IMG/VR virus record: IMGVR_UViG_3300030019_000026
DNA length: 64,000 bases
Strand: one strand, 5' to 3'
Origin: a virus
Shown here: positions 1 to 64,000 of the stretch, one piece after another
Layout of the letters: every line of letters begins with the position of its first letter
Position numbering within the stretch: the stretch's first letter is position 1
The notes under the pieces: generated by a model
Told to the model about the DNA's origin: nothing
The model's database searches: none
The model's input: only the letters and a program-made list of their open reading frames with translations
Position numbers and translations under genes: made by a program

Positions 1-232
1 CAGACTTCACAAATAGAATTGATTTATTTAATTGAAAAAGTGCCTATTTTAGTTAATATATATTATTACTTTTATATATATTCTATTTAACAGACACCAC
101 CTTCAACCCTAGTCATAGAGCCATTCTTTTTTGATTTTATAACTTCTCACTCTTTTAATTTGTTTAATTGTATTTGTTTTAATATGTAAAATCCTTTTAT
201 TTCTTTATATTTTAATTTATTTTATAACTTTT

Positions 233-1474
233 TTAAGAAAATAGGTTATAAAAATTTTCATCTTCAAGCCATAATGTTAATAAGTTTCTCATTCTCTTTG
301 ATGGAATATAAATTGTAATAGGTTCATAACGTCTTATTCTGCTTCTCCATAGCCATTGTATTAATTCACTTAAAGCATATAAGTCTTGATTGATTGTAAT
401 GTCTTTAGACTTAAAGAACTGGTCTATAAAAGGCTGATTAAATATATTAATGCAATAAGCTAAATTATATCTTTCTACATAATCATTAGTTGCTCTTAGG
501 TTACAAGCAATAAATCCTTTTGTATATCCTTTTCCTTTTAACTTACTTTGTTGATCTTTAAAGGTTGTCCATAATACAGTATCACTTTTTGCTTTTAGTT
601 TATTGATAAAGAAATTTGTTATATTGCTTTTTAATTGTTTAACGCTTTCTTTGTTAGTATCATTTCTAAACCAACTATGACTTAAATTATAATATTCTTC
701 ACCTACTGCATTAAGTTTTTCATCATCCATAAACGTTATATTTTCTTTTAACTTATCCTTTACTTCTTTTTCAATAAGTTTGTAGTTGTCATCTTTAGAT
801 TTAATTACATATGTATTCAATTTATTTAGATTAGCATAATAGTATTCGTATTTGATACCATTCATTTGATAATAATAACATTGTTCCTGAGCTTCAAATA
901 AGTAAGTCAATATGTAAGCATCTTTAAAAGCTTTGAATATTTCAACTGGAAACATCCATATAAGTATTACATCTTTATAAACTATTATACTTTTGTTTAT
1001 TGCTAAGTATTTAATATTTTCAAAAGCTCCGGTATATTCTTTTTGTTCATTCCATATTAGATAATCATTTTCAATTTTTGCATAACCATCATTTATTATC
1101 ATGTTAACATCATTCTTACTTATATTACATTGCTCTATAACGTTAAATACTTCATCAAGGATTAATATATAATCATTACTTTTTAATAGTTCTACAGTCT
1201 GCATATTAGCTTTATGAAATAGTGCATGAGTACTTACAATATTTTTACCTTCTGATATTAATTTGTTTAAGTTGTCAAATTTGTTACCGTGTTGATTATA
1301 TTTAGGTTCTTGGAATCTTCTTGACTTACAATTCTTTTTAACTCTTTCAACTTCACTTAAAAACGGTGTAATATAAATATACTTATTGTTTGTTGTGTCA
1401 TGATTAATCATATTTATAATTGCACTTGTTTTTCCACTTCCCGGTATTGAATCTACTATCTTAATTCTACACAT
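233..1474 (-). CDS. SF2-like helicase / P-loop NTPase (recalls SPbeta YonV-type proteins)
   Basis: N-terminal Walker A DSIPGSGKT, YIYITPFLSEV motif Ia, ILILDEV Walker B, C-terminal ELIQWLWRSRIR motif VI-like. Confidence 0.65.
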   Translation of the reverse strand: MCRIKIVDSIPGSGKTSAIINMINHDTTNNKYIYITPFLSEVERVKKNCKSRRFQEPKYNQHGNKFDNLNKLISEGKNIVSTHALFHKANMQTVELLKSNDYILILDEVFNVIEQCNISKNDVNMIINDGYAKIENDYLIWNEQKEYTGAFENIKYLAINKSIIVYKDVILIWMFPVEIFKAFKDAYILTYLFEAQEQCYYYQMNGIKYEYYYANLNKLNTYVIKSKDDNYKLIEKEVKDKLKENITFMDDEKLNAVGEEYYNLSHSWFRNDTNKESVKQLKSNITNFFINKLKAKSDTVLWTTFKDQQSKLKGKGYTKGFIACNLRATNDYVERYNLAYCINIFNQPFIDQFFKSKDITINQDLYALSELIQWLWRSRIRRYEPITIYIPSKRMRNLLTLWLEDENFYNLFS

Positions 1475-1793
1475 TTGTTTTATTCTCCTTTTTAGTTATT
1501 ATTAAATGATTCCAATTGTCGTTAGTAACTTTTTTATATTCCATATTATAGCCTTCTAAATGATTTATAACTTCATGTATTTTATTACGGTTTAACTCTT
1601 CCCATAGTTGAGATTGTTCCTCCTTATTGAGTTCTACATTTAAATACTTTTCTATAATTGGTATATATTTTTCATATGTTTTTAACTTTTCTAAAGCAAT
1701 TATACATTGTATCTTAAACCTTGTTCCTTCTAATGCTTTAATTTGTAATTCTAATAAGTTAACTTGTTCTTGTAATTCATTAATATTAATCAT
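1467..1793 (-). CDS. Hypothetical phage protein
   Basis: 108-aa ORF with AGGAG SD, overlaps the start of the helicase gene. Confidence 0.6.
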   Translation of the reverse strand: MININELQEQVNLLELQIKALEGTRFKIQCIIALEKLKTYEKYIPIIEKYLNVELNKEEQSQLWEELNRNKIHEVINHLEGYNMEYKKVTNDNWNHLIITKKENKTNV

Positions 1794-1810
1794 TATATTT
1801 CTCCTTTCTT

Positions 1811-2200
1811 TTATATATTGAATGGTGTTTCTTTGTAATTATCTAGTACAATATTAATATATTTCTTATCTGCTGAATAAATAATGTCATAGTTTTCAAA
1901 ATATAAGTTATTCATTTCAAATACATTCTTATAATCTAATAATCCATCCTTAGATATCATTGATCTAACTGGATATATTACTAATTTGTCTAATGTCCAA
2001 TTTTGTGCTAACATGAATCTGAATCTTTTATTCTTCTTATCATAGTATAAAATATCTTGTGTCAATATATCTACTCCATATTGTAAAGGCATTTTGTCAG
2101 CAAATATAATATATTTTCCTTTCTTTAATTCACTAACTATATGTAATATACTTGTTAGTTGAGTCATTTTAATATTGTTGAATTCTTTAATTTTTATCAT
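1811..2200 (-). CDS. Hypothetical phage protein
   Basis: 129-aa ORF with AAGGAG SD, in the same leftward operon. Confidence 0.6.
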   Translation of the reverse strand: MIKIKEFNNIKMTQLTSILHIVSELKKGKYIIFADKMPLQYGVDILTQDILYYDKKNKRFRFMLAQNWTLDKLVIYPVRSMISKDGLLDYKNVFEMNNLYFENYDIIYSADKKYINIVLDNYKETPFNI

Positions 2201-2360
2201 TTTTCATTCTCCTTTTATTCTATTAATTTATTAATAATATTACTTTAAGAGTTACAACTCCAATATTTTTTGAAGCTATAACTCTTTATCTATATTAACC
2301 ACTTAAAGTGGATTGTACTATATTTATTTATATTAAATAGATTTTTAATTATTTAGCTGA

Positions 2361-2603
2361 TTAAAATTTAATTTCAATTGGTTTTAAGTCAGTTTCATTG
2401 AAAAAACCACCTGCTATTGAACCATCCTTAAATATAGTAAAATTCATCACACCTTTATGATATATACGTGGTATAGTCATAATTATATTGCCTATAGAAT
2501 TAATTTTGTAAGTGATTTTATTTAAGTCATACCCCTTATTTTCAGCTCTGTTTAATACTTTCTTAATTTGATTTTTAATTGATTCATTAATCATCTTAAT
2601 CAA
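2361..2603 (-). CDS. Hypothetical phage protein
   Basis: 80-aa ORF with AAGGA SD. Confidence 0.55.
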   Translation of the reverse strand: MIKMINESIKNQIKKVLNRAENKGYDLNKITYKINSIGNIIMTIPRIYHKGVMNFTIFKDGSIAGGFFNETDLKPIEIKF

Positions 2604-2644
2604 TTCCTTTCAACTGCCTTAACCTCTAAAACTAGTAGGTAGCT

Positions 2645-2899
2645 TTATTTTATATTTTCTATTACTTCTAGTTTTAATTCACTATTTAATAAATATTTTA
2701 CAGTCATTTCAAATGGATATGGACTACTTGAATCTTGAAATTTGATTTTATCTTCATTAACTTCTAACACTAAAGCTAATTTCTTAGTTTCGTCTTCTTG
2801 TAAATCTTCTTCATCTTCAAATTTTAAAAGTTCTTTTGTATAGTCTATTAAAACATTATCACCTTTTTGGATTTTGCTAATTAATTCTTTTTTATTCAT
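2645..2899 (-). CDS. Hypothetical phage protein
   Basis: 84-aa ORF with GAAAGGAAG SD. Confidence 0.55.
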   Translation of the reverse strand: MNKKELISKIQKGDNVLIDYTKELLKFEDEEDLQEDETKKLALVLEVNEDKIKFQDSSSPYPFEMTVKYLLNSELKLEVIENIK

Positions 2900-3021
2900 T
2901 TTAAAAACTTCCTTTCATTCCGTTAATTTGTTTATGTACTTCTTATCTCTTATATTATACTATATGGATATTGAAGTCAAGCTATTTATTTTTAGTTCTT
3001 TTAATTTGTTTTAATTATATA

Positions 3022-3273
3022 CTATTCACATACTCTATATAAAGTATTATCATTAAAGAATTCAATGTCCAATTCTTTTAATTCTTGTATTATAAAATAC
3101 TTTATATCCTCATTAACATTCCAGTTAAACAACTCACTAACATTATAATAGATTCCACCATTATAAGTTAATTGGTTTCTTATAGCTCTTGCAGTTGATT
3201 CAATATTGTTATTAAAGTTCTTATACTCTTCTTTAGTCATGTTATTATCTTTACAGTATTTTGCCATACTCAT
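3022..3273 (-). CDS. Hypothetical phage protein
   Basis: 83-aa ORF with AGAGG SD. Confidence 0.55.
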   Translation of the reverse strand: MSMAKYCKDNNMTKEEYKNFNNNIESTARAIRNQLTYNGGIYYNVSELFNWNVNEDIKYFIIQELKELDIEFFNDNTLYRVCE

Positions 3274-3679
3274 ACCATATAACCTCTTTTACTTCATGTT
3301 AATTTGTTTTAAGTTTGGTATTATTGTTAAGTTTCTAACCACTATCTTAACTGGCATTCGTATCTAATACCCTTGACACGCTTGTTTTATTTTATACTAG
3401 ACTATATAAGTTCACGTCTCGGACTCACCTCATATAACTCATTTTTGTTCGGTCTAGTAGGATAGCTTATTCTGGTCTCCTGTCCAGAAATGGTTTTTTC
3501 AGTTAAAACCGTTATTCTAAAAACTATAGCTTTTTTGTTTAAGAAAGCCTAAAACTGCTATGTAACTCTTACACACTTGAGAGATTATTTTTTACAAGTG
3601 GTTAACTTATATCTTGTCTACATCTATTATTATATATTAATTTGTTTATATCGTCAATACCTTTTTTATAGTTTTCTTA

Positions 3680-5340
3680 ATTTATTTAAAATATATTTTT
3701 GAACTTATTTAATATTTATTATAGTTACATTTATATAGTTTATTTGTATTATCTTTTATAATAGCTCTAATGGATTATATAAGCCGTTAAACTGGTTTTA
3801 TAATATAATTATATTAATACTCTATTAGTTCCAATATAATATAGCTATTAGAGTTTATATGACGTTATACTACTTTAGTTATGCAATTGTATTGTTATAT
3901 AGTTAGTTGGTTATATAATCTTATTCTATACTTATATCATTTGTAGTTCTTATATATGTTAGTATAGATTATAGATATATAGTTTCATTATATAGTATTG
4001 CTATAAGTTCTATTGTATTGTATAGTAGTTTACTATGTTGATGCATAAGAGTTCTAAAATGGTTTTATAATTGATCCTGATATATTAGTTACTTACTTAT
4101 AATATGTATTCATTCCAGTTAATATATATTAGACACTTATATAATATTGCATTGTTAGTTATTAATAAGTTATGCCTTATATAGTCTTTATGTTAGGTTA
4201 TAACGTTGTTAGTAATGCAATTATAAGTGTTAATATATAAGCGTTGTATGAGTTTGTTAGGATTGTTATAATAGATATTACTATAATACAATGGTATCAT
4301 ATTGTTATTACTGCTTTATATAGATAGTTATTCAATATAGTTTCTAGATGTTAGTTGCATTATGATATTCTTATTAGTTTATATAGTTTTATATGTGATA
4401 TACTATTTAATTATATATGTTATACTAATAGATTGAATATCGTTAATATTGTATACTTTATGTTAGTTATGGTTTGTTTAGTGTATACTATTGTAGTTGT
4501 GTATGATATATTAATGGCATTGTATTAGTGTTTATATTATACAGTTTGTTGTTGAATGTTTATATATGTTATACTTTATATGTATTGTGATATACTATAA
4601 GTGTTATAACAACCTCAGTTGCTTTAAAACGAAAAATAAACCAGTAAATTCAATAATAGTTCGTATTTTAAAAATCAGACCTTGACCAGTTCCCTATCGT
4701 ATGAGTAGATAAAAGATTGATTTTAAGAATAGATATGTAACATTTGATACAATATGAGCATGATAATATCTAACATAAATCAGTAATTATATGCAAACAA
4801 GTTATATATGTACTATATTAAATATACATTTAGTGAAGTTGGTTTGTAACCGTTTGTATGACTAGCTTTGCAGGTTTTAATGTGCTAAAAAGTGGTATTT
4901 TTATGGTTTAGTTGTGTGGTTTATTGGATATAATTGTGCTGGTTTGTATGCTTATAGGTATAGGGGGGCGTGTTTTACATTTTAGTGTTCATTTGCTGAA
5001 CGTAATAGTGCCACATCACATTATGTCGGATATGGAGGTTGGATTTTGACGATAGCATAAAAACACGAACATTAACCATTTTTAACATCGTTAAAGCAAT
5101 CGTCGAGGCTTGTCATACCAACATGTTGAACTATTTAAAAATTAAAAATTTGAACATATTATCTATTAGATAATCCTCGAACCAAGTCATACCAACCTAT
5201 AGAACGATACATACTAACAAACTTATAAATATAAGTAATCTTAAATACGCATTAACTACCCTTAACCTATTGATATCACAAGCCTAAGACCAATTATTTA
5301 CATACAATAAAAAGAGACGCACTACTTGTCCTTATCGTAC
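3680..5340. other. Long non-coding, compositionally skewed region (candidate packaging, terminus or other cis site)
   Basis: No ORF of 60 aa or more. The + strand is T/G-rich and C-poor to ~4980, then C/A-rich after ~5130. A G-run lies at 4963-4968, with clustered copies of a TATGACWAG-type box. Confidence 0.55.
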
Positions 5341-5365
5341 ATCTCTAATTTCCAATTTATATATT

Positions 5366-7048
5366 TTAATTTATTATAGAATCTAATTTTTTGTGCAATC
5401 CTTGAAACCCACATTTTAAATCATATGGATATATGTATAAATGTTTATACCCTACTTTCATCAATTCTCCATATTTTATATATTTCTTTTTCATTTTATC
5501 CATATAATACTGAACTCCCGTAGATTTACTAATATCACTATTATTATACATTCCCCAGTACTCTACAAGATACGTACCTTTATTTAAGCAAACTATCCAA
5601 TCTGGAGTCATTCCATTAATGATTATAGTATCTGGTCTATTTCGTTCATTATGTATTATATTACCCAATTTACTTCTTATCTGTTCATCTACTTGAGCTT
5701 CTTCTAAACTATCAAAGTTACTTCTATATGGATTTACATTAAAGTCCAATTCTATAAATTTATTAGGATAGCAATCATTAATCCAATCAAATAAAGTATT
5801 ATAACTTTTTTTCTTATATAAAGCGTAATATAAAGGGCTGGCATTTTGATGTAATGCTGACTTTGTAACATACAAAGGTATTTTATCTATCGGAATATTT
5901 AAATCTTTCTCTATATAATATTTCATATCAAAAATCATATTGCCTTTGTTTTTATAATAATTAGTTGACTTCAATATAAATTTATATCCTGCAAATTTAT
6001 TATTATAATATTTAACAATAAATTCTAAGGCTGTCCAATTACCACCAGTAAATTGAGCTAACTTTGCTCCCATTAGTAGTTTTTCATAATCTTTAAATGT
6101 TAATATATCATCAATATGTACATTATTTTCTTTAATGTATCTCTCAAATATATCTTTCCCCTCATCAAATGATAACTTGTCAATTGTATAATTAGGATAT
6201 GACCAAGGTCTATTTTTGCAATCATTATTGCTAATGAGTTTGTTCAATTTTATATTGTCAATTTTATAAAATTTAAAATTAAAGTAATTTGTTATATAAT
6301 CTTTATGTAATTGTTCCTTATTTATTAAATTATTATCATAATACCATTGTATTATTTTTAATTCATTATCAAGACTACCTTTAAATTCAAAAGATTTATT
6401 ATGGCAATATGTATTATAAAATTTTATTATGTCTTGTTTATATATATTAAATCCATCATTACCAAACGCTTTATAGATATTTCTAACATATGAGTTATTA
6501 CATATAATAGGATATGTACTAGTTTTGCAATTCTTACATCTATGAGTATAACCATCATCTACCCTATCATCTGGAAGAAAGAATTTATTATCTAAGGGAA
6601 ACTTTCTCTCACATTTAACACAAGTATACCATTTTATATCTTCATTAATATGTTCAGACATATATTCTTCAATACAGTATTTCATGTAATCATCATATTC
6701 AACTTTTCTAACTATATCATATTTATTCTCGCATCCAATATAATCACAAAATATATTATGTCTTTTTAATTTGTTAATATCCTTATTCTTATTTAATTTA
6801 CATTCACTCAAATATTTAATCCAACCATCTTTATTCATACAATTAGTCTCTTGTGGGCTTGTACCTTTAAAAGTATAATCAATAATATATCTTTTCACAT
6901 AATACTCGTGTTTATTTTTTAAAATAGTAGGATTATAACTTTTTAATAGAAATTGCTCTACTACATACTTAATCGGATACCATTTCTCACCTCCTTCCTC
7001 ACAATAAGGAATAATAACACCGTCTAACTCAATTTGCTTGTCCTTCAT
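5366..7048 (-). CDS. Putative free-standing endonuclease (Zn-finger plus C-terminal PD-(D/E)xK-like domain)
   Basis: CVKCERKFPL...CKNC Zn finger; C-terminal MTPDW...YLVEYWG nuclease-like motif. Own sigmaA-type promoter (TTGACA-17-TAATAT) near 7140-7170. Confidence 0.55.
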   Translation of the reverse strand: MKDKQIELDGVIIPYCEEGGEKWYPIKYVVEQFLLKSYNPTILKNKHEYYVKRYIIDYTFKGTSPQETNCMNKDGWIKYLSECKLNKNKDINKLKRHNIFCDYIGCENKYDIVRKVEYDDYMKYCIEEYMSEHINEDIKWYTCVKCERKFPLDNKFFLPDDRVDDGYTHRCKNCKTSTYPIICNNSYVRNIYKAFGNDGFNIYKQDIIKFYNTYCHNKSFEFKGSLDNELKIIQWYYDNNLINKEQLHKDYITNYFNFKFYKIDNIKLNKLISNNDCKNRPWSYPNYTIDKLSFDEGKDIFERYIKENNVHIDDILTFKDYEKLLMGAKLAQFTGGNWTALEFIVKYYNNKFAGYKFILKSTNYYKNKGNMIFDMKYYIEKDLNIPIDKIPLYVTKSALHQNASPLYYALYKKKSYNTLFDWINDCYPNKFIELDFNVNPYRSNFDSLEEAQVDEQIRSKLGNIIHNERNRPDTIIINGMTPDWIVCLNKGTYLVEYWGMYNNSDISKSTGVQYYMDKMKKKYIKYGELMKVGYKHLYIYPYDLKCGFQGLHKKLDSIIN

Positions 7049-7641
7049 TTAACCACTCTCTTTCTTTATTATTTATATTAATTTATTAAGTTGTAAAAAC
7101 CTTTTTTGAACAAATAGAAATCTTGTCCGTCTATTATATTACAACTTTTACCATAGTGTGTCAACTATTTATATTAATTTGTTTAAACGTACTAATTCAT
7201 CTAACATAAATCCATAAAAATTTCCAATATAAATTCTAATCACTCTCTCGTCAATTCTCCCACTTTAAATTTAAACGCAACTACTATTACCTAAAATTCA
7301 AAATACCCTACTTACATTCAATGTATAAGCCTGTCTAAATTCTATATTTCAAATAAATAATTCAAACAAAAAAGAAACCATCTCAAACTAATAAAAGTTA
7401 AAGACAGTTTCTTAATAAGGGTTAGTGGTTAATATATCTAAAATATTAAAAACAAAAAAGTAATTGAGAATAGTATAATCTACACACTTAAATTATATAC
7501 AATAACTCCAAGTATTACTATAAGAAAATAATACCATTTAGAATTAATATATGACGTATGACCGAGTCCAATATAGGGAGGGGTATATTTTAAAAATTAG
7601 AATCTAAGTACCTATATATACTACACTAGGTTATCATTTAT

Positions 7642-7815
7642 TTAGTATAATTCTAGTACATGATATTCATTATCTATTTCATAATTTTGAGTATGATACA
7701 AATTTTCAATTACTTGATTCATTTTATCTACATCGTCAATTTTAAATTCTTCATTTGGATAAGCTTTTTGAAAATCTCTTTTAAAAGCATCAAACATTAC
7801 TATACTACCACTCAT
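7642..7815 (-). CDS. Small hypothetical protein (57 aa, MSGSIVMFDAFKRDFQKAYPNEEF...), absent from the ORF track
   Basis: Translated by hand; GAAAGAAGG SD upstream of the ATG at 7815. Confidence 0.5.
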   Translation of the reverse strand: MSGSIVMFDAFKRDFQKAYPNEEFKIDDVDKMNQVIENLYHTQNYEIDNEYHVLELY

Positions 7816-7893
7816 ATAAAAACCTTCTTTCGTTTATGATATTGTTATCTTGTGTAATAAATTAATGTAATATTCAAGTTATTAAAAACTATT

Positions 7894-10206
7894 TTATCCT
7901 ATCTTTGATGGCAACTTAGTTATAAATTTAGCATATCCATCACTTGTCTTTATAAGATTTAAACTATGGTATCTTTTTAAACTCTCTAAATCTTCTAATT
8001 CATAAGGATCAAGCTCCTCTTTCATTTCATAATAATTTTCCTTAGTACATCCTGCAATTAGCATATAACTTGTATTTGCACTCTTTAATTCTGGTCTAAT
8101 ATATTTTATTTGCTCAAGTGAATGACAACTTATGATAGGTTTACATGTCTTCTTTGCTATTTGATTAAGCTTAGTTTTAAGGAATGTTTGAGTTGTAGGA
8201 ACTTGATATAATTCATCAAAGAATAAATTTACCTTAATTCTGTCTTCTTCCTTTATGATAGAATGACGTTGTTGTAATGCTCCCCAAATTTTATTCATCC
8301 AATAATTACAATATACATCACGCTCTTCATCAGTACTAAACATTGTCTCTGGCATTCTAAGACATATCAATTGTGGTTTTTGTATTTCTTTTATTAGATT
8401 AATATTATGACTACAATCCTGTTTTAACATTAATTCCATATAGGTATTGCTTTTAATAGTATCTAGTCGGTTTAATATGCCTTGAATAAATGAAATCTTA
8501 GTTCCAATTACTTCAGATGGATCAGCTTTAGTACCCCTACTTTTATCATCTAATTCTTGTAATGCCAAAATATATTCTTCTAAATTTTCTAATTGATTCT
8601 TTGGTATTTTGTTCACAAAATGTTCTCTAATTTTATAGTTTTCTAACACATTAAATACATCTTTAATACTACCTTTTTGAATAAATACAATTAATGATGA
8701 AGCCTTCAAATATCTATTCATTCTCGGTTCTAATTCACTATTAATATTAATAGAATTGATATAGCTTACCAATTGTGATGTTTGCATTTTAGCACTTTTA
8801 TATATTTCAAATTTATCATTACTATTAGTAAATAGTTCATTGAATCCTAAACCCTGTAGTTTATTGAAATCTGATAAATCAATATTTAAAATTTTATTTT
8901 TATCTATAATATTTGTAACATCCTGAGAAAATTCGCACTCTCCACAGAAATCAAATAATATAACGCATTCTCCTCCAATTATAGAATCTCTTGCTAAATT
9001 TTTTAATAAGTTAGTTTTTCCACTTCTAGTTGGTGCAATTATACATAAAGTTAAATTTCGGAAATCTTTATCCGTAGATATATAAGCTTTTTGAGGTATA
9101 CCCTTACAAATATTATCTCCTATACACATTATACCTTGTCTTAATTCCAAAGGAACTTCGGTTTCTGTATTTTCTATATGGTCAATTTTATAATCTTTTA
9201 ATAATGTATCTGCTGGTATTTGAATAAAGTTTTGACATTCATCACTACTACACATAGATATATCTGTTTTAAAATCGTAGTCTTCTATGTTTATATTATT
9301 TTTAACTTTTTTGTATACTAATTCATTATCTTCATCTAACACATGAAATGCTTGATTTACACTTAAAGCATTATTCTCTTGTCTAGTTCTATCAATACTT
9401 TCAGAGATAACTGCAATTTGAGTATTGATAATAGTAGCTTCCTTTTTAGATTTAGTTGCTTTAGATGTAGTAGTTTGTTCAGATAGAATAGACATAACTG
9501 ATTTATATAGACTTACATCTTTATCAGAAGTATTTCCTCCGGTAAAATCATTCAAGACATCTAGTACACAATCTAATGTGGTTAATACAGTTCCTATAAG
9601 TGTTTTTACTATAAATTCAAATGATGTAGCTTTTTTTTCTAATGGTTTACTATCTTTAACTTTTTGCTCCATATCTTCATATCGTTCTCTCCAACCAATT
9701 TGAGTTATGGGCATAAAATTATAAGCTATTCTCACCTTGTCCTGTTCCTGCATTATATCCATAACATTAATAATAGAGTTTAAAGGTTCATTACTTTTTT
9801 TATCAACAGTTAAAGATAAACAGTCATTTTTTTTGTAGCTAAGTGAGTAAGTGGAAGAATTTAATGAAAATGTTGGTATTTCTTCCACTTCTTTTACTGT
9901 AGATTTATTCCATATTTCTGTAATTTTTTCTAATATAATAGATTTATAAACCGTTGGTACTAGAAAATAAAAACTAGCATTATTTTTTACTATATCTACA
10001 ATATAACTTATTTTGAAATTAGTTTCTAAAAATATCTTTTTTTGTTCTCTATGCACTCTTTTATTTATTGCTTTGTAGGTATGGCTGATAGCTTTAGCTA
10101 TATTAGAACTATTGTAATTTCTAATACTCCTATGTGGCATTATTTGAATGTATGTGTAAGTCGGATTTATTAATTGAAAATAATTACTTAATTTCAAAAC
10201 TTCCAT
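7894..10206 (-). CDS. VirB4/HerA/FtsK-superfamily ATPase
   Basis: Walker A IAPTRSGKT, ILFDFCGE, Walker B LFFDELYQ; translationally coupled to two upstream membrane-protein genes. Confidence 0.75.
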   Translation of the reverse strand: MEVLKLSNYFQLINPTYTYIQIMPHRSIRNYNSSNIAKAISHTYKAINKRVHREQKKIFLETNFKISYIVDIVKNNASFYFLVPTVYKSIILEKITEIWNKSTVKEVEEIPTFSLNSSTYSLSYKKNDCLSLTVDKKSNEPLNSIINVMDIMQEQDKVRIAYNFMPITQIGWRERYEDMEQKVKDSKPLEKKATSFEFIVKTLIGTVLTTLDCVLDVLNDFTGGNTSDKDVSLYKSVMSILSEQTTTSKATKSKKEATIINTQIAVISESIDRTRQENNALSVNQAFHVLDEDNELVYKKVKNNINIEDYDFKTDISMCSSDECQNFIQIPADTLLKDYKIDHIENTETEVPLELRQGIMCIGDNICKGIPQKAYISTDKDFRNLTLCIIAPTRSGKTNLLKNLARDSIIGGECVILFDFCGECEFSQDVTNIIDKNKILNIDLSDFNKLQGLGFNELFTNSNDKFEIYKSAKMQTSQLVSYINSININSELEPRMNRYLKASSLIVFIQKGSIKDVFNVLENYKIREHFVNKIPKNQLENLEEYILALQELDDKSRGTKADPSEVIGTKISFIQGILNRLDTIKSNTYMELMLKQDCSHNINLIKEIQKPQLICLRMPETMFSTDEERDVYCNYWMNKIWGALQQRHSIIKEEDRIKVNLFFDELYQVPTTQTFLKTKLNQIAKKTCKPIISCHSLEQIKYIRPELKSANTSYMLIAGCTKENYYEMKEELDPYELEDLESLKRYHSLNLIKTSDGYAKFITKLPSKIG

Positions 10207-10403
10207 TATTTTATCCCCATTTTAATCGCTTGAGATAGTACATAAACAATAAAACTTATACTTGCAGTTCTTCCTGCTTTTTTAGAACCTGCCATGTAGA
10301 AAATTATTGCTATCATACAGACAAATAAACATATCCAGTAAGATGAACCTATTAGTCCCAAGGCTATATCCTTAAAAGTTGCAATTATTAAATCCTTTAT
10401 CAT
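10206..10403 (-). CDS. Small two-TM membrane protein (VirB3-like position)
   Basis: 65 aa with two hydrophobic segments; stop overlaps the ATPase start. Confidence 0.65.
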   Translation of the reverse strand: MIKDLIIATFKDIALGLIGSSYWICLFVCMIAIIFYMAGSKKAGRTASISFIVYVLSQAIKMGIK

Positions 10404-10404
10404 A

Positions 10405-10809
10405 TTAAAACGCTCCTTTCACTAAATCAAATAAATAAGGCATAAGGTATAAACTTGCATAAATCAATAGATATTTCATTATTATTTTTCCTATTTCAGC
10501 CGTATTATTTCCACCACGCATACCTGTTTTAATTATATCTGTTAACGCTGATATTAATGCTATCCAATAACCAACTTTTCTTATTATATTTAAAAATGTA
10601 TTCCCCAATGCATCAATAGATCCAAGGTCAACTGCAAAAACATAGGTTGGATTACTAATTATAAATAAAGTTGTTGCAATTCCAATTACTAATTGTTTTT
10701 CGAATTTTCTACTATCTTTTATTCCTAAGTTTTCTAATTTTATATCGATTGTAGTTTTGCCACCATACTTCCAATCTAAAAATTGAGTACGATTCATTAC
10801 TACTTCCAT
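10405..10809 (-). CDS. TrbC/VirB2 pilin-like membrane protein
   Basis: 134 aa; leader ending ...TYVFA followed by two hydrophobic helices; GGAGGA SD. Confidence 0.5.
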   Translation of the reverse strand: MEVVMNRTQFLDWKYGGKTTIDIKLENLGIKDSRKFEKQLVIGIATTLFIISNPTYVFAVDLGSIDALGNTFLNIIRKVGYWIALISALTDIIKTGMRGGNNTAEIGKIIMKYLLIYASLYLMPYLFDLVKGAF

Positions 10810-10881
10810 TAATAAATTCCTCCTGAATAATTATTTTGAATTTGGTTAGACTATAAATATTAAATTATAGGAGTTGATTTT

Positions 10882-10959
10882 ATGACAATACCATTTGCAA
10901 TTACATTAGGATATACTATCGCATACGGAGTTGCTTGTTTTGCAGTTTATTTTGGATAA
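10882..10959 (+). CDS. 25-aa hydrophobic peptide MTIPFAITLGYTIAYGVACFAVYFG
   Basis: AGGAG SD just upstream of the ATG; single TM-length ORF; hairpin at ~11036-11062 downstream. Confidence 0.5.
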   Translation: MTIPFAITLGYTIAYGVACFAVYFG

Positions 10960-11061
10960 TATTAAATTTTTGTAACAATTTACTTTTTATTTTCATATAC
11001 TTAGAGTGTACACGTACATTCGAAGTTATTTGGATAAAGTCTACTCATTGATGGGGTAGGC

Positions 11062-11226
11062 TTATTTTTGGGGATATTCAGGAGTTTTTAGTTCTTTTCC
11101 TTCAATTAAAACCTGATATAATATAGTTTTTATTGTTTCAGATTTTTCTTCAAGATTCTTTATTGCTAGGTAAAGTTCTGTATCTTTTGTAGTATTTTTA
11201 TACGAAAATGTTGTTTGTCTATTCAT
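11062..11226 (-). CDS. 54-aa ribbon-helix-helix-like DNA-binding protein (MNRQTTFSYKNTTKDTELYLAIKNLEEKSETIK...)
   Basis: Translated by hand; GAAAGGA SD; alternating beta-strand pattern then two helices. Confidence 0.55.
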   Translation of the reverse strand: MNRQTTFSYKNTTKDTELYLAIKNLEEKSETIKTILYQVLIEGKELKTPEYPQK

Positions 11227-11373
11227 ACTTAAATTTTCCTTTCATACTTCTTATACTAATATTTTATGTAATACTTAATAAAGTGTTACTAAATTTATCA
11301 ATACTTTTACCAAAACTTACTAAAAAACATTGAATTTTACATAATTATCAGTAGTTTTTATTAAAAAAGGTAT

Positions 11374-11411
11374 AAAAATAGCACCTACTCTATTTTACTA
11401 AAGTAGGTGCT
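11374..11411 (-). terminator. Intrinsic terminator after tubZ
   Basis: AGCACCTACT / AGTAGGTGCT 10-bp stem with a T-tract on the minus strand. Confidence 0.75.
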
Positions 11412-11421
11412 TGGACTTTAG

Positions 11422-12507
11422 TTATCTTTTGAAATCATTCATTGCTCTACTAAATAAATTATCTATATCATCATCATCTATAATATCTTCAAATTTAGTC
11501 TCTTCTATAGTTTCAGATTTTTCATTAGTTTTAGTGTTGTTAGTATGTTTGGATTTAAAAGAAAAACCACGATTTTTATTTTTTCCTTTTTTTAATTCTC
11601 TTTCTGTTAATTCTGATTCAATGTCTTCTATATCGTCATTTGGAGTTTCACAACCACCAAGACAAATTAAGTTACTTTTTCCATAAGTTTTAAACATTGT
11701 TTTATCAGCATTTATTAATTCAAGTATATCTGCTATATTGTATTTTTCTGTAACATTTATAGCTCCATACTCACAGTCTAAATCATTTGGCAGTGCAAAT
11801 ACACTTTTTTCTTGAGCTTCACTTATTGCATCCTCTAATGAACTATAATTAGTTGGTAATTGCAATACAATTCCATATCCTTTAGACGTAGTAACATTAG
11901 TTAAATTATCCTCATCTATACTACCAATTGCATCATGTCCTAACATACTATAGGATTTATTTATTAATTTAATTGATTCAGTATTAATTTCTTCATATGT
12001 GTCACGTTTGTTATTATTAATAAATTTTATATCATTAATTAAATTAGATATTTCTGATAATTCTTCACAACATTCTAAAGCATTTTTTAATTGTAAGTTG
12101 TCTTCCTTAAGACTTGGCAAAACTCCAACAACATTAATTATCATATTAGGAAATATCTTTTTAATAGTTCTTATAAATTCAGGTACAGTACCTGATCCAG
12201 TCCCTCCACCCATTGCCGTGAATATTAAAATATATTTAAACTGAGCATATTTTTTTAAAAAAGAAGCTAATCTAACTTGGTCATTTAATATAAATTTATT
12301 TGCTCTTTCTCTATTTCTTCCTGACCCGTCTGCTCCACCATAAATAAAAACATTACTATCAATATCAGCAAAACGAAGTCCTTTTATATCTCCTAAACTT
12401 GAATTAATATAAATACTTGTATATCTTTCATTTACTGTTCTCATTAAATCTGCTAATACATTACCACATTGCCCTAAACCAGCTATTAATAGATTATCAC
12501 GTTTCAT
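11422..12507 (-). CDS. tubZ: Tubulin/FtsZ-family partition GTPase TubZ
   Basis: GLGQCGN, GADGSGRNRERA, tubulin signature MGGGTGSG, DEDN T7 loop and acidic tail; layout like c-st TubZ. Confidence 0.92.
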   Translation of the reverse strand: MKRDNLLIAGLGQCGNVLADLMRTVNERYTSIYINSSLGDIKGLRFADIDSNVFIYGGADGSGRNRERANKFILNDQVRLASFLKKYAQFKYILIFTAMGGGTGSGTVPEFIRTIKKIFPNMIINVVGVLPSLKEDNLQLKNALECCEELSEISNLINDIKFINNNKRDTYEEINTESIKLINKSYSMLGHDAIGSIDEDNLTNVTTSKGYGIVLQLPTNYSSLEDAISEAQEKSVFALPNDLDCEYGAINVTEKYNIADILELINADKTMFKTYGKSNLICLGGCETPNDDIEDIESELTERELKKGKNKNRGFSFKSKHTNNTKTNEKSETIEETKFEDIIDDDDIDNLFSRAMNDFKR

Positions 12508-12785
12508 TATTTAACATCTCCCTTTTTACTATATATTTCTTTTAATCTTTCTACACCTTTAGGTAGGATATAATAAGTTTTTGTATTCACCAATTTTACA
12601 CCTTCAGCTATTAGTTCATATTCCATTAAAGCATTTAATGCACGATTTACTGTGCTTGAACTTAAATTTATTTTTTTAGCTATCATATCTTTTGTCATTC
12701 CCCTAGCTTCACATAAACCTAAGTCGTCTTGCTTGTTCCTAACAGCACTTAATACTAAAAATGAGTTACTGTTTAAAATAGACAC
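12507..12785 (-). CDS. tubR: Winged-HTH centromere-binding protein TubR
   Basis: 92 aa with HTH (MTKDMIAKKINLSSSTVNRALNAL) and wing (KTYYI); coupled to tubZ; GGAGG SD and GTG start. Confidence 0.8.
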   Translation of the reverse strand: MSILNSNSFLVLSAVRNKQDDLGLCEARGMTKDMIAKKINLSSSTVNRALNALMEYELIAEGVKLVNTKTYYILPKGVERLKEIYSKKGDVK

Positions 12786-12873
12786 TTGGTAATACCTCCT
12801 TCATATGTTCGTATTTCTATTATATTCAAGTTATTATCAAAATGCAACCATAACTTTTTAAATATTATTATAT

Positions 12874-12962
12874 CTATTCATGTATTAGTCATTACTATTC
12901 ATAAAATAGTCAAATTAACCTATTAACTATTCATGTTTTGACTACTTTGTGAATAGTAATGA
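12874..12962. promoter_or_regulatory. Putative tubS centromere
   Basis: CTATTCAT x3; 13-bp perfect inverted repeat TCATTACTATTCA (12889) / TGAATAGTAATGA (12950); TAGTCAA / TTGACTA pair; directly upstream of tubR. Confidence 0.65.
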
Positions 12963-13071
12963 TATTTATTAGAATTTTTATAGTTTTATATAAAATTATT
13001 TGGATATTACAAGAATTTATATGATTAATATATAGTTATTGTATAATTTATGTGATAATTATTTGAATAAT

Positions 13072-13153
13072 TAAATTAAACTAAACTAAAATTACCAATA
13101 TATTAAATTAAACTAAATTAAATATTTAATAGTTATAATGTAAATTAAACTAA
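13072..13153 (+). repeat. Three exact TAAATTAAACTAA direct repeats upstream of tubY
   Basis: Copies at 13072, 13104 and 13141. Confidence 0.6.
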
Positions 13154-13279
13154 TACATCTAAACTTTTAAACTAATGTAATGTTATAATTTTACTAAATT
13201 AAAGTCAATTAATTTCTTTACTTTAATTTAATTATATGTTATTTTTATATTAATTTAGTTTAATAGGGAGGTATTATTA

Positions 13280-13978
13280 ATGAATTTTGATGATGTTTCT
13301 TATGTAGGTGTGCCAGATGATTCTGAATGTATAAAAAATGCCGTTCAAATAGGTAAAGAATTAGATATACCACCTCATGTAATACGTTCATGGGCTGATG
13401 AATTTGAAGAGTTTTTATATGTAAAGAAGATAAATGGTAGACTAACGTATACTCAAAAATCAGTAGATCAGTTTGAATGGATAAAAGCTATGCGTGATAA
13501 GGGATATGGTATAAAACATATTAGAGAACAATTAAAAGTAAAAGGTTTTACTGATAATAATGATTTAGGCTTAATAAATACCAATGATATTAGTTTAATG
13601 GAGTCAATACGAACAGATGTGGGAATCGAAGTTAAAAATCAATTGAAAGATTTTTTAATGGAATTTAAAAATTTACAAGAACAAATTGAATTGCAAAAAG
13701 AAGAAAGTAGAAAAATAGAATTAGAATTGGTAATTGATGAGCATAATCAAATGTCTGAAGAAAATATGAAAAAACACATTGATGAAAAGATACTAAATCA
13801 AAGTAGCTTAATAAAAAATGAGTTTGAAAAAATCAAAGAAAGAGATGTAACCTTAGTTGAAAACTTAAGAGAAACACTTAAAGATGAGAAGATTAAAGCT
13901 TTGGAATTTGAAATAGAACAATTAAAAAATCAGCAACCAAAATCTTTTATATACAGAATATTCCATCTGAAGAAGTAA
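13280..13978 (+). CDS. tubY: TubY-like MerR-type HTH plus coiled-coil partition accessory protein
   Basis: N-terminal MerR-like HTH (LDIPPHVIRSWADEF...GRLTYT), long coiled coil and amphipathic C-terminus (FIYRIFHLKK); divergent from tubRZ. Confidence 0.75.
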   Translation: MNFDDVSYVGVPDDSECIKNAVQIGKELDIPPHVIRSWADEFEEFLYVKKINGRLTYTQKSVDQFEWIKAMRDKGYGIKHIREQLKVKGFTDNNDLGLINTNDISLMESIRTDVGIEVKNQLKDFLMEFKNLQEQIELQKEESRKIELELVIDEHNQMSEENMKKHIDEKILNQSSLIKNEFEKIKERDVTLVENLRETLKDEKIKALEFEIEQLKNQQPKSFIYRIFHLKK

Positions 13979-14355
13979 TTAAGTAACATAAATATAATAT
14001 TGTCGATTAAGGAATTATATTCTGACACTCTAACATGCTCTAGGAATAGAGATAGGAGTTTTAAGGTAATAGTTGTTGTCTTAAGATTTGAAGGCTTAGA
14101 AGTTACGATAAGGTGGTTTTAGTCAAAGGAATAATTATAAGCTATTTTAGTCGGTATTCAATCCAATTATTATTTAGATTTCTATTTTATAATGACTAAA
14201 TACCGACTTACTATTTTAGGAACAGAAAAGAGAAGAGTTGTGTTGTTTTATTCCTTTTTAGTGAATAGTCTAAAGACTATTTTAAGAAGAGAATAGTTTA
14301 AATAGAATATAGGGGGCTGAAAACAATTGGTATAAGACACTTTGAAGTGCATTCG

Positions 14356-14571
14356 GTCGGTAATCAATCTACTATTGGTCGGTATTTTATCTGTTAGTAA
14401 TGTGTTAGTAGTCGGTATTTTATCTATGTATAGTCGGTATTTTATCTATACAATGTCGGCATTTTATCATATAATATTACTTATAAACACCTAGATTCAA
14501 CATAAACTGTGGAAAACTTACGCAACATATTGATATTATCGTAATTTTATTGTGGATAAACTTGTGGAAAA
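14356..14571 (+). promoter_or_regulatory. Iteron-type replication origin: five phased GTCGGTATTTTATCT-type iterons and three DnaA boxes
   Basis: Iterons at 14356, 14378, 14411, 14433 and 14455 (22/33/22/22 bp spacing); TGTGGAAAA at 14508 and 14563; TGTGGATAA at 14551. Confidence 0.85.
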
Positions 14572-14581
14572 GGAGATTCTT

Positions 14582-15898
14582 ATGGGTAAATCTAGTAGCA
14601 AAAATAAAGAAGCATTTAAATCAGTAATTGGAAAAACTAAAGTCATAAAATTAAGGAATGGTGAATCTATAATGGACGGAAACTCAGTTCAAACTCCATT
14701 TTTAGCACCATATCGAATTGCAAAAGATGATAAAGGAAAGCCTATGCCAATAACATTTGTTGAATATGAATGGACTGCTATTGAAGATGGTGTAGAAATA
14801 AAAAGGGGAATTGAAGTTAGTGGTCATGGTGCGTTAGGTGTACCTACCTTAAAAGACAAAGAGACTTTAAGAGCATTACAGGACATTTATGTATGGAGTA
14901 AAATAGATAAAGGTATACTAGAATTAGAAATAGATGAAAGCAAGGTTACTGAGTCTGACTTGATGATAGATTTTATTTCTATAGATAATATAGCGACCTC
15001 ATTAGGATATAATAGTACTAGTGGGCAACAAAGAAGTGCTATCAAGGAATCTATTGAAAGATTGGTAGGTACAAAAATATCTAGCAAACACCATGGAGGA
15101 TTATATGATCCAGTAAAAAAGAGATATATTACCGACTCAAAAAAAACTTTTAGTTATTTAGATAGTATGGAAAATTATATTGAATATGATTGTGATAATT
15201 GCTTATATTTTAATGGTTGTCATAGGAATACTGACAATTGTTTAAATGAAGAACATCAGAGAAAAGACGTTACTAAAATCAAAATGAGTATGTTTTTATA
15301 TCTTAGTATAGCTAATAATTATAGACTTTATTATAATAGAGATAAAGCTAATGAAATCAAAAATCTAATTTCTAAAAATATATATTTAATTTCTCGTAAA
15401 TGGCTAGGAGACGGGTATATATCTAGGGCTAATATACAAAAGTATATGGATAGAATACCTATGAATGCTAAACAGGAGAAACATAGAAAGCAAGCTATTA
15501 AAGAAGGTATAGATATTTTAAATGAATATGATTTTGTTGAATCTTCTATTGAAAAGGATATAATTAAGATTGTTCATTTGGATAAAAAACCGACTAAATT
15601 TAAAGAAGTCGCTTTGGATAAAATGCCGACTAAAGATAGTAGTTATTTTAAAGATAGATACTGTACTTTTAGTGAACTAAGAGAAGGACTATTAGAAATA
15701 GGAATTACTGAATTGGAATTTAGTAGTATTGTAGATGGTAATATTGAGAAAATAGAATATATCAAGGCTTTACTTAGATATGTGATGCTAAAAAATGCGT
15801 ATAATAAAAATATAGATCCAAGGGAGTATTTTTTGAATTGTTGGTATAAAGAAGGTGGGATTACCATTGATAAGAAATATTATGATGAAATTAATTAA
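14582..15898 (+). CDS. Plasmid-type replication initiator (Rep)
   Basis: Adjacent to iterons; motifs GHGALGVPTLKD and SIDNIATSLGY...IKESIERL resemble RepA_N/Rep-type wHTH initiators. The ATG at 14582 has an AAGGAG SD. Confidence 0.75.
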   Translation: MGKSSSKNKEAFKSVIGKTKVIKLRNGESIMDGNSVQTPFLAPYRIAKDDKGKPMPITFVEYEWTAIEDGVEIKRGIEVSGHGALGVPTLKDKETLRALQDIYVWSKIDKGILELEIDESKVTESDLMIDFISIDNIATSLGYNSTSGQQRSAIKESIERLVGTKISSKHHGGLYDPVKKRYITDSKKTFSYLDSMENYIEYDCDNCLYFNGCHRNTDNCLNEEHQRKDVTKIKMSMFLYLSIANNYRLYYNRDKANEIKNLISKNIYLISRKWLGDGYISRANIQKYMDRIPMNAKQEKHRKQAIKEGIDILNEYDFVESSIEKDIIKIVHLDKKPTKFKEVALDKMPTKDSSYFKDRYCTFSELREGLLEIGITELEFSSIVDGNIEKIEYIKALLRYVMLKNAYNKNIDPREYFLNCWYKEGGITIDKKYYDEIN

Positions 15899-15939
15899 GT
15901 CGGTAATCAATCGGAATTTCATGTGTCGGTATTTAATCT
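15899..15939 (+). repeat. Two extra iterons downstream of rep (copy-control / incompatibility type)
   Basis: GTCGGTAATCAATC at 15899 and GTCGGTATTTAATCT at 15925. Confidence 0.7.
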
Positions 15940-15954
15940 AAGAAAAATATAAAT

Positions 15955-15982
15955 AAAAGGACTAAATTTAATAGTCTTTTTA
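15955..15982 (+). terminator. Intrinsic terminator after rep
   Basis: AAAAGGACTA...TAGTCTTTTT hairpin. Confidence 0.65.
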
Positions 15983-16060
15983 TTTATAAAAAAAGAATTG
16001 ATTTGAAATAAATTAAAGAAAATAATATTTGACATTTACATATAAAAGGAGTAATATATA

Positions 16061-16170
16061 AGTAAGGGATAGTTTAGACTGATCATCTAAATAAAAGACG
16101 TTTTAATCAACCTACGTTTTCCCTTATTCGTAAATAGGTTGATAATAAATTAAACAAGAAAGGTTGATTT
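16061..16170 (+). ncRNA. Structured three-way-junction 5' leader (copy A)
   Basis: P1 16061-69/16120-28; P2 loop CTGATCA; P3 loop complementary to 16136-43 and 16161-69. Promoter TTGACA(16030)-17-TAATAT. Confidence 0.6.
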
Positions 16171-16174
16171 AAAA

Positions 16175-17581
16175 ATGAAAGAAAAAACAGAAATAGTAAA
16201 AAAGGAATTATCATTAGAATACCTACCACATAGAGGTAAGTTAATTAACTGGAAAGAATTAGTAGGTAAATTTGTACATTTTGTATATGGAGACATTGAG
16301 GGATTTATTGAGATTGTAGAATATTATATAGAAGAAAATAAAATTAAAACAAGATATAAAGACATAGAATATATAACAACAACTAGTAATTTTCAAAAAA
16401 TAAAAATCTCGAATTGTTTAGGGATAAAAAGAAAAAACAGTAAAAAAGTAGGGTTTGAATATAATGTAGGGGATATTATAACCACCAATAATGGTAAAAT
16501 TAAAATAATAAAACAAATTAGAGTTGGAGAAAAAAATATAAGAAGTTATGAGTATAAGTGCTTAATAGATGGAGATATAGATACCATAAGAGAATATGAT
16601 TTAATTAAAGGTTGTGGTTGTAAAGTTTGTTCAAATCATAAAGTAGTGAAAGGTATAAATGACATTGCAACTACTCACCCATATTTAGTGAAGTATTTCA
16701 AAAACATAGAAGATACTTATACTCATTCATACGGAAGTAAAGATAATTTTATATTCAAATGTCCAGACTGTGGTTGCGAAAAAGAAATGATAATAGTATT
16801 TTTTATTAAGCAAAATTATTGTTGTCCTAAATGCAGTGATGGAATTTCTGTGGCACAAAAGATAATGTTTAATATTTTTGAACAGTTAAACGTAGATTTT
16901 ATAACTGAATATAATCCTGATTGGATTAAACCTAGAAGGTATGATTTTTACTTTAAAATACAAGATAAAAAATACATACTTGAAACAGATGGTGGTTGGC
17001 ATATAAAAGATAATAATAGAAGTGGACAAACCAAGGAAAAATCTAAGTCAATAGATGATTATAAGGATGAGCAAGCTGTTTTAAATGGTATTGAAAAACC
17101 AATTAGAATAGATTGTAATTATGGAAGTAAGGATAGATTTGAATATATCAGACAAAATATATTAAATAGTAAAAAACTAAATAAATTATTTGATTTAAGT
17201 AAAATTGATTGGAATAAATGTTTTGATTTTTCATTATCATCAAGAATAAAAGAAGCTTGTGAATATAAGAAAAATAATCCTAATATGGCTACTGGTGATA
17301 TAAGTAAAATAATGAAATTATCACAAAGTAGTATAACAAATTTTCTCAAAGTGGGAAATGAAATGGGTTTATGTTATTATGACACTAAAGAAGAAATTAA
17401 AAAAAGTGGAAAGATAAATAGTAAAAAAGTTATTTGTTTAGATGATGGATTGATTTTTGATTCAGCTAGAGAAGCAGGACGATTTTATAAATGTCATGGA
17501 AACAAAGTTTCAGCAGTATGTCGTGGAGAAAGACAGTCTACTGGAGAGCGACATTTTTCATATAATAACATAACCAAATAA
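16175..17581 (+). CDS. Free-standing homing-endonuclease-like protein (Zn-ribbon + PD-(D/E)xK/DUF559-like + NUMOD1-type HTH)
   Basis: CKVC...GINDIATTHP, CPDCG, CPKC; YDFY...ILETDGGWH; C-terminal FDSAREA...VSAVCRG. Confidence 0.7.
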   Translation: MKEKTEIVKKELSLEYLPHRGKLINWKELVGKFVHFVYGDIEGFIEIVEYYIEENKIKTRYKDIEYITTTSNFQKIKISNCLGIKRKNSKKVGFEYNVGDIITTNNGKIKIIKQIRVGEKNIRSYEYKCLIDGDIDTIREYDLIKGCGCKVCSNHKVVKGINDIATTHPYLVKYFKNIEDTYTHSYGSKDNFIFKCPDCGCEKEMIIVFFIKQNYCCPKCSDGISVAQKIMFNIFEQLNVDFITEYNPDWIKPRRYDFYFKIQDKKYILETDGGWHIKDNNRSGQTKEKSKSIDDYKDEQAVLNGIEKPIRIDCNYGSKDRFEYIRQNILNSKKLNKLFDLSKIDWNKCFDFSLSSRIKEACEYKKNNPNMATGDISKIMKLSQSSITNFLKVGNEMGLCYYDTKEEIKKSGKINSKKVICLDDGLIFDSAREAGRFYKCHGNKVSAVCRGERQSTGERHFSYNNITK

Positions 17582-17888
17582 CACCTTATATCAGATTCAT
17601 TTACTTAAACATCAAAATAACCCTCAATTTCAAGACTTGTCCCATCAAAGGTATTAGTTGTTGTCTAAAAATAGAACGCCTTAGAGAGCCAAATGAATGC
17701 GTTTAATCCCTATATATAAATATATGCGAGATGTAGTAGAAATATTACATCTTTTTTATGTTTTTAATTATCTTTTAATAAAAGTAGTTTTGTGTAAGAA
17801 AAATCATAGATTAATAAATTAATAGAAATAAGTATTGAATTAATTATAATAATATGGTAGTATAGGAATTAGGAAAGGAGGGTAAATA

Positions 17889-18755
17889 ATGAGCGAAAAA
17901 TTTATAATGATACCTAATGACTTTATAAATGGAGATAAAAAATTAGAATCTAATAAGTTATTATTATTAACTATATTACTGCAAGGTAGAAGTGGAAGTG
18001 ATACTTGTTTATTTAGTGTGAGATACCTATGCCAAAGATTAAATACAACTACTGGCAATACTAATAGAACCAAATATATTATAGATACTTTAAAGTATTT
18101 TCAGGACAATGAAATATTATTCTTTAGTGATAACATAGAATGTGATAATGAAATAAATATAGAAGAAACAACTAAACAAAATAAAACAGATATATTCTTT
18201 GCTGAATTAATAAATGATATGGAGAATAATTTTACCATACTATATTATAAAGAGTTGAAAGCAATATTGGATTATTGTAATGATCATAAAATTGACAGAT
18301 ATTTAATTACACATTTATATCTATACATAATGAGATTAATAGAAAATAATGAACAATCAGAAATATATAAATTAGCATTTCCATCAATAGAAGGAATAGC
18401 CGTATTATTAGATATAAGCGAGAATACAGTATTAAAATACATAAAGGCTTTAAAAGATGGAATGGGATTATTATATTATGATAATATAGGCTATAAAATA
18501 GTTAATGGAAAATATAAAGCAACTAAAACATATTATTGCAGAATGGTAGATAAAGAATTATTAGACAATAGAATATTAATTGAAAATAAAGATAAGTCTG
18601 TAATACCATTGAATAAGCAAGAGAAAAGTAAAATAAATAATAAAAGATCATTAAAACAAAAGATTAATATTTTAAATAAAAAGGTAGATAAGACAGAAAA
18701 TGAAATAGAAATATTAAAATCACTAGAAGACCAATACAAAAAACTAATAAAATAA
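17889..18755 (+). CDS. Tandem winged-HTH, replication-protein-like DNA-binding protein
   Basis: FSVRYLCQRL and AFPSIEGIAVLLDISENTVLKYIKAL HTH segments. Confidence 0.55.
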   Translation: MSEKFIMIPNDFINGDKKLESNKLLLLTILLQGRSGSDTCLFSVRYLCQRLNTTTGNTNRTKYIIDTLKYFQDNEILFFSDNIECDNEINIEETTKQNKTDIFFAELINDMENNFTILYYKELKAILDYCNDHKIDRYLITHLYLYIMRLIENNEQSEIYKLAFPSIEGIAVLLDISENTVLKYIKALKDGMGLLYYDNIGYKIVNGKYKATKTYYCRMVDKELLDNRILIENKDKSVIPLNKQEKSKINNKRSLKQKINILNKKVDKTENEIEILKSLEDQYKKLIK

Positions 18756-19125
18756 AAGACACAAAAAGAAAAACTAATGCGTCAGCAAGAAAATCTTATT
18801 AGTAAATTTAGTTATATTAGTATTTAGTATTATTAGTTAACTTCATTCTGAATGGGTCTCAGACAAAACGACTCAAGTCGGAGTTTGCTGATAACAATAA
18901 GGTCTTATAAAATAGATATAGTCCTTTATGCTCTCAGACTAAAATGACGTTATTTGACTTGATAGTGTTAGCTAAAAAAGTGCAAATCAACATTTAAACA
19001 AATTAAAAGAAATAAGCTTGACAAAGTTAAATAATAGTAGTAGAATAAAGATATGGAAAAGATAGTAATTAAATCACTAAACTTCCATAGTAATCAATAA
19101 ACAAATTAATGCGAACAGAAAGAAG

Positions 19126-19341
19126 GTGAGGATTATGAGTAATGTAATTCAATTTGCATCATTTAAATCAAGAAAGGAGGAATTAGACTTATATGAAAGG
19201 AATCAAGCTAGATTTGATGAATTGAAACCAAGGAGTTTTAGTCAAACTTTGAATTCTGAAGAAGAAATTGAGTTTGATGAATTATATAACTGGTTACAAA
19301 TACATAATACAGACAAAAATACAACAAAAGTGGCTTACTAG
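19126..19341 (+). CDS. Hypothetical protein
   Basis: 71-aa ORF with AAGGTGAGG SD. Confidence 0.55.
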   Translation: MRIMSNVIQFASFKSRKEELDLYERNQARFDELKPRSFSQTLNSEEEIEFDELYNWLQIHNTDKNTTKVAY

Positions 19342-19380
19342 AATAAAATAAATTAATAGTATTAAAAAGGAGTGAATTAA

Positions 19381-19998
19381 TTGGTTATTGTTATAGATTT
19401 AGATAGTACAACCATAGATACTTGTAAATCAATAATTAACTTACATAACAAACTAAATGATAAAAAGATATTATATCAAGATAATTACACATGGAACTTC
19501 TCACCGATGATAAAAAACAAGGAAGAATTAAGTGAATTGTTTAAATTATTTGACCATGAGGATTTCTATGGAGATACATTAGTTGTATTTAATAAAGCTA
19601 TAGAAATAATAAAGGAGTTATCTAATGACAACATTGTAAAAATAGCAACAAAACATGATATGTTAAGACGACCAATAACACAAAGATGGATAAAAGAAAC
19701 TTTTCCAAATGTAGAATTAATATTTTTAGACAGTTTTGATAAATCAAGCGTAGGTAAATGTGATATATTCATTGATGATAAAATAGAAGCAATTGAGAGC
19801 ATGAATGGTTTAGCTGATTATAGAGTAGTATTTGGAGTTTATGACTGGAATAAACAATACAATGGTTTAAGATCAAGTGATTGGAGTGAATTATATAAAA
19901 TGATTAAAAATATTGAGAATACAATAAAAAATAACAAATTAATAGAAATAAGTAATAATAAGAAAGAAAAGGATGGTATAGAAAGATGGGAATTTTAA
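19381..19998 (+). CDS. HAD-superfamily 5'(3')-deoxyribonucleotidase (NT5C-like)
   Basis: IVIDLDST motif I, IATK motif II, DIFIDDK motif IV. Confidence 0.8.
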   Translation: MVIVIDLDSTTIDTCKSIINLHNKLNDKKILYQDNYTWNFSPMIKNKEELSELFKLFDHEDFYGDTLVVFNKAIEIIKELSNDNIVKIATKHDMLRRPITQRWIKETFPNVELIFLDSFDKSSVGKCDIFIDDKIEAIESMNGLADYRVVFGVYDWNKQYNGLRSSDWSELYKMIKNIENTIKNNKLIEISNNKKEKDGIERWEF

Positions 19999-20204
19999 AA
20001 GTAACAGAACAAAGGAAAAATTTTAATAGAGAATGGAATCAATATTTAGGAGGGTTTTACGATGATTACAGTTATTTAGATGAATATAGTACGGGGAGTA
20101 AGTGTGATTGGATGACGGAGGCATATCTACTGGGTATAGATGTAACAGGGAAATTAAAACCATCAGACATACATAAAGTTAAGAGATATAATAAAGATAA
20201 GTAA
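19986..20204 (+). CDS. Hypothetical protein
   Basis: 72-aa ORF overlapping the previous gene. Confidence 0.5.
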   Translation: MGILKVTEQRKNFNREWNQYLGGFYDDYSYLDEYSTGSKCDWMTEAYLLGIDVTGKLKPSDIHKVKRYNKDK

Positions 20205-20243
20205 TACATATTAATAAATTAATAGAAATAAGGAGGAAATATA

Positions 20244-20717
20244 ATGTTAAAGTATCGTAATACATATAGGGTGGTAGTTGAGTTCGATAGAAATACATTA
20301 CAGCCAGCAAATAAAGAAGACTTATACATATATTGTAGTAATAAAGGACAAGTTTATCGTTATAATGAGAATACGTTGGTATATTATAGGGATGGTGTTC
20401 TATCGAATAAACTAATAGAGAAACTAGATAGTTTAAAAATTAATTATAAAAATATGACTCAATCAGAAGTATTAATACATTTTGATGAAAAAGATTTAGA
20501 TAAGTTAGTAGATGTATTTAATATAAGAACTAGTGGAGCAGGAATAAGTCCATTTAGTCAAAAGAATTTAAAGTTATTTAAATGGTTTAGAAATAATGAA
20601 GATACATATAGAAAAGCTGGATTGCTAAATGAAAATAAAAGAGAGTTGTCTGATGAAGAAAGAGAAGTATTAAGACAACGTATGATATTAGCTAGAGAGA
20701 AACGTAATAGGTGTTAA
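20244..20717 (+). CDS. Hypothetical phage protein
   Basis: 157-aa ORF with AAGGAGG SD. Confidence 0.6.
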   Translation: MLKYRNTYRVVVEFDRNTLQPANKEDLYIYCSNKGQVYRYNENTLVYYRDGVLSNKLIEKLDSLKINYKNMTQSEVLIHFDEKDLDKLVDVFNIRTSGAGISPFSQKNLKLFKWFRNNEDTYRKAGLLNENKRELSDEEREVLRQRMILAREKRNRC

Positions 20718-21078
20718 AAAGTATTTACTCAGATTAAAACATTTAGTCTATTTCAGGTTCTAGCATACGTAGTCGAATAAGTTGTTAAGTCAATATTTTT
20801 ATATTAAATTCAGATAAAGTTTTGATTTAATTATATATGTTATTAAATTAAAAATATTTGGGTTTTAATTTTAAAAATTAGTTAGTAATATACTTTGTTG
20901 ACTAAGTAATAAAAACGTCTTAGAATTAAAATCTTTTGGTTTCAGTAAATAAAAACTGATAAAGAATAGTGTATTGTATAATGATTAATAAATTAATATA
21001 AATAAAGTTTAAATCAAATGCGTGTTTTTTTGGGAATTTAAAATAAATAAAGAATGAAAAATAAAGGAGAAATGTAAA

Positions 21079-21744
21079 ATGGAAATGAGTAGTAAAATAA
21101 AAGAAATATTATCATCAGTAGATAATTTGGTAAATGAAATTAAAAGAAACGGGTTTGATATACTAGATGAATATAAAGTATTAGATAATAAATTTGAAAA
21201 TGGAATAATACAAGACATATGCTTTGAATTGAAAGATAATCCATTAGATAGAGATTGGGATTACAACGGTTGTATAATTTTAATATTTGAGTATAAAGAT
21301 GATAAAATTCAATGTCAAATTCAATCAGAATCAGTAACAGATGATATAAATTATTCTAATTTTGCAAAATATAATAATTATTGTGATTCTGAAGAAGAAT
21401 TGCCTGATTTCAAGAATGAAACTGATTTTGACAATAAATTTTATTGTAATTTTAATAACCATTATGATACAAAGTATTTTAAAACTATTAATATTTTTAA
21501 AAATATAACAAAATATGTAATCAAAGCAGACTTAAATATTAAAGAATGTATTGAGACTCAAGAAAAAATTGATGAATTTGAATATAAATATTATGAAAAA
21601 ATACTAGATTTAGATTCAGATAATAAATATGGAAAAGCTTATGATGAATTGACAGAAGAAGAACAAGAAGAACTTGATGATGAAAGAGAGGGTATTGCAA
21701 CTTATAACATGATGGTAAGAGAAGGTTGGATTGATGAAGATTAA
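21079..21744 (+). CDS. Hypothetical acidic protein
   Basis: 221-aa ORF with AAGGAG SD. Confidence 0.55.
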   Translation: MEMSSKIKEILSSVDNLVNEIKRNGFDILDEYKVLDNKFENGIIQDICFELKDNPLDRDWDYNGCIILIFEYKDDKIQCQIQSESVTDDINYSNFAKYNNYCDSEEELPDFKNETDFDNKFYCNFNNHYDTKYFKTINIFKNITKYVIKADLNIKECIETQEKIDEFEYKYYEKILDLDSDNKYGKAYDELTEEEQEELDDEREGIATYNMMVREGWIDED

Positions 21745-21784
21745 TCATAAAAAAATTAATTTATAATAAAGGGAGAGTGACAGA

Positions 21785-24565
21785 ATGTCTAAGCAATTGT
21801 ATAGTCAAAGATTTATATTAAAAATCCATTCATCAAGATTAAAGTTAAGCAAATGGAGCTTGGATATAAATTTAAAAGAAGCTAGAGACAATGAAGAATT
21901 AATATCATTAGGGGATGGTCAGTTATTAAGATTCATAAGAGAAATACGAAATATTAACAACACAGAAAAACAAATTAAAGAAATCAAAAAGGAAATTAAA
22001 GATGTAAAAAATGATAAGAATAGTAAAAAAAATAAAGAAAAAATAATGGAATTATATAATGAATTGGATAAAATGTTATATATCAAAGATTATATAGCAA
22101 TTGTATTTGATAAAAAATCAGATTTTGATAGAGCAACTGGAAAGAAAGGTGTATTTATAAATGGGAAGAGATATAAAAGATTAATTGGTACTACTGGAGG
22201 TGTAAAAGGAAATACAGTAATGTTTTGTACTGAGGAAATACATAAAGAATTAAATGATAGATTAGAAAATGGAAGAAAAAAAGACGTTCCAATAATACCA
22301 GCAAAGTTTGAAGCTTATAAATCATTATCTGCAAGTGTATCTACTCCAGTAACTCAAACAGATAGAATATTAGTTATTAAAGATGGAACTACTCACATAA
22401 AAGATAAAGTTATTAGAGTGTATGATAATGATAAAGGTGGATTTAAAGTAGACCATAATGTTGAATATGAAGCTGACAAAGACTTTACAGATGGCGGAGG
22501 AATGGTAAGACCTTCAATTATGGAACAATGGGCTATTGACTTGGGATTAACTAAAGGAGACGATAATGGGGATATAGTTGCTGATTATATCCCAAGTGGA
22601 GTAAACTCAAGATGGTCATATGAAAAAGGAATGCTAGTGACTTATGATTTTGAAATGTTTGCAAAAGAAATAGCTGGTACATATGAAGTTATAGATGCTT
22701 GGGGAAATAAACATGACATTAGAAACATTGATATTATATTAACTACTAATATGCTAAAACTATGGAACGCTTATGATGATATAGACGATTACTTGAACAA
22801 TTGTAAAAAGAATAATTTTTTACTAAGTGTTACAAAAGTTACTCCTAAAGAATTAGAAATAAAAAGAAATATGAATTATCAATACTTACAAAGTTATAAC
22901 TTATCAGATGAAGATATTACTGAATTAACATCCGAAACAGTAAATAATATAAAAGATGTTATAAGTGGTGATTATATAAAATCAATTCTATTTTCAAAAG
23001 GAATACATATAACAAAAGGCAATATTCTGAAATCAGATTATGATTATATAAGAGCTTTAACAATAGATAAAAGAGTGTTACAAGATTCATATGTTAAAAG
23101 TAAAATATATAAAATGATTGAAAAAACAATAAAGGAAGCTAAGAAAGGTGTAATTCAAACTAATGGTTCGTACTCAATAATTATAGGCGATATGTATGCA
23201 CTCTGTCAGTCAATGTTTGGATTACCAATTACGGGTTTATTGAAAAAAGGAGAATTCTATAGTAGGACTTGGTCAGATAGGGGGAAAAAAGAAATAGTAG
23301 GATTCCGTTCACCTATGACTTCTCACAATAATGTTAGAAAACATAAATTAGTTGATAATGAAGAATTAAGAAAATGGTTTAAATACATAAGAACTATGAC
23401 AGTGTTTAATGCTTGGGATACTACAACAGATGCTATGAACGGGGCAGATTTTGATTCAGATGCAGAAATAGAAATAGATGATGATGTCATTACTAGAAAT
23501 ACTAGAAATGAATTAGCTATTATTTGTGAACAAAAGTCAGCAAGTAAAGTAAAAGTTACTGAAAGCTTATTAAAAAAATCAAATAAAAATGGTTTTGGTG
23601 ATGATATTGGAACTATTACTAATAGAGTTACTGCAATGTTCGATGTATTAGCTTCATTAAAAGAAGGAACATTAGAATATAAAGAATTAATGGATAGAAT
23701 AATATGTGGACAAGCATATCAACAAGAAAGTATAGATAAAATAAAAGGAATTCAAGCTAAGCAAATGCCTAAACATTGGTATGATTATAAATGTAATAAG
23801 GTTAAACTTGAAGATAGTAAAGAAATAAGCGAAGAAAAAAATAAGAATATTAAATTAATGGTAAACAAAAAGCCTTATTTCTTTATTTATAACTATGACA
23901 ATTTATTTAATAAATATAGAACATTTATTAAAAATGTTAAAAATAACTCATTAATTAAATTTGGATTGACTTTAGATGAATTAAAAAATAAGGAAAATAA
24001 AACTGAAGATGAGATAAAGTTTTTAAATTCAATACAATATAAAAGTCCAGTATTTTCAAATCCATGTACTATGAATAAAATATGTTGGAAAATTGAAGAT
24101 GAATTCAAAGATATTAAACTAAAAGTTAATAACTCTGATGGGTTTGACAAAGAGATATTAAAGACTAAGGTAAAATATGATAAAAATACATACTTAGAAA
24201 TTGAAAATCTATATAGAGAATATTTAAGACAACAAAAGCAATTTGGGCAAACTGCAAGATATAAATTAACAAAGGAAGAAAAAGATAGTCAAAGACAAAT
24301 ATTTGTTGAAAATTTTAAAACTAAAGCCATTGAGATGTGCTCAAATAGTGAAATATTATGTAATATTGTCATTGATATAACTTATAAGGGCAAGAACCAC
24401 AGGCAATTTGCATGGGATATTTGTGGGGAACAAATCATTGAAAACTTATTAAATAAGAATGACAGGAAATATAAATATCCATTACAAGATAAAAACGGAG
24501 ATATTGAATGGCAAGGGTTAAAATTTAAAGTAATAGAATTGGAGGACAAAGTATGCGAGGAGTAA
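21785..24565 (+). CDS. yonO: YonO-like phage DNA-dependent RNA polymerase (two-barrel, eukaryotic RdRP-related)
   Basis: TDGGG, KGML, FRSP and catalytic NGADFDSD motifs; GTITNR...Q.SIDKIKG; 926 aa; SPbeta-like position before HU. Confidence 0.88.
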   Translation: MSKQLYSQRFILKIHSSRLKLSKWSLDINLKEARDNEELISLGDGQLLRFIREIRNINNTEKQIKEIKKEIKDVKNDKNSKKNKEKIMELYNELDKMLYIKDYIAIVFDKKSDFDRATGKKGVFINGKRYKRLIGTTGGVKGNTVMFCTEEIHKELNDRLENGRKKDVPIIPAKFEAYKSLSASVSTPVTQTDRILVIKDGTTHIKDKVIRVYDNDKGGFKVDHNVEYEADKDFTDGGGMVRPSIMEQWAIDLGLTKGDDNGDIVADYIPSGVNSRWSYEKGMLVTYDFEMFAKEIAGTYEVIDAWGNKHDIRNIDIILTTNMLKLWNAYDDIDDYLNNCKKNNFLLSVTKVTPKELEIKRNMNYQYLQSYNLSDEDITELTSETVNNIKDVISGDYIKSILFSKGIHITKGNILKSDYDYIRALTIDKRVLQDSYVKSKIYKMIEKTIKEAKKGVIQTNGSYSIIIGDMYALCQSMFGLPITGLLKKGEFYSRTWSDRGKKEIVGFRSPMTSHNNVRKHKLVDNEELRKWFKYIRTMTVFNAWDTTTDAMNGADFDSDAEIEIDDDVITRNTRNELAIICEQKSASKVKVTESLLKKSNKNGFGDDIGTITNRVTAMFDVLASLKEGTLEYKELMDRIICGQAYQQESIDKIKGIQAKQMPKHWYDYKCNKVKLEDSKEISEEKNKNIKLMVNKKPYFFIYNYDNLFNKYRTFIKNVKNNSLIKFGLTLDELKNKENKTEDEIKFLNSIQYKSPVFSNPCTMNKICWKIEDEFKDIKLKVNNSDGFDKEILKTKVKYDKNTYLEIENLYREYLRQQKQFGQTARYKLTKEEKDSQRQIFVENFKTKAIEMCSNSEILCNIVIDITYKGKNHRQFAWDICGEQIIENLLNKNDRKYKYPLQDKNGDIEWQGLKFKVIELEDKVCEE

Positions 24566-25323
24566 TATTAAATGAATTGGAAATATATAATAAAGCTATT
24601 GATAAAAATGAGATATCAGATAAACCATTAGAAACGCTAAGAATATTAACAAAGAATTATTTCAAGGATGGTATGGATAAAGAACAAATAGTTGAAACAT
24701 TACATAGATTTATGGCTGGAAATTATATAGGTTATAAACAAACTAAGTGGCAACCTGTATTGGAACAAATGATAAAAAGCGTATCAAAATATGATTCTTA
24801 TGAATTATTAAATATTAAAAGAATCTCAATAACTAAAGAAGAATGGAATAATATATTAACATTAAATAATGACATATTAGAAAGAATATCATTTATAATG
24901 TTAATATATCAAAAGATAAATATTATAAAAAATCCAAAAAGCAATGGATGGATAAATAATTGTATCTCTGATATTTTTAGGGAAGCAAAAGTTGGATATA
25001 CAGGAGACGAACAAAAGAAGTTTTTATACAACCTATATGAGAATGAATATATATTAATGAAAAATACATGTGATTCAAGTTCTCTAAAAATAAATTATAT
25101 AAATGTAGAGAGTGAAGAATTCATATATATTGATAACTTTGAAAATGTTATTAGCTACTATTATGAATATAAGAATAGTGAAGTTTGGAAAGAATGTGAA
25201 TGTTGTAAGAAAAGATTTAAACTAAAGACTAAAAATAGTAATCAAAAATACTGTAATAAATGTGCAAAACAAATAAAAAACGAACAAAATAAAAAGTATT
25301 ATTATAAAAATAATAAATTTTAG
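24553..25323 (+). CDS. RNAP-coupled hypothetical protein with C-terminal Zn ribbon
   Basis: Overlaps the RNAP stop; CECCKKRF...YCNKC. Confidence 0.6.
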   Translation: MRGVILNELEIYNKAIDKNEISDKPLETLRILTKNYFKDGMDKEQIVETLHRFMAGNYIGYKQTKWQPVLEQMIKSVSKYDSYELLNIKRISITKEEWNNILTLNNDILERISFIMLIYQKINIIKNPKSNGWINNCISDIFREAKVGYTGDEQKKFLYNLYENEYILMKNTCDSSSLKINYINVESEEFIYIDNFENVISYYYEYKNSEVWKECECCKKRFKLKTKNSNQKYCNKCAKQIKNEQNKKYYYKNNKF

Positions 25324-25507
25324 GAAAACGTAAAACTACAACAAACGTGATAACCATGCGTGTTTGAATGGTGTGAAAATCAAGAATTCCGATAATCTAA
25401 TATGGTAGGTAATAGTATAATTTTCTAAACCTACAAGTCACTATATGTAGTCATAAATGTGGCGATATACTTTTTAATTTTTTCATAACATTTCATTTTA
25501 CCCCTTT

Positions 25508-25595
25508 ATTTATTTAACTTTTCTCTCTCCTAAATGGACGTTCGGTTATATAACAGATAACTGGCGTTCATTAGAGAGAAAGAGTAAAAAATAAA
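25508..25595 (+). other. Long imperfect hairpin in the intergenic region after the RNAP operon
   Basis: CTAAATGGACG/CGTTCATTAG and GGTTAT/ATAACT arms, extended by TTTTCTCTCT/AGAGAGAAAG. Confidence 0.55.
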
Positions 25596-25719
25596 TGTGA
25601 ACGAAATAAATTAATAGAAGAATAAAAACCAATAAACTTACAGTTTTAATGTCTAATTCAACTGAAAAGTTGTTTTAAAATATATAAGGGTAGTGACCAA
25701 GCACTAAAGGAGAATAGAT

Positions 25720-26187
25720 ATGAATAATAAGCAACAATTAGAACTAATTAAAATTAAAGAAGATGCTATTATGGATGAAATTGAAGAACTAAAAAGACTT
25801 TATGATTTAGATATTATAGAAGAGTATAGAAACTTTAATAATGTATTTATATCGTCTGTAAAAACACTATCACAAATAATGAGAAGTACAATAATATCTA
25901 GATATCACAGTAATGACATCATATCTACTGGCAAGTTTTGTGTAAATGGAGAAGTTGTTGAAGAAGAAATGAAAAATACACTTACAAAAATAAATCCTAT
26001 TATAGTTGATTTTATTAATGATATGATTAATAAGTTTACAAATAAGTCAAAAAATTTATTGAAATTAAGACAGAATGCAACAAGTGAAGATTTTGATTTA
26101 GATGGTATTATGTATCCAAAGTATGCAAAAGGTTATAAATATACTCAACAAATAATAGATGATTATATGAGACTATTAATGGATTAG
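25720..26187 (+). CDS. Hypothetical protein
   Basis: 155-aa ORF with AAGGAG SD. Confidence 0.6.
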   Translation: MNNKQQLELIKIKEDAIMDEIEELKRLYDLDIIEEYRNFNNVFISSVKTLSQIMRSTIISRYHSNDIISTGKFCVNGEVVEEEMKNTLTKINPIIVDFINDMINKFTNKSKNLLKLRQNATSEDFDLDGIMYPKYAKGYKYTQQIIDDYMRLLMD

Positions 26188-26239
26188 TAATTAAAACAAA
26201 TTAATGTTTTAAAATATATTTAAAAAGAAGGAATGTTGT

Positions 26240-26794
26240 ATGTTAGATAATAAAGAACAAGAATACTTAAACAGATATGCTTATTTAGATTGTGGAGGTA
26301 TTAAATTTTCTAAATTTGATAAAGAAGAATTTAAAATCACTTGGCAGAATAAAGTTATGATTGATAAAAACTGGAATTCAACAATTATATTAGTCAAAAC
26401 TGTTACTACAAATGATGATTTAGAAAAAATAAATATTGGTGATATATTTGATTTAGAATTAAAATTTGCAATAAAAAATACAATTAATAATAAATTAGAC
26501 ATTAGATATAATAAGTATAAATTAATGTATTTTGTAAAAGAATTAAGAATACATACTGGTGATACTTTGATAGATACAGTAAGGATATTTACTGATAACA
26601 AAGACGATTTAGATGGTATAGATTCAATTATTACAAGAGAAGAAAATCAACAATTAAGAAATACTATGTATAAATTAAGACCTAACAATGTTACATATAA
26701 TGTAAATTGCGATTTTAATGATTTAAATACTAATGCCGAAAAATTTATAGAAGAAATTAGTAAAATCACAGAGAGACAAATTAAATATAGATAA
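26240..26794 (+). CDS. Hypothetical protein
   Basis: 184-aa ORF with AAGGA SD. Confidence 0.55.
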   Translation: MLDNKEQEYLNRYAYLDCGGIKFSKFDKEEFKITWQNKVMIDKNWNSTIILVKTVTTNDDLEKINIGDIFDLELKFAIKNTINNKLDIRYNKYKLMYFVKELRIHTGDTLIDTVRIFTDNKDDLDGIDSIITREENQQLRNTMYKLRPNNVTYNVNCDFNDLNTNAEKFIEEISKITERQIKYR

Positions 26795-26897
26795 AATATA
26801 ACTTTTAAGTTAATAAATTAATAGAACGATAATTAGTAAATATCCCTATCAAGGGTTATAAATAAAAAATTAGAGAGAAGAAAGAGGAGATTTTAAA

Positions 26898-27203
26898 ATG
26901 AACAAAGAAGGATTATTAGAATTAACAAAAAATGCATTAGGACTAGAAACAAAAAAAGAAGCTGAGGGTTTTCTAAAAGAAGTAGATGCTCTAATGGAAG
27001 CATTATCTAATGGATTAGAAGTAGGACAAAAAGTTAAGGCTGGTAAATACATAGAAGTAGAAAAGAAACATGTTGAAGCTAAACATTCGGATGCTAGAGT
27101 AGGAAGAAATCCTAGTACCGGAGAACCAATAAATATTGATGCTAAGGATTATCCAGCATATGATAAAGTTACAATTAAAGCAACTAAAGCTTTAAATAAG
27201 TAA
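26898..27203 (+). CDS. hup: HU-family histone-like DNA-binding protein (YonN-like)
   Basis: MNKEGLL...; ARVGRNPSTGEPINIDA...; KATKAL. Confidence 0.9.
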   Translation: MNKEGLLELTKNALGLETKKEAEGFLKEVDALMEALSNGLEVGQKVKAGKYIEVEKKHVEAKHSDARVGRNPSTGEPINIDAKDYPAYDKVTIKATKALNK

Positions 27204-27349
27204 TAAGACATTTGAGAAGGATTAGATTAGAAATGATTTAGTTCTTCTTTTTTATTAAAACAAATTAATAAAATATTGATAACTATACTATTATATGTTA
27301 TTATAGTTATATAAGTTCTAAGAGGTATCTTTAAAAGCCCCTTTCAAAT

Positions 27350-27460
27350 ATAGAGACACATTGAGGAGTCATGACCTTAATTAAATAGCTTATCTCAATC
27401 GGCTATGTCTCTATTTTTATTAATGATTGAGAAATAAATTATAGAAAGAAGATTGAGAAA
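27350..27460 (+). ncRNA. Structured three-way-junction 5' leader (copy B)
   Basis: P1 ATAGAGACA/TGTCTCTAT; P2 loop AGTCATGA; P3 loop TATCTCAATC complementary to GATTGAGA at 27425 and 27451. Confidence 0.6.
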
Positions 27461-27461
27461 T

Positions 27462-28466
27462 ATGAAAAAGACAATAGTAGATTATGATGAAACTTTATGG
27501 ATGATACCATACTTTCAAGGTGGGTATGACGAAGCTAAAAAGTATACTCCACATACTTCAAAGAGAGTTAATTTTAAATGTCCTATTTGCGGAAGAGTAA
27601 AAGAGAAATCCACTACAATAAATAGTTTATGTAATACTCATTCAATAGGCTGTATTTGTAATGATGGAATCCCATATACTGAAAAAGTAATATTTAACAT
27701 TTTGGAGCAATTAAAAACTGATTTTATATATCAATTCAAAAAAATAAATGATTTATGGTGTGAAAACAAAATATATGATTTTTGTTTTGGACTAGATGGA
27801 GAAAGATATATTATAGAAACTCATGGAATTCAACATTACGTACAAACTAATAGAAAAAATGCAAAAACATTAGAGGAAGAGCAAGAAAATGACATAATTA
27901 AAAAAGAACTTGCTCTAGCAAACGGAATTAAAAAAGAAAATTATATAGTAATTGATTGTAGATACTCAGATTTAGAGTTTATAAAACGCAATGTATTAGA
28001 CAGTAATTTGGCTACTATTTTTGATTTAAGTAAGATTGATTGGAATAAAGTAGAAGAGTTTGCATTATCAAATCTAGTAAAAGAAATATGTGTTTATTGG
28101 AATGATAATGGTATTACAATGAATGAAATTGCAGTAATGTTTAATTTATGTCCAACTACGGTGTCTAGATATATAAGTAAAGGAATAAAATTGAATTGGG
28201 TGAATAAAATAGAATTCATAAATAATAAAGATTATTCAATGAAATTAGCACAGAAATATGCAAAACAATGTAATTCTAAGCAATTAAAAGTGTTCAAAGA
28301 TGGAGTATATTTAGGTAAATTTAACTCAACTAGGGAACTAGAAAGAATATCATTAGAAAAATTCGGTGTTAATTTTAATCATAGTGAAGTATCTAAAGTA
28401 TGTAAAGGTAAATATAGACAATATAAAGGCTATACATTTGAGTATGTAGAAAAAGAAGCATGTTAA
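27462..28466 (+). CDS. Free-standing homing-endonuclease-like protein (paralogue of 16175 and 58202)
   Basis: FKCPICG, CICNDG, IYDF...YIIETHGIQH, IVIDCR, C-terminal NUMOD1-like EVSKVCKGK..YKGYTF. ATG at 27462 preferred over TTG at 27453. Confidence 0.7.
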   Translation: MKKTIVDYDETLWMIPYFQGGYDEAKKYTPHTSKRVNFKCPICGRVKEKSTTINSLCNTHSIGCICNDGIPYTEKVIFNILEQLKTDFIYQFKKINDLWCENKIYDFCFGLDGERYIIETHGIQHYVQTNRKNAKTLEEEQENDIIKKELALANGIKKENYIVIDCRYSDLEFIKRNVLDSNLATIFDLSKIDWNKVEEFALSNLVKEICVYWNDNGITMNEIAVMFNLCPTTVSRYISKGIKLNWVNKIEFINNKDYSMKLAQKYAKQCNSKQLKVFKDGVYLGKFNSTRELERISLEKFGVNFNHSEVSKVCKGKYRQYKGYTFEYVEKEAC

Positions 28467-28535
28467 GATATGCTTCTTTTTTGATATAAAAAATAATATA
28501 CCGTAAGACGGTGGTAGGGAAAGTGGGTAAAAATT

Positions 28536-29777
28536 ATGGAAAAGGTTAAATTTTATGATACAAATGAATTATTACATAGCATAGATGAAATAGAAGGAAA
28601 GATATTTTTAAGTTCAATAACCCTTCAAGAATTAGAACATATTAAAACTTCAAAAAATAAAGATGAAGATGTTAGATTTGAAGCTAGAAAAGTAACTAGA
28701 TTTTTAAGAGAAAATCAAGATAGTTATGAATGTATAGTTGTTGAAAAGAAACATTATAAACTATTAGATAAAATGAATTTAGAACCTGATAATGATAATT
28801 TAATAATTGCTTGTGCTAAATTATTAGAGAAATGTTATGATGTAGAATTTTTTACAGATGATATTTGTTGTTATAACATAGCTAAGAATATATTTGATTT
28901 AAAATGTAGTGGAATTAAATCTAATACAAAAATCGAAACATATAAAGGTTATGTTGAAATCATTATGACAGATGAAGAATTAGCAAAATTTTATGAAAAA
29001 GAAAATAAAGAAAACATTTATGGATTAGAAATAAATGAGTACTTAATTATAAAAGATACATTAAATCAACCAATTGATGCATGGAAATATATTGGTGATA
29101 GATTTGGATTTGTACAAGTGGACGTAAAGCCTATACAAAGTAAAATGTTAGGTAAGTTGAAAGCCAAAGACTTTTATCAACAATGTGTTCTAGATAGTTT
29201 TCAAAACAATACTATAACAGTAATTAAAGGTAAAGCAGGTAGTGGAAAATCTCATCTAGCTATGAATTTCTTATTTAGTCAAATGGATAAGGGTAAGATT
29301 GATAAGATTATAATGTTTGTTAATCCAGTTGCTACAAGGGGTGCTGTTAAACTAGGTTACTATAAAGGAACTAAAGACGAGAAGCTTTTAGATTCAACTA
29401 TAGGTGCATTTTTACAAGGGAAATTGGCTGATAGTCTTAATGTCCAAACACTTATTGGAACAGGAAAGTTATTATTACTTCCTATGAGTGATGTTAGGGG
29501 ATTTGATACAAGTGGTATGAATGCAGGTATCTATATTACTGAGGCACAAAATATGAGTATTGACTTAATGAAATTAGCGTTACAAAGAATAGGAGACGAT
29601 TGTATTGCTATTATTGATGGTGATGTTGATACACAAGTAGATGATAAGCTATACGAAGGTTCAAATAATGGAATGAGAAGACTTTCAGAAGTGTTTAGAG
29701 GACAAGACTTATATGGTGAAGTTGAGTTAACTGAATGTTATAGAAGTAGAATTGCTAAAATAGCAGAAGAATTATAA
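28536..29777 (+). CDS. PIN-domain PhoH-family protein (PhoH2/YlaK-like)
   Basis: N-terminal PIN (YDTN...DNLII...TDD); GKAGSGKS; RGFD...YITEAQN; IIDGDVDTQVD. Confidence 0.85.
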   Translation: MEKVKFYDTNELLHSIDEIEGKIFLSSITLQELEHIKTSKNKDEDVRFEARKVTRFLRENQDSYECIVVEKKHYKLLDKMNLEPDNDNLIIACAKLLEKCYDVEFFTDDICCYNIAKNIFDLKCSGIKSNTKIETYKGYVEIIMTDEELAKFYEKENKENIYGLEINEYLIIKDTLNQPIDAWKYIGDRFGFVQVDVKPIQSKMLGKLKAKDFYQQCVLDSFQNNTITVIKGKAGSGKSHLAMNFLFSQMDKGKIDKIIMFVNPVATRGAVKLGYYKGTKDEKLLDSTIGAFLQGKLADSLNVQTLIGTGKLLLLPMSDVRGFDTSGMNAGIYITEAQNMSIDLMKLALQRIGDDCIAIIDGDVDTQVDDKLYEGSNNGMRRLSEVFRGQDLYGEVELTECYRSRIAKIAEEL

Positions 29778-29812
29778 AAAATAAATTAATATAATAAAAG
29801 GAGAGAAAAATA

Positions 29813-30037
29813 ATGGCAAAAGCTAAAAAGATACAAGAAAAAATAGTAACTGATCACCAATTTAAAGCAGAAGGAATTTTAAATGTAGATAATTTACAAG
29901 AAGGTATGTTTATTTTAGAAGTTGAGGACATTGGAGAAGTTGATTTAGTAAAATACTTTAAAAAGTTTAATGAATCTAATATTAAATTATCTATTTCTGA
30001 TAAAGATGAGTCAGAAGCTAAGGAAGAACAAGAGTAA
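29813..30037 (+). CDS. YonK-like small protein
   Basis: 74 aa; FNESNIKLSISDKDE resembles the YonK C-terminus; syntenic position before a YonJ-like gene. Confidence 0.55.
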   Translation: MAKAKKIQEKIVTDHQFKAEGILNVDNLQEGMFILEVEDIGEVDLVKYFKKFNESNIKLSISDKDESEAKEEQE

Positions 30038-30107
30038 AACATTGCAGACACTCATGTGAGGTTTGACAATTTATTAATTTTATAACGAATATTAAACGTG
30101 TAACGAG

Positions 30108-30190
30108 AATTGCATAGAAGTAGAAAATGGTTCTCTACAGACTCGAAAGAGTATCTCAGATGATGGATACACCGACCATCCTATGCAATT
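30108..30190 (+). ncRNA. 83-nt four-way-junction (cloverleaf-like) structured RNA candidate
   Basis: Perfect 10-bp closing stem AATTGCATAG/CTATGCAATT enclosing three hairpins, one with a GAAA tetraloop. Confidence 0.55.
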
Positions 30191-30458
30191 TAATAAAACA
30201 ACTATTTTAGAAGGTATTTAAGTGAGGGCTAACACTCATTCCCCAGAGTAATTTTTATTTACTCGTCACTCCTTGAGGGGACGTTAAAATAATATTCAAG
30301 GCAAGGTTAGAATAGGGCGTGAAAACCTAACAAAGTGTTGAATTGAGTTATGATGACTTTAACAAAAAAGTAGGCGATTTGATAATGTGAAGTTATCCAT
30401 CGCCTATATTTCTAAATAAATATTTATAATAGAGTCTGAACGTTGAAAAACATGCAGA

Positions 30459-30695
30459 TTGTTAATGAATATTAAAGTAAAGAGTAAAGGAAGATATAAA
30501 ATGGTGATGAAATTTGATGGACGTGAGAGTAATAAATCTAAGAGAAAAAGACATAAGACACAAAAGTGTTCAAGTTGTAAAAATACGCTAGATATAGATA
30601 CCTATATTGATAGAAATGACTTTGATAGAATAAGTGAAGACACTATTATTATATATTGTGAGAAATGTGGAAATGAAGAATTAATTAAATTATAA
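30459..30695 (+). CDS. Small Zn-finger hypothetical protein
   Basis: CSSC...CEKC; the true start may be an internal ATG. Confidence 0.45.
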   Translation: MLMNIKVKSKGRYKMVMKFDGRESNKSKRKRHKTQKCSSCKNTLDIDTYIDRNDFDRISEDTIIIYCEKCGNEELIKL

Positions 30696-30722
30696 CAAAT
30701 TAAATAAAGGTGAGGGAATAAT

Positions 30723-31946
30723 ATGGAGGAAAAGTTTAGAAAGTTAGAAAGTGAGTCAAGAGAAAAGTATATACATAGAATGTATTCTAATAAAATACAA
30801 TTTAATATGATTAATAGAGAAATTGCAGAAGTAATTAATCAAGAACTTGGAACAGACTTCCAAGAGAGTTATTTCCGTGGTATATATAAAATTTATGAAA
30901 TTGCATGTTCTGAATGTTTGGAATCTTTAAAAGGTGACAAAGAAGTAAAAAACAAAATTGATGAAATTGCTGAGTTAATTGGTGAATTAGATGTAAAGAA
31001 AATGCTAGTTAGAAATGATACCACTAAACTTAATAAGATAAAAAGAGATTTTGTTAAGACAATTGAAATAGCTAATGATTTAAAAGAATGTATGCTAGAA
31101 AATTATACAGACTTTCCTAAGTTTGAATATGAAATAATAACAGATGTATCAAATAATAAATTAATAGTTCAAGTCAGCGATTGGCACGTGGGTTATGTTA
31201 TTAATGGATATAAAGGGAATTATTACAACTATGAAATTGCAAAGAAAAGACTTAATAAATTGCTAATTGAAATAGACAAAACTTGTATTTTATATAATAT
31301 TAATTCAGTGGTAGTTGTAAATTGTGGAGATGCTATAGAAAATCTATATATGCGTAAAAATCAAAGTTATGAATGTGAATTTGATTTATCTCATCAAATA
31401 GCATATGCATCAAAATTATTATATAGCTTTATAACTCAAATATCATCAAAGAAAAGAAATGTTGAAGTATATTCAGTGGGTGGTAATCATAGCCGATTGA
31501 GTGAAAAAGATGCAAATGTTGAAGGCGATAATGCTAATGTAATTATTAATGAAAACTTAAAAACGTTTGTTGAGATATCTGAAAATAAAAGAATACATAT
31601 AAATGATATTGATTATGTTGATGATAGTGCTTATTTTAAAATTAATGGAATGAATGTAAAAGTTATTCATGGAGATAATAGAATTTCAGATAAAAAGAAA
31701 TTATTTGATTCAGAATCTACAATGGACAACACAGAATATAAACTTATTCTAAGGGGGCATGACCATAATTTCAATATAACTTCTCAAAATAATGGGGGAT
31801 ATGTTGTTACAAGTGGTTCATTATTTGGATATAATCCTTATTCTGTTAAGAAAATGAGTTGTACTACAAATGCTAGTCAAACATTAATAGTTATTAATGA
31901 AAATGATATAGAATGTATCAAGGATATAAATTTGCAAATAAATTAA
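30723..31946 (+). CDS. Calcineurin-like metallophosphoesterase (YonJ-like)
   Basis: SDWHVG, CGDAIE, GGNH, IHGD and GHDH motifs. Confidence 0.85.
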   Translation: MEEKFRKLESESREKYIHRMYSNKIQFNMINREIAEVINQELGTDFQESYFRGIYKIYEIACSECLESLKGDKEVKNKIDEIAELIGELDVKKMLVRNDTTKLNKIKRDFVKTIEIANDLKECMLENYTDFPKFEYEIITDVSNNKLIVQVSDWHVGYVINGYKGNYYNYEIAKKRLNKLLIEIDKTCILYNINSVVVVNCGDAIENLYMRKNQSYECEFDLSHQIAYASKLLYSFITQISSKKRNVEVYSVGGNHSRLSEKDANVEGDNANVIINENLKTFVEISENKRIHINDIDYVDDSAYFKINGMNVKVIHGDNRISDKKKLFDSESTMDNTEYKLILRGHDHNFNITSQNNGGYVVTSGSLFGYNPYSVKKMSCTTNASQTLIVINENDIECIKDINLQIN

Positions 31947-31966
31947 TTAAAATAACGAGGTGTAAT

Positions 31967-32131
31967 ATGAATACAAAAATCATAGTAAATCCAACTATAG
32001 CAAGACAACTTTTACACAAAGGACATGCTATAGTAGATATTAAACCTAAAAAAGAAAATAAAAAAGAAACTGTTTTTGTATTTGAAAATACAGAGCAATT
32101 TAAGAATGATTTGACTTCTATTAGTAAATAG
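31967..32131 (+). CDS. DUF5659-like small protein (54 aa)
   Basis: IARQLLHKG..IVDIKPKKENKKETVFVFENTE; GAGGTG SD before ATG 31967. Confidence 0.65.
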   Translation: MNTKIIVNPTIARQLLHKGHAIVDIKPKKENKKETVFVFENTEQFKNDLTSISK

Positions 32132-32169
32132 GAGTCTTTTTATTATAAAAAATTCATAGAAAGAAGGAA

Positions 32170-33186
32170 TTGATAACAATGAAAATAGGAAATTTAGAAG
32201 TGTATGGTATCATATATAAAATAGAAAATTTTGTCAATGGTAAAGTTTATATTGGACAAACTATAAATGGGTTTGATAAGAGATATCCTTATAATGGAGT
32301 TGATATTGAAAGAGTTTATAATTATTCTATTTATAATAAAAATAATTACAGAAATTATAATGACCATTTATTTAAATCAATTAAAAAATATGGATTTGAT
32401 TCTTTTCAGATTAATAAAGTGTTTGATATGGCATTTTCACAAGACGAACTAAATATTAAAGAACAGTGTTGGATAAAATATTACAATTCTGCAAATGGAA
32501 ATTATGGTTATAATAATGATGAAGGTGGAAATAGTGGGATTCCTAACAATGAAGCAAGAGAAAATATGAGAAATGCACAAATTAAAATTCCAATTATTCA
32601 ATTAGATTTAAAAGGAAATCTAATAAATGAATGGTCTGGAGCAAGAGAAGTTTCTAAAAAATTAAATATTAATCAATCTTGTATATGGGAATGTTTAAAC
32701 AAAGGAAGGAAAACTTATAAGGGATATATTTGGATATATAAAACTGAATATTATGAATTAAATAAGAAAGTAGATTTAGATTTTTATACTTTTAATAAAG
32801 GACAAAAGATAGAAATTGTACAATTTGATTTTCAAAGAAATATAATTAAAGTATGGGATAGTGCATTATCCATAGAAAAAGAAACTAATGGATGTTTTGA
32901 TGCAAGCACAATAATAAAAGTATGTAAACATAAATTATTATCTAGTAAAGAATATATATTTTTATATAATAAAGGCAATATTAATGAAGAATTTATAAAT
33001 CATATAAATATATATAATAAGTCACACAAGAAAAAAGTAGTTTTTCAATTATATGATAATAAACTAATTAAGATATGGAAGAGTGTAAAAGAAATGGTTA
33101 TAAATTTTAATGATACGTCTATATATAATAAATTAAATGAAAATAAAGAAATATTAAAGGATAATATCTTTACATATGAAATTTAA
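32170..33186 (+). CDS. GIY-YIG homing endonuclease with NUMOD1-type repeats
   Basis: YGIIYKIENFVNGKVYIGQT; LNIKEQCWI..YGYN; repeated IIQLDLKG...W.S modules. Confidence 0.85.
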   Translation: MITMKIGNLEVYGIIYKIENFVNGKVYIGQTINGFDKRYPYNGVDIERVYNYSIYNKNNYRNYNDHLFKSIKKYGFDSFQINKVFDMAFSQDELNIKEQCWIKYYNSANGNYGYNNDEGGNSGIPNNEARENMRNAQIKIPIIQLDLKGNLINEWSGAREVSKKLNINQSCIWECLNKGRKTYKGYIWIYKTEYYELNKKVDLDFYTFNKGQKIEIVQFDFQRNIIKVWDSALSIEKETNGCFDASTIIKVCKHKLLSSKEYIFLYNKGNINEEFINHINIYNKSHKKKVVFQLYDNKLIKIWKSVKEMVINFNDTSIYNKLNENKEILKDNIFTYEI

Positions 33187-33294
33187 CATAGTGTAGATAA
33201 ACTTCAATGTACAACACATGCAAGTCAAACTCTAATTGTAGTTAATTATGATGGAGTTGAATATATAAGAGATATAAATTTACAGATAAATTAA
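33187..33294 (+). pseudogene. Orphan second copy of the metallophosphoesterase 3' end
   Basis: Reads HSVDKLQCTTHASQTLIVVNYDGVEYIRDINLQIN*, versus YSVKKMSCTTNASQTLIVINENDIECIKDINLQIN* at 31839-31946. No start codon. Confidence 0.85.
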
Positions 33295-33316
33295 AATAAA
33301 TAGTAAAGGGTTAAAG

Positions 33317-33922
33317 GTGAATTATATGGGAGAGTATCAAATAGTAAATAGATTGCTAGAAGAAATGAAAAGATTAGATTATCTTAATGATAATACTATA
33401 TACCTTGATTGTGAAATAGATAGGGAATCCCAAGTAATGTTTTGTAGGCAGTTAAGAAAATTAGCAGTTCAGGAATTAAATAAACCAGAAAAAGATAGAA
33501 AACATATAAAAGTTAGAATATCAAGTTTTGGTGGTTGGGTATGTGCGGTTTTCGCAATGATATCTGATATGGAATATTGGCAAGAACAAGGTATAATAGT
33601 TGAAACTTATTGTGATGGATATACAGCAAGTGGAGGTAGTAAAATACTTATGGCAGGAAGTAAAGGGTATAGATTTATAACTAGATATGCAACAGTATTA
33701 ATTCATCAATCTAATAGCTATAAACAAGGTCAATCAACATTACAGGAAGACATCGTAGAAGTTAGAGAATCTTTAAAAGATTGGGATACAATTTGTAATA
33801 TATTTAGAAAACATACCAAATTAACTGAAGAAGATATTTTTAATTATACTGATAAGAATGTTAATTTTACTTACAGACCACAAGAATGTCTTGATAAAGG
33901 CATAGTGGATAAAATAATATAA
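33317..33922 (+). CDS. clpP: ClpP-family protease subunit
   Basis: ISSFGGWV, YTASGGS (catalytic Ser), LIHQ, ECLDKGIVDKI. Confidence 0.8.
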   Translation: MNYMGEYQIVNRLLEEMKRLDYLNDNTIYLDCEIDRESQVMFCRQLRKLAVQELNKPEKDRKHIKVRISSFGGWVCAVFAMISDMEYWQEQGIIVETYCDGYTASGGSKILMAGSKGYRFITRYATVLIHQSNSYKQGQSTLQEDIVEVRESLKDWDTICNIFRKHTKLTEEDIFNYTDKNVNFTYRPQECLDKGIVDKII

Positions 33923-33930
33923 GGATATAG

Positions 33931-34275
33931 GTGAGAAATATGAATGAAGAATTAAATCAAGAACAAGAAGTGATGGAAGATGACTATATTGGTTATGAAG
34001 AACAAATGGGATTAGTTTCTGTAGATGAAGAGTTAAAAAGAATAGTTATTCAAGATAATCCTACATCTGAAACAAGTGAATATACCACGAACAGTGATTT
34101 CTACCAAGAAAATATGATTTATATAGAAACTATAGGTGAATGTTTTCAAAAATTAATTGGGTATGGTATTGATTATAATAATGCAGTTAGTATTTCTAAT
34201 AATGTATATCAAAATTCAGTTAATGAAAAGTTAGCAAAGATTCAACAAATTGTAGTAGAACAGAATCAACCATAA
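33931..34275 (+). CDS. Hypothetical protein
   Basis: 114-aa ORF. Confidence 0.55.
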   Translation: MRNMNEELNQEQEVMEDDYIGYEEQMGLVSVDEELKRIVIQDNPTSETSEYTTNSDFYQENMIYIETIGECFQKLIGYGIDYNNAVSISNNVYQNSVNEKLAKIQQIVVEQNQP

Positions 34276-34295
34276 AATAAAGTGAGGTAAAAATA

Positions 34296-34871
34296 ATGAA
34301 TAATAAAAATATAAACACAGAAAAAGTATATGAAGATTATTTAGATGCATTGATGAAAATTTTAAAGGATTTTGATAATATTTCATTCATACTGTCAAAT
34401 GATAAGGCTTTAGAATTAGTTGAAAGAATGGAAACTTTAGGTTATAAATTCAATGAATATGATACTTTTAGTTTTAAAGAATTTGAAGAATTATATAATA
34501 CTGATATATTATTAATTTCTAAATCATATTGGGACGATGAAGAACATTATAGTTTAGAAAGTGCTTATGGATACGACCATTTAAAAACTATTGAGGGACA
34601 AGATGTAGTATTTGTTGAAGAAGACTTAATTGATTCTGATGAATTAAAAGAATATATTAATTGTCCAATAGTAACTTTAACTGAAAAGGAATATTCTGAA
34701 GACGAAGAAGATGAGTTAGATAATTTATTTGAGGAGTTAACACAAGAAGTTTTTGATGATATTATAGAAAATCAAGATGATGAAGAATTTTGTCTACATT
34801 GTTCAATTAAAGATGCTATCATTAAGGCTTATGAAATTGGTTTGATAGATGGAGTAAGTAACAAAGAATAA
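34296..34871 (+). CDS. Hypothetical acidic protein
   Basis: 191-aa ORF with GAGGT SD. Confidence 0.6.
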   Translation: MNNKNINTEKVYEDYLDALMKILKDFDNISFILSNDKALELVERMETLGYKFNEYDTFSFKEFEELYNTDILLISKSYWDDEEHYSLESAYGYDHLKTIEGQDVVFVEEDLIDSDELKEYINCPIVTLTEKEYSEDEEDELDNLFEELTQEVFDDIIENQDDEEFCLHCSIKDAIIKAYEIGLIDGVSNKE

Positions 34872-35111
34872 TAAATTAATGTAAATAGAATAAAAGTAAT
34901 GTTTTAAAGGCTTTTACTCTACGAGGTGTTTCAGCTAAAGCTGATTTGTTGTGGCGTAATCAAAGATTACTTACAACATAGAATTAATTAAATATGGTTT
35001 AAATGGCTAGATGATTGAGGTTGTCTAGTCTCTTTTATTGTTTTCTAATATCTATCTAGATGGTAGGTAGTTTAAATAATAAAATAATGTTTAATTAGGA
35101 GGAATGTAATT

Positions 35112-36014
35112 ATGGCAGGAGAATATACTGCAAAGATTAGAGATTATAAAAATATAATCAAAAGTAATGGAATTGTAACAGAATATGGTGAGGTAATAGA
35201 AAATATAAGCGATAGGTCTTTGGAATTAATTGCAATGGATTTTATTACTATGGAGGAACAAGGTAAAGAAAAGAAATTAGATATAATACAAATGAAAGAA
35301 GAGCAAACTGAATTTCAACAATATTTATTAAATTGTTATGGTAGTTTTTATTTTAACTTTTATAAACGATTTGGAAATATTGAAAAACAATTCTTATTCA
35401 GATTTATATATTTGGCAACTTTTATGAATTATGATAATCTATTATCAGATGGAAAGAAATTAATAAAAGAAGAAAAATTAATAGATATATTTAATTTAGG
35501 GAAAACTGAGTTCTATAAGACTAAAAAGTATTTAATTGAAAATAAATTTATAACTATACAAGATAATAAAACAATATTAATTAATGATAAATATTGTAAA
35601 AAAGGTAAAATAAATAAAACTAAATCAATTGAGGTGGTAAGAATGTTTAATGACGCAATTAGAGAGTTGTATGAAAAGTCTACTCCAAAAGAACATAAAA
35701 AATTAGCTTTATTAATAGAAATATTACCTTTGATAAATCTTAAATTTAATGTGATATGTCACAACCCAAAGTGTGAATATGAAGAAAATATAGAACCATA
35801 TGCAATGTCTGATTTGTGTAGTGAATTAGGATATGATAAAACACATGCAAGTAGACTAAAGAAAGATTTATTAAAATTAAAAGTAAATAATGAATTAGTT
35901 ATTGGAATATTCGAAAAAGATAATGGAAAAGCAATTTATGTAAATCCATCTATATATTATAAAGGAATTAAAATGGAGGATATTAAAAACCTACAATCAA
36001 TGTTTAGGATATAA
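35112..36014 (+). CDS. Winged-HTH / RepL-like DNA-binding protein
   Basis: FIYLATFMNYDN...KLIDIFNLGKTEFYK HTH; C-terminal YVNPSIYYKG. Confidence 0.5.
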   Translation: MAGEYTAKIRDYKNIIKSNGIVTEYGEVIENISDRSLELIAMDFITMEEQGKEKKLDIIQMKEEQTEFQQYLLNCYGSFYFNFYKRFGNIEKQFLFRFIYLATFMNYDNLLSDGKKLIKEEKLIDIFNLGKTEFYKTKKYLIENKFITIQDNKTILINDKYCKKGKINKTKSIEVVRMFNDAIRELYEKSTPKEHKKLALLIEILPLINLKFNVICHNPKCEYEENIEPYAMSDLCSELGYDKTHASRLKKDLLKLKVNNELVIGIFEKDNGKAIYVNPSIYYKGIKMEDIKNLQSMFRI

Positions 36015-36224
36015 AAGAAGACCAAGAATAGCTAAATGTTGTGAGTGTGTTGATATGACAAGTCTAAGCTAATTTTCATGTTCATAAAAAGGCTAGTTCG
36101 ATTTATATAGTTCACAAAAAGGCTAATTAGCGAATAAATTAATGGAATTAGTATTGAAATGTATACCTATTTATGGTAGTATAAGTATAGAAACAAATTA
36201 ATAAATAAATAGGAGTGAATTAAT

Positions 36225-36413
36225 ATGGAAAAGAAATATTTCAAGGTAGATTCTTTAAGTTTGGCAAGAGCTATGAATTATTTATGTTATAATTTTATGA
36301 AATTTGAGTTAGATGGGAAGACGGTTTATAGTTTTGAAGATACCGAAGAATTTAGAAAAGATTTAAAAATATTAAATGGATTAAGAAAGAAAAATAATAA
36401 ATATAATAAATAG
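36225..36413 (+). CDS. DUF5659-like small protein (62 aa)
   Basis: GKTVYSFEDTEEFRKDL, similar to the 31967 protein. Confidence 0.55.
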   Translation: MEKKYFKVDSLSLARAMNYLCYNFMKFELDGKTVYSFEDTEEFRKDLKILNGLRKKNNKYNK

Positions 36414-36470
36414 TGAAATAAAATAAGTAATATTAGATAAGAGAATTTTAGATGAAAGAAGGAATTAATT

Positions 36471-37550
36471 ATGGGAAAAGGACAACCGTGGTTGACAGAA
36501 GATGAAGAATTTTTAAGAGAAAATTACATAGAATTATCCAAAGAAGAATTAATGAAGAGATTCAATACAAGAACTTGGAAGGGAATAAAACATAAAGCCA
36601 ATGATATGGGAATAAAGAAACAAAATAATTATGAAGATATTCCATTTGATGAATTATATGAAATAGAAAATGGAATAAAATATAAAAAGTGCAAATGTTG
36701 TAGACGATATTTGCCATTTGAAATGACATATTTTCCAAAGGATAATGCTTGTATTGATGGTTTCAGACATATTTGTAAAGAATGTAAGGGAGAAAATTTT
36801 GGATTGTCTAATGCTATTGATTGGACGGATAAAGATGTAAAATTATTAAAAGAAATTTATTCTGATATGATTAATGAAGATATTATAAAAGAATATTTTC
36901 CAAATAGAAAATTAAAACATTTAACTGATAAAGCATGGAAATTAGATTTAAAGAAAACCAAAGATATCTTACAACAAAGTAGATTGATGAGTGATGAAGG
37001 TAGAATTAAGGTGTCAAATGCTAGAAAATCAGAAGGGTACTTTAATGGCGAAAATAATCCAATGTTTGGGTCTGCTAGGTTTGGAAGTCTAAACCCTAAT
37101 TATAAGGGTGGTATTAGTAATATAGAAAATGAGTTAAGAAGAAATTTAAATCAATGGAAAATAGATAGTATGAAAGATTGTAATTTCAAATGTATTTTCA
37201 CAGGAGAAAGATTTGACCATATTCATCATTTATATAGTTTTGATAGTATAGTTATAGATACTTTACAAGAATTAAATATTCCAATATATGAAAATATAAG
37301 TAATTATACAGATGTAGAATTAAAACAGATTATAAATAGATGTATAGAAATCCACTATAGATATCCATTAGGAAAATGTATGAAAGAAGAATATCATAAA
37401 ATATTTCATCAAAATTATGGATATGGAACAAATACACCTAGTCAATTTGATGAATTTTTAATTAGATTCTTTAATGGAGAATTCGATGAGCAATTAGAAG
37501 AAGAATATAGAAGTAATAAAATATTAGAAAATTTAAAAGTCGCTAATTAA
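36471..37550 (+). CDS. HNH-type free-standing homing endonuclease (Zn finger + NUMOD3-like)
   Basis: CKCC...CKEC; GENNPMFG / NPNYKGG; CIFTG...HIHHL...YHKIFH..YG. Confidence 0.7.
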   Translation: MGKGQPWLTEDEEFLRENYIELSKEELMKRFNTRTWKGIKHKANDMGIKKQNNYEDIPFDELYEIENGIKYKKCKCCRRYLPFEMTYFPKDNACIDGFRHICKECKGENFGLSNAIDWTDKDVKLLKEIYSDMINEDIIKEYFPNRKLKHLTDKAWKLDLKKTKDILQQSRLMSDEGRIKVSNARKSEGYFNGENNPMFGSARFGSLNPNYKGGISNIENELRRNLNQWKIDSMKDCNFKCIFTGERFDHIHHLYSFDSIVIDTLQELNIPIYENISNYTDVELKQIINRCIEIHYRYPLGKCMKEEYHKIFHQNYGYGTNTPSQFDEFLIRFFNGEFDEQLEEEYRSNKILENLKVAN

Positions 37551-37601
37551 TCTTAGTGGCTTTTTATTGTGTAAAAATAAAAAAAGTAGGTGAAAAATAT
37601 A

Positions 37602-38960
37602 ATGGCAGATTTCAAGACGAAAGATTTAGAAGAGCAAATGAAGGGAAAGACTAGATGCACTAAATGTGGAAAGATACTTGCTGATGGTAATTTTTATACT
37701 TCTAATTCTAAATTGAATAGACATACAGGAAGATTATCATTATGTAAAGATTGCTTAACTAATTTTTATATATCATTTTTAGAAGAAACAAATGATATTA
37801 GAATATCTATATATAAATTGTGTGAAATAGTTGATTTTGTATATTTAGAAAATATATATGAGAGTTCACTAACTGAAGCAGGATGGAATAAGAATTTTAC
37901 TGTGGTTGAGAATGGACTTGAGGTATGGAAAAAATATATAAAAACTATCAACTCTTTAAAAAACTATAAGGGTTATGCTTTTGAACATGGGGATAAAATT
38001 TATAATAATTGTGAAAGTAATTTACCATCAATAGAAGTTATAGAAGAAAATGATACAAGTCTTAAAAAAATTAAAGAATTATCTGACGATGATATAGAAC
38101 AAAAAGTTAGAGATAAACAGAATAAAGAAGACATAATTAGAATAATTGGTTATAATCCATTTGAAAACGAAATAGAAGAAGATAAATCAAAAATGTATGC
38201 TAAATTAATTAATATGCTTAATGAAGATACTCAAGAGGATGAATTAAAACTAGGTGCAATCATTAGTATTATAAAAGGTCAAAATCAAGAAAATAAAATA
38301 AATGATGTTATTACAAGTTTGAGTTCAGATATAAAAAGTATAAAAGATAATATAGGAACTATTAAAAGTTTAACAGATACTAAAGAGAAACTTAACAAAA
38401 GTTTACTAGCTTTGGCAAAAGATAATAAAATAAGTGATTTGTATAGTGGTCACAAAACTGTAGGTGCTAATACTTTGTCAGGTATACTAAAAAAACTAAA
38501 AGAAATAGATTTACAAGAAGCGCAGGTAAATTTATTTGATATTCAAACATCAATGGGAATGTTGCAAGTTGCCAGACTATCTGCTCAAGCTATGGTAGAG
38601 AATTTAAACTTTGGAGATGATGATTTAATAGATATTGGTAAATTTCAAAGGTCAAAAATTGATTTCTATGAAAGTGAATATAGTAAATTAAGAGAAGAAA
38701 ATAGAAAATTAAAAGTTCTTTGCAATTTTAATGATGTAGATTATTCTCAAGAAATTGAAGAAACTGAATACGCAGATGTACTTCAATATACAGAAATAGA
38801 AATAAAAAAACAAGAAGAAGATTTAATGGCTTTTAATAAAATGGTAGAAGAAGTATTGCCAATAGATACTGAGGATTATGCAAGTTTTGTTATTGAAGAA
38901 AAGGGAAAAAAAGAAAAGGAAAAGATACTGGAAAGTGTAAAAAATGGAGAATTAATTTAA
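37602..38960 (+). CDS. Zn-finger protein upstream of terL (candidate small terminase, YonG-like position)
   Basis: CTKCG...NFY...CKDC; AGGTGA SD before ATG 37602; synteny only. Confidence 0.5.
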   Translation: MADFKTKDLEEQMKGKTRCTKCGKILADGNFYTSNSKLNRHTGRLSLCKDCLTNFYISFLEETNDIRISIYKLCEIVDFVYLENIYESSLTEAGWNKNFTVVENGLEVWKKYIKTINSLKNYKGYAFEHGDKIYNNCESNLPSIEVIEENDTSLKKIKELSDDDIEQKVRDKQNKEDIIRIIGYNPFENEIEEDKSKMYAKLINMLNEDTQEDELKLGAIISIIKGQNQENKINDVITSLSSDIKSIKDNIGTIKSLTDTKEKLNKSLLALAKDNKISDLYSGHKTVGANTLSGILKKLKEIDLQEAQVNLFDIQTSMGMLQVARLSAQAMVENLNFGDDDLIDIGKFQRSKIDFYESEYSKLREENRKLKVLCNFNDVDYSQEIEETEYADVLQYTEIEIKKQEEDLMAFNKMVEEVLPIDTEDYASFVIEEKGKKEKEKILESVKNGELI

Positions 38961-39048
38961 TAAATAAGCTTAGATAATTGAAGGCACAGTAATGTGTCTT
39001 TTGTTGCATTTGCAAACTTTATCTATATAAAAAAGGAGGTGGTCTTAA

Positions 39049-41513
39049 ATGTCCATCACAGTTATAAACAAAAGTAACTTAACTCAAAAGAAATTAGAGG
39101 GTTATTTAAAATACAGTCAAATAATAAACTGGGGACGTCGAACGAAATCCTGTTAAATTTGCGGAGTACGCATTTGGGTTAGAACTAATGGATTATCAAA
39201 AATATGTATTTCAAATGTCTTGGGAAAAACAATTTGCATTATGGTTAATGGGGAGAAATTCTGGAAAGTCTACTTTATCATCTCCATTTATTATGACAAA
39301 AATGATGCTATTCCCAAATTTTCAAAGTTATATTCTTTCATTAACCGCATCTCAAAGTCAGGATACTTTTTTAAAATTAGAAGCTATTGCAAAACAACAG
39401 ATTGAGTCATTCTGTGGATTAACAGATATATTTTTAGGAGAAGTATCAGCTAGTGCAAATCATGATGGATTTGTACACTCTCCACAGGGATTCCGTTGTA
39501 AATTGTATAATAATAGTCAAGTGACAACCGTATCAGGAGAAGAAGATAATATTAGAGGTAAGAGATTAAGTTTGGTCTCCTATGTAAGTAATTACATAGA
39601 TAAAAGCTTTAAATTGCTGGAACACCCTTAGAGACTTATAAACTACAACGTAACTAGAAATGGTATGCGTGAATGTTTGAAAATTATAAGTATTGGGCAA
39701 TCAGCATCGAAACTCCTTAAATGGAGGACGTTCAACGACTATAATAAGCTATCCTAAATAGGATAAAGGTATAGTCTACTCCGACTCTTAATTGAGTGTT
39801 AAAGTATTAGGAAACTAACGGTATATATGCAAATTTAAACCTCTATGATGAAAGTGGATTCATAAGTGAAAATTATATTTCTACTACAAAAGCATTTACA
39901 ACACAAAATTCAAGTTTCAAAATTTCCAAAGGGTTTGATGCTTCATTATTTCCAGATAATATACCTAATCAGTTATTGTTTTGTTCTTCTGCTAGTAGTA
40001 CGGATTCTGCTTTTTATACATTATATAAAGACTGGGCTAAGTTAATGTTTGCAGGAAGTAAAGAACATTTTGTTGCTGATTTGAACTGTGAAGTTGTTAT
40101 TGGTGCAACAATGAATGGAAAGAAAATGTCTGTACCATTATTGTCACGTTCAAAAGTTGATGATGATTTAAGATCGAATGCTGAAAAAGGAAATCGAGAA
40201 TATTTTAACCGTTTTGATAGTGATGGAGGAAATCAACAGAAAATCAAACGGGCAGTAATTATGAAAAATTCAAAAGTAAGAAAACCTTTGTTAATAAATG
40301 AAGGAGATATAAACAGACATATCGTACTAGCATATGACCCTAGACTTGTGGGGCTATAAGTAGTAATACTTGTAGATAAAAACTCTGTTAAAAGGGCGAA
40401 GTTTAATATAAAGAATAAACTGATAAGAAATTCTAAGTCCATATTATGGATAGTGATAACCCCTTGCTAAATTCTATGAAAACATAGATAAAAGCCTAAC
40501 GACTATCGAAAGGATAGCTATTAACTTAATAATAGTGAATAACCAAGTAGAGTACACTTAAATGTGGAAAAGCAGAGTATCTAAATATAGTTATTTAGAT
40601 AATGATATAGTCTAAACCCCTTAATAAAATATCGGGAAACCGAGGGTATTAATAATTGGCACATGATTACGATAATTCGGCAGTCTCAGCCGGAGAATAT
40701 GTCTATGATGAACAGGTAGGTTGGAAATTAATAATTCAGAATTGTGTTACTTTAGTAGATTTAGGGAAAAAGAAAAAAACTCCTATGAGAACACCAGAAC
40801 AGATAAAAGAAATAAAACAAATGTTATTAAATTATAATGGAAAAGGATTTGCAGATTATGAAAATATAGATGGATTAATGATAGATGCTGGTTCTGGTGG
40901 AGGTGGAGCACTTATAAGTGATTATTTTATGGAGGATTGGAAAGATGAACAAGGAATACAACATAGGGGATTAATTGATAAAGAAGTTTGTGCTGAACAT
41001 GTTAATCAGTATCCCAATGCTGTTGATAAATTAAAATTAATATCACCTAAAAAGTACAGAACAGAAATGTATGATGATTTTATAGAATTATTAAATTTAG
41101 GATTAATTGAATTCACAGATACTTATGATATGAAAGGGTATTTAAACTTACCACAAGAAGGAAAAGAAATAGAAGAAATCGACGAAGAAACTGGTGAAAA
41201 GAAAAAGGTTAAATCTATTGATTTCAAGGAATACAACCTTTCTTGGGATGAAGAATTAGCATTAAAGCAAATAGATATTGCAAAAGAAGAGCTAATTGCA
41301 ACTAGAAGGTTAGGAGATAATATAAATTATAAGTATGACTTATCACCTGATAAAAAAAGTAAAATGCATGATGATAGAGCTTATACTTTTGTAATGTTAG
41401 CATGGCATTTGAAAAATTTAAGAAGAGATGGAATAGTTAATAAAAAGGTAGAACAAACAGATTGGTCAACAGCCCCAACATTTGTATCCTCGATAAACTT
41501 TGACCGAATATGA
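39049..41513 (+). CDS. terL: Terminase large subunit; exons 39049-39566, 39830-40341 and 40659-41513; exon 1 carries a 4-bp frameshifting duplication
   Basis: Walker A MGRNSGKS; splicing restores RGKR|SNLNLYDESG (Walker B) and LAYDP|AHDYDNS (RuvC-like). Removing CGAA gives a 626-aa product. Confidence 0.88.
39567..39829 (+). ncRNA. ORF-less group I intron 1 in terL (263 nt)
   Basis: Exon ends in U; P1 GAGAU/GUCUC with U-G pair; P10; AAATTGCTGGAA, AATCAGCA, GTTCAACGACTA and AGGTATAGTCT cores; terminal G. Confidence 0.92.
40342..40658 (+). ncRNA. ORF-less group I intron 2 in terL (317 nt)
   Basis: CCTAACGACTA (R) and GATATAGTCT (S) cores; AACTCTG/CAGAGT P3; U at the 5' splice site and terminal G; removal restores the frame. 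Confidence 0.88.
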
Positions 41514-41557
41514 ACAAATTAAAAAAATCAAAATAAAGCAAGAAAGGAGGAATCCAC

Positions 41558-43285
41558 TTGACAAAAAAACAATCCACAGAAACTCCCCTCCCACAACCAC
41601 AAAAAATTGATTTAACAATACCTATATTAGCAGAAGGAGAAGCTAAACAAGTATCTAATATTGGTGGAAATTATATCTTGTCAGATATAGAAACATCTAC
41701 TAGTAAAGATTATTTTGATGCTAATTATATACAACAAGCTACATATGATGCACAAAGATTAAGTCATATATATAGTACTGTATTAGATAAAAATACATCA
41801 TCTTATGTTACAACTATGGATGAATTATCTTCATTAGCACAGAATACTCAAACTAGTATAGATAAAATAAAAAAAATAAATGGGATAGTTAAATATTACA
41901 TAAATAAAGAAGATTTAATTGGTAGAGTAGTTGAGACTATAGAAAATAATATAAATACGAATTATAAAATTGATTATCCATCTCCTAACGGTAAAAAAGG
42001 AACTAAACTTAAAAAAGAACAAAAGATGGAAGATGAATTAAAAGTAGTAATAGAAAAATTCAATAAGCAAATAAATATACCTAAATTAATAGCTGATAAT
42101 GCAGTCATTACATATACAGAAGGTAATTTTATATTCTATTTAATGGGGGATAGTGAGAATGGATATTCTATAGTAAATTATCCTATGGATATTACTGAAA
42201 TCACACCTATGAAAATAGATGATGATAATGTTGTATCTTTTAATGTAACTGAATTATCTGTAAGATTACAAGAAAGTAGAACTAAATACGGTAGATTAAA
42301 AACTAATAAACTTATTGATATTGAGAAAACAATAGAAGATGAAGTTAAAAGAAGTTATCCTACTGAAATATATGATGCATATAAAGGAAAAGACCAATAC
42401 GCCTTATTAAATCCACAGAAAGTAGGATTGAATAGAATAAATTACTTAAAGGGATTATACGGATTAACACCTATTTTTAAAGCATTGTGTCCTCAATTAA
42501 TGTTGGAAACAGTTGATAAAAGTGATCAAAAAGTATTAATACAAAAGACTAAAAAGATTTATTTACAATTAACTGAAAAAGAATTAATGGAAAAACCAAA
42601 TGCTATTAATATGATAGGTCATGCACATGTGAGCTTACTTGAAGCCATGTCTAAAGATACTATTATATATACTGCTGATCCACAAGTTCAGGATTTGAAA
42701 TTAATAGAACCTAAAACAGAATTAACAGATGAAAAAACTAAATCAGGCTATAAATTGAGAATACTTGAAGCATTGGGTATATCATTTATTAGTTCAGAAG
42801 GTTCTAAATCTATAACCACTACTAAAATAAATTATGATGAGTTATTAAAAATGGTCAATAGAATGACTAAGAATTTAGAGCCAATACTCAATAAATATTA
42901 TCAATTAATATGTGAAGAAAATGGATTTCCTATAGAATACGCACCGACTATTACAATACAATCTACAAAATTATTAGACTTAGATAATATTTTGAAAGTT
43001 GCAGATATTATGTTTTCAAAAATTGGTTTGAGTTATTCTACTGTATTAAATACATTAGGATTAGATTATGAAGTAGAAAAAAAAAATAGAATAAAAGAAA
43101 ATGATGAAGGTGCAGATACAGAAGTATTTATCCCACATGCAAATTCATATACTTCAAATTCCAACGATTTAATAAATGATAGTAAAAACACCGATTCAAC
43201 TACTAATAAGAACAATAGTAAAAAAAATGAAAATGTAGATAAGCAAGAATCAGACCAATCACGTAAAGAAGCACTAAAGGTATAA
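41558..43285 (+). CDS. Portal protein (YonE-like)
   Basis: 575 aa directly after terL; YGLTPIFKAL; TTG start with AGGAGG SD. Confidence 0.75.
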   Translation: MTKKQSTETPLPQPQKIDLTIPILAEGEAKQVSNIGGNYILSDIETSTSKDYFDANYIQQATYDAQRLSHIYSTVLDKNTSSYVTTMDELSSLAQNTQTSIDKIKKINGIVKYYINKEDLIGRVVETIENNINTNYKIDYPSPNGKKGTKLKKEQKMEDELKVVIEKFNKQINIPKLIADNAVITYTEGNFIFYLMGDSENGYSIVNYPMDITEITPMKIDDDNVVSFNVTELSVRLQESRTKYGRLKTNKLIDIEKTIEDEVKRSYPTEIYDAYKGKDQYALLNPQKVGLNRINYLKGLYGLTPIFKALCPQLMLETVDKSDQKVLIQKTKKIYLQLTEKELMEKPNAINMIGHAHVSLLEAMSKDTIIYTADPQVQDLKLIEPKTELTDEKTKSGYKLRILEALGISFISSEGSKSITTTKINYDELLKMVNRMTKNLEPILNKYYQLICEENGFPIEYAPTITIQSTKLLDLDNILKVADIMFSKIGLSYSTVLNTLGLDYEVEKKNRIKENDEGADTEVFIPHANSYTSNSNDLINDSKNTDSTTNKNNSKKNENVDKQESDQSRKEALKV

Positions 43286-43308
43286 TTTGAAAGGTGGTGA
43301 TATAGAAA

Positions 43309-44901
43309 ATGAGTAATGAAAATTTATTTAAAATAAATGGTACTTTAATTTCAGTTGCAGAACAAGAATCTGACCCTTCTAGAAAGGTAGCTAAGTTCTT
43401 ATTGTGTCCTTTGGATGAAGCAAATGTGAATGGAAAAGGAATAAAAGAGTCTGATTTGAGTGAAGAAGAAATGAATACATTAATGGGACAACCATTAGTT
43501 ACAAAAGTAATCTTTGATGAAAAAACAAAAGAATATAATTTCTCAGGACATTTAATGACAAAGAAATGGAAGTATGATAAAGATGGTAACTTAGTAAAAT
43601 TTAGTGATTTTACATCTACAAGTCCAATTGGATATCATACTTCAGTTTCCATAGAAGACATTGAATTTGGAGATATAACAAAAAGATGTTTGGTTGCAGA
43701 AGTTATATTATGGACTCGTTATTATAGGGCAATGGAGGTCATAGAACGACTAGGAACAGAATTGCATACTAGTTGGGAATTATCTTATAGTGAAACATAT
43801 AAAGAAGATGGAACAGATTGGTTAAAAGGAATACTATTTTTAGCTAACTGTGTTTTAGGTTCTAATGTGAATCCTGCATATAAAAATGCTGGATTATTGG
43901 AATGTGCTGAAGAAGTATTAATAGAAGAACAGGAAAATGAGTTCACAGAAGCATTTATAAATGACCTAAATGAAATAAGTCAATCAGAGAGACAAGAAAA
44001 CATAGAAATAAGCATTCAGTCTGATGAAAATTCAGTTGAAAATAAATTAAATCAAAACATAGAAGAAAAAGGAGGAATTGTCGATATGGCAGAAAATAAA
44101 AACAAAACAGAAGTGTCATCTGTAACTTCAAATGACCTATATAGCAAATTAAGAGTTGCTATCAATTCTATAGATTCTAATAGATGGATTTGTATATCAA
44201 GAGTATATCCATATGAATTTAGAGCAATAGGATATGATTGGAATGCTGAATGTGAGGACGATTATATAGAATTCTCTTATACAGTAGATTCAAATGAGGT
44301 AGTTTCAATTGTGAGCGAGACACCAACAAAAATGGTATTTGTTCCAAAAACACAAAATGATGAAATACTTGCAGAACTACAGTCTCAATTAGACAATGCA
44401 AATACGTCTTTATCAGATAAGGAAACAGAACTTTCAGCCAAAGTTGATGAGATAGTAAAATTAGGAGAATCATTGAACTCGCAAAAAGATATTATTTCAG
44501 AAAAAGAAGCTATAATTTCAGAATTAGAACCATTAAAATTACAAATGGAACAAGCTGAAGCAGAAAAGAAAGAAGCTGAAATTGCAGAACAAAAAGAAAA
44601 CCTAAAGAAAATGGCTTTATCAAGCAAATATTTTACTGAAGAAGAAATTGAAACTTGTGAAGCACTTAAAGAAGCAATAGAAAAACTTGACGATAAACAA
44701 ATTAAATGCTTAATAGCCGAAAGAGTTGTTGAACAAGCTTCAAAGATAGAAACACCTATAAAAGAGGTAGAAATAAGCGAATTTGAAAAGAAAACTATTT
44801 CTGAGATAGAGATGTCAACAGATATTAATACAAACAACTATGAATACAAAGACGCTAGTTCTGCATTATTAAATTATGCCAGAAGAAACATTAAAAGATA
44901 A
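43309..44901 (+). CDS. Prohead protease / scaffold fusion (YonD-like)
   Basis: N-terminal protease-like region (PIG.H, TSWEL, LANCVLG..VNPAY) and acidic coiled-coil C-terminus. Confidence 0.65.
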   Translation: MSNENLFKINGTLISVAEQESDPSRKVAKFLLCPLDEANVNGKGIKESDLSEEEMNTLMGQPLVTKVIFDEKTKEYNFSGHLMTKKWKYDKDGNLVKFSDFTSTSPIGYHTSVSIEDIEFGDITKRCLVAEVILWTRYYRAMEVIERLGTELHTSWELSYSETYKEDGTDWLKGILFLANCVLGSNVNPAYKNAGLLECAEEVLIEEQENEFTEAFINDLNEISQSERQENIEISIQSDENSVENKLNQNIEEKGGIVDMAENKNKTEVSSVTSNDLYSKLRVAINSIDSNRWICISRVYPYEFRAIGYDWNAECEDDYIEFSYTVDSNEVVSIVSETPTKMVFVPKTQNDEILAELQSQLDNANTSLSDKETELSAKVDEIVKLGESLNSQKDIISEKEAIISELEPLKLQMEQAEAEKKEAEIAEQKENLKKMALSSKYFTEEEIETCEALKEAIEKLDDKQIKCLIAERVVEQASKIETPIKEVEISEFEKKTISEIEMSTDINTNNYEYKDASSALLNYARRNIKR

Positions 44902-44959
44902 TTAATAAATATTAATTATATAATAAATTAAAATAATAAAAGAAAGAAGGAATATTAAT

Positions 44960-45421
44960 ATGTATAGAAGATTACAAGTAAACGCAGGTAAAGTATTTAA
45001 TGCTCAAAACACAGTAAAGGTTGATATGAAAAGGGGGACTTTTGTAAACGAGAGTTACGATTCCGCTAACAAAATTACTACATTAATAAAAGCAGTTGCA
45101 GATGCAAATGTTTTAGGAATTTTAACAAGAGATGTAGTTGTTGATGTTGATGTAGCAATGGGTGTTCCAGTTTCAAATTATGCTACAACTCAAGACCTTA
45201 TCAAAGCTGGTGAATTTGCTGGTGTTGAAACAATTCAAAAAGGGGAAAGATATGCTACAGAAATTTTTGCTTCTGCTTTAGTTGATGCCGATGTAGTTGA
45301 AGGTTCTCTATTAACTGTAGTAAATGGAGAATTAGCAAAAGGAACAACTGGTTCTGCTTTTTATAGCCTTGGTTGGGTTTATGACGCAGGACACAAATTA
45401 TTAGGATTCAGATTAGTTTAA
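44960..45421 (+). CDS. Head decoration / minor capsid protein (YonC-like)
   Basis: 153 aa between scaffold and capsid genes. Confidence 0.5.
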   Translation: MYRRLQVNAGKVFNAQNTVKVDMKRGTFVNESYDSANKITTLIKAVADANVLGILTRDVVVDVDVAMGVPVSNYATTQDLIKAGEFAGVETIQKGERYATEIFASALVDADVVEGSLLTVVNGELAKGTTGSAFYSLGWVYDAGHKLLGFRLV

Positions 45422-45457
45422 TAAATTAAAATAATAAAAGAAAGAAGGAATAAAAAA

Positions 45458-46495
45458 ATGAACAGAAATATAGAATTAAGCGAACAAGAAATAGAAAGAA
45501 AATATAAAAGTGGTGAAGCATATCAATGGGCTAAAAATGTATATGCTAAAAATGTATTACATGAAAAAGATATAGTATTATCAGAAGACGAAGAAGCATT
45601 TTCTCAAGTAATCAACAACACTGTTAATGATGCTTGGAAATATGGAAACACACAAGCTAGAGAGATGATATCTCAAGTAATTGTAGATATCATTGAACCA
45701 GTTGTATTTGGCGTACCAAATGAAGTATTAACTCAATTCTTAACAGATAAGGGTTCTTATGGCGAATTTGATATGGTTAGAATCAGAAAATCACCAAAGA
45801 ACACATTAGTTGCTAGACAAGTTGCTAACAGAACAGGTAACGTAGACAAATCTTATTTAGATATTGCAGAAGGTAATACAATGGAAACAGTTTTACAAAT
45901 TGAAACTGAAATCCCAATGTCTAATTTAAGAAGAGATGGTGCTACCGGAGTTGCTACTTTAGCTATGTATGCTATTGAAGAATTCGATAGACAAAAATTC
46001 AAATCAATACTATCTTATGTTGATAAGTTAATAGTTGGTGGAAGTCAAGTATTTGGTGTTACTGGAACTTGGACGGCAGGTGCTTCTCAAAGTTTAACTG
46101 ATTATACATATGATAATGCAGTTTCAGGAAAAGAACCATTAATTGTTGGACTTTCTAACAGAATAAGAGAAATGTGTAGAGCCGTTGGTTCTGATTTTTA
46201 CTCTGAAACAATGAAAGGAACATTAAATGACTTATCAATGTTACAAACATTAGGTGGTTGTAGATTAGTTCCAGTTTTAAAAGGAAAGAAAACAGGAGAT
46301 GACAAGACACTGTTACCAGAAGATAGAGTATTCGGTTTCTCTGGAACAATTGGAGAAATGTACACTAAAGGACAAATGATTACTAGAACAACTGAAGAAA
46401 ACAATGGAGAAAAGATTTCATTCAAATTCTCTGGTGTTGAATTTGGTATCTGTGTAACTGATACTCAATATGTTTCTAAAATAACTATTTCTTAG
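45458..46495 (+). CDS. Major capsid protein (YonB-like)
   Basis: 345 aa; position; high-expression codon usage; strong terminator after the stop. Confidence 0.75.
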   Translation: MNRNIELSEQEIERKYKSGEAYQWAKNVYAKNVLHEKDIVLSEDEEAFSQVINNTVNDAWKYGNTQAREMISQVIVDIIEPVVFGVPNEVLTQFLTDKGSYGEFDMVRIRKSPKNTLVARQVANRTGNVDKSYLDIAEGNTMETVLQIETEIPMSNLRRDGATGVATLAMYAIEEFDRQKFKSILSYVDKLIVGGSQVFGVTGTWTAGASQSLTDYTYDNAVSGKEPLIVGLSNRIREMCRAVGSDFYSETMKGTLNDLSMLQTLGGCRLVPVLKGKKTGDDKTLLPEDRVFGFSGTIGEMYTKGQMITRTTEENNGEKISFKFSGVEFGICVTDTQYVSKITIS

Positions 46496-46505
46496 TTATA
46501 ACATT

Positions 46506-46533
46506 AGGGCATGTATTAATTTACATGCCCTTC
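46506..46533 (+). terminator. Hairpin / terminator after the capsid gene
   Basis: AGGGCATGTA / TACATGCCCT perfect 10-bp stem. Confidence 0.7.
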
Positions 46534-46574
46534 TAAATAAAATAAATAAATTAAAATTCAAGGAGAGATAAAAT

Positions 46575-47195
46575 ATGGAAATGATAAAAGATACTGATTA
46601 TGTTGAAGTATACCACGATTATGATTATAAAACATACATAGCAAGTGAAAACCCATTAGATGCAGGATATGAATTGCCACCTAAGATTGATGGTGAACCT
46701 TATTATGTATCTGTATTATGGAAAGATATTATGAAAGCTAATATGAAATCAGACAATTTTAAAAATCAAGCTATTAGATTTTCACCAAGTATTGAAGAAC
46801 AAGTCTATAAACAATTAAGAATAGACGTTAATAAAGACAAGAACTCTTATTCAAGAGATGAAATAGAAAGAATGATATTACAACCAAACGATACAATTTT
46901 AAAGAAAATAACACAAATAGATAAATTAGCAACAATTGATGCTTTCTTATCTCTATTAGTATATTTGAAAAATACTAATAAATATCTTATTGCTGAAAAA
47001 GTAGAACTATATATAAGAGCAAGAAAAGAAGAAATAGAAGAAGGTATAAGAAAGTCAGAATTAGAAGTTGACGAAACTGAAAATATTGAATTAGCAGTAG
47101 TTCCAGAAAGCGAAAATGTTGAATTAGTAGAAGCGTCTAATGAAGAAGTAAAGGAAGCTAAAATAGCTAAAAAGACTACTACACCTAAAAAATAA
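46575..47195 (+). CDS. Virion-module hypothetical protein (YonA-like position)
   Basis: 206 aa with AAGGAG SD. Confidence 0.55.
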   Translation: MEMIKDTDYVEVYHDYDYKTYIASENPLDAGYELPPKIDGEPYYVSVLWKDIMKANMKSDNFKNQAIRFSPSIEEQVYKQLRIDVNKDKNSYSRDEIERMILQPNDTILKKITQIDKLATIDAFLSLLVYLKNTNKYLIAEKVELYIRARKEEIEEGIRKSELEVDETENIELAVVPESENVELVEASNEEVKEAKIAKKTTTPKK

Positions 47196-47239
47196 TAAGG
47201 GAGATATATAAATCTTCCTTTAATAAATTATAGAAAGGA

Positions 47240-47719
47240 ATGATTATCTTGACCCCTTATTCAAAAGTAATAGATAGATTTGAACGTAAAATAAAAGAAT
47301 ATAAAGAATTTTTTTGTTATGAAAATGTTACTGACGAACAATTTATAGAGATTACAAATAGAAGAGAAATGGGATTATTAGAAGATGCAATAAGTGAATT
47401 ACAGTTGGTTGTATCTATTTCTCAGAATGTAAATTTTTTAGACAAAGATGATAATTTAGAAGCATTTAATTTTGATTTAGTACCAATCGAAGAAGATTTA
47501 ATTAGTGATTATATGGTTGTAAAGATGTTCGATGAAGGAATAGTAAGACTAAAACAATATCAGAAATATTTTGGTGATGATATAAAAATGCCCAATTCTA
47601 ATACAGAAAGGACTACTTATTTAAAAGTTGCTGAATATAGACAAGCACAAATTGATAAAAAAGTTGCTAGTTATAACAGTAAGGACAGAAAAACTGGTAG
47701 TCATTTAATGGCATATTGA
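47240..47719 (+). CDS. Putative head-tail adaptor
   Basis: 159 aa, helical; position after the capsid genes. Confidence 0.45.
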   Translation: MIILTPYSKVIDRFERKIKEYKEFFCYENVTDEQFIEITNRREMGLLEDAISELQLVVSISQNVNFLDKDDNLEAFNFDLVPIEEDLISDYMVVKMFDEGIVRLKQYQKYFGDDIKMPNSNTERTTYLKVAEYRQAQIDKKVASYNSKDRKTGSHLMAY

Positions 47720-47720
47720 T

Positions 47721-49016
47721 ATGAAGAAAGAAGATTTACAATATTATAGAATAATAAATAAAATTTCTGAAAATCAATCTTGTAAAGAATCATATATTTC
47801 TGAAATGTCTCAAGACTACAACAAGGCAAGAGAAAATGCTATATATAGATTTGATGTATTAATAAATTCAATTGATGCAAAAGATGTATTTATAAATGAA
47901 TTAGAAACTTCAATCAAAGGAGTTATCGACATCTCAAGGAAACAAACTGCTGATACTGAAATGGAAGAAAGATTGCAAGTATATCCTAATCTAATTAAGC
48001 GAGGCGATTATGTTAAGTTCAAAGTCAATGATACTGATACTCTTAGAACATATCTTATTAAATCTAAAATAGATAAGAAAAATGGATATGATGAAGGAAT
48101 ATTTGAGGAATGTAATTATAATGTGAAGTTTATTTCAAGTAATGAATTAAATAAAATTATGGCAATTGTATCTAATAATACAAAATATACATTAGGGATT
48201 AAATCTTTAGTTTCAGGTATTATTGAAGCAAATGGAATGTTTGGATTAATAATGTCAGATAATTCAATATCACAAAAAATAAGTTTAGGACAAAGATTTA
48301 TAATTAACAAACAGGCTTGGAAGGCGACTCAAACGGACAGAGTGACGGTACCGGGAATATTAATAGTTTTATTAGGTGAGTCTAATATTAATGTAGAGAC
48401 AGATGATGTAGTAAATGAAATAGCAGATGCTCTTACGCATAATTATACAATTGCATTAAATTCAACATCACAATCAATAGTTGAAAACGGCACATATGAA
48501 ATCAATCCAATAGTTAAAGATAATGGAAAAGAAGTAGATAATTCTAATGTTACATATTTATCAAGTAATCCTGAAATAGCTACAATTGACTCAAAAGGTT
48601 TAGTTACTGCTTTAAAAACAGGAACTTGTATTATAACTTGTAGTATTGGAACTGAAAAAATTGATTTATCGTTAAGTGTAATTGCTAAGACAACAATACC
48701 TGTAATAAATTATACAACAAGTTGGACAAATAATAATGGAAGTTTATTAAAGTTAATGAGTTCTACAACTACCTCAATAGTTAAGACAGTTGATGGTATA
48801 GCTGATAATTCTTTAGTTGTTAATTACAATTTTGATTCAATAGGGCAAAGTTTAATATCACAAAAGAAATTAACTATAACAAAAGTTTCAGATACAAGTT
48901 TTACAATTAAGAATACTAATACCAGTGTTGTTACAAATATTAGTATAGATTTAATTGATTCTAGTAATGGAACTATCATTGAGACTAAAAATATTCAATT
49001 AAAAGGAGTGAGTTAA
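47721..49016 (+). CDS. Head-closure-like protein with Ig-like (Big_2) domain
   Basis: VTYLSSNPEIATIDSKGLVTALKTGTCIITCS Big_2 signature. Confidence 0.65.
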   Translation: MKKEDLQYYRIINKISENQSCKESYISEMSQDYNKARENAIYRFDVLINSIDAKDVFINELETSIKGVIDISRKQTADTEMEERLQVYPNLIKRGDYVKFKVNDTDTLRTYLIKSKIDKKNGYDEGIFEECNYNVKFISSNELNKIMAIVSNNTKYTLGIKSLVSGIIEANGMFGLIMSDNSISQKISLGQRFIINKQAWKATQTDRVTVPGILIVLLGESNINVETDDVVNEIADALTHNYTIALNSTSQSIVENGTYEINPIVKDNGKEVDNSNVTYLSSNPEIATIDSKGLVTALKTGTCIITCSIGTEKIDLSLSVIAKTTIPVINYTTSWTNNNGSLLKLMSSTTTSIVKTVDGIADNSLVVNYNFDSIGQSLISQKKLTITKVSDTSFTIKNTNTSVVTNISIDLIDSSNGTIIETKNIQLKGVS

Positions 49017-49124
49017 AGTATGAAAATAAATATTTTAATAACTCCTAATAAATTAAAAGCCAATAAAAACGTAATTTTAAATGGACAAGTAATTAATTTA
49101 ATTAAGTAAAGGAGGGTAATAAGT

Positions 49125-49697
49125 ATGACATTAGATGATTTAGAAACAATTAACAATTTTCAAGTATTTGAAGATTTCATTCGTGAATTTATAATTTTAG
49201 ATACTGACTTATTTAAAATGATTTATTATCCTCAAAAAAATCCGTTAATTCAAGCAGATGAGGAAAATCCTTATAAAATATTTGAAGAAAGTGAAAGTAA
49301 TGAGCATGGGGTAGTCTTATTTGGTGCGAAAAATAATGAAATTTTGAATACTTCTAATATTGTTATTTTGATAGATTTTGAACAAACTCCTAAAGGAAAT
49401 TTACAAGAATATAATACAGTATATATTATAATTCGTACAATTCTAAAAGGAGATGTGCAAAAATTAGGTAATGGATTAGATAGAGCATTTATAATTGATA
49501 AACTTATCGAAAATCAATTAGATAGGTCTACTTTGACAGGATTGGGTGAAATAAAAAAGACAAGTTTTAAACCACTTCCATTGAATGAGCAGAATCAAGG
49601 TTATATAGCTATGTATAAGGCAACATCATTTGCTTATGATTTTTTGAACAATAAGAATATACAAAAGAAATATTTTGGTGGTGAATATAATGAATAG
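49125..49697 (+). CDS. Putative tail completion / terminator protein
   Basis: 190 aa; position before the tail tube gene. Confidence 0.45.
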   Translation: MTLDDLETINNFQVFEDFIREFIILDTDLFKMIYYPQKNPLIQADEENPYKIFEESESNEHGVVLFGAKNNEILNTSNIVILIDFEQTPKGNLQEYNTVYIIIRTILKGDVQKLGNGLDRAFIIDKLIENQLDRSTLTGLGEIKKTSFKPLPLNEQNQGYIAMYKATSFAYDFLNNKNIQKKYFGGEYNE

Positions 49698-50562
49698 CGA
49701 TTACTTAAAATTTCAGTTGAATAGGGGACTGGATATTATATTTAAAGATAAGAACCATCAACAAATTAAAGTTAAACAATCTAGAATTTCTGATATTGAT
49801 GAAATAGGATTGCTAACTTATTTAACTTTAACTTATATCTTTAGAATTCAAAAAGAACAGTTGAAATTATATGAAGATATTCAAGATCAATTGAAAAGCA
49901 AATCACTATTTGAATCTATTGTAATACATGAAAATATATTAAATAGCAAAAAAGATTTTAACATTTCGGAATCAATGGTTATGTTACTAATACAATCATT
50001 GGCTTTCTTTTTAGATATTAAAGATTTTAATAGGATTGGAGTTTCTAATAATGTAGACGCTATAATTGTTTATGATTTTAAAGAACTTGAAGGACAAGTA
50101 TATAAAGTTCCTATATTTGAATTAAATAATGATAACTTTGAAGAATTTAGTGAATTAATAAGAACGATAACTTGTACAGATGTAATTCAAGAAGAAAAAG
50201 AAGAAATGGATATGTTAGAACATTATGACGATGAAGAACTACAGAGACTTCTAGAAGAACAATATAGAATATACAAAGAAGATAAGAAAAAGGAAGAAAA
50301 TGAAAATAAAATAACTATTGATGAAGTTATAGCTTCAGTTTGTATGAGTGAGAATAGTAAATATAATTTTACTAATATTTCAGATTTAACAATTTGGCAA
50401 CTTAACTTCTATTTTAATTTCTTGTTAGAAAAAGAAAATATTGAGATAGTTAAATCTCAATTTACTTCTGGAAATTATAACTTTGAAAAAGCTCCAGACT
50501 TAAATTGGATTAAGAAAACTAAAATTAAATTAACAAAATGTAAAAAATTATTAAATGAATAA
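49675..50562 (+). CDS. Tail-module hypothetical protein
   Basis: 295 aa overlapping the previous gene; terminator at 50566-50597. Confidence 0.5.
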   Translation: MVVNIMNSDYLKFQLNRGLDIIFKDKNHQQIKVKQSRISDIDEIGLLTYLTLTYIFRIQKEQLKLYEDIQDQLKSKSLFESIVIHENILNSKKDFNISESMVMLLIQSLAFFLDIKDFNRIGVSNNVDAIIVYDFKELEGQVYKVPIFELNNDNFEEFSELIRTITCTDVIQEEKEEMDMLEHYDDEELQRLLEEQYRIYKEDKKKEENENKITIDEVIASVCMSENSKYNFTNISDLTIWQLNFYFNFLLEKENIEIVKSQFTSGNYNFEKAPDLNWIKKTKIKLTKCKKLLNE

Positions 50563-50632
50563 ATTAAGTTCCTATAATTTCCATAGGAACTTTTTTATTA
50601 TATAAAAATGTAAAATTTAAGGAGGAATATTA

Positions 50633-51736
50633 ATGGCAACTATTAATGAAAGATTTGGTATTTTAAATGCGAGTCAAGTAAAATTGAGAAATAGAACAAC
50701 AAATAAATTATTACTTAAGATACCACAAGCAAACAAATGTACATTTGAATACAAAACTACGGATAAATCAGCAAAGGAACAAGGTATAGAAAAACTATTT
50801 TGGTCAACAACACCAGTAGCAACCTACAAAATGGAAACTGAAACTATATCTTTTGCTCAACTTGCAGAAGCATTAGGTAGTGATGGATTAGTATTAAATA
50901 CTGAAAATGAATCTTACTATAAGGAAGAAGTATTTGTAGTAACAACAGATGGAACTTTAGTTCTTAATTTAAAATCTGAACCTATGAATGGAACAGTGAT
51001 TAATTTTAATAAATTATCACTTGGTGGAGAATTAGACATATCACTAGTTGGTGTAGTAGATGCTACTGATAAAAAGAAATTTACTATTACTAATTCAGAG
51101 TTAAGAATTGGGGATAAAGTTGAAGTAAATTATACAGAAGTTTTATCAGCAGGACAAGTTTATACATTTAAAGTATATGGTAATAAACAAGTAGATGCTA
51201 AAGAACTACAAGCAACCGTATTAAGAAAAAATGTTGCTACAAATAAAATAGAATTAATGGATATGATTATTCCAAATGTAGTTATTCAATCTGGTGTAAC
51301 ATTATCATTTGACGCTGAAAACCCATCAAAATTTGAACTGAATTTCAAAGTACTTGGAGATCCGTTTAATACTGATGATGAAGGTAATCCATTATTCTGT
51401 GAATTTAAAGCAAAAGCACCAAAAATTCCTGTAACTCCAATTGCTGATTTAGCAGGAGTATCAAATGTATCAACAAAAATTGATTTAACATTTACAGCAC
51501 CAACTTCTTCAACATCAGTAGTATTAATGTATAAATTAAGTACAGATAGTACTTATAGTGCAGTGGCTACTAGTGGAACAACTGGGGTAAGAATAGCTTC
51601 TCCATTAACTGATACAAGTACTTCAACTCAAGTATTAGGGCTAACGGCTTCAACATCTTACAATTTAAAAATTGTAGTAACAGGTGGTATTCATGAAGGT
51701 GAATCTAATCTTGTAACAATTGTAACTATACCCTAG
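50633..51736 (+). CDS. Major tail tube protein with C-terminal FN3-like domain
   Basis: TLSFDAENPSKFELNFKVL tail-tube-like segment; C-terminal IDLTFTAP...LTASTSYNLKIVV. Confidence 0.7.
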   Translation: MATINERFGILNASQVKLRNRTTNKLLLKIPQANKCTFEYKTTDKSAKEQGIEKLFWSTTPVATYKMETETISFAQLAEALGSDGLVLNTENESYYKEEVFVVTTDGTLVLNLKSEPMNGTVINFNKLSLGGELDISLVGVVDATDKKKFTITNSELRIGDKVEVNYTEVLSAGQVYTFKVYGNKQVDAKELQATVLRKNVATNKIELMDMIIPNVVIQSGVTLSFDAENPSKFELNFKVLGDPFNTDDEGNPLFCEFKAKAPKIPVTPIADLAGVSNVSTKIDLTFTAPTSSTSVVLMYKLSTDSTYSAVATSGTTGVRIASPLTDTSTSTQVLGLTASTSYNLKIVVTGGIHEGESNLVTIVTIP

Positions 51737-51927
51737 TAATCCTACTAATATAGTAGGTCAATCAATACTAGGAGAAATGATTGTTGGATAAAAATATAAT
51801 CCAATATATTGTTGATTGACAAAAGAATAAATTAAATGAATATTAAGAATGAGTATCTATATGGTACTCATCTATTAGTATTATAACAAATAAATTAAAA
51901 CAATATATAAGGGAAGTGAATATATAA

Positions 51928-52365
51928 ATGGACTTTAATTCAATAGGAGAAATGTATGCTGAATTAGAAAAACAAATTAAAACGGATTTGATGATAGAAG
52001 CACAAAAAATACATTTGGCAATTCAAGATTATATTATATCAGATATATACCAAACGTATAGTCCAAAATTCTATGACAGAACAGGAACTCTTTTAAATAG
52101 TATTGAAGTATCTCCTGTTAAGAAAAATGGAGATGAATATACTATTGAGATATATGTAAAAGATGAATTACATGATATAGCTTTTTGGGAAACAGGTGAA
52201 CAAAGAACATTGACCGAAATACTAGAATATTTTGCTGAAGGGCATGGATATGGTCGAGGTGGAATTAAATTAAATCCAATGCAATCAGTATGGGAAAATG
52301 AGTGTAAAGATGTAATTAATAATCTTTTAGACTATCTTAAAAGGCGTGGTTTTGATTTTACATAA
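51928..52365 (+). CDS. HK97 gp10-like tail-module protein
   Basis: YSPKFYDRTGTLLNSI motif. Confidence 0.45.
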   Translation: MDFNSIGEMYAELEKQIKTDLMIEAQKIHLAIQDYIISDIYQTYSPKFYDRTGTLLNSIEVSPVKKNGDEYTIEIYVKDELHDIAFWETGEQRTLTEILEYFAEGHGYGRGGIKLNPMQSVWENECKDVINNLLDYLKRRGFDFT

Positions 52366-52698
52366 TAAGAAAATAAATTGTTCATTTTATTGCAATATAA
52401 ATTATTTAAACAAATTAAAAGAAATAGTATTGACTTTATTTTTAAAATGGAGTAATATTACATTAAAGATAATTTAATGTATAAATAAATAAAGTCAATA
52501 CATAATTTGAAAAACGTATATTTTAATGATGTTCTCCGACATCAAAATTTATTTAATGTATGTATGAGTAGTTATGACTAGGGGTAGCTCCCTTAGTCAG
52601 ATTATTCTAATTAAATAAATAATGGGGAATATGATTAAAATGTATGTGAAATTAATACATACATTAAATAAATTAAAATAAAAAGGAGATGTTTCATT

Positions 52699-53661
52699 AT
52701 GGAACAAAATAAAATTATTAAACTATTTACAGATGAAAAAGTAGAAGTAAAGGAACGAGAATTCACAAAAATTTTAGGTGGTTTTTCAGAAACAAGTCCC
52801 GTAATTACTGATAAACAAATCGGAGATTTACTTGGATATGCAAAAGGTGCTAGGCAGGTTAGAGATCAAGTTAATAGTAATTTACAACATTTTACGAGAG
52901 ATGATATTATTGATTTACAACGTGGAGATGGGAGCGACACGTTTGCTGAAGTATTGAAAACACTAGGCTACGCAAAACAATCTATAACACAAGCTAAAAA
53001 TATTTATGTGTTTTCTGAAGCAGGTTTTCTATTATATTTAAAGTTTGCCGAAGGTGATAAATCAGTAGAATTATACAAAGATTTTATTGAAGACTACTTT
53101 AAAACAAAAGCTGAGAATATAGTAATGGAAAAGACATTAGAAGAAACTAAGCAAGCACTAATTGATGAAAGAAAATACATATTAGGTAGTGTTATTTTTG
53201 AAACTGATACAACTAAGAAAATGCAACTGTTACAAAGAGATAAAAAATTAGAAGAACAAATAAATGAAATAGAAAAGACTTTAGCTAAGGAAGAATTAAT
53301 GGAACAATTAAAAGATAAATTAGCTATTGCATATGCATTTGAACAATCTAATAAAGAATATAGTATTGGTACATTTGCTAGATTCTTAAATATTAAGAAT
53401 TTCGGACAAAATAAATTATTTGAATGGATGAGAGATAGCGAAATATTAATGAAAAACAATGAGCCATATCAAAGATTTATGAATAATTTTCATGTTATAC
53501 CAGTTAAGAAAAATAAATTTACTGGTAGTAAAACTTTGATTAAAGCAAATGGAGTATCATACATAGTAAAGAGATTAATAAAAGATGGTAAAATTCAATC
53601 TAAAACTTACGAGGAAATTATAAATGATATCAATGAAAATTTACAATCAGAAGCTAGTTAG
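52699..53661 (+). CDS. Phage antirepressor (N-terminal DNA-binding domain + ANT/KilAC domain)
   Basis: C-terminal SIGTFARFL...GQNKLFEWMR...NEPYQRFM. Confidence 0.8.
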   Translation: MEQNKIIKLFTDEKVEVKEREFTKILGGFSETSPVITDKQIGDLLGYAKGARQVRDQVNSNLQHFTRDDIIDLQRGDGSDTFAEVLKTLGYAKQSITQAKNIYVFSEAGFLLYLKFAEGDKSVELYKDFIEDYFKTKAENIVMEKTLEETKQALIDERKYILGSVIFETDTTKKMQLLQRDKKLEEQINEIEKTLAKEELMEQLKDKLAIAYAFEQSNKEYSIGTFARFLNIKNFGQNKLFEWMRDSEILMKNNEPYQRFMNNFHVIPVKKNKFTGSKTLIKANGVSYIVKRLIKDGKIQSKTYEEIINDINENLQSEAS

Positions 53662-53881
53662 AAATAAATTAATATAAATAAAAATAAATGACTACATAGA
53701 AATGGACTAAATTAAATATGAATAAAATTATTAGACTAGATACTAAAAAGGTATTCTAGTCTTTTTATGTAGAAATTACAAAGGAATTATTGACTCTATC
53801 CGAAAATAGTATTATTATATATCTATAACCAATACATGAAAATAATGGTATGGAATAATAATACTAAGGGGATGAATAATT

Positions 53882-54616
53882 ATGAATAAAATCTTTAAAA
53901 AGTTTATTGTAATGGGAATAATAGCTAGTTCGATAAGTATATTGCCTTTGACAGGAGCAAGTGCAGAGTGGAAACAAGACTCTAAAGGTTGGTGGAATAC
54001 TGAAGGAAGTTCATGGTCAGTAGGTTGGAAGCAAATCGATTCTAAATGGTACTATTTTGGACAAGACGGTTATATGGCACATGATACTATTGTTGATGGA
54101 TATAAAATTGATAATAATGGAGTATGGATTCAAAATAACACTGTAAACAATACAACAGAAACAAGTACAAATGTTTCGAATACGGCTAACAGTAATAATA
54201 GTTCTAATACTAATTTAACTAATAACATAGATAATAGTACAAGTAGTAATTCAAGCGTTACATTAAATAATACTGGTGTGATTAATGCTAATACAACTAA
54301 TAATGTTGCTGTTGATAACACTAGTAAAGAAGAAAAAGATTATTATAAAGAATTGAAGAAAAGTCAACAAAATGCACAAGATGATTTAAAAGCATATTAT
54401 CAAAAACAATTAAATCAAGCTAAAGATGATTTAGCAGAAGCGAAAAAAGGATTAGATAATGTTAAAAGTCAATTAACTATTAAGACATTAGCAAAACAAT
54501 CGGATGGAACTTGGCAATATGTACCTTCTGTCGATACTTCAAAAGTTGCTCAATATGAAAAGAAAGTGAAAACTTATCAAGATTTAGTTGATTATTATGG
54601 GAAATTAGTTAAATAA
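53882..54616 (+). CDS. Secreted cell-wall (choline)-binding-repeat protein
   Basis: Signal peptide ending ASA; WKQDSKGWW...GWKQIDSKWYYFGQDGYMAH repeat; Asn/Thr linker; coiled-coil C-terminus. Confidence 0.8.
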   Translation: MNKIFKKFIVMGIIASSISILPLTGASAEWKQDSKGWWNTEGSSWSVGWKQIDSKWYYFGQDGYMAHDTIVDGYKIDNNGVWIQNNTVNNTTETSTNVSNTANSNNSSNTNLTNNIDNSTSSNSSVTLNNTGVINANTTNNVAVDNTSKEEKDYYKELKKSQQNAQDDLKAYYQKQLNQAKDDLAEAKKGLDNVKSQLTIKTLAKQSDGTWQYVPSVDTSKVAQYEKKVKTYQDLVDYYGKLVK

Positions 54617-54732
54617 TTATAAACTTAAAAGACTTTAGAGATTATTAAATTAATTCTAAGGTCTTTTATTTTTATATAAGTAAAGTAAATAAAATGTGTT
54701 GACAGATAATAGTAAAAGAGTATAATAGAAAT

Positions 54733-54810
54733 TGTAAAGAAGTTAAAACTAAATTATATAAATGTTTCATGCGATAAGATGCTTAGTTCCAGTAAGTATC
54801 TTATTTTTTT
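54733..54810 (+). ncRNA. Putative type I antitoxin RNA 1 (~80 nt)
   Basis: TTGACA(54699)-16-TATAAT(54721); terminator ATAAGATGCTTA/TAAGTATCTTAT-T7; contains AATGTTTCATGC complementary to the toxin start region. Confidence 0.6.
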
Positions 54811-54928
54811 ATATGTAAAAAGAACTTTCTATATTGCTTCATTACCACCTCACATGAGTTCCAGTCACGCTTTTTAACTCCACAATATTTACTCGTTCTT
54901 ATTTCCAACTATTAAATTTTTCTATTTG

Positions 54929-55051
54929 TTATTTAATTATTGGGATATGTATATTTAAAACTGATGCTATCATATTAAAAAGTCCACCTAAGAAGATAAG
55001 TACTGATTTCAACAATTCGTTATCTATAGTAAATTTCTTGCAATGTTTCAT
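54929..55051 (-). CDS. Putative type I toxin peptide 1 (40 aa, MKHCKKFTIDNELLKSVLIFLGGLFNMIASVLNIHIPIIK)
   Basis: GGGAGGGAGG SD inside a 5' stem; TTGTAA-17-TGnTATAAT promoter at 55125-55097; hydrophobic core. Confidence 0.65.
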   Translation of the reverse strand: MKHCKKFTIDNELLKSVLIFLGGLFNMIASVLNIHIPIIK

Positions 55052-55182
55052 GCCATCGCCTCCCTCCCAATTAGGAATATTCGAGATGGCAATATAATTA
55101 TAACATTGTATGGAAGTAATTACAATTTAATGGAAAATATATTTGGTTGTAAATAAGTATACAATTGTGATATAATGGAGAT

Positions 55183-55329
55183 AATAAATAAGAAAAAGCC
55201 TAGTGTTGAAGCACTAAGCCAGTCCTATAAACAATATCACGTTTTTACAGGTTTCAAAGGACTATTGAATCGATATGTAAATGAATACTAAATCACTGAT
55301 AAAGCACTACTTGGATGGGGTGCTTTTTT
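55183..55329 (+). ncRNA. Putative type I antitoxin RNA 2 (~145 nt)
   Basis: Extended -10 TGATATAAT (55168-76); AAAAAGCCTAGTGTTGAAGCACTAAG hairpin; terminator overlaps the toxin 2 stop codon. Confidence 0.55.
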
Positions 55330-55456
55330 CAGTTGTCTCAAAATCAAAATCTTTGTAATGAATTTTAACTAGGTTTTCGGAATTCAGTGCTTTATATAAA
55401 ACTAATATAATACCTAATATTTCAATTACCTTAATAATAAAATCAAACATATCCAA
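55307..55456 (-). CDS. Putative type I toxin peptide 2 (49 aa, MDMFDFIIKVIEILGIILVLYKALNSENLVKIHYKDFDFETTEKSTPSK)
   Basis: AGGAGG SD 8 nt before TTG; N-terminal TM helix and charged tail; convergent sRNA. Confidence 0.6.
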   Translation of the reverse strand: MDMFDFIIKVIEILGIILVLYKALNSENLVKIHYKDFDFETTEKSTPSK

Positions 55457-55794
55457 CAGCAACACCTCCTAGAATTATATTTTCAATAACCCTTTGAGGT
55501 GGAAAACGTATAACCACCGTCTCATCCATAACGGCATATATGATAGAATAGTTTTACTATATTTTATAGATTTAAATGTTAAGTAGATTAATAAACCCCT
55601 TTATTTATATTAACTTTTCTCTACAGAATATAGTAAGATTATTATACCATAAAATTGGAAATATGGATATTATTATTTTGATTAATTGATTGTATTAAGA
55701 ATAGAAGATTTTAGAAGTGTATTCAATGATATGATTAATTAGATTAATTACAGAATTTGATTTAAAAATATGTAAGACTAGCGATTTTTAGTTG

Positions 55795-56250
55795 CTAGTC
55801 TTTTTTTATAGGATAATATTGATTTATATAAATTAACGTTTGTGCATTTATATCATTTACTGATAATCTCAAACATTCAATAAATAGTTGTTGTTTACTA
55901 TCAGTTATCTTTTTATTACGCATTACCATTTCAATAACCTTTTCATCTATGTTTTCACCTTTAAATATTTGTATAAACGACGAAGTTTTATGGTTTTGTG
56001 TTATTGAAAAGGACGTCAACCAAGTTATAATTCTTTCTGCTAATTGTTTTGGTTTATATGTTTCTTCATAATAATTATCATAATCTTCTATAGGAAAACG
56101 ACCCTCTAATCTTTCAAAATATTGTTCCATCATATATTCAATTTCTTTACTTGGAGTTCTTTTATCAGTAATGCTTAAAAATTCTATATCACTTTTCATT
56201 CTATCCGGAAGTGTAATTATTATCCTTGACTTATCATTTGGGATTGCCAT
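55795..56250 (-). CDS. CopG/Arc-like ribbon-helix-helix regulator
   Basis: SRIIITLPDRMKSDIEFLS..DKRTPSKEIEYMM. Confidence 0.6.
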   Translation of the reverse strand: MAIPNDKSRIIITLPDRMKSDIEFLSITDKRTPSKEIEYMMEQYFERLEGRFPIEDYDNYYEETYKPKQLAERIITWLTSFSITQNHKTSSFIQIFKGENIDEKVIEMVMRNKKITDSKQQLFIECLRLSVNDINAQTLIYINQYYPIKKD

Positions 56251-56501
56251 AATGCTCTCTCCTTTAATATGTTTATTTTGTACACTTATATTGTAACATA
56301 TTTATTTAGAAAATAAAAGTGAATATTAATTATATATTCTGAAACTTTTATATTGACAAGGTGTACACCTAGGTAGTATTATAAATACATAAGGTTGGTA
56401 AACAAAACCAATCAAATAAAAATAAGGCAACAACATAGAAGTTATCACCTAGTGTCTCGCAAATACTAGTATAACACATGTTTCAGCCTTAATCAAGGGA
56501 G

Positions 56502-56966
56502 ATGTGTATTGTGGGACAAGTATTAACAAATCAATATCCAAGGGAAGATTATTATGTAGGAATGCAAATTGACTGTAGGAATATTTTTATCAATTATGGT
56601 CACTGGTTAGAAAAGCAAGGTATTGAAAACGAAGGTGATATATCAGATTATGAAACATTTTTAAAGAAATGGAATGAAGAAAAAGAATTACAAAGGGATT
56701 TAGAATATAGTGATTTGATGGCTTTTATAAGAGAAAATGAATTTGATAACTTGAATTTGTACAAGCAAGAAGATTATTACGATGAAGAGTATGATAAAGT
56801 CACCTGTATATATGGAGAAGAATTCTTCGATATAATAGGTATTAAAGAAAAGAAGTTTAGAAATTTGTTCGTGAAAAGCGAATACATAAGTGAGTATGAA
56901 GACAGAATGAATATAGTTATTGAAACAAATGGCGGAAGACAAGGATATATATTAGAAGTTTCTTAA
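56502..56966 (+). CDS. Hypothetical protein
   Basis: 154-aa acidic ORF divergent from the RHH gene. Confidence 0.5.
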   Translation: MCIVGQVLTNQYPREDYYVGMQIDCRNIFINYGHWLEKQGIENEGDISDYETFLKKWNEEKELQRDLEYSDLMAFIRENEFDNLNLYKQEDYYDEEYDKVTCIYGEEFFDIIGIKEKKFRNLFVKSEYISEYEDRMNIVIETNGGRQGYILEVS

Positions 56967-57350
56967 AGTGTAATGTTGTTAATTTATAGGGTTTATTTTG
57001 ATATATGTAAGACTAGATGACTTCGTAAGTATGTCATACATAGATGAAGGTAAAAATGATATAGAATTGATGGTTAAGTTTAATAGAATTAATCAAAGAT
57101 ATATTATCGGAGTTTAGATAATATATATAAGGGAGATATATAAATAGAGTTGTTAGTTATATCTGTTATTGTATTTCATATTCTAAATTATGGTATAATA
57201 ACAGATATAATATTAATATAGAAGGTGATTATTTTGAAAGTCAAAAGAAAACGAGGATGCCCAATTAAATCTATTAAATCAGATAAGCATAAAAGAATAA
57301 TAAAAGCAACTATAATAGAATCAAAGACTAAAAAAATTGGGGGTGTTGTT

Positions 57351-57503
57351 ATGATTGAATTAACTAGACCGTTAAGTTATGGATTTATTGTAAGAGAAGA
57401 TAAAGTGGAAGATTTTTTAAACCATAAAAGAGACAAAAGTAAACTAGAAAGAGTTTTAAGAAAAGCTAATAAACTAAGAAAAAATATGGGAGTACACGAA
57501 TAG
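57351..57503 (+). CDS. Small basic protein, putative antitoxin of the GNAT (50 aa)
   Basis: ATG 57351 with GGGGGTG SD; stop abuts the GNAT start. Confidence 0.5.
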   Translation: MIELTRPLSYGFIVREDKVEDFLNHKRDKSKLERVLRKANKLRKNMGVHE

Positions 57504-58040
57504 ATGTTGTATGGGGAGAGTATTAACTTTAATATATTTAAATTGACTAAAGAGTACTTATCAATGGTTGAAAATTTTACATGTGGTAATGATGAAATAG
57601 ATAAATATTTAAAAACAAAAGCTTTTGAAGACTTAGAGTTTGGTAATAGCTTTACTAGAATTATTATTAATAAAGATAATAATGAATTGATAGGTTATTA
57701 TTCTATTAATTGTTCATCTATAGTAATGGAAAATTACAATCATAGGTATTTTTCTCCTGCAATAGAAATTAAAATGTTTGCATTGAGTGAAAAATATCAA
57801 GGGATTAGACTTTCTAATGAAGACGATGATATGTTTAGTGACCAAATTCTATGTGAAATAATAAGTAAAATAGTTGGAATTACTGAAGCGTATATATCAG
57901 CAAGGAGTATAATACTATATTCAGTTCCAAAAGCTAAAAGTTTTTATGAAAGAAATGGATTTGAAGCGTTTGTGGAATATATGCTTAGTAGTGACGATAT
58001 GTATATTAAAGATTGTATTCCGATGTGGTTTCAATTATAA
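57504..58040 (+). CDS. GNAT acetyltransferase (TacT/AtaT-like toxin family)
   Basis: ENFTCGNDEIDKYLK, LIGYYSI, PAIEIKMFAL, LYSVPKAKSFYERNGF. Confidence 0.75.
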   Translation: MLYGESINFNIFKLTKEYLSMVENFTCGNDEIDKYLKTKAFEDLEFGNSFTRIIINKDNNELIGYYSINCSSIVMENYNHRYFSPAIEIKMFALSEKYQGIRLSNEDDDMFSDQILCEIISKIVGITEAYISARSIILYSVPKAKSFYERNGFEAFVEYMLSSDDMYIKDCIPMWFQL

Positions 58041-58079
58041 AGTTGATTATAATTTGCTCTTATGAGTGTTATAATATAT

Positions 58080-58200
58080 ATAGGAACAAGTTAGTTAATG
58101 GGGTTGCAAACCTGTTAATTTAATTAAAGGAGATTTTACTAACCGTCTCCGTTCCTATTTTTTAATATGGTTAGTAAATAAATTAAAGCGAGGTTAGTGT
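58080..58200 (+). ncRNA. Structured three-way-junction 5' leader (copy C)
   Basis: P1 ATAGGAAC/GTTCCTAT; P2 loop GTTGCAAA; P3 GGAGAT/GTCTCC with loop TTTACTAACC complementary to 58169-78 and 58192-98. Confidence 0.6.
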
Positions 58201-58201
58201 T

Positions 58202-60040
58202 ATGAGCAATGAAGAATATCATAGAATTATAGAAAAATTCAAAGATGAAAATAAGGAATTAATTGAAAGTGGTAAATATAAAAAAATGTTTACTGAGAAT
58301 TTACCAAAATGGAATAATGGGTGTTATATAGGTAAAATAAATTGGGAAAAAAGTATTGGATATAAAGTATTTTTTATATACGATAATTTAATAGGATGGA
58401 TAAATATTATTAAATATATTAAAGGAAAACAGCCAAAAGTAAAAATTTTATACAAAAGTAAGGAAGCTATGTTATTAACAAGTTGCTTTAGTAATTGCAT
58501 AATAGGTGAGATACTAGGAAAGAAAACAAAAGATTTTAAAATAGAAATCGGAACTCATTATAAAGATAGTCAAAGGGATATAACTATTACGGATATGAAG
58601 AGAGAACAAAATGAAAATGGTAAATGGAGTAAATTATATAAATACACTTGCAATGTTTGTGGGTTTGACTGTGGAGAACACTACTATCCTAGAGATAAAA
58701 AATACAAAGACGAATTATGGATAGGGGAAAGTAATTTATTAAAACATAAACAAGGTTGTTCGTGTTGTCATAGTGTTATAGTAGTAAATGGAATAAACGA
58801 CGTTATAACAACCGATCCTTGGATGATACCATATATAGGTAAAGAATGTGCTAAGACTCATACGCATGGGAGTAATGACAAAGTTCAAGTAACTTGCACT
58901 GACTGCGGAAGAATTAGAGATAAGAAAATAGAAATAAATAAGATATACACTTACAAATCTATCGGGTGTTCTTGTAGCGATTCAGTTAGTTACCCAAACA
59001 AAATCGCATATTCTTTACTAGAACAATTAAATCAAATATATAAGTTTGATTATTTAGAACATGAATATTCGCCTGAATGGATAGGATTAAAAAGATATGA
59101 TAATTATTTTATTTATCAAAAAAAACAATATATACTTGAAATGGATGGCAAGTGGCATTCTAAAGACAATAAAATGAGTGGACAAACCAAATATAAATCC
59201 AAAGCTATAGATGATTATAAAGATGAACAAGCTAGATTACATGGTATTGAAGTTATTAGAATTGATTGTACGATAAGCGATTTAAATTTTATTAAACAAA
59301 ACGTATTGAGTAACAATAATATAAATAATTTATTTGATTTACGCAAAATAGATTGGCAAAAGTGTGAAGATTTTGCTTTATCTAACTTAGTCAAAGTGGT
59401 TTGTGAATACAAAAGAAACAATTCTAATATAACTGCTTTTAAAATTGCAAAAATAATGAAATTATCTCAAGGAACAATAAGAACCTATCTCAAAAAAGGC
59501 AGAGAATTATATTGGTGTGATTATGATGCTAAAGAAGAGCAAAGAAAGAGTATAGAAAAATATAGATTAGATAAAAGTAAAGAAGTAAAAATATTTAAAG
59601 ACGGAGTTTATTTAGGGAAATTTATTTCATGTTCAGATTTAGCTAGAAAGTCAGAAAAATTATTTGGTGTTAAATTAAAAGGTGGAGGAATTATTAGAGT
59701 TTGTAATGGCAAAGCAATACATTATAAAGGATATAAATTTGAATATGCAAATATAACAGACAAGGAACATATAATTATAGAACAAAATAAGTCTATTTTA
59801 AAGACAAAACATGTTATATGTTTAAATAATAGAATTATAACATATAATGTAACACAATGTGCTAAGAATAGTTTACAATTATTTGGGATTAAAATATCAT
59901 ATTCATCAATATATAATATTTGTAATAATAAACAAAAAGAGATAAAAGGCTTTATGTTTAAATATATTCAAGATTTAACAGAAGAAGACTATATAACATA
60001 TGATATAACTAATAAGCTAAAAGAATTAAAAGCTATATAA
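58202..60040 (+). CDS. Free-standing homing-endonuclease-like protein (paralogue of 16175 and 27462)
   Basis: CNVCG, CSCC...GINDVITTDPW, CTDCG; RYDNY...ILEMDGKWH; IRIDC; NUMOD1-like C-terminus. Confidence 0.72.
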   Translation: MSNEEYHRIIEKFKDENKELIESGKYKKMFTENLPKWNNGCYIGKINWEKSIGYKVFFIYDNLIGWINIIKYIKGKQPKVKILYKSKEAMLLTSCFSNCIIGEILGKKTKDFKIEIGTHYKDSQRDITITDMKREQNENGKWSKLYKYTCNVCGFDCGEHYYPRDKKYKDELWIGESNLLKHKQGCSCCHSVIVVNGINDVITTDPWMIPYIGKECAKTHTHGSNDKVQVTCTDCGRIRDKKIEINKIYTYKSIGCSCSDSVSYPNKIAYSLLEQLNQIYKFDYLEHEYSPEWIGLKRYDNYFIYQKKQYILEMDGKWHSKDNKMSGQTKYKSKAIDDYKDEQARLHGIEVIRIDCTISDLNFIKQNVLSNNNINNLFDLRKIDWQKCEDFALSNLVKVVCEYKRNNSNITAFKIAKIMKLSQGTIRTYLKKGRELYWCDYDAKEEQRKSIEKYRLDKSKEVKIFKDGVYLGKFISCSDLARKSEKLFGVKLKGGGIIRVCNGKAIHYKGYKFEYANITDKEHIIIEQNKSILKTKHVICLNNRIITYNVTQCAKNSLQLFGIKISYSSIYNICNNKQKEIKGFMFKYIQDLTEEDYITYDITNKLKELKAI

Positions 60041-60100
60041 AATAATTGGAATAATTAACTAAATCATGTTATAATCTTCTTATAAAGGGGTGATTGTAAC

Positions 60101-60652
60101 ATGAAAGAAAAATTATATCTTTATAAGAAGAAAATTATTTTAACCATACTTAGTATAATGATATGTATAAGTATTGGATTTGGTGGATTATATATTAAAA
60201 GTGTTAATAGTGTAAAAGATTACAAATCATTTTGCAATAGTTATTTTGAAATAGATAAAAATATTTCAAAGAATGAAGAAGCATATTTAATGTATGTTAA
60301 GGCGATAAAAAATTATGTAACCGTATTTACCAAATATGAAGGTCATGCGAAGCTTTCTGATGATAATAAAGTTAATATAGAAAAAGAAACTGAAGAGTAT
60401 AATGGTTATATTAATGAATTGAAAAAATTAAATCCACCACAAGAATTTAAAGATGATTATAAAAAACTAATAGACTTATATGATAAAGATAGTATTCGTA
60501 AAGAAAATATTAATAGAGATTTTACAAATAACAATGCAAATAATATTAAAGATGATTATTTGATCGATAATAAAGATTTAACTCAATTAAGAAATGATTT
60601 TCAAAGCAAAATAACTATAATATCAAAACAAAAAGACATAAAATTAAATTAA
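60101..60652 (+). CDS. Membrane-anchored hypothetical protein
   Basis: N-terminal TM segment, helical ectodomain; terminator at ~60660-60698. Confidence 0.6.
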   Translation: MKEKLYLYKKKIILTILSIMICISIGFGGLYIKSVNSVKDYKSFCNSYFEIDKNISKNEEAYLMYVKAIKNYVTVFTKYEGHAKLSDDNKVNIEKETEEYNGYINELKKLNPPQEFKDDYKKLIDLYDKDSIRKENINRDFTNNNANNIKDDYLIDNKDLTQLRNDFQSKITIISKQKDIKLN

Positions 60653-60720
60653 TAAAGCAAAAAAGAACAACATCTCACTATATTGTTGTTCTTTTTTTGT
60701 ATAATGAAGGAGATAATGTA

Positions 60721-61314
60721 ATGGGAATTAAATTAAAAGAAAAATACATAAAAAACAAATTAAAAGATAAGTTTGGAGAATTAGAAGTTTATAACCCACA
60801 ACATAACAATAAAATACTGATAGAATTAACAAAACTGATTGCTGATAATTCAAAAGAAATTCAATTAGATAATAAACAATCTGATATAGAAGTAATAAAT
60901 ACAATTAAAATTATGCGTTTTTTAATTATTAACTGTACAAATTTAGAAAATGAAGAATATTGGAATAATATTGATGATATTAGATTAGAAGAAATGTTAA
61001 ACTTTGCCGATGGTGATTTTAAAAAAGCAGTTAATTCATTATTAGATATAATGTTAGAAATAGGAAATGATGTTAGAATTCAAAGTATTAGAAAATTAGA
61101 TATTTTACAGAATAAATTAAATGAACTAGTTGAATCGGTAAAGGCTGATAATAATATTAATAAAACTTTAGCTAAGTTTGGATTGGATAAAGAGAAACTA
61201 ATTAAATTACAAAATGGTGATGAACACATTGCGAAAGAATTTCAAGAAAATATGATAAAAAGCATTGAAAGAGAAGTAAAACCCAAAAGACAATATAATA
61301 AAAAGAAAAAATAA
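60721..61314 (+). CDS. Putative tail assembly chaperone
   Basis: Immediately upstream of the tape measure gene; GAAGGAG SD before ATG 60721. Confidence 0.45.
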   Translation: MGIKLKEKYIKNKLKDKFGELEVYNPQHNNKILIELTKLIADNSKEIQLDNKQSDIEVINTIKIMRFLIINCTNLENEEYWNNIDDIRLEEMLNFADGDFKKAVNSLLDIMLEIGNDVRIQSIRKLDILQNKLNELVESVKADNNINKTLAKFGLDKEKLIKLQNGDEHIAKEFQENMIKSIEREVKPKRQYNKKKK

Positions 61315-61380
61315 TGGAGAGTGATTTTATTTATTGCTCTCTTTTTTATGTGTAAATATGAAAGGAGAGAATAATAAGAT

Positions 61381-64000
61381 ATGGCTGGTGAATATAAAAG
61401 TTCGATACGTCTTGGCGTTCAGTTAGAAAGTGAAAAAGATGTTAGTGGAAGATTACAAACTTTAATAAATACTTTACAAAAAGAAAAAATTAATTTAGAT
61501 ATAAATATTGCAAATTCAGATGTAGCTAAACAATTAGAAACTTTAACTACTTTAGCAAATAATTTTAAAAATAGTTTGGGTAGTAATGTTTCATTAGGTA
61601 ACGTGAATGAGATTATTAATCAAGTTACCTCTGCAATGGTTAGTATGAATGACCAAGTATTAAAGACATCAAGAGTTGATATAGGTGATGGAATAACCAA
61701 ACAATTAAAACAAACTGCTGAAGGTATTGGTGTAGTTAAAAGAGAATTACAATTATTAGATAAAGATGATAATAACACTTCTAAAATAAAACCTACAACT
61801 ACAACAGATTATAATAAAATAAGACAATCAATAGAAGATATAACAAAAGCACAAAAGCAATTAAATGCCTTAGAATCTAATGGATTTTCTGATATTAATA
61901 AGATTGCTTACTTAAAAACTATGCTAAGTAATCCAAATAGTATAGGTTCAGATAATGAATTAAAAGGTTATTTAAATCAAGTTAAAGAATTGTTAGCAAC
62001 TGAATCAAAAGTTATTGAATATTCAAATAAATTAAATTCTCTGAAGTCTAATATGACTAATTTAACCGATGAGAAATATTCAAATGTTTTAAATACACAA
62101 TCATTTGAACAAATAATTAATGAGATAAATAATGCTCAAAATGGATTGAAAAACTTCGATGGTATAAATTTAAACGGCTTAAAACAACAATTTGATGAGT
62201 TGAGTGGAACTGTTTCTAAGTTTAGCACTGAAACTATAAGTTCTCAAAAAGCAGAACAAGATAATATAAAACAAAGAGAAAAATTAGAATCAGATAGGAT
62301 ATCTCAAATTCAGAAAGAAATAGATTTAAGCAATAAATTAGTTGAAAATGAACAAAAGAGACAAGTAAAAGATGATTCAGCTAATTTAAAGCAATTAGAA
62401 CAAGAACAGACTCTGTTACAAAAACAAGCAGAAGCATACCAACATATAGACGCATTAAAATCAAACGGAATAGTAAATGAATCAGATATATCTAAACTTG
62501 AACAAATGGTTAAGAATTCTAAATCACTTCAAGATGTACGTAATGCAATTAATTCTATTATGAATACATCAATGATGAAAGAATCGTCTATTGTTACTAT
62601 GTCTAAACAATTAGATGATGCACAAATTAAATTGGATAAAATGAAGCAGAGTTTCGGAAATAAGTTGCCACAAGGCTTCGTAGAATCTACACAATCTGAA
62701 ATTAATAAATTAAAAGAAGATTTAACTAAAGTAGATAGTATGGGATTCAATGGTCTTAAAAATAGCTTGAATCAAGTTAATACTAATATGAAAGTAACCA
62801 CTAACGAAACTCAACAATTAGTTAATTCTTTGAAAGAAACTAACAATGGTTCATTCTTTAGTGGAATCTCTAATTTTTTAGGTAAAGTTGGTATTTTTTA
62901 TGGTGTTCAACAGGTAGTTCAAGAGATTAGTCAGCAGTTTAAAGATGCTAGTGAATATACTCAATCTTTAGATAAAAATGTGACAAATATTGAAATGATC
63001 ACCTCGAAGAGTAAGGAAGAAGTTATTGGATTAACTAATCAATTTAAGGAATTAGGTGCTCAATTACATATAACTAATCAAGAAATGTTAGCAGGGTCAG
63101 AAGAACTTTTAAGGGCAGGTTTTGACAATAACACTACCAATAAAATGCTGGAAGCAAGTTCGATGGCTAGTAAGATTTCAGGTCAAACTACACAGGCAAC
63201 AACAGAACAATTAATTGCAATTAAGAATTCTTTCAATATGACTGGCGACCAAATGCAACATGTAATTGATGTTATTTCTAAATTAGATAATTCTAGTGCT
63301 ACAAGTTTCGCTGAAATTTCTTCAGCAATTATGAGAACTAGTTTTAGTGCCCAACAAGCCGGAACAAGCTTTGATACGCTTTCAAGCTATGTAACTACAG
63401 TAAGTGAGAAGACTCGTAGATCGGCAGAGACTATTGGAGAAGCATTTAAGAGTATTTATAGCAGATTAATGATAAAAATAGTCTGCCTATACAGTAATGT
63501 ATAGATAAAAACTAGGTGAACCTGTAAATATAGGGTGTGCTATTAAATATAGTGCTAACGATGAAAGTCTAAGTTATTTAATAAAATAAATAATATGATA
63601 ATATCGTGCCAAGTCTAAGTAATTAGAAAGGTGTAACGACTAAATTGGATTAATAATCCTAAGAGGTTTGAGGTGAAATTCCTTATTCCGTAGTGCCTAG
63701 CCCTCATGTGAGGTGAAGAGATAGTCTACTCCCACTTTTTAATAAGTGTTAAAGTATAGTGAAAACTAGGGTAAAAAGGATTATAACATAAAGTTAGGGA
63801 ATATTGATGAGGATGGTAAAAACATAAATGACGTTGAGAAGGCAATGAATAACGTCGGTATTGCAATTCGTTCATCTAAGGGTGAGTTTAAGGATTTCGA
63901 TGAGGTTTTAAATGAATTTGTGAATAAATATAAAAAAGGAACAATGAGTCAAGTTGATTTCTTAGCTGGAATAAACACGCTCGGTGGTTCTAGACAGAAA
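61381..64000 (+). CDS. Tape measure protein (TP901-type), intron-split and running off the window; exons 61381-63466 and 63780 onward
   Basis: Coiled coil followed by LDNSSATSFAEISSAI...SAETIGEAFKSIYSR; splicing gives SR|YYNIKLGNIDEDG... Confidence 0.88.
63467..63779 (+). ncRNA. ORF-less group I intron 3 in the tape measure gene (313 nt)
   Basis: P1 GCAGAU/GUCUGC with U-G pair; GTGTAACGACTA (R) and AGAGATAGTCT (S); terminal G at 63779; frame restored. Confidence 0.9.

Follow-up and report, generated by a model that had tools for sequence, protein, structure and literature searches.

Three paralogous endonuclease genes (A, B, and C) lie on one strand of the window analysed here, by which we mean the whole 64,000-nucleotide stretch of phage DNA (IMG/VR record IMGVR_UViG_3300030019_000026), and each is headed by a leader for which the original prediction had proposed a three-way-junction RNA, composed of a closing stem (P1) and two hairpins (P2 and P3). 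The junction, together with the coordinates and pairings given for the three leaders, was confirmed (Table 1), being the minimum-free-energy fold in three out of three. The fold-energy z-scores are weak (−1.1 to −1.7), so that energy on its own is no proof of structure, and the support is carried by comparison. In the 218-kb genome of this peat phage, a covariance model search gives four copies and no more, namely leaders A–C and a fourth (D) in front of a replication-protein gene; a loose descriptor scan of the AT-rich genome returns numerous three-way junctions that arise by chance, the two loop targets described below together with a model score being found only in A–D. No leader is present at the three other paralogs of the genome (190443, 130029 and 189193, minus strand), and ARAGORN makes no tRNA-like call at the leaders.

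Table 1. Positions of promoters, leader elements, and genes at the three endonuclease loci of the window.
Feature	Position	Strand	Remarks
Copy A promoter, sigma-A/sigma-70-type	16029..16057	+	TTGACA-17-TAATAT; 10/12 matches
Copy A three-way junction	16062..16127	+	Fold and covariance; model R3, 61.4 bits
Copy A P1	16062-16068 with 16121-16127	+	J12 = AUA
Copy A P2	16072-16078 with 16086-16092	+	Loop CUGAUCA; palindrome UGAUCA
Copy A P3	16095-16101 with 16114-16120	+	12-nt loop L3 (anti-ribosome-site), 16102-16113
Copy A T1	16136..16143	+	AGGTTGAT; 8 nt past P1, abuts AATAAATTA; L3 duplex −10.2 kcal/mol
Copy A gene-start motif	16144..16152	+	AATAAATTA; genome-wide, not leader-specific
Copy A T2	16161..16169	+	AGGTTGATT; overlaps Shine-Dalgarno, 5 nt before ATG at 16175; L3 duplex −10.7 kcal/mol
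Endonuclease paralog A, 468 aa	16175..17581	+	PHROG phrog_4538 and phrog_9084 'homing endonuclease'; no Pfam family
Copy B promoter-like element	27276..27304	+	TTGATA-17-TATTAT with TG; about 40 nt upstream of P1
Copy B leader	27350-27464	+	Junction 27350..27414; layout as A; model R3, 45.2 bits
Copy B P1	27350-57 with 27407-14	+	
Copy B P2	27360-66 with 27375-81	+	Loop AGUCAUGA; palindrome UCAUGA
Copy B P3	27385-90 with 27401-06	+	Loop 27391-27400
Copy B T1	27425..27432	+	GATTGAGA; complementary to L3
Copy B gene-start motif	27433..27441	+	AATAAATTA; between T1 and T2
Copy B T2	27451..27458	+	GATTGAGA; 3 nt before ATG at 27462
Endonuclease paralog B, 334 aa from ATG	27462..28466	+	
Copy C extended −10 element	58067..58075	+	TGtTATAAT; P1 begins 5 nt later; read from sequence
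Copy C leader	58080-58204	+	Junction 58080..58158; layout as A; model R3, 33.5 bits
Copy C P1	58080-87 with 58151-58	+	
Copy C long P2	58093-102 with 58111-120	+	Loop GUUGCAAA; palindrome UUGCAA
Copy C P3	58129-34 with 58145-50	+	Loop 58135-58144
Copy C T1	58169..58178	+	GGTTAGTAAA; 10/10 complementary to L3; overlaps AATAAATTA (58177-58185)
Copy C T2	58192..58199	+	GGTTAGTG; last pair G-U; on Shine-Dalgarno, 2 nt before ATG at 58202
Endonuclease paralog C, 612 aa	58202..60040	+	

For the comparison, a MAFFT alignment of 11 cores (A2), whose 3′ half was out of register, was left unused, and models R1, R2, and R3 were bootstrapped instead. In 28 homologous leaders, 97% of the cells are paired and both-sided (compensatory) changes occur at 19 of the 20 pairs, with a covariation score of 0.756 versus 0.226 for shuffles and 0.04–0.16 for slid partners, these values being read from an alignment that had been fitted to the model and is biased toward the structure. 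G–U pairs recur at fixed stem positions, for example at the P2 base in 18 of the 28 leaders, which argues for an RNA of the gene strand. The expectation that the leader is a selected RNA structure is thus borne out by the covariation. The accompanying statement that the leaders have almost no primary sequence in common has to be given up, since the junctions share GGG-AUA-G, U-GA-N-AAG, and CUU-CCC, about a dozen junction nucleotides being conserved while all stems are free to vary.

Leaders A, B, and C are true copies of a folded RNA that is widespread in phages, where it precedes the genes of selfish DNA-cutting enzymes. Dozens of further copies were found with the covariance model in phage contigs of 25–55% GC, and an exact-word scan for one subtype only yielded 71 phage contigs, the majority of which the model confirmed; two low-scoring R2 matches (L098 and L099) were dropped because they lie inside coding sequence. 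The genes behind the leaders encode homing endonucleases of at least four unrelated families, besides the replication protein of copy D, and a near-identical leader serves the phrog_4538 nuclease of copy A and a GIY-YIG nuclease (L092). Among cultured phages, Megablast gave no match for 6 kb, and no leader was found in Clostridium phage vB_CpeS_BG3P, the nearest cultured relative for the nuclease, or in three Clostridia genomes holding nuclease relatives; under strict filters, one of the 151 Clostridiaceae genomes searched contains a leader. A DNA-contig joint from 16094 to 17178 in run X13 was not taken as evidence of a deletion, most likely coming from a relative whose leader and C-terminal domain are similar. 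In the public RNA runs that contain this phage, it is represented by assembled contigs only, and with a tiny share.

Judged from sequence and predicted fold, the leader family is a long-P2, AT-tolerant, uncatalogued sister of the orphan Rfam motif int-alpA (RF02996). Searches of Rfam at gathering scores and at permissive E-values, covering the window, copies A–D, and 17 related loci, placed no family at the leaders, including the C4 and RAGATH families in which membership had been considered. RF02996 itself (gathering score, 35.8 bits) gave no match in the window at gathering, on copy A, or at the leaders of the 17 related loci, nor on A–D even at E-values up to 10 in 399 bases; the same search finds canonical int-alpA copies elsewhere in those related phages. 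The likeness lies in the succession of closing stem, UA(G), P2, GA-AAAG, P3 with a CCU-containing loop, CU(U), and closing stem, followed by a U-rich tract (U7 after an 8-bp GC stem in the int-alpA consensus) and, further 3′, by an element complementary to the P3 loop. The junction joints UA(G), GA-AAAG, and CU(U) of RF02996 are present in 28–30 leaders, a bona fide int-alpA copy falls in register when aligned by model R3 (24 bits), and the canonical int-alpA copies of related phage contigs agree with the leaders in promoter placement, in the pair of loop targets, and in having homing-endonuclease genes behind them. In contrast, P2 of the leaders has 5–10 bp and a 7–10-nt loop with a palindromic hexamer, whereas that of int-alpA has 3–4 bp and a 5-nt loop, and the stems of these leaders are AT-rich. 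By this relationship, the int-alpA family is much larger than the Rfam model detects. On the question raised in the original prediction of whether the motif is an already described Rfam family with a known function, the leaders do represent a divergent form of RF02996, but RF02996 is a candidate structured RNA (Rfam type 'sRNA') without known function. No published function for int-alpA was found in the literature searched, and the motif is unnamed in the main text of Weinberg et al. 2017 (PMC5737381).

The loop of P3 (L3) had been proposed to be an antisense element for two downstream sites, including one at the ribosome-binding region, and the wider comparison supports this. The proximal site (T1) follows the U-rich tract, and the distal site (T2) always lies on the Shine–Dalgarno sequence or the AUG, overlapping the latter in L154. 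Predicted L3 duplexes with both sites have about −8 to −11 kcal/mol in 58 leaders, and loops matched with their own targets give 17.7 for the best and 15.9 for the second site, as against 12.7 and 10.9 with the downstream regions of other leaders. Moreover, L3, T1, and T2 change together, as seen in the triple compensatory change between C and L090. The comparison of loops and targets shows L3 to be tailored, at the level of predicted pairing, to the translation-initiation region of the downstream gene itself.

The P2 loop carries a self-complementary hexamer in 28 of 30 leaders, versus 10.6% expected by chance. Seven types are found (UCAUGA, UGAUCA, UAAUUA, UAGCUA, UUGCAA, UUAUAA, and UCGCGA, one coming from the Clostridiaceae copy), which differ from one another through symmetric substitutions, either of positions 2/5 or of positions 3/4, the latter two being adjacent and unable to pair inside a single loop. 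The palindromic loop, with a nearest-neighbour duplex energy of −5.2 to −6.6 kcal/mol, points to a putative loop–loop pairing between two copies of the RNA, and its maintenance through symmetric changes supports the kissing-dimer signal suggested earlier. The dimer initiation site (DIS) hairpin of HIV-1 is a kissing-loop dimerisation signal, and the two have in common a 6-nt self-complementary loop core, mostly with purines on the 5′ side, kept by symmetric double substitutions; they differ in that the present RNA is a phage mRNA leader, in that the dimer is only predicted, and in that some members are devoid of a palindrome. The palindrome is absent from two long-P2 leaders (L095 and L097, of which L097 alone has the canonical UCGCU loop), and the P2 loop of canonical int-alpA copies is often the non-palindromic UCGCU; the basic mechanism must therefore be able to work without kissing. 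Within a genome, the loops are no more unlike one another than chance would make them, 3 of 17 pairs being alike versus about 0.24 expected (counted by hand), which gives no support to orthogonal kissing loops.

Consensus promoters end 5–8 nt before P1 in copies A and C and in L009, L048, L050, L081, L083, L086, L090, L091, L096, and L097; that of copy A puts the transcript start at about 16063–16065, the 5′ end of P1. The element of copy C was left unscored in the promoter scan, having no −35 element at a distance of 16–18 nt. Directly after the closing stem, a U-rich tract with at least 7 U in 12 positions is found in 20 of 30 leaders, compared with 6% of control windows. A simple terminator scan gave none at the three sites (A, B, and C) because their loops and branches fall outside its rule, and the branched leader structure is not a classical intrinsic terminator. 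The sequence ATAAATTA between T1 and T2, previously counted as part of the leader, is instead a genome-wide gene-start signal (50 copies in the window versus 15.6 expected; 182 genome-wide). The motif AATAAATTA lies between T1 and T2 in all four genome copies and in close relatives, and its core is the T4-late-like ATAAAT without a −35 element; it is probably a promoter read with a phage sigma factor, and the phage genome encodes a sigma-70-family protein.

On balance, we are inclined to regard the leader as the 5′-terminal domain of a separately promoted transcript of a free-standing selfish gene, belonging to a widespread sister family of int-alpA and acting as a programmable translational brake. 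Its function is most likely that of a brake and possibly that of dosage sensing. In the predicted mechanism, L3 would pair either with T1, being 'parked' so that the start site is free, or with T2, so that the start site is masked. The closing stem and the U-tract may terminate some transcripts to yield a short RNA of about 65–80 nt with L3 free, and in the read-through mRNA L3 would be parked in cis on T1. Short RNAs or other copies of the leader may dock on the mRNA leader by P2–P2 kissing, which is possible between copies only because the P2 loop is self-complementary; the free L3 of the docked RNA would then mask T2, and nuclease synthesis would be curbed as templates multiply and transcripts accumulate. 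The second, probably phage-sigma-dependent promoter signal AATAAATTA would give transcripts without the junction, as in T4 e and I-TevI. Weighing against the brake, T1 equals or surpasses T2 as a partner of L3 in 35 of 58 leaders, so that pairing in cis alone would leave the start site mostly free, and control may run in either direction, as a brake or as an activator or stabiliser. It is a tentative and rather doubtful extension of this scheme that the system forms an RNA-only, reprogrammable dosage governor, in which one promoter yields both a short, terminated junction RNA and a read-through mRNA, and the short RNA kisses the mRNA, whose own L3 is parked on the decoy T1, and masks T2, keeping expression low and roughly constant during genome amplification; if true, this would give the orphan motif int-alpA its function.

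The analogy to P1 c4 and P4 CI drawn at the outset is apt as a working model, since there, too, one antisense element has two targets in the same transcript, as in the P4 CI RNA (seqA/seqC), and IsrK of Gifsy-1 illustrates how a single promoter can give rise to a short and a read-through isoform, the former acting on the latter (PMC4825925). A further likeness to CI, which controls the P4 replication genes, is that copy D heads a replication gene. The present leaders differ from C4 (RF01695; P1/P7 c4) in showing no sequence or model match and in having both targets downstream, and from C4 and CI in that the expected effect is on translation initiation and not on termination, RNase P processing not being indicated. 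Altogether, the selected structure, the two-site antisense loop, the kissing signal, and the c4/CI analogy of the original interpretation stand, whereas its nuclease-partner RNA, the C4/RAGATH membership, and ATAAATTA as a leader element do not.

The proposed translational brake offers a testable function for int-alpA. A portable cassette of promoter, leader, and start site, common to free-standing homing endonucleases with unrelated folds, may keep these enzymes harmless; its specificity could be rewritten by altering one loop and its two targets, and orthogonal translational repressors could naturally be modelled on this loop/target design. Regulated homodimerisation of RNA, of which the self-complementary loop would be an example, is rare in bacteria and phages.

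A purely cis-acting timing device of the T4 type would have early host-polymerase transcripts masked by L3 and later AATAAATTA transcripts, devoid of the junction, translated, T1 and the palindrome being accessory. Ribosome-binding sites of phage homing-endonuclease genes can be sequestered, with a late promoter beside them, which is a precedent for the brake as well, and sequestering leaders occur in T4 e, soc, 49, I-TevI, and segB and in Aeh1 mobE, the precedent being established for e, I-TevI, mobE, and segB (PMC3014915). In both systems homing-endonuclease or late genes have a Shine–Dalgarno sequence or AUG complementary to upstream RNA of long transcripts, a complementarity that is seen here within the same transcript and with covariation, as far as predicted pairing tells. 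Unmasked transcripts arise in the T4-type system from a single-element late promoter (TATAAATA) by the ribosome site, and the position of AATAAATTA between the targets, its T4-late-like core, and the phage sigma-70-family gene would all suit such timing. However, T4-type leaders are simple local hairpins, whereas the masking strand here lies far upstream, in a hairpin loop of a conserved three-way junction, and a second target copy and a self-complementary loop are found only in the present leaders. Both targets are kept in many relatives in which they are adjacent, 9–15 nt apart, leaving too little space for a promoter (L158, L164, L084, and L095), so that the promoter cannot be the reason for T1. 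With the palindromic loop and the co-variation of T1 left without a role, we consider it unlikely that timing in cis is the whole explanation.

The junction might instead be a sensor, that is, a riboswitch or a protein platform, in which binding of a ligand or protein sets L3 on T1 or T2. Conserved junction nucleotides amid variable stems are typical of a binding pocket, and two mutually exclusive, equally strong partners have the look of an expression platform, but the non-metabolic gene context, the lack of an apparent ligand candidate, and the small size of the junction make this improbable. A 5′ stabiliser or translation enhancer, in which an L3:T1 pseudoknot hides an upstream decoy Shine–Dalgarno sequence and blocks 5′-exonuclease to raise expression, would agree with T1 being so often the better partner and with the location of the structure at the extreme 5′ end. 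Firmicutes mRNAs are stabilised by 5′-terminal structures and by SD-like 'STAB-SD' elements, which may serve as a precedent. We nevertheless judge this role quite improbable, because it leaves unexplained why T2–L3 complementarity is kept by compensatory change (C versus L090), including the AUG-overlapping T2 of L154, and because selfish nucleases are usually held low and not boosted (PMC3014915).

Action at the DNA level, the three 8–10-mer copies and the palindromic hexamer being operators for a DNA-binding protein, would recall the autorepression of the I-TevI promoter by I-TevI itself (cited in PMC3014915). In this phage, a promoter-like motif stands between the repeats, and a 6-bp palindrome would suit a dimeric protein. 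However, the repeats do not track the nuclease, AGGTTGA being common to A (phrog_4538) and L092 (GIY-YIG), the inverted copy is always in a hairpin loop and T2 always on the ribosome site, and G–U pairs occur within L3:T helices (C T2, L097 T1, L095 T2, and L085 T2) as well as at fixed stem positions, which makes nuclease autorepression or the like highly improbable. The same leader serving unrelated nuclease folds and a replication gene rules out a nuclease-specific guide RNA and the partner RNA proposed earlier, and L3 matches the mRNA of its own gene and not a foreign target. A search for self-cleaving ribozymes (twister, hammerhead, pistol, hatchet, and others) gave no family match at the leaders, whose junction bases are unlike the hammerhead core. 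Hence, we give very little credence to a ribozyme or guide RNA, the observation on its side being that L043, a different leader heading an endonuclease relative, contains at the same 5′ position a twister-P1-like match (40.3 bits, E 1.5e-5, below the gathering score).

In the three leaders of the window, copies A, B and C, minimum-free-energy folding reproduced the three-way junction of the original prediction, composed of a closing stem P1 and hairpins P2 and P3, with the 3' strand of P1 directly continuing the 3' strand of P3. Taken by themselves, the fold energies (z −1.1 to −1.7) are unremarkable, and relatives were therefore sought; an IMG/VR search with the three endonuclease proteins returned 51 loci, many with a leader that shares the design while differing in sequence. 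Because MAFFT was unable to align these leaders, the covariance-model search proposed earlier was run with a model seeded with three equal-length leaders and then iterated, the final model being denoted R3. The observation made on three leaders is real and general. In the phage record containing the window (218,173 bp, 25.8% G+C; from peat metagenomes, according to public DNA runs), R3 detects four copies and no more; the fourth, copy D, lies outside the window and has loop AAGUCAUGAG, P3 loop (L3) AAAUUCCUAC and, downstream, GTAGGAA, AATAAATCA and GTAGGAAT, of which the first and last are the L3-complementary sites T1 and T2. Contigs of related phages each carry between one and four, and one of 151 Clostridiaceae genomes holds one. 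When IMG/VR was scanned for exact words of one subtype, 71 stretches were returned, about 40 of which contain 46 R3 matches, on contigs of 25–55% G+C from many samples. In copy B (window 27311–27349) and its relatives, among them L020, an additional hairpin, conserved in part, separates the promoter from P1.

Coordinates of the leaders and associated features
Feature	Coordinates	Strand	Basis or context
Three-way junction, copy A	window 16062-16127	+	minimum-free-energy structure
Three-way junction, copy B	window 27350-27414	+	minimum-free-energy structure
Three-way junction, copy C	window 58080-58158	+	minimum-free-energy structure
Copy D	genome 96024-96128 (junction 96024-96088); would be window 80543-80647	+	R3; ahead of 555-aa protein
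Three further endonuclease paralogs without three-way-junction leader	genome 190443-191393, 130029-130958, 189193-189966	minus	directly behind other genes
AATAAATTA examples	window 16007, 16144, 27433, 58177		
Sigma-70-family gene, matched segment	genome 134328-134480	minus	sigma70_r2 match
Canonical int-alpA in L158	10560-10629		
Long-P2 leader in L158	13472-13530		

In an alignment of 28 leaders, which was fitted to the covariance model and is thus biased in favour of structure, standard pairs occupy 97% of the cells, both sides change in 19 of 20 pairs, and the covariation score is 0.756, versus 0.226 for shuffles and 0.04–0.16 for slid partners. Compensatory changes in P3 are plain by eye, as in AAGGAGAG/CUCUCCUU of the relative L016 versus AAGACGAG/CUCGUCUU of L041. 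The leaders had been described as having almost no primary sequence in common; they do share the junction bases GGG-AUA-G, U-GA-N-AAG and CUU-CCC. The sigma-A-type promoters of copies A (TTGACA-17-TAATAT) and C (TGtTATAAT, read from the sequence) predict that transcription begins with the first bases of P1. After P1, a U-rich tract with at least 7 U in 12 bases is present in 20 of 30 leaders, versus 6% of control windows.

In A, B and C, the complement of L3 occurs twice downstream, as T1, 8–10 nt past P1, and as T2, on the Shine-Dalgarno sequence 2–5 nt before the ATG, with computed duplex energies of −8.6 to −11.1 kcal/mol for both alike. This complementarity of the P3 loop, as originally proposed, is borne out by the loop scores, at 17.7 for the best and 15.9 for the second site in a leader's own downstream region versus 12.7 and 10.9 in those of other leaders. 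Nearly all of 58 leaders have both sites, T2 lying on the Shine-Dalgarno sequence or, in some GIY-YIG genes (locus L154), on the AUG itself; T1 is at least as strong as T2 in 35 of the 58, and their spacing ranges from adjacent (9–15 nt) to 56 nt. Between copy C and the relative L090, two loop positions differ and T1 and T2 both show the compensatory change, indicating that both pairings are under selection.

Of 30 leaders, 28 have a self-complementary hexamer in the P2 loop, versus 10.6% of random segments of the same length. Six types (UCAUGA, UGAUCA, UAAUUA, UAGCUA, UUGCAA and UUAUAA) occur among these leaders and a seventh, UCGCGA, in the Clostridiaceae copy; all begin with U and end with A, and they differ from one another through symmetric double substitutions at positions 2/5 or 3/4. 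Positions 3 and 4, as neighbours, cannot pair within one loop; pairing between two copies of the loop predicts this pattern. The palindrome is absent from two long-P2 leaders, L095 and L097. The P2 loop of L097 is the canonical UCGCU, and that of L095 (101–163, +), GUUGUGA, repeats the sequence of its own T2 and complements its L3; an intramolecular loop–loop contact is therefore possible.

The genes behind A, B and C are paralogs with 34–44% identity to each other, matching phrog_4538 and phrog_9084 ('homing endonuclease') but no Pfam family. Besides such proteins, the leader heads GIY-YIG enzymes (L092, L094, L097 and many of the exact-word-scan loci), a T5orf172/MUG113 protein (L077) and DUF4379/phrog_559-type 'HNH' proteins (L080, L086, L091 and L085). 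The nearest Atlas clusters of the copy D product, RepB-primase, PriCT or DnaD-type replication proteins, may offer a lead only. Copy A (window 16062–16169) and L092 (1501–1563, −) have near-identical leaders and share their targets (AGGTTGA), with a phrog_4538 nuclease in one and a GIY-YIG nuclease in the other. The leader does not go with any one nuclease, and nuclease genes appear to exchange the promoter–leader–start-site cassette.

The leaders thus have a 5'-terminal structure under selection and a loop directed against the start site, for which two alternative partners exist, together with a U-tract and a second, self-complementary loop; from this we infer a translational brake on selfish genes. 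Control of translation through L3 and T1/T2 is, as a general claim, fairly probable. A detailed version is put forward because it uses every conserved part, although we regard it as rather unlikely: P1 and the U-tract would terminate a share of transcripts; the resulting short RNA would retain a free L3, whereas in the read-through mRNA the molecule's own L3 would be parked on T1; and the short RNAs would dock through P2–P2 kissing and then mask T2, giving a brake dependent on dosage or time. If the leader instead acted only in cis, there would be no role for T1 or the palindrome, and the start site is predicted to be mostly free, because T1 is the nearer and often the stronger partner.

Other rival readings make the leader a sensor, a stabiliser or a ribozyme, or its repeats DNA operators; G-U pairs are conserved in the stems, and the selected molecule is therefore RNA of the gene strand. 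Also among the rivals is a guide RNA. A small RNA partner of the nuclease, as first suggested, is contradicted by the unrelated gene classes under the leader and by the differing nuclease folds behind the shared leader of A and L092. What stands of the original interpretation is accordingly the loop–target antisense switch, with a possible dimer signal; the nuclease partner falls away, as does ATAAATTA as a part of the RNA.

The latter element belongs to a genome-wide motif, AATAAATTA, with 182 copies in the 218-kb genome and 50 in the window versus 15.6 expected. It is oriented as the genes are, usually 13–35 nt before the start codon or ~12 nt before a −35 box, with the consensus AATAAATTA-A-W-A-R-A-A and no upstream element. 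As the phage genome has a sigma-70-family gene and no RNA polymerase beta subunit was found in it, AATAAATTA is probably a promoter class read with the phage's own sigma factor, and its presence between T1 and T2 may provide a bypass of the T4 kind in this phage. Among established systems, the closest in function are leaders that sequester the RBS of T4 genes e, I-TevI and segB and of Aeh1 mobE, with a late promoter next to the RBS (PMC3014915), and P4 CI antisense RNA, in which one element has two targets, and IsrK, whose short isoform acts on the read-through isoform (PMC4825925).

In the Rfam comparison suggested with the original prediction, no Rfam 15 family matched the leaders. They are a sister form of int-alpA (RF02996), not recognised by the Rfam model: the consensus of that motif, an 8-bp closing stem, UA, a short hairpin, GAAAA-G, a CCU-loop hairpin, CU, the closing stem, a U7 tract and AAGG complementary to the loop, has the same plan and joints, whereas in the leaders P2 is long, its loop is palindromic and the stems are AT-rich. 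With R3, a bona fide int-alpA copy aligns in register (24 bits). Canonical copies share phage genomes with the long-P2 form; their promoter is placed alike, they too have the T1/T2 pair, and homing endonucleases lie behind them. int-alpA is a known but functionally orphan motif, no functional study having been found in the literature searched, and the leaders are a new form. Both forms occur in L158, a 90-kb IMG/VR phage contig with a ~25-tRNA array and a tmRNA. A full-length match to skipping-rope RNA (RF02924; 61.6 bits versus a gathering threshold of 36.7) at window 30110–30188 (+) explains a 'tRNA-sized cloverleaf' there. In L043 (1150–1207, +), and likewise in the identical L046, the 5' leader of a relative of the same endonuclease contains a twister-P1-like element (40.3 bits, E 1.5e-5; short of the gathering threshold of 67.2) at the position occupied elsewhere by the three-way junction.

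Follow-up and report, generated by a model that had tools for sequence, protein, structure and literature searches.

What occupies the 258 nt that separate a gene for an HU-like protein (26898-27203; Pfam Bac_DNA_binding) from the gene for a 334-residue homing-endonuclease-like protein in this A/T-rich phage DNA? The window, i.e. the whole 64-kb stretch that was analysed, corresponds to bases 15482-79481 of a 218-kb IMG/VR virus record, and near-identical DNA is contained in many peat metagenomes. Between 27204 and 27452 there is no overlapping open reading frame of at least 40 codons on either strand. The gene downstream of the gap, after which a PIN-PhoH gene comes next, encodes a protein that matches phrog_4538 (4e-39), phrog_9084 'homing endonuclease' (3e-16) and phrog_559, and it is a paralogue of the genes behind two further leaders of the same phage, copies A and C. 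The gap itself holds copy B (Table 1), which belongs to an extensive, uncatalogued family of 5' leader RNAs conserved across phages.

Table 1. Features of the copy B leader and its downstream gene, in window coordinates
Feature	Positions	Strand	Description
Sigma-70-type promoter-like site	27276-27304	+	TTGATA, 17-nt spacer, TATTAT, upstream TG; 10 of 12 matches in a consensus scan
Candidate extra 5' hairpin P0	27321-27344	+	AGAGG / CCTTT; read from sequence, tentative and weak
P1 5' arm	27350-27358	+	ATAGAGACA; helix 1 covaries at 8 of 8 pairs
P2 hairpin	27361-27380	+	TTGAGG (27361-27366) / CCTTAA (27375-27380); helix 2 covaries at 6 of 6 pairs
P2 loop	27367-27374	+	AGTCATGA (RNA AGUCAUGA), 8 nt; palindrome TCATGA (UCAUGA) at 27369-27374
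P3 hairpin	27386-27405	+	TAGCT (27386-27390) / GGCTA (27401-27405); helix 3 covaries at 7 of 7 pairs
P3 loop	27391-27400	+	TATCTCAATC (RNA UAUCUCAAUC); carries the complement of the boxes
P1 3' arm	27406-27414	+	TGTCTCTAT; nine Watson-Crick pairs with 27350-27358
Single-stranded U/A-rich linker	27415-27424	+	UUUUAUUAAU; U-rich after P1 in most members and in the int-alpA consensus
Box 1	27425-27436	+	Octamer GAUUGAGA (27425-27432) pairs with the P3 loop and starts the 12-mer GATTGAGAAATA
AAUAAAUUAUAG stretch after box 1	27433-27444	+	Overlaps the 12-mer by four bases at its start
Box 2	27451-27462	+	Second copy of the 12-mer GATTGAGAAATA; octamer (27451-27458) at -11 to -4, the ribosome-binding region
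Start codon ATG	27462-27464	+	3 nt beyond the end of the box 2 octamer
Free-standing homing-endonuclease-like gene, 334 aa	27462-28466	+	Zinc-finger, nuclease-core and C-terminal DNA-binding modules

The existence of a three-way junction at this position had been proposed by a sequence-only reading, whose coordinates for P1, P2 and P3 proved correct to the base, with covariation in all three helices. The consensus scan predicts a transcription start at about 27311, which leaves approximately 39 nt between the start and P1. The candidate hairpin P0 within this segment is found in the B-type module only, reading AAGGGA / TCCCTT at the same place in a second phage contig (L016, below). The stems of P2 (6-7 pairs) and P3 (5-6 pairs) each include a G-U pair, G27363-U27378 and U27390-G27401 respectively. 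The core alone (27350-27414) folds into the exact proposed junction at -17.8 kcal/mol (z = -3.3), a value equalled by 2 of 200 shuffles, and in minimum-energy folds the segment 27451-27458 lies outside any strong local hairpin. The octamer GATTGAGA occurs three times in the window when both strands are considered, and every occurrence is within the copy B leader: its complement in the P3 loop at 27393-27400, and direct copies at the starts of the two boxes. The loop is complementary to both direct copies at 8 of 8 nt, with duplex energies of -9.6 kcal/mol for box 1 and -9.8 kcal/mol for box 2, which confirms the earlier claim that the P3 loop matches 27425 and 27451, the latter 3 nt 5' of the ATG. 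The box of copy B resembles a Shine-Dalgarno sequence weakly (GAGA).

Two minor features of the same region were also considered. A tiny frame consisting of AUG, box 1 and UAA is present in copy B (27422-27439, M-I-E-K) and copy C (58164-58181, M-V-S-K), and an AUG stands directly 5' of box 1 in several relatives; a small leader peptide of this form was rejected, as it is present in B and C and not conserved in A, D and other members. On the minus strand there is a promoter-like site at 27466-27438 (TTCATA, 17-nt spacer, TATAAT), the -10 hexamer of which complements part of the AAUAAAUUAUAG stretch, itself common to all four copies A-D and to a small number of relatives. Transcription from this site of an RNA antisense to the leader was likewise rejected, since such sites are not above chance here and the excess of G-U pairs described below points to the sense strand.

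Membership of a wider family was established with covariance models. A search baited with the paralogous nucleases encoded downstream of copies A, B and C yielded 51 phage loci, several of which have the same upstream design. A first model, R1, seeded with four leaders that all come from other phages, detects both copy B (26.4 bits, E 0.003) and copy A (E 0.001), of which its seed is independent. A second model, R2, was built from 18 matches and detects copies C and D and the leaders in contigs L029, L039 and L127, all outside its seed; it scores copy B at 50.4 bits, copy B being one of its seed sequences. Scans of IMG/VR with DNA patterns, followed by the model, resulted in 49 distinct members with G+C contents from 0.20 to 0.55. 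Across these 49, 93.6% of cells are paired, whereas shuffles give 63.4% and slid partners no more than 58%, and changes on both sides were seen in 21 of 21 stem pairs (covariation score 0.73 versus 0.20). The alignments behind these counts were fitted to the model's structure, a bias towards that structure, though the margin is large, and stem-pair counts on a smaller member set gave the same picture. MAFFT alignments of the copies disagreed in structure and were left out of the pair counts, a loose home-made descriptor scan was too noisy for defining members, and a scan of genome contigs with the nuclease alignment returned four loci, none of which added a leader. Cells with G-U are more numerous than those with A-C (53 to 11) and scores on the reverse strand are far lower, which together indicate that the sense-strand RNA is the folded molecule.

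These results refute the explanation that the structure is a chance fold in A/T-rich intergenic DNA. Whole-leader folds do give weak z-scores (-1.1 to -1.6), as such an explanation would have it, but the core z-score, the detection of the leader by models from other phages, the covariation throughout the stems and the confinement of the octamer to this one leader in 64 kb leave it practically no probability. The same results revise the relationship among the copies. Copy B had been described as differing entirely from copy A while having the same geometry; the shared design was upheld, but the difference is not entire, since the junction letters and AATAAATTA after box 1 are shared by A, B and C. 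Nor are the three copies independent 'sequence solutions': they are homologous, and all three are found by one covariance model.

A fourth copy, D, lies in the same phage genome outside the window (G000:96023-96090, equal to L171:1501-1568), ahead of a gene whose 487-aa product matches nothing in Pfam or PHROG; the P2 loop of copy D carries UCAUGA, as in B, and its boxes read GUAGGAA twice. Cultured carriers identified by BLAST with a leader are Bacillus phage KoopaTroopa of B. thuringiensis (along with vB_BanS-Thrax2), in which the leader (PP965177.1, 18720-18783) lies between PhoH2-like and GIY-YIG genes, and Sporosarcina phage Lietuvens, in which it (MT104122.1, 3187-3254) lies between the terminase gene and an annotated HNH endonuclease gene. 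Both are confirmed by R2 (46.5 and 36.7 bits, respectively), both are of the two-box type, and the KoopaTroopa leader follows a consensus promoter. Copy B itself combines detection from an independent seed, a match between P3 loop and box, a self-complementary core in P2 and a homing-endonuclease gene downstream on the same strand. Among members with enough downstream sequence, most have a same-strand open reading frame of at least 70 codons starting within approximately 75 nt. One leader copy (L113:1416-1557) begins 8 nt past the final gene of a tRNA cluster in a phage contig, with no open reading frame of at least 60 codons in the available downstream sequence. Another contig, L172, has two adjacent group I introns (5073-5822; 88.9 and 72.6 bits) and a leader before a nuclease gene at 12766-12839.

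The complementarity between P3 loop and box is a property of the family as a whole. When the longest exact complement of each member's P3 loop was taken from the next 60 nt, it averaged 6.9 nt, compared with 4.1 nt when loops and tails were re-paired, and none of 5000 permutations reached the observed value; the best-matching box lies at a median of 10 nt after P1. Box sequences vary by member and always match the member's own loop, being GAUUGAGA in B, AGGUUGAU in A, GGUUAGUAAA in C and GUAGGAA in D, with GAAAGGAA, CGGAG, GAAUGAGG and GAGUUGG among other members. Two subtypes were apparent. In the one-box subtype, comprising many members of mostly higher G+C, the box is a Shine-Dalgarno site a few bases before the AUG and the loop is an anti-Shine-Dalgarno sequence. 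In the two-box subtype, comprising copies A-D and many A/T-rich members, box 2 is the real ribosome site, and box 1 sits where the one-box members have their only box. As the P3 loop matches the gene's own ribosome site, the leader probably throttles translation.

The P2 loop shows a second, separate regularity. Members retrieved with the nuclease bait carry TGATCA, TCATGA, TTGCAA or TAATTA in this loop, and TAGCTA and TTCGAA occur in second copies on these contigs. In a blind scan, in which P1 and the two junctions were fixed and the loop sequence was left free, a palindromic hexamer was present in 24 of 36 distinct matches, where 4.5 would be expected and 2000 shuffles never gave more than 11; several of the rest have a 4-nt palindrome or a palindrome that tolerates G-U. 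Identical P2 stems carry different palindromes, TCATGA versus TAGCTA and TAATTA versus TTGCAA (L336 versus L349, L341 versus L345). Since the palindrome is kept while its sequence changes on identical stems, the sequence signature is that of a loop which pairs with a copy of itself, and the P2 loop probably lets two leaders pair loop to loop. The UCAUGA self-duplex is predicted at -5.4 kcal/mol, a six-base A/U-rich loop-loop helix that is weak by nearest-neighbour energies. The hexamers do differ among A, B and C, but the expectation that heterodimers should not form on this account fails genome-wide, since copy D has the TCATGA of copy B; with UCAUGA in both loops, cross-pairing of B and D would be possible.

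A role for the junction chiefly as a 5'-terminal stabiliser against 5' exonuclease, with the loop-box match secondary, would fit the position of the predicted transcription start, which in many A/T-rich members (for example A, C, L029, L033, L096, L068 and KoopaTroopa) falls at the 5' end of P1 or a few bases from it, judging by a consensus promoter. It would leave unexplained both the co-variation of loop and box and the self-complementary P2 loop, and copy B has its predicted start well upstream of P1; this role is judged very improbable as the main one.

The genes behind the leaders point in a common direction. All downstream proteins with a recognisable function are homing-type nucleases, of at least four unrelated classes: the treble-clef/PD-(D/E)XK-like group found in this window, GIY-YIG with NUMOD3 or AP2, LAGLIDADG, and HNH-repeat ('homing endonuclease associated repeat') proteins; a few others matched nothing or a family of unknown function. 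The association with nucleases also holds for members identified by the RNA pattern alone. Within the window, a GIY-YIG gene at 32170-33186 has no R2-type leader upstream by either the model or the descriptor.

The B module also recurs in another phage, on contig L016 (equal to L058), where the likeness extends from the -35 hexamer to approximately codon 4. The two leader cores are about 96% identical, the changes falling only at unpaired positions or converting G-U to A-U, and the nuclease behind the L016 leader is 38% identical to that behind copy B, with an extra N-terminal domain of approximately 157 residues. That a near-identical module heads so divergent a nuclease indicates that the promoter, leader and translation start are exchanged as a unit. 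A variant of B in DNA runs from peat has single-base indels in the P2-P3 junction and in the T-run that starts at the last base of P1, with the stem pairs intact. Among PhoH-like loci of related phages, 1 of 44 has an adjacent nuclease gene and 43 have none, as expected for a sporadic mobile gene; the upstream genes are too diverged to set the borders of an insertion. Joints of DNA contigs in the peat runs have sides of less than 30 nt, and none cleanly removes 27250-28500. Mimicry of a homing site by the box was considered and rejected, there being no other close copy in the 64-kb window.

The recurrence of the module bears on a protein-based explanation, in which the three 8-12-mer copies would be DNA operators through which the DNA-binding domain of the nuclease represses its own promoter. 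Such autorepression is documented for I-TevI, via an operator resembling its homing site (PMC2988022), and the gene-specific box sequence and the C-terminal DNA-binding modules of the nucleases would accord with it. Several observations make it quite improbable here: the same boxes stand before the divergent nuclease of L016, four unrelated nuclease classes share the leader design, the inverted copy of the box is always in the loop of a covarying hairpin, the box is a plain Shine-Dalgarno site in many members, G-U pairs mark a sense-strand RNA, the boxes follow the promoter and do not overlap it, and the flanking genes have no further copy of the box.

The reading favoured here, held with moderate confidence, is that copy B is a portable promoter-leader module of nuclease genes, in which a pseudoknot between loop and box masks the ribosome site. 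The module would consist of its own promoter, the three-way junction, the U-rich linker and the translation start. P1 would close the junction, which may hold the P3 loop beside the sequence that follows P1, and the loop would then form the pseudoknot by base-pairing with a matching box located immediately 3' of the junction. In copy B the loop could pair with box 1 or box 2 equally well. Occupation of box 2 by the loop would conceal the ribosome site and hold the nuclease at low levels, and box 1 may serve as an alternative 'parking' site that sets how frequently masking occurs, or as a second lock within a dimer. UCAUGA in the P2 loop is the putative contact that joins two leaders. Translational repression, switching between boxes and dimer formation are accordingly all predicted from sequence and structure, and the sign of the loop's effect is uncertain: the boxes are identical and box 1 is both nearer and transcribed first, so that the loop might stay there and leave the ribosome site free.

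A possible alternative function for the same elements is that the junction and U-tract act mainly as a transcription stop, or yield a processed small RNA of approximately 70-110 nt, whose P3 loop would target the boxes of full-length messages in trans, with read-through needed for nuclease production. The U-rich stretch after P1 in most members and in the consensus of int-alpA, an RNA typed as sRNA by Rfam, would agree with this, as would, though only as a weak hint, an RNA-library contig of 173 nt from a wetland metatranscriptome, which is identical (100%) to 27250-27422 and ends 8 nt after P1. However, this contig starts upstream of the predicted promoter, contigs do not define RNA ends, and carry-over of DNA is possible. 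At copy B, P1 has 9 pairs, 3 of them G-C, and is followed by UUUUAUU, yet a terminator scan of the + strand reports none there; P1 is A/U-rich, the U-run is interrupted or offset from the stem in many members, and an open reading frame follows closely on the same strand in most of those with enough downstream sequence. A stop or small RNA as the main function is hence considered rather unlikely. The 173-nt contig begins just after the hairpin of the HU gene; other RNA-library contigs match within the nuclease gene (28158-28397), the region being covered partly and at such low depth that gaps carry no information.

An extension of the masking model, offered as a long shot, is that the palindromes constitute a 'kissing code'. 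Leaders of the same code would pair as their concentration rises, and the two anti-box loops of the dimer would clamp both boxes, so that message dose would set nuclease translation and the leader would act as a copy-number sensor made of RNA only. Divergence of the codes within one genome would keep cross-talk low, and the same logic might explain int-alpA.

The masking model, if it holds, has several implications. Homing endonucleases have to be kept at very low levels, and control of their synthesis has so far been known case by case, from the T-even phages. A single RNA design that one covariance model recognises over a range extending from peat phages rich in A/T to phages with 55% G+C may offer a general rule for the taming of free-standing selfish nucleases. 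Int-alpA, an orphan motif in Rfam, gains a suggested function from the family, whose P2 loops further point to a possible natural code of RNA-RNA pairing. The leader is usable as an annotation signal for nuclease cassettes, and the presence of members in cultured Bacillus and Sporosarcina phages makes the predictions testable at the bench.

Searches of Rfam at gathering and permissive thresholds (E <= 10) assigned no family to copies A, B and C or to 11 member loci, and the literature searched contained no description of the leader RNA family. The closest known design is int-alpA (RF02996), an orphan motif typed 'sRNA' with no known function, the Rfam consensus of which follows the same plan: P1, UAG, a short P2, an A-rich junction of the GAAAAG type, a P3 loop with CCUU, the closing strand of P1, a U-run and AAGGG. 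Some members of the leader family have the very same CGAAAAG junction, while copy B has the geometry, the U-run and the match between loop and tail, with degenerate junction letters (CA, UUAAA). The two differ in P2, which has 4 pairs and a 5-nt loop in int-alpA and 6-7 pairs with a 7-10-nt loop containing a 6-nt palindrome in the leader family, and in the two boxes carried by copy B. A true int-alpA, used as a positive control (L203:9511-9579, 40.4 bits; gathering threshold 35.8 bits), lies 18 nt before a homing-endonuclease gene of the treble-clef class and is aligned in register by R2, at 11.6 bits. The same contig also has an R2-type leader at 4542-4601, before a GIY-YIG/AP2 nuclease gene. 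The leader family and int-alpA are probably homologous, related designs. Copy B was nevertheless not filed under RF02996, given the low score of R2 on int-alpA and the failure of the int-alpA model to find a match at E <= 10 on 27200-27520 or at E <= 1 in the 218-kb genome.

Another phage-associated RNA with a multi-stem junction, the skipping-rope RNA (RF02924), is present in the same gene block at 30110-30188 on the + strand; it is a separate family, with four stems and other conserved letters, and is not the leader of a nuclease gene. The match (61.6 bits against a gathering score of 36.7) falls in a 420-nt gene-free stretch, which the sequence-only reading had described as a cloverleaf. 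The P2 loop has a parallel in the dimerisation initiation site of HIV-1, a loop with a 6-nt self-complementary core and unpaired purine flanks, in which the core varies among relatives and stays palindromic. The P2 loops of the leader family have the same kind of core, but they belong to the leader of a phage message rather than to a packaged genome, their cores are A/U-rich with U first and A last, and the dimer is putative.

In biological setting, the nearest counterparts are the leaders of homing-endonuclease genes in T-even phages and phage Aeh1, masking of the ribosome site being documented for I-TevI, I-TevII, I-TevIII and segB of T4 and for mobE of phage Aeh1 (PMC2988022). As in copy B, a structured leader precedes a selfish nuclease gene; in those phages the ribosome site is base-paired and little enzyme is made (PMC2988022). 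The T-even element is a simple local hairpin that encloses the site, combined with a nested late promoter giving transcripts that escape it (PMC2988022), whereas in copy B the hairpin loop of a three-way junction would pair with a linear box in a proposed pseudoknot, and the sole + strand promoter-like site 5' of the gene precedes the entire leader. The leader family further differs from the T-even hairpins in spanning phages of very different G+C and in possessing a second, self-complementary loop.
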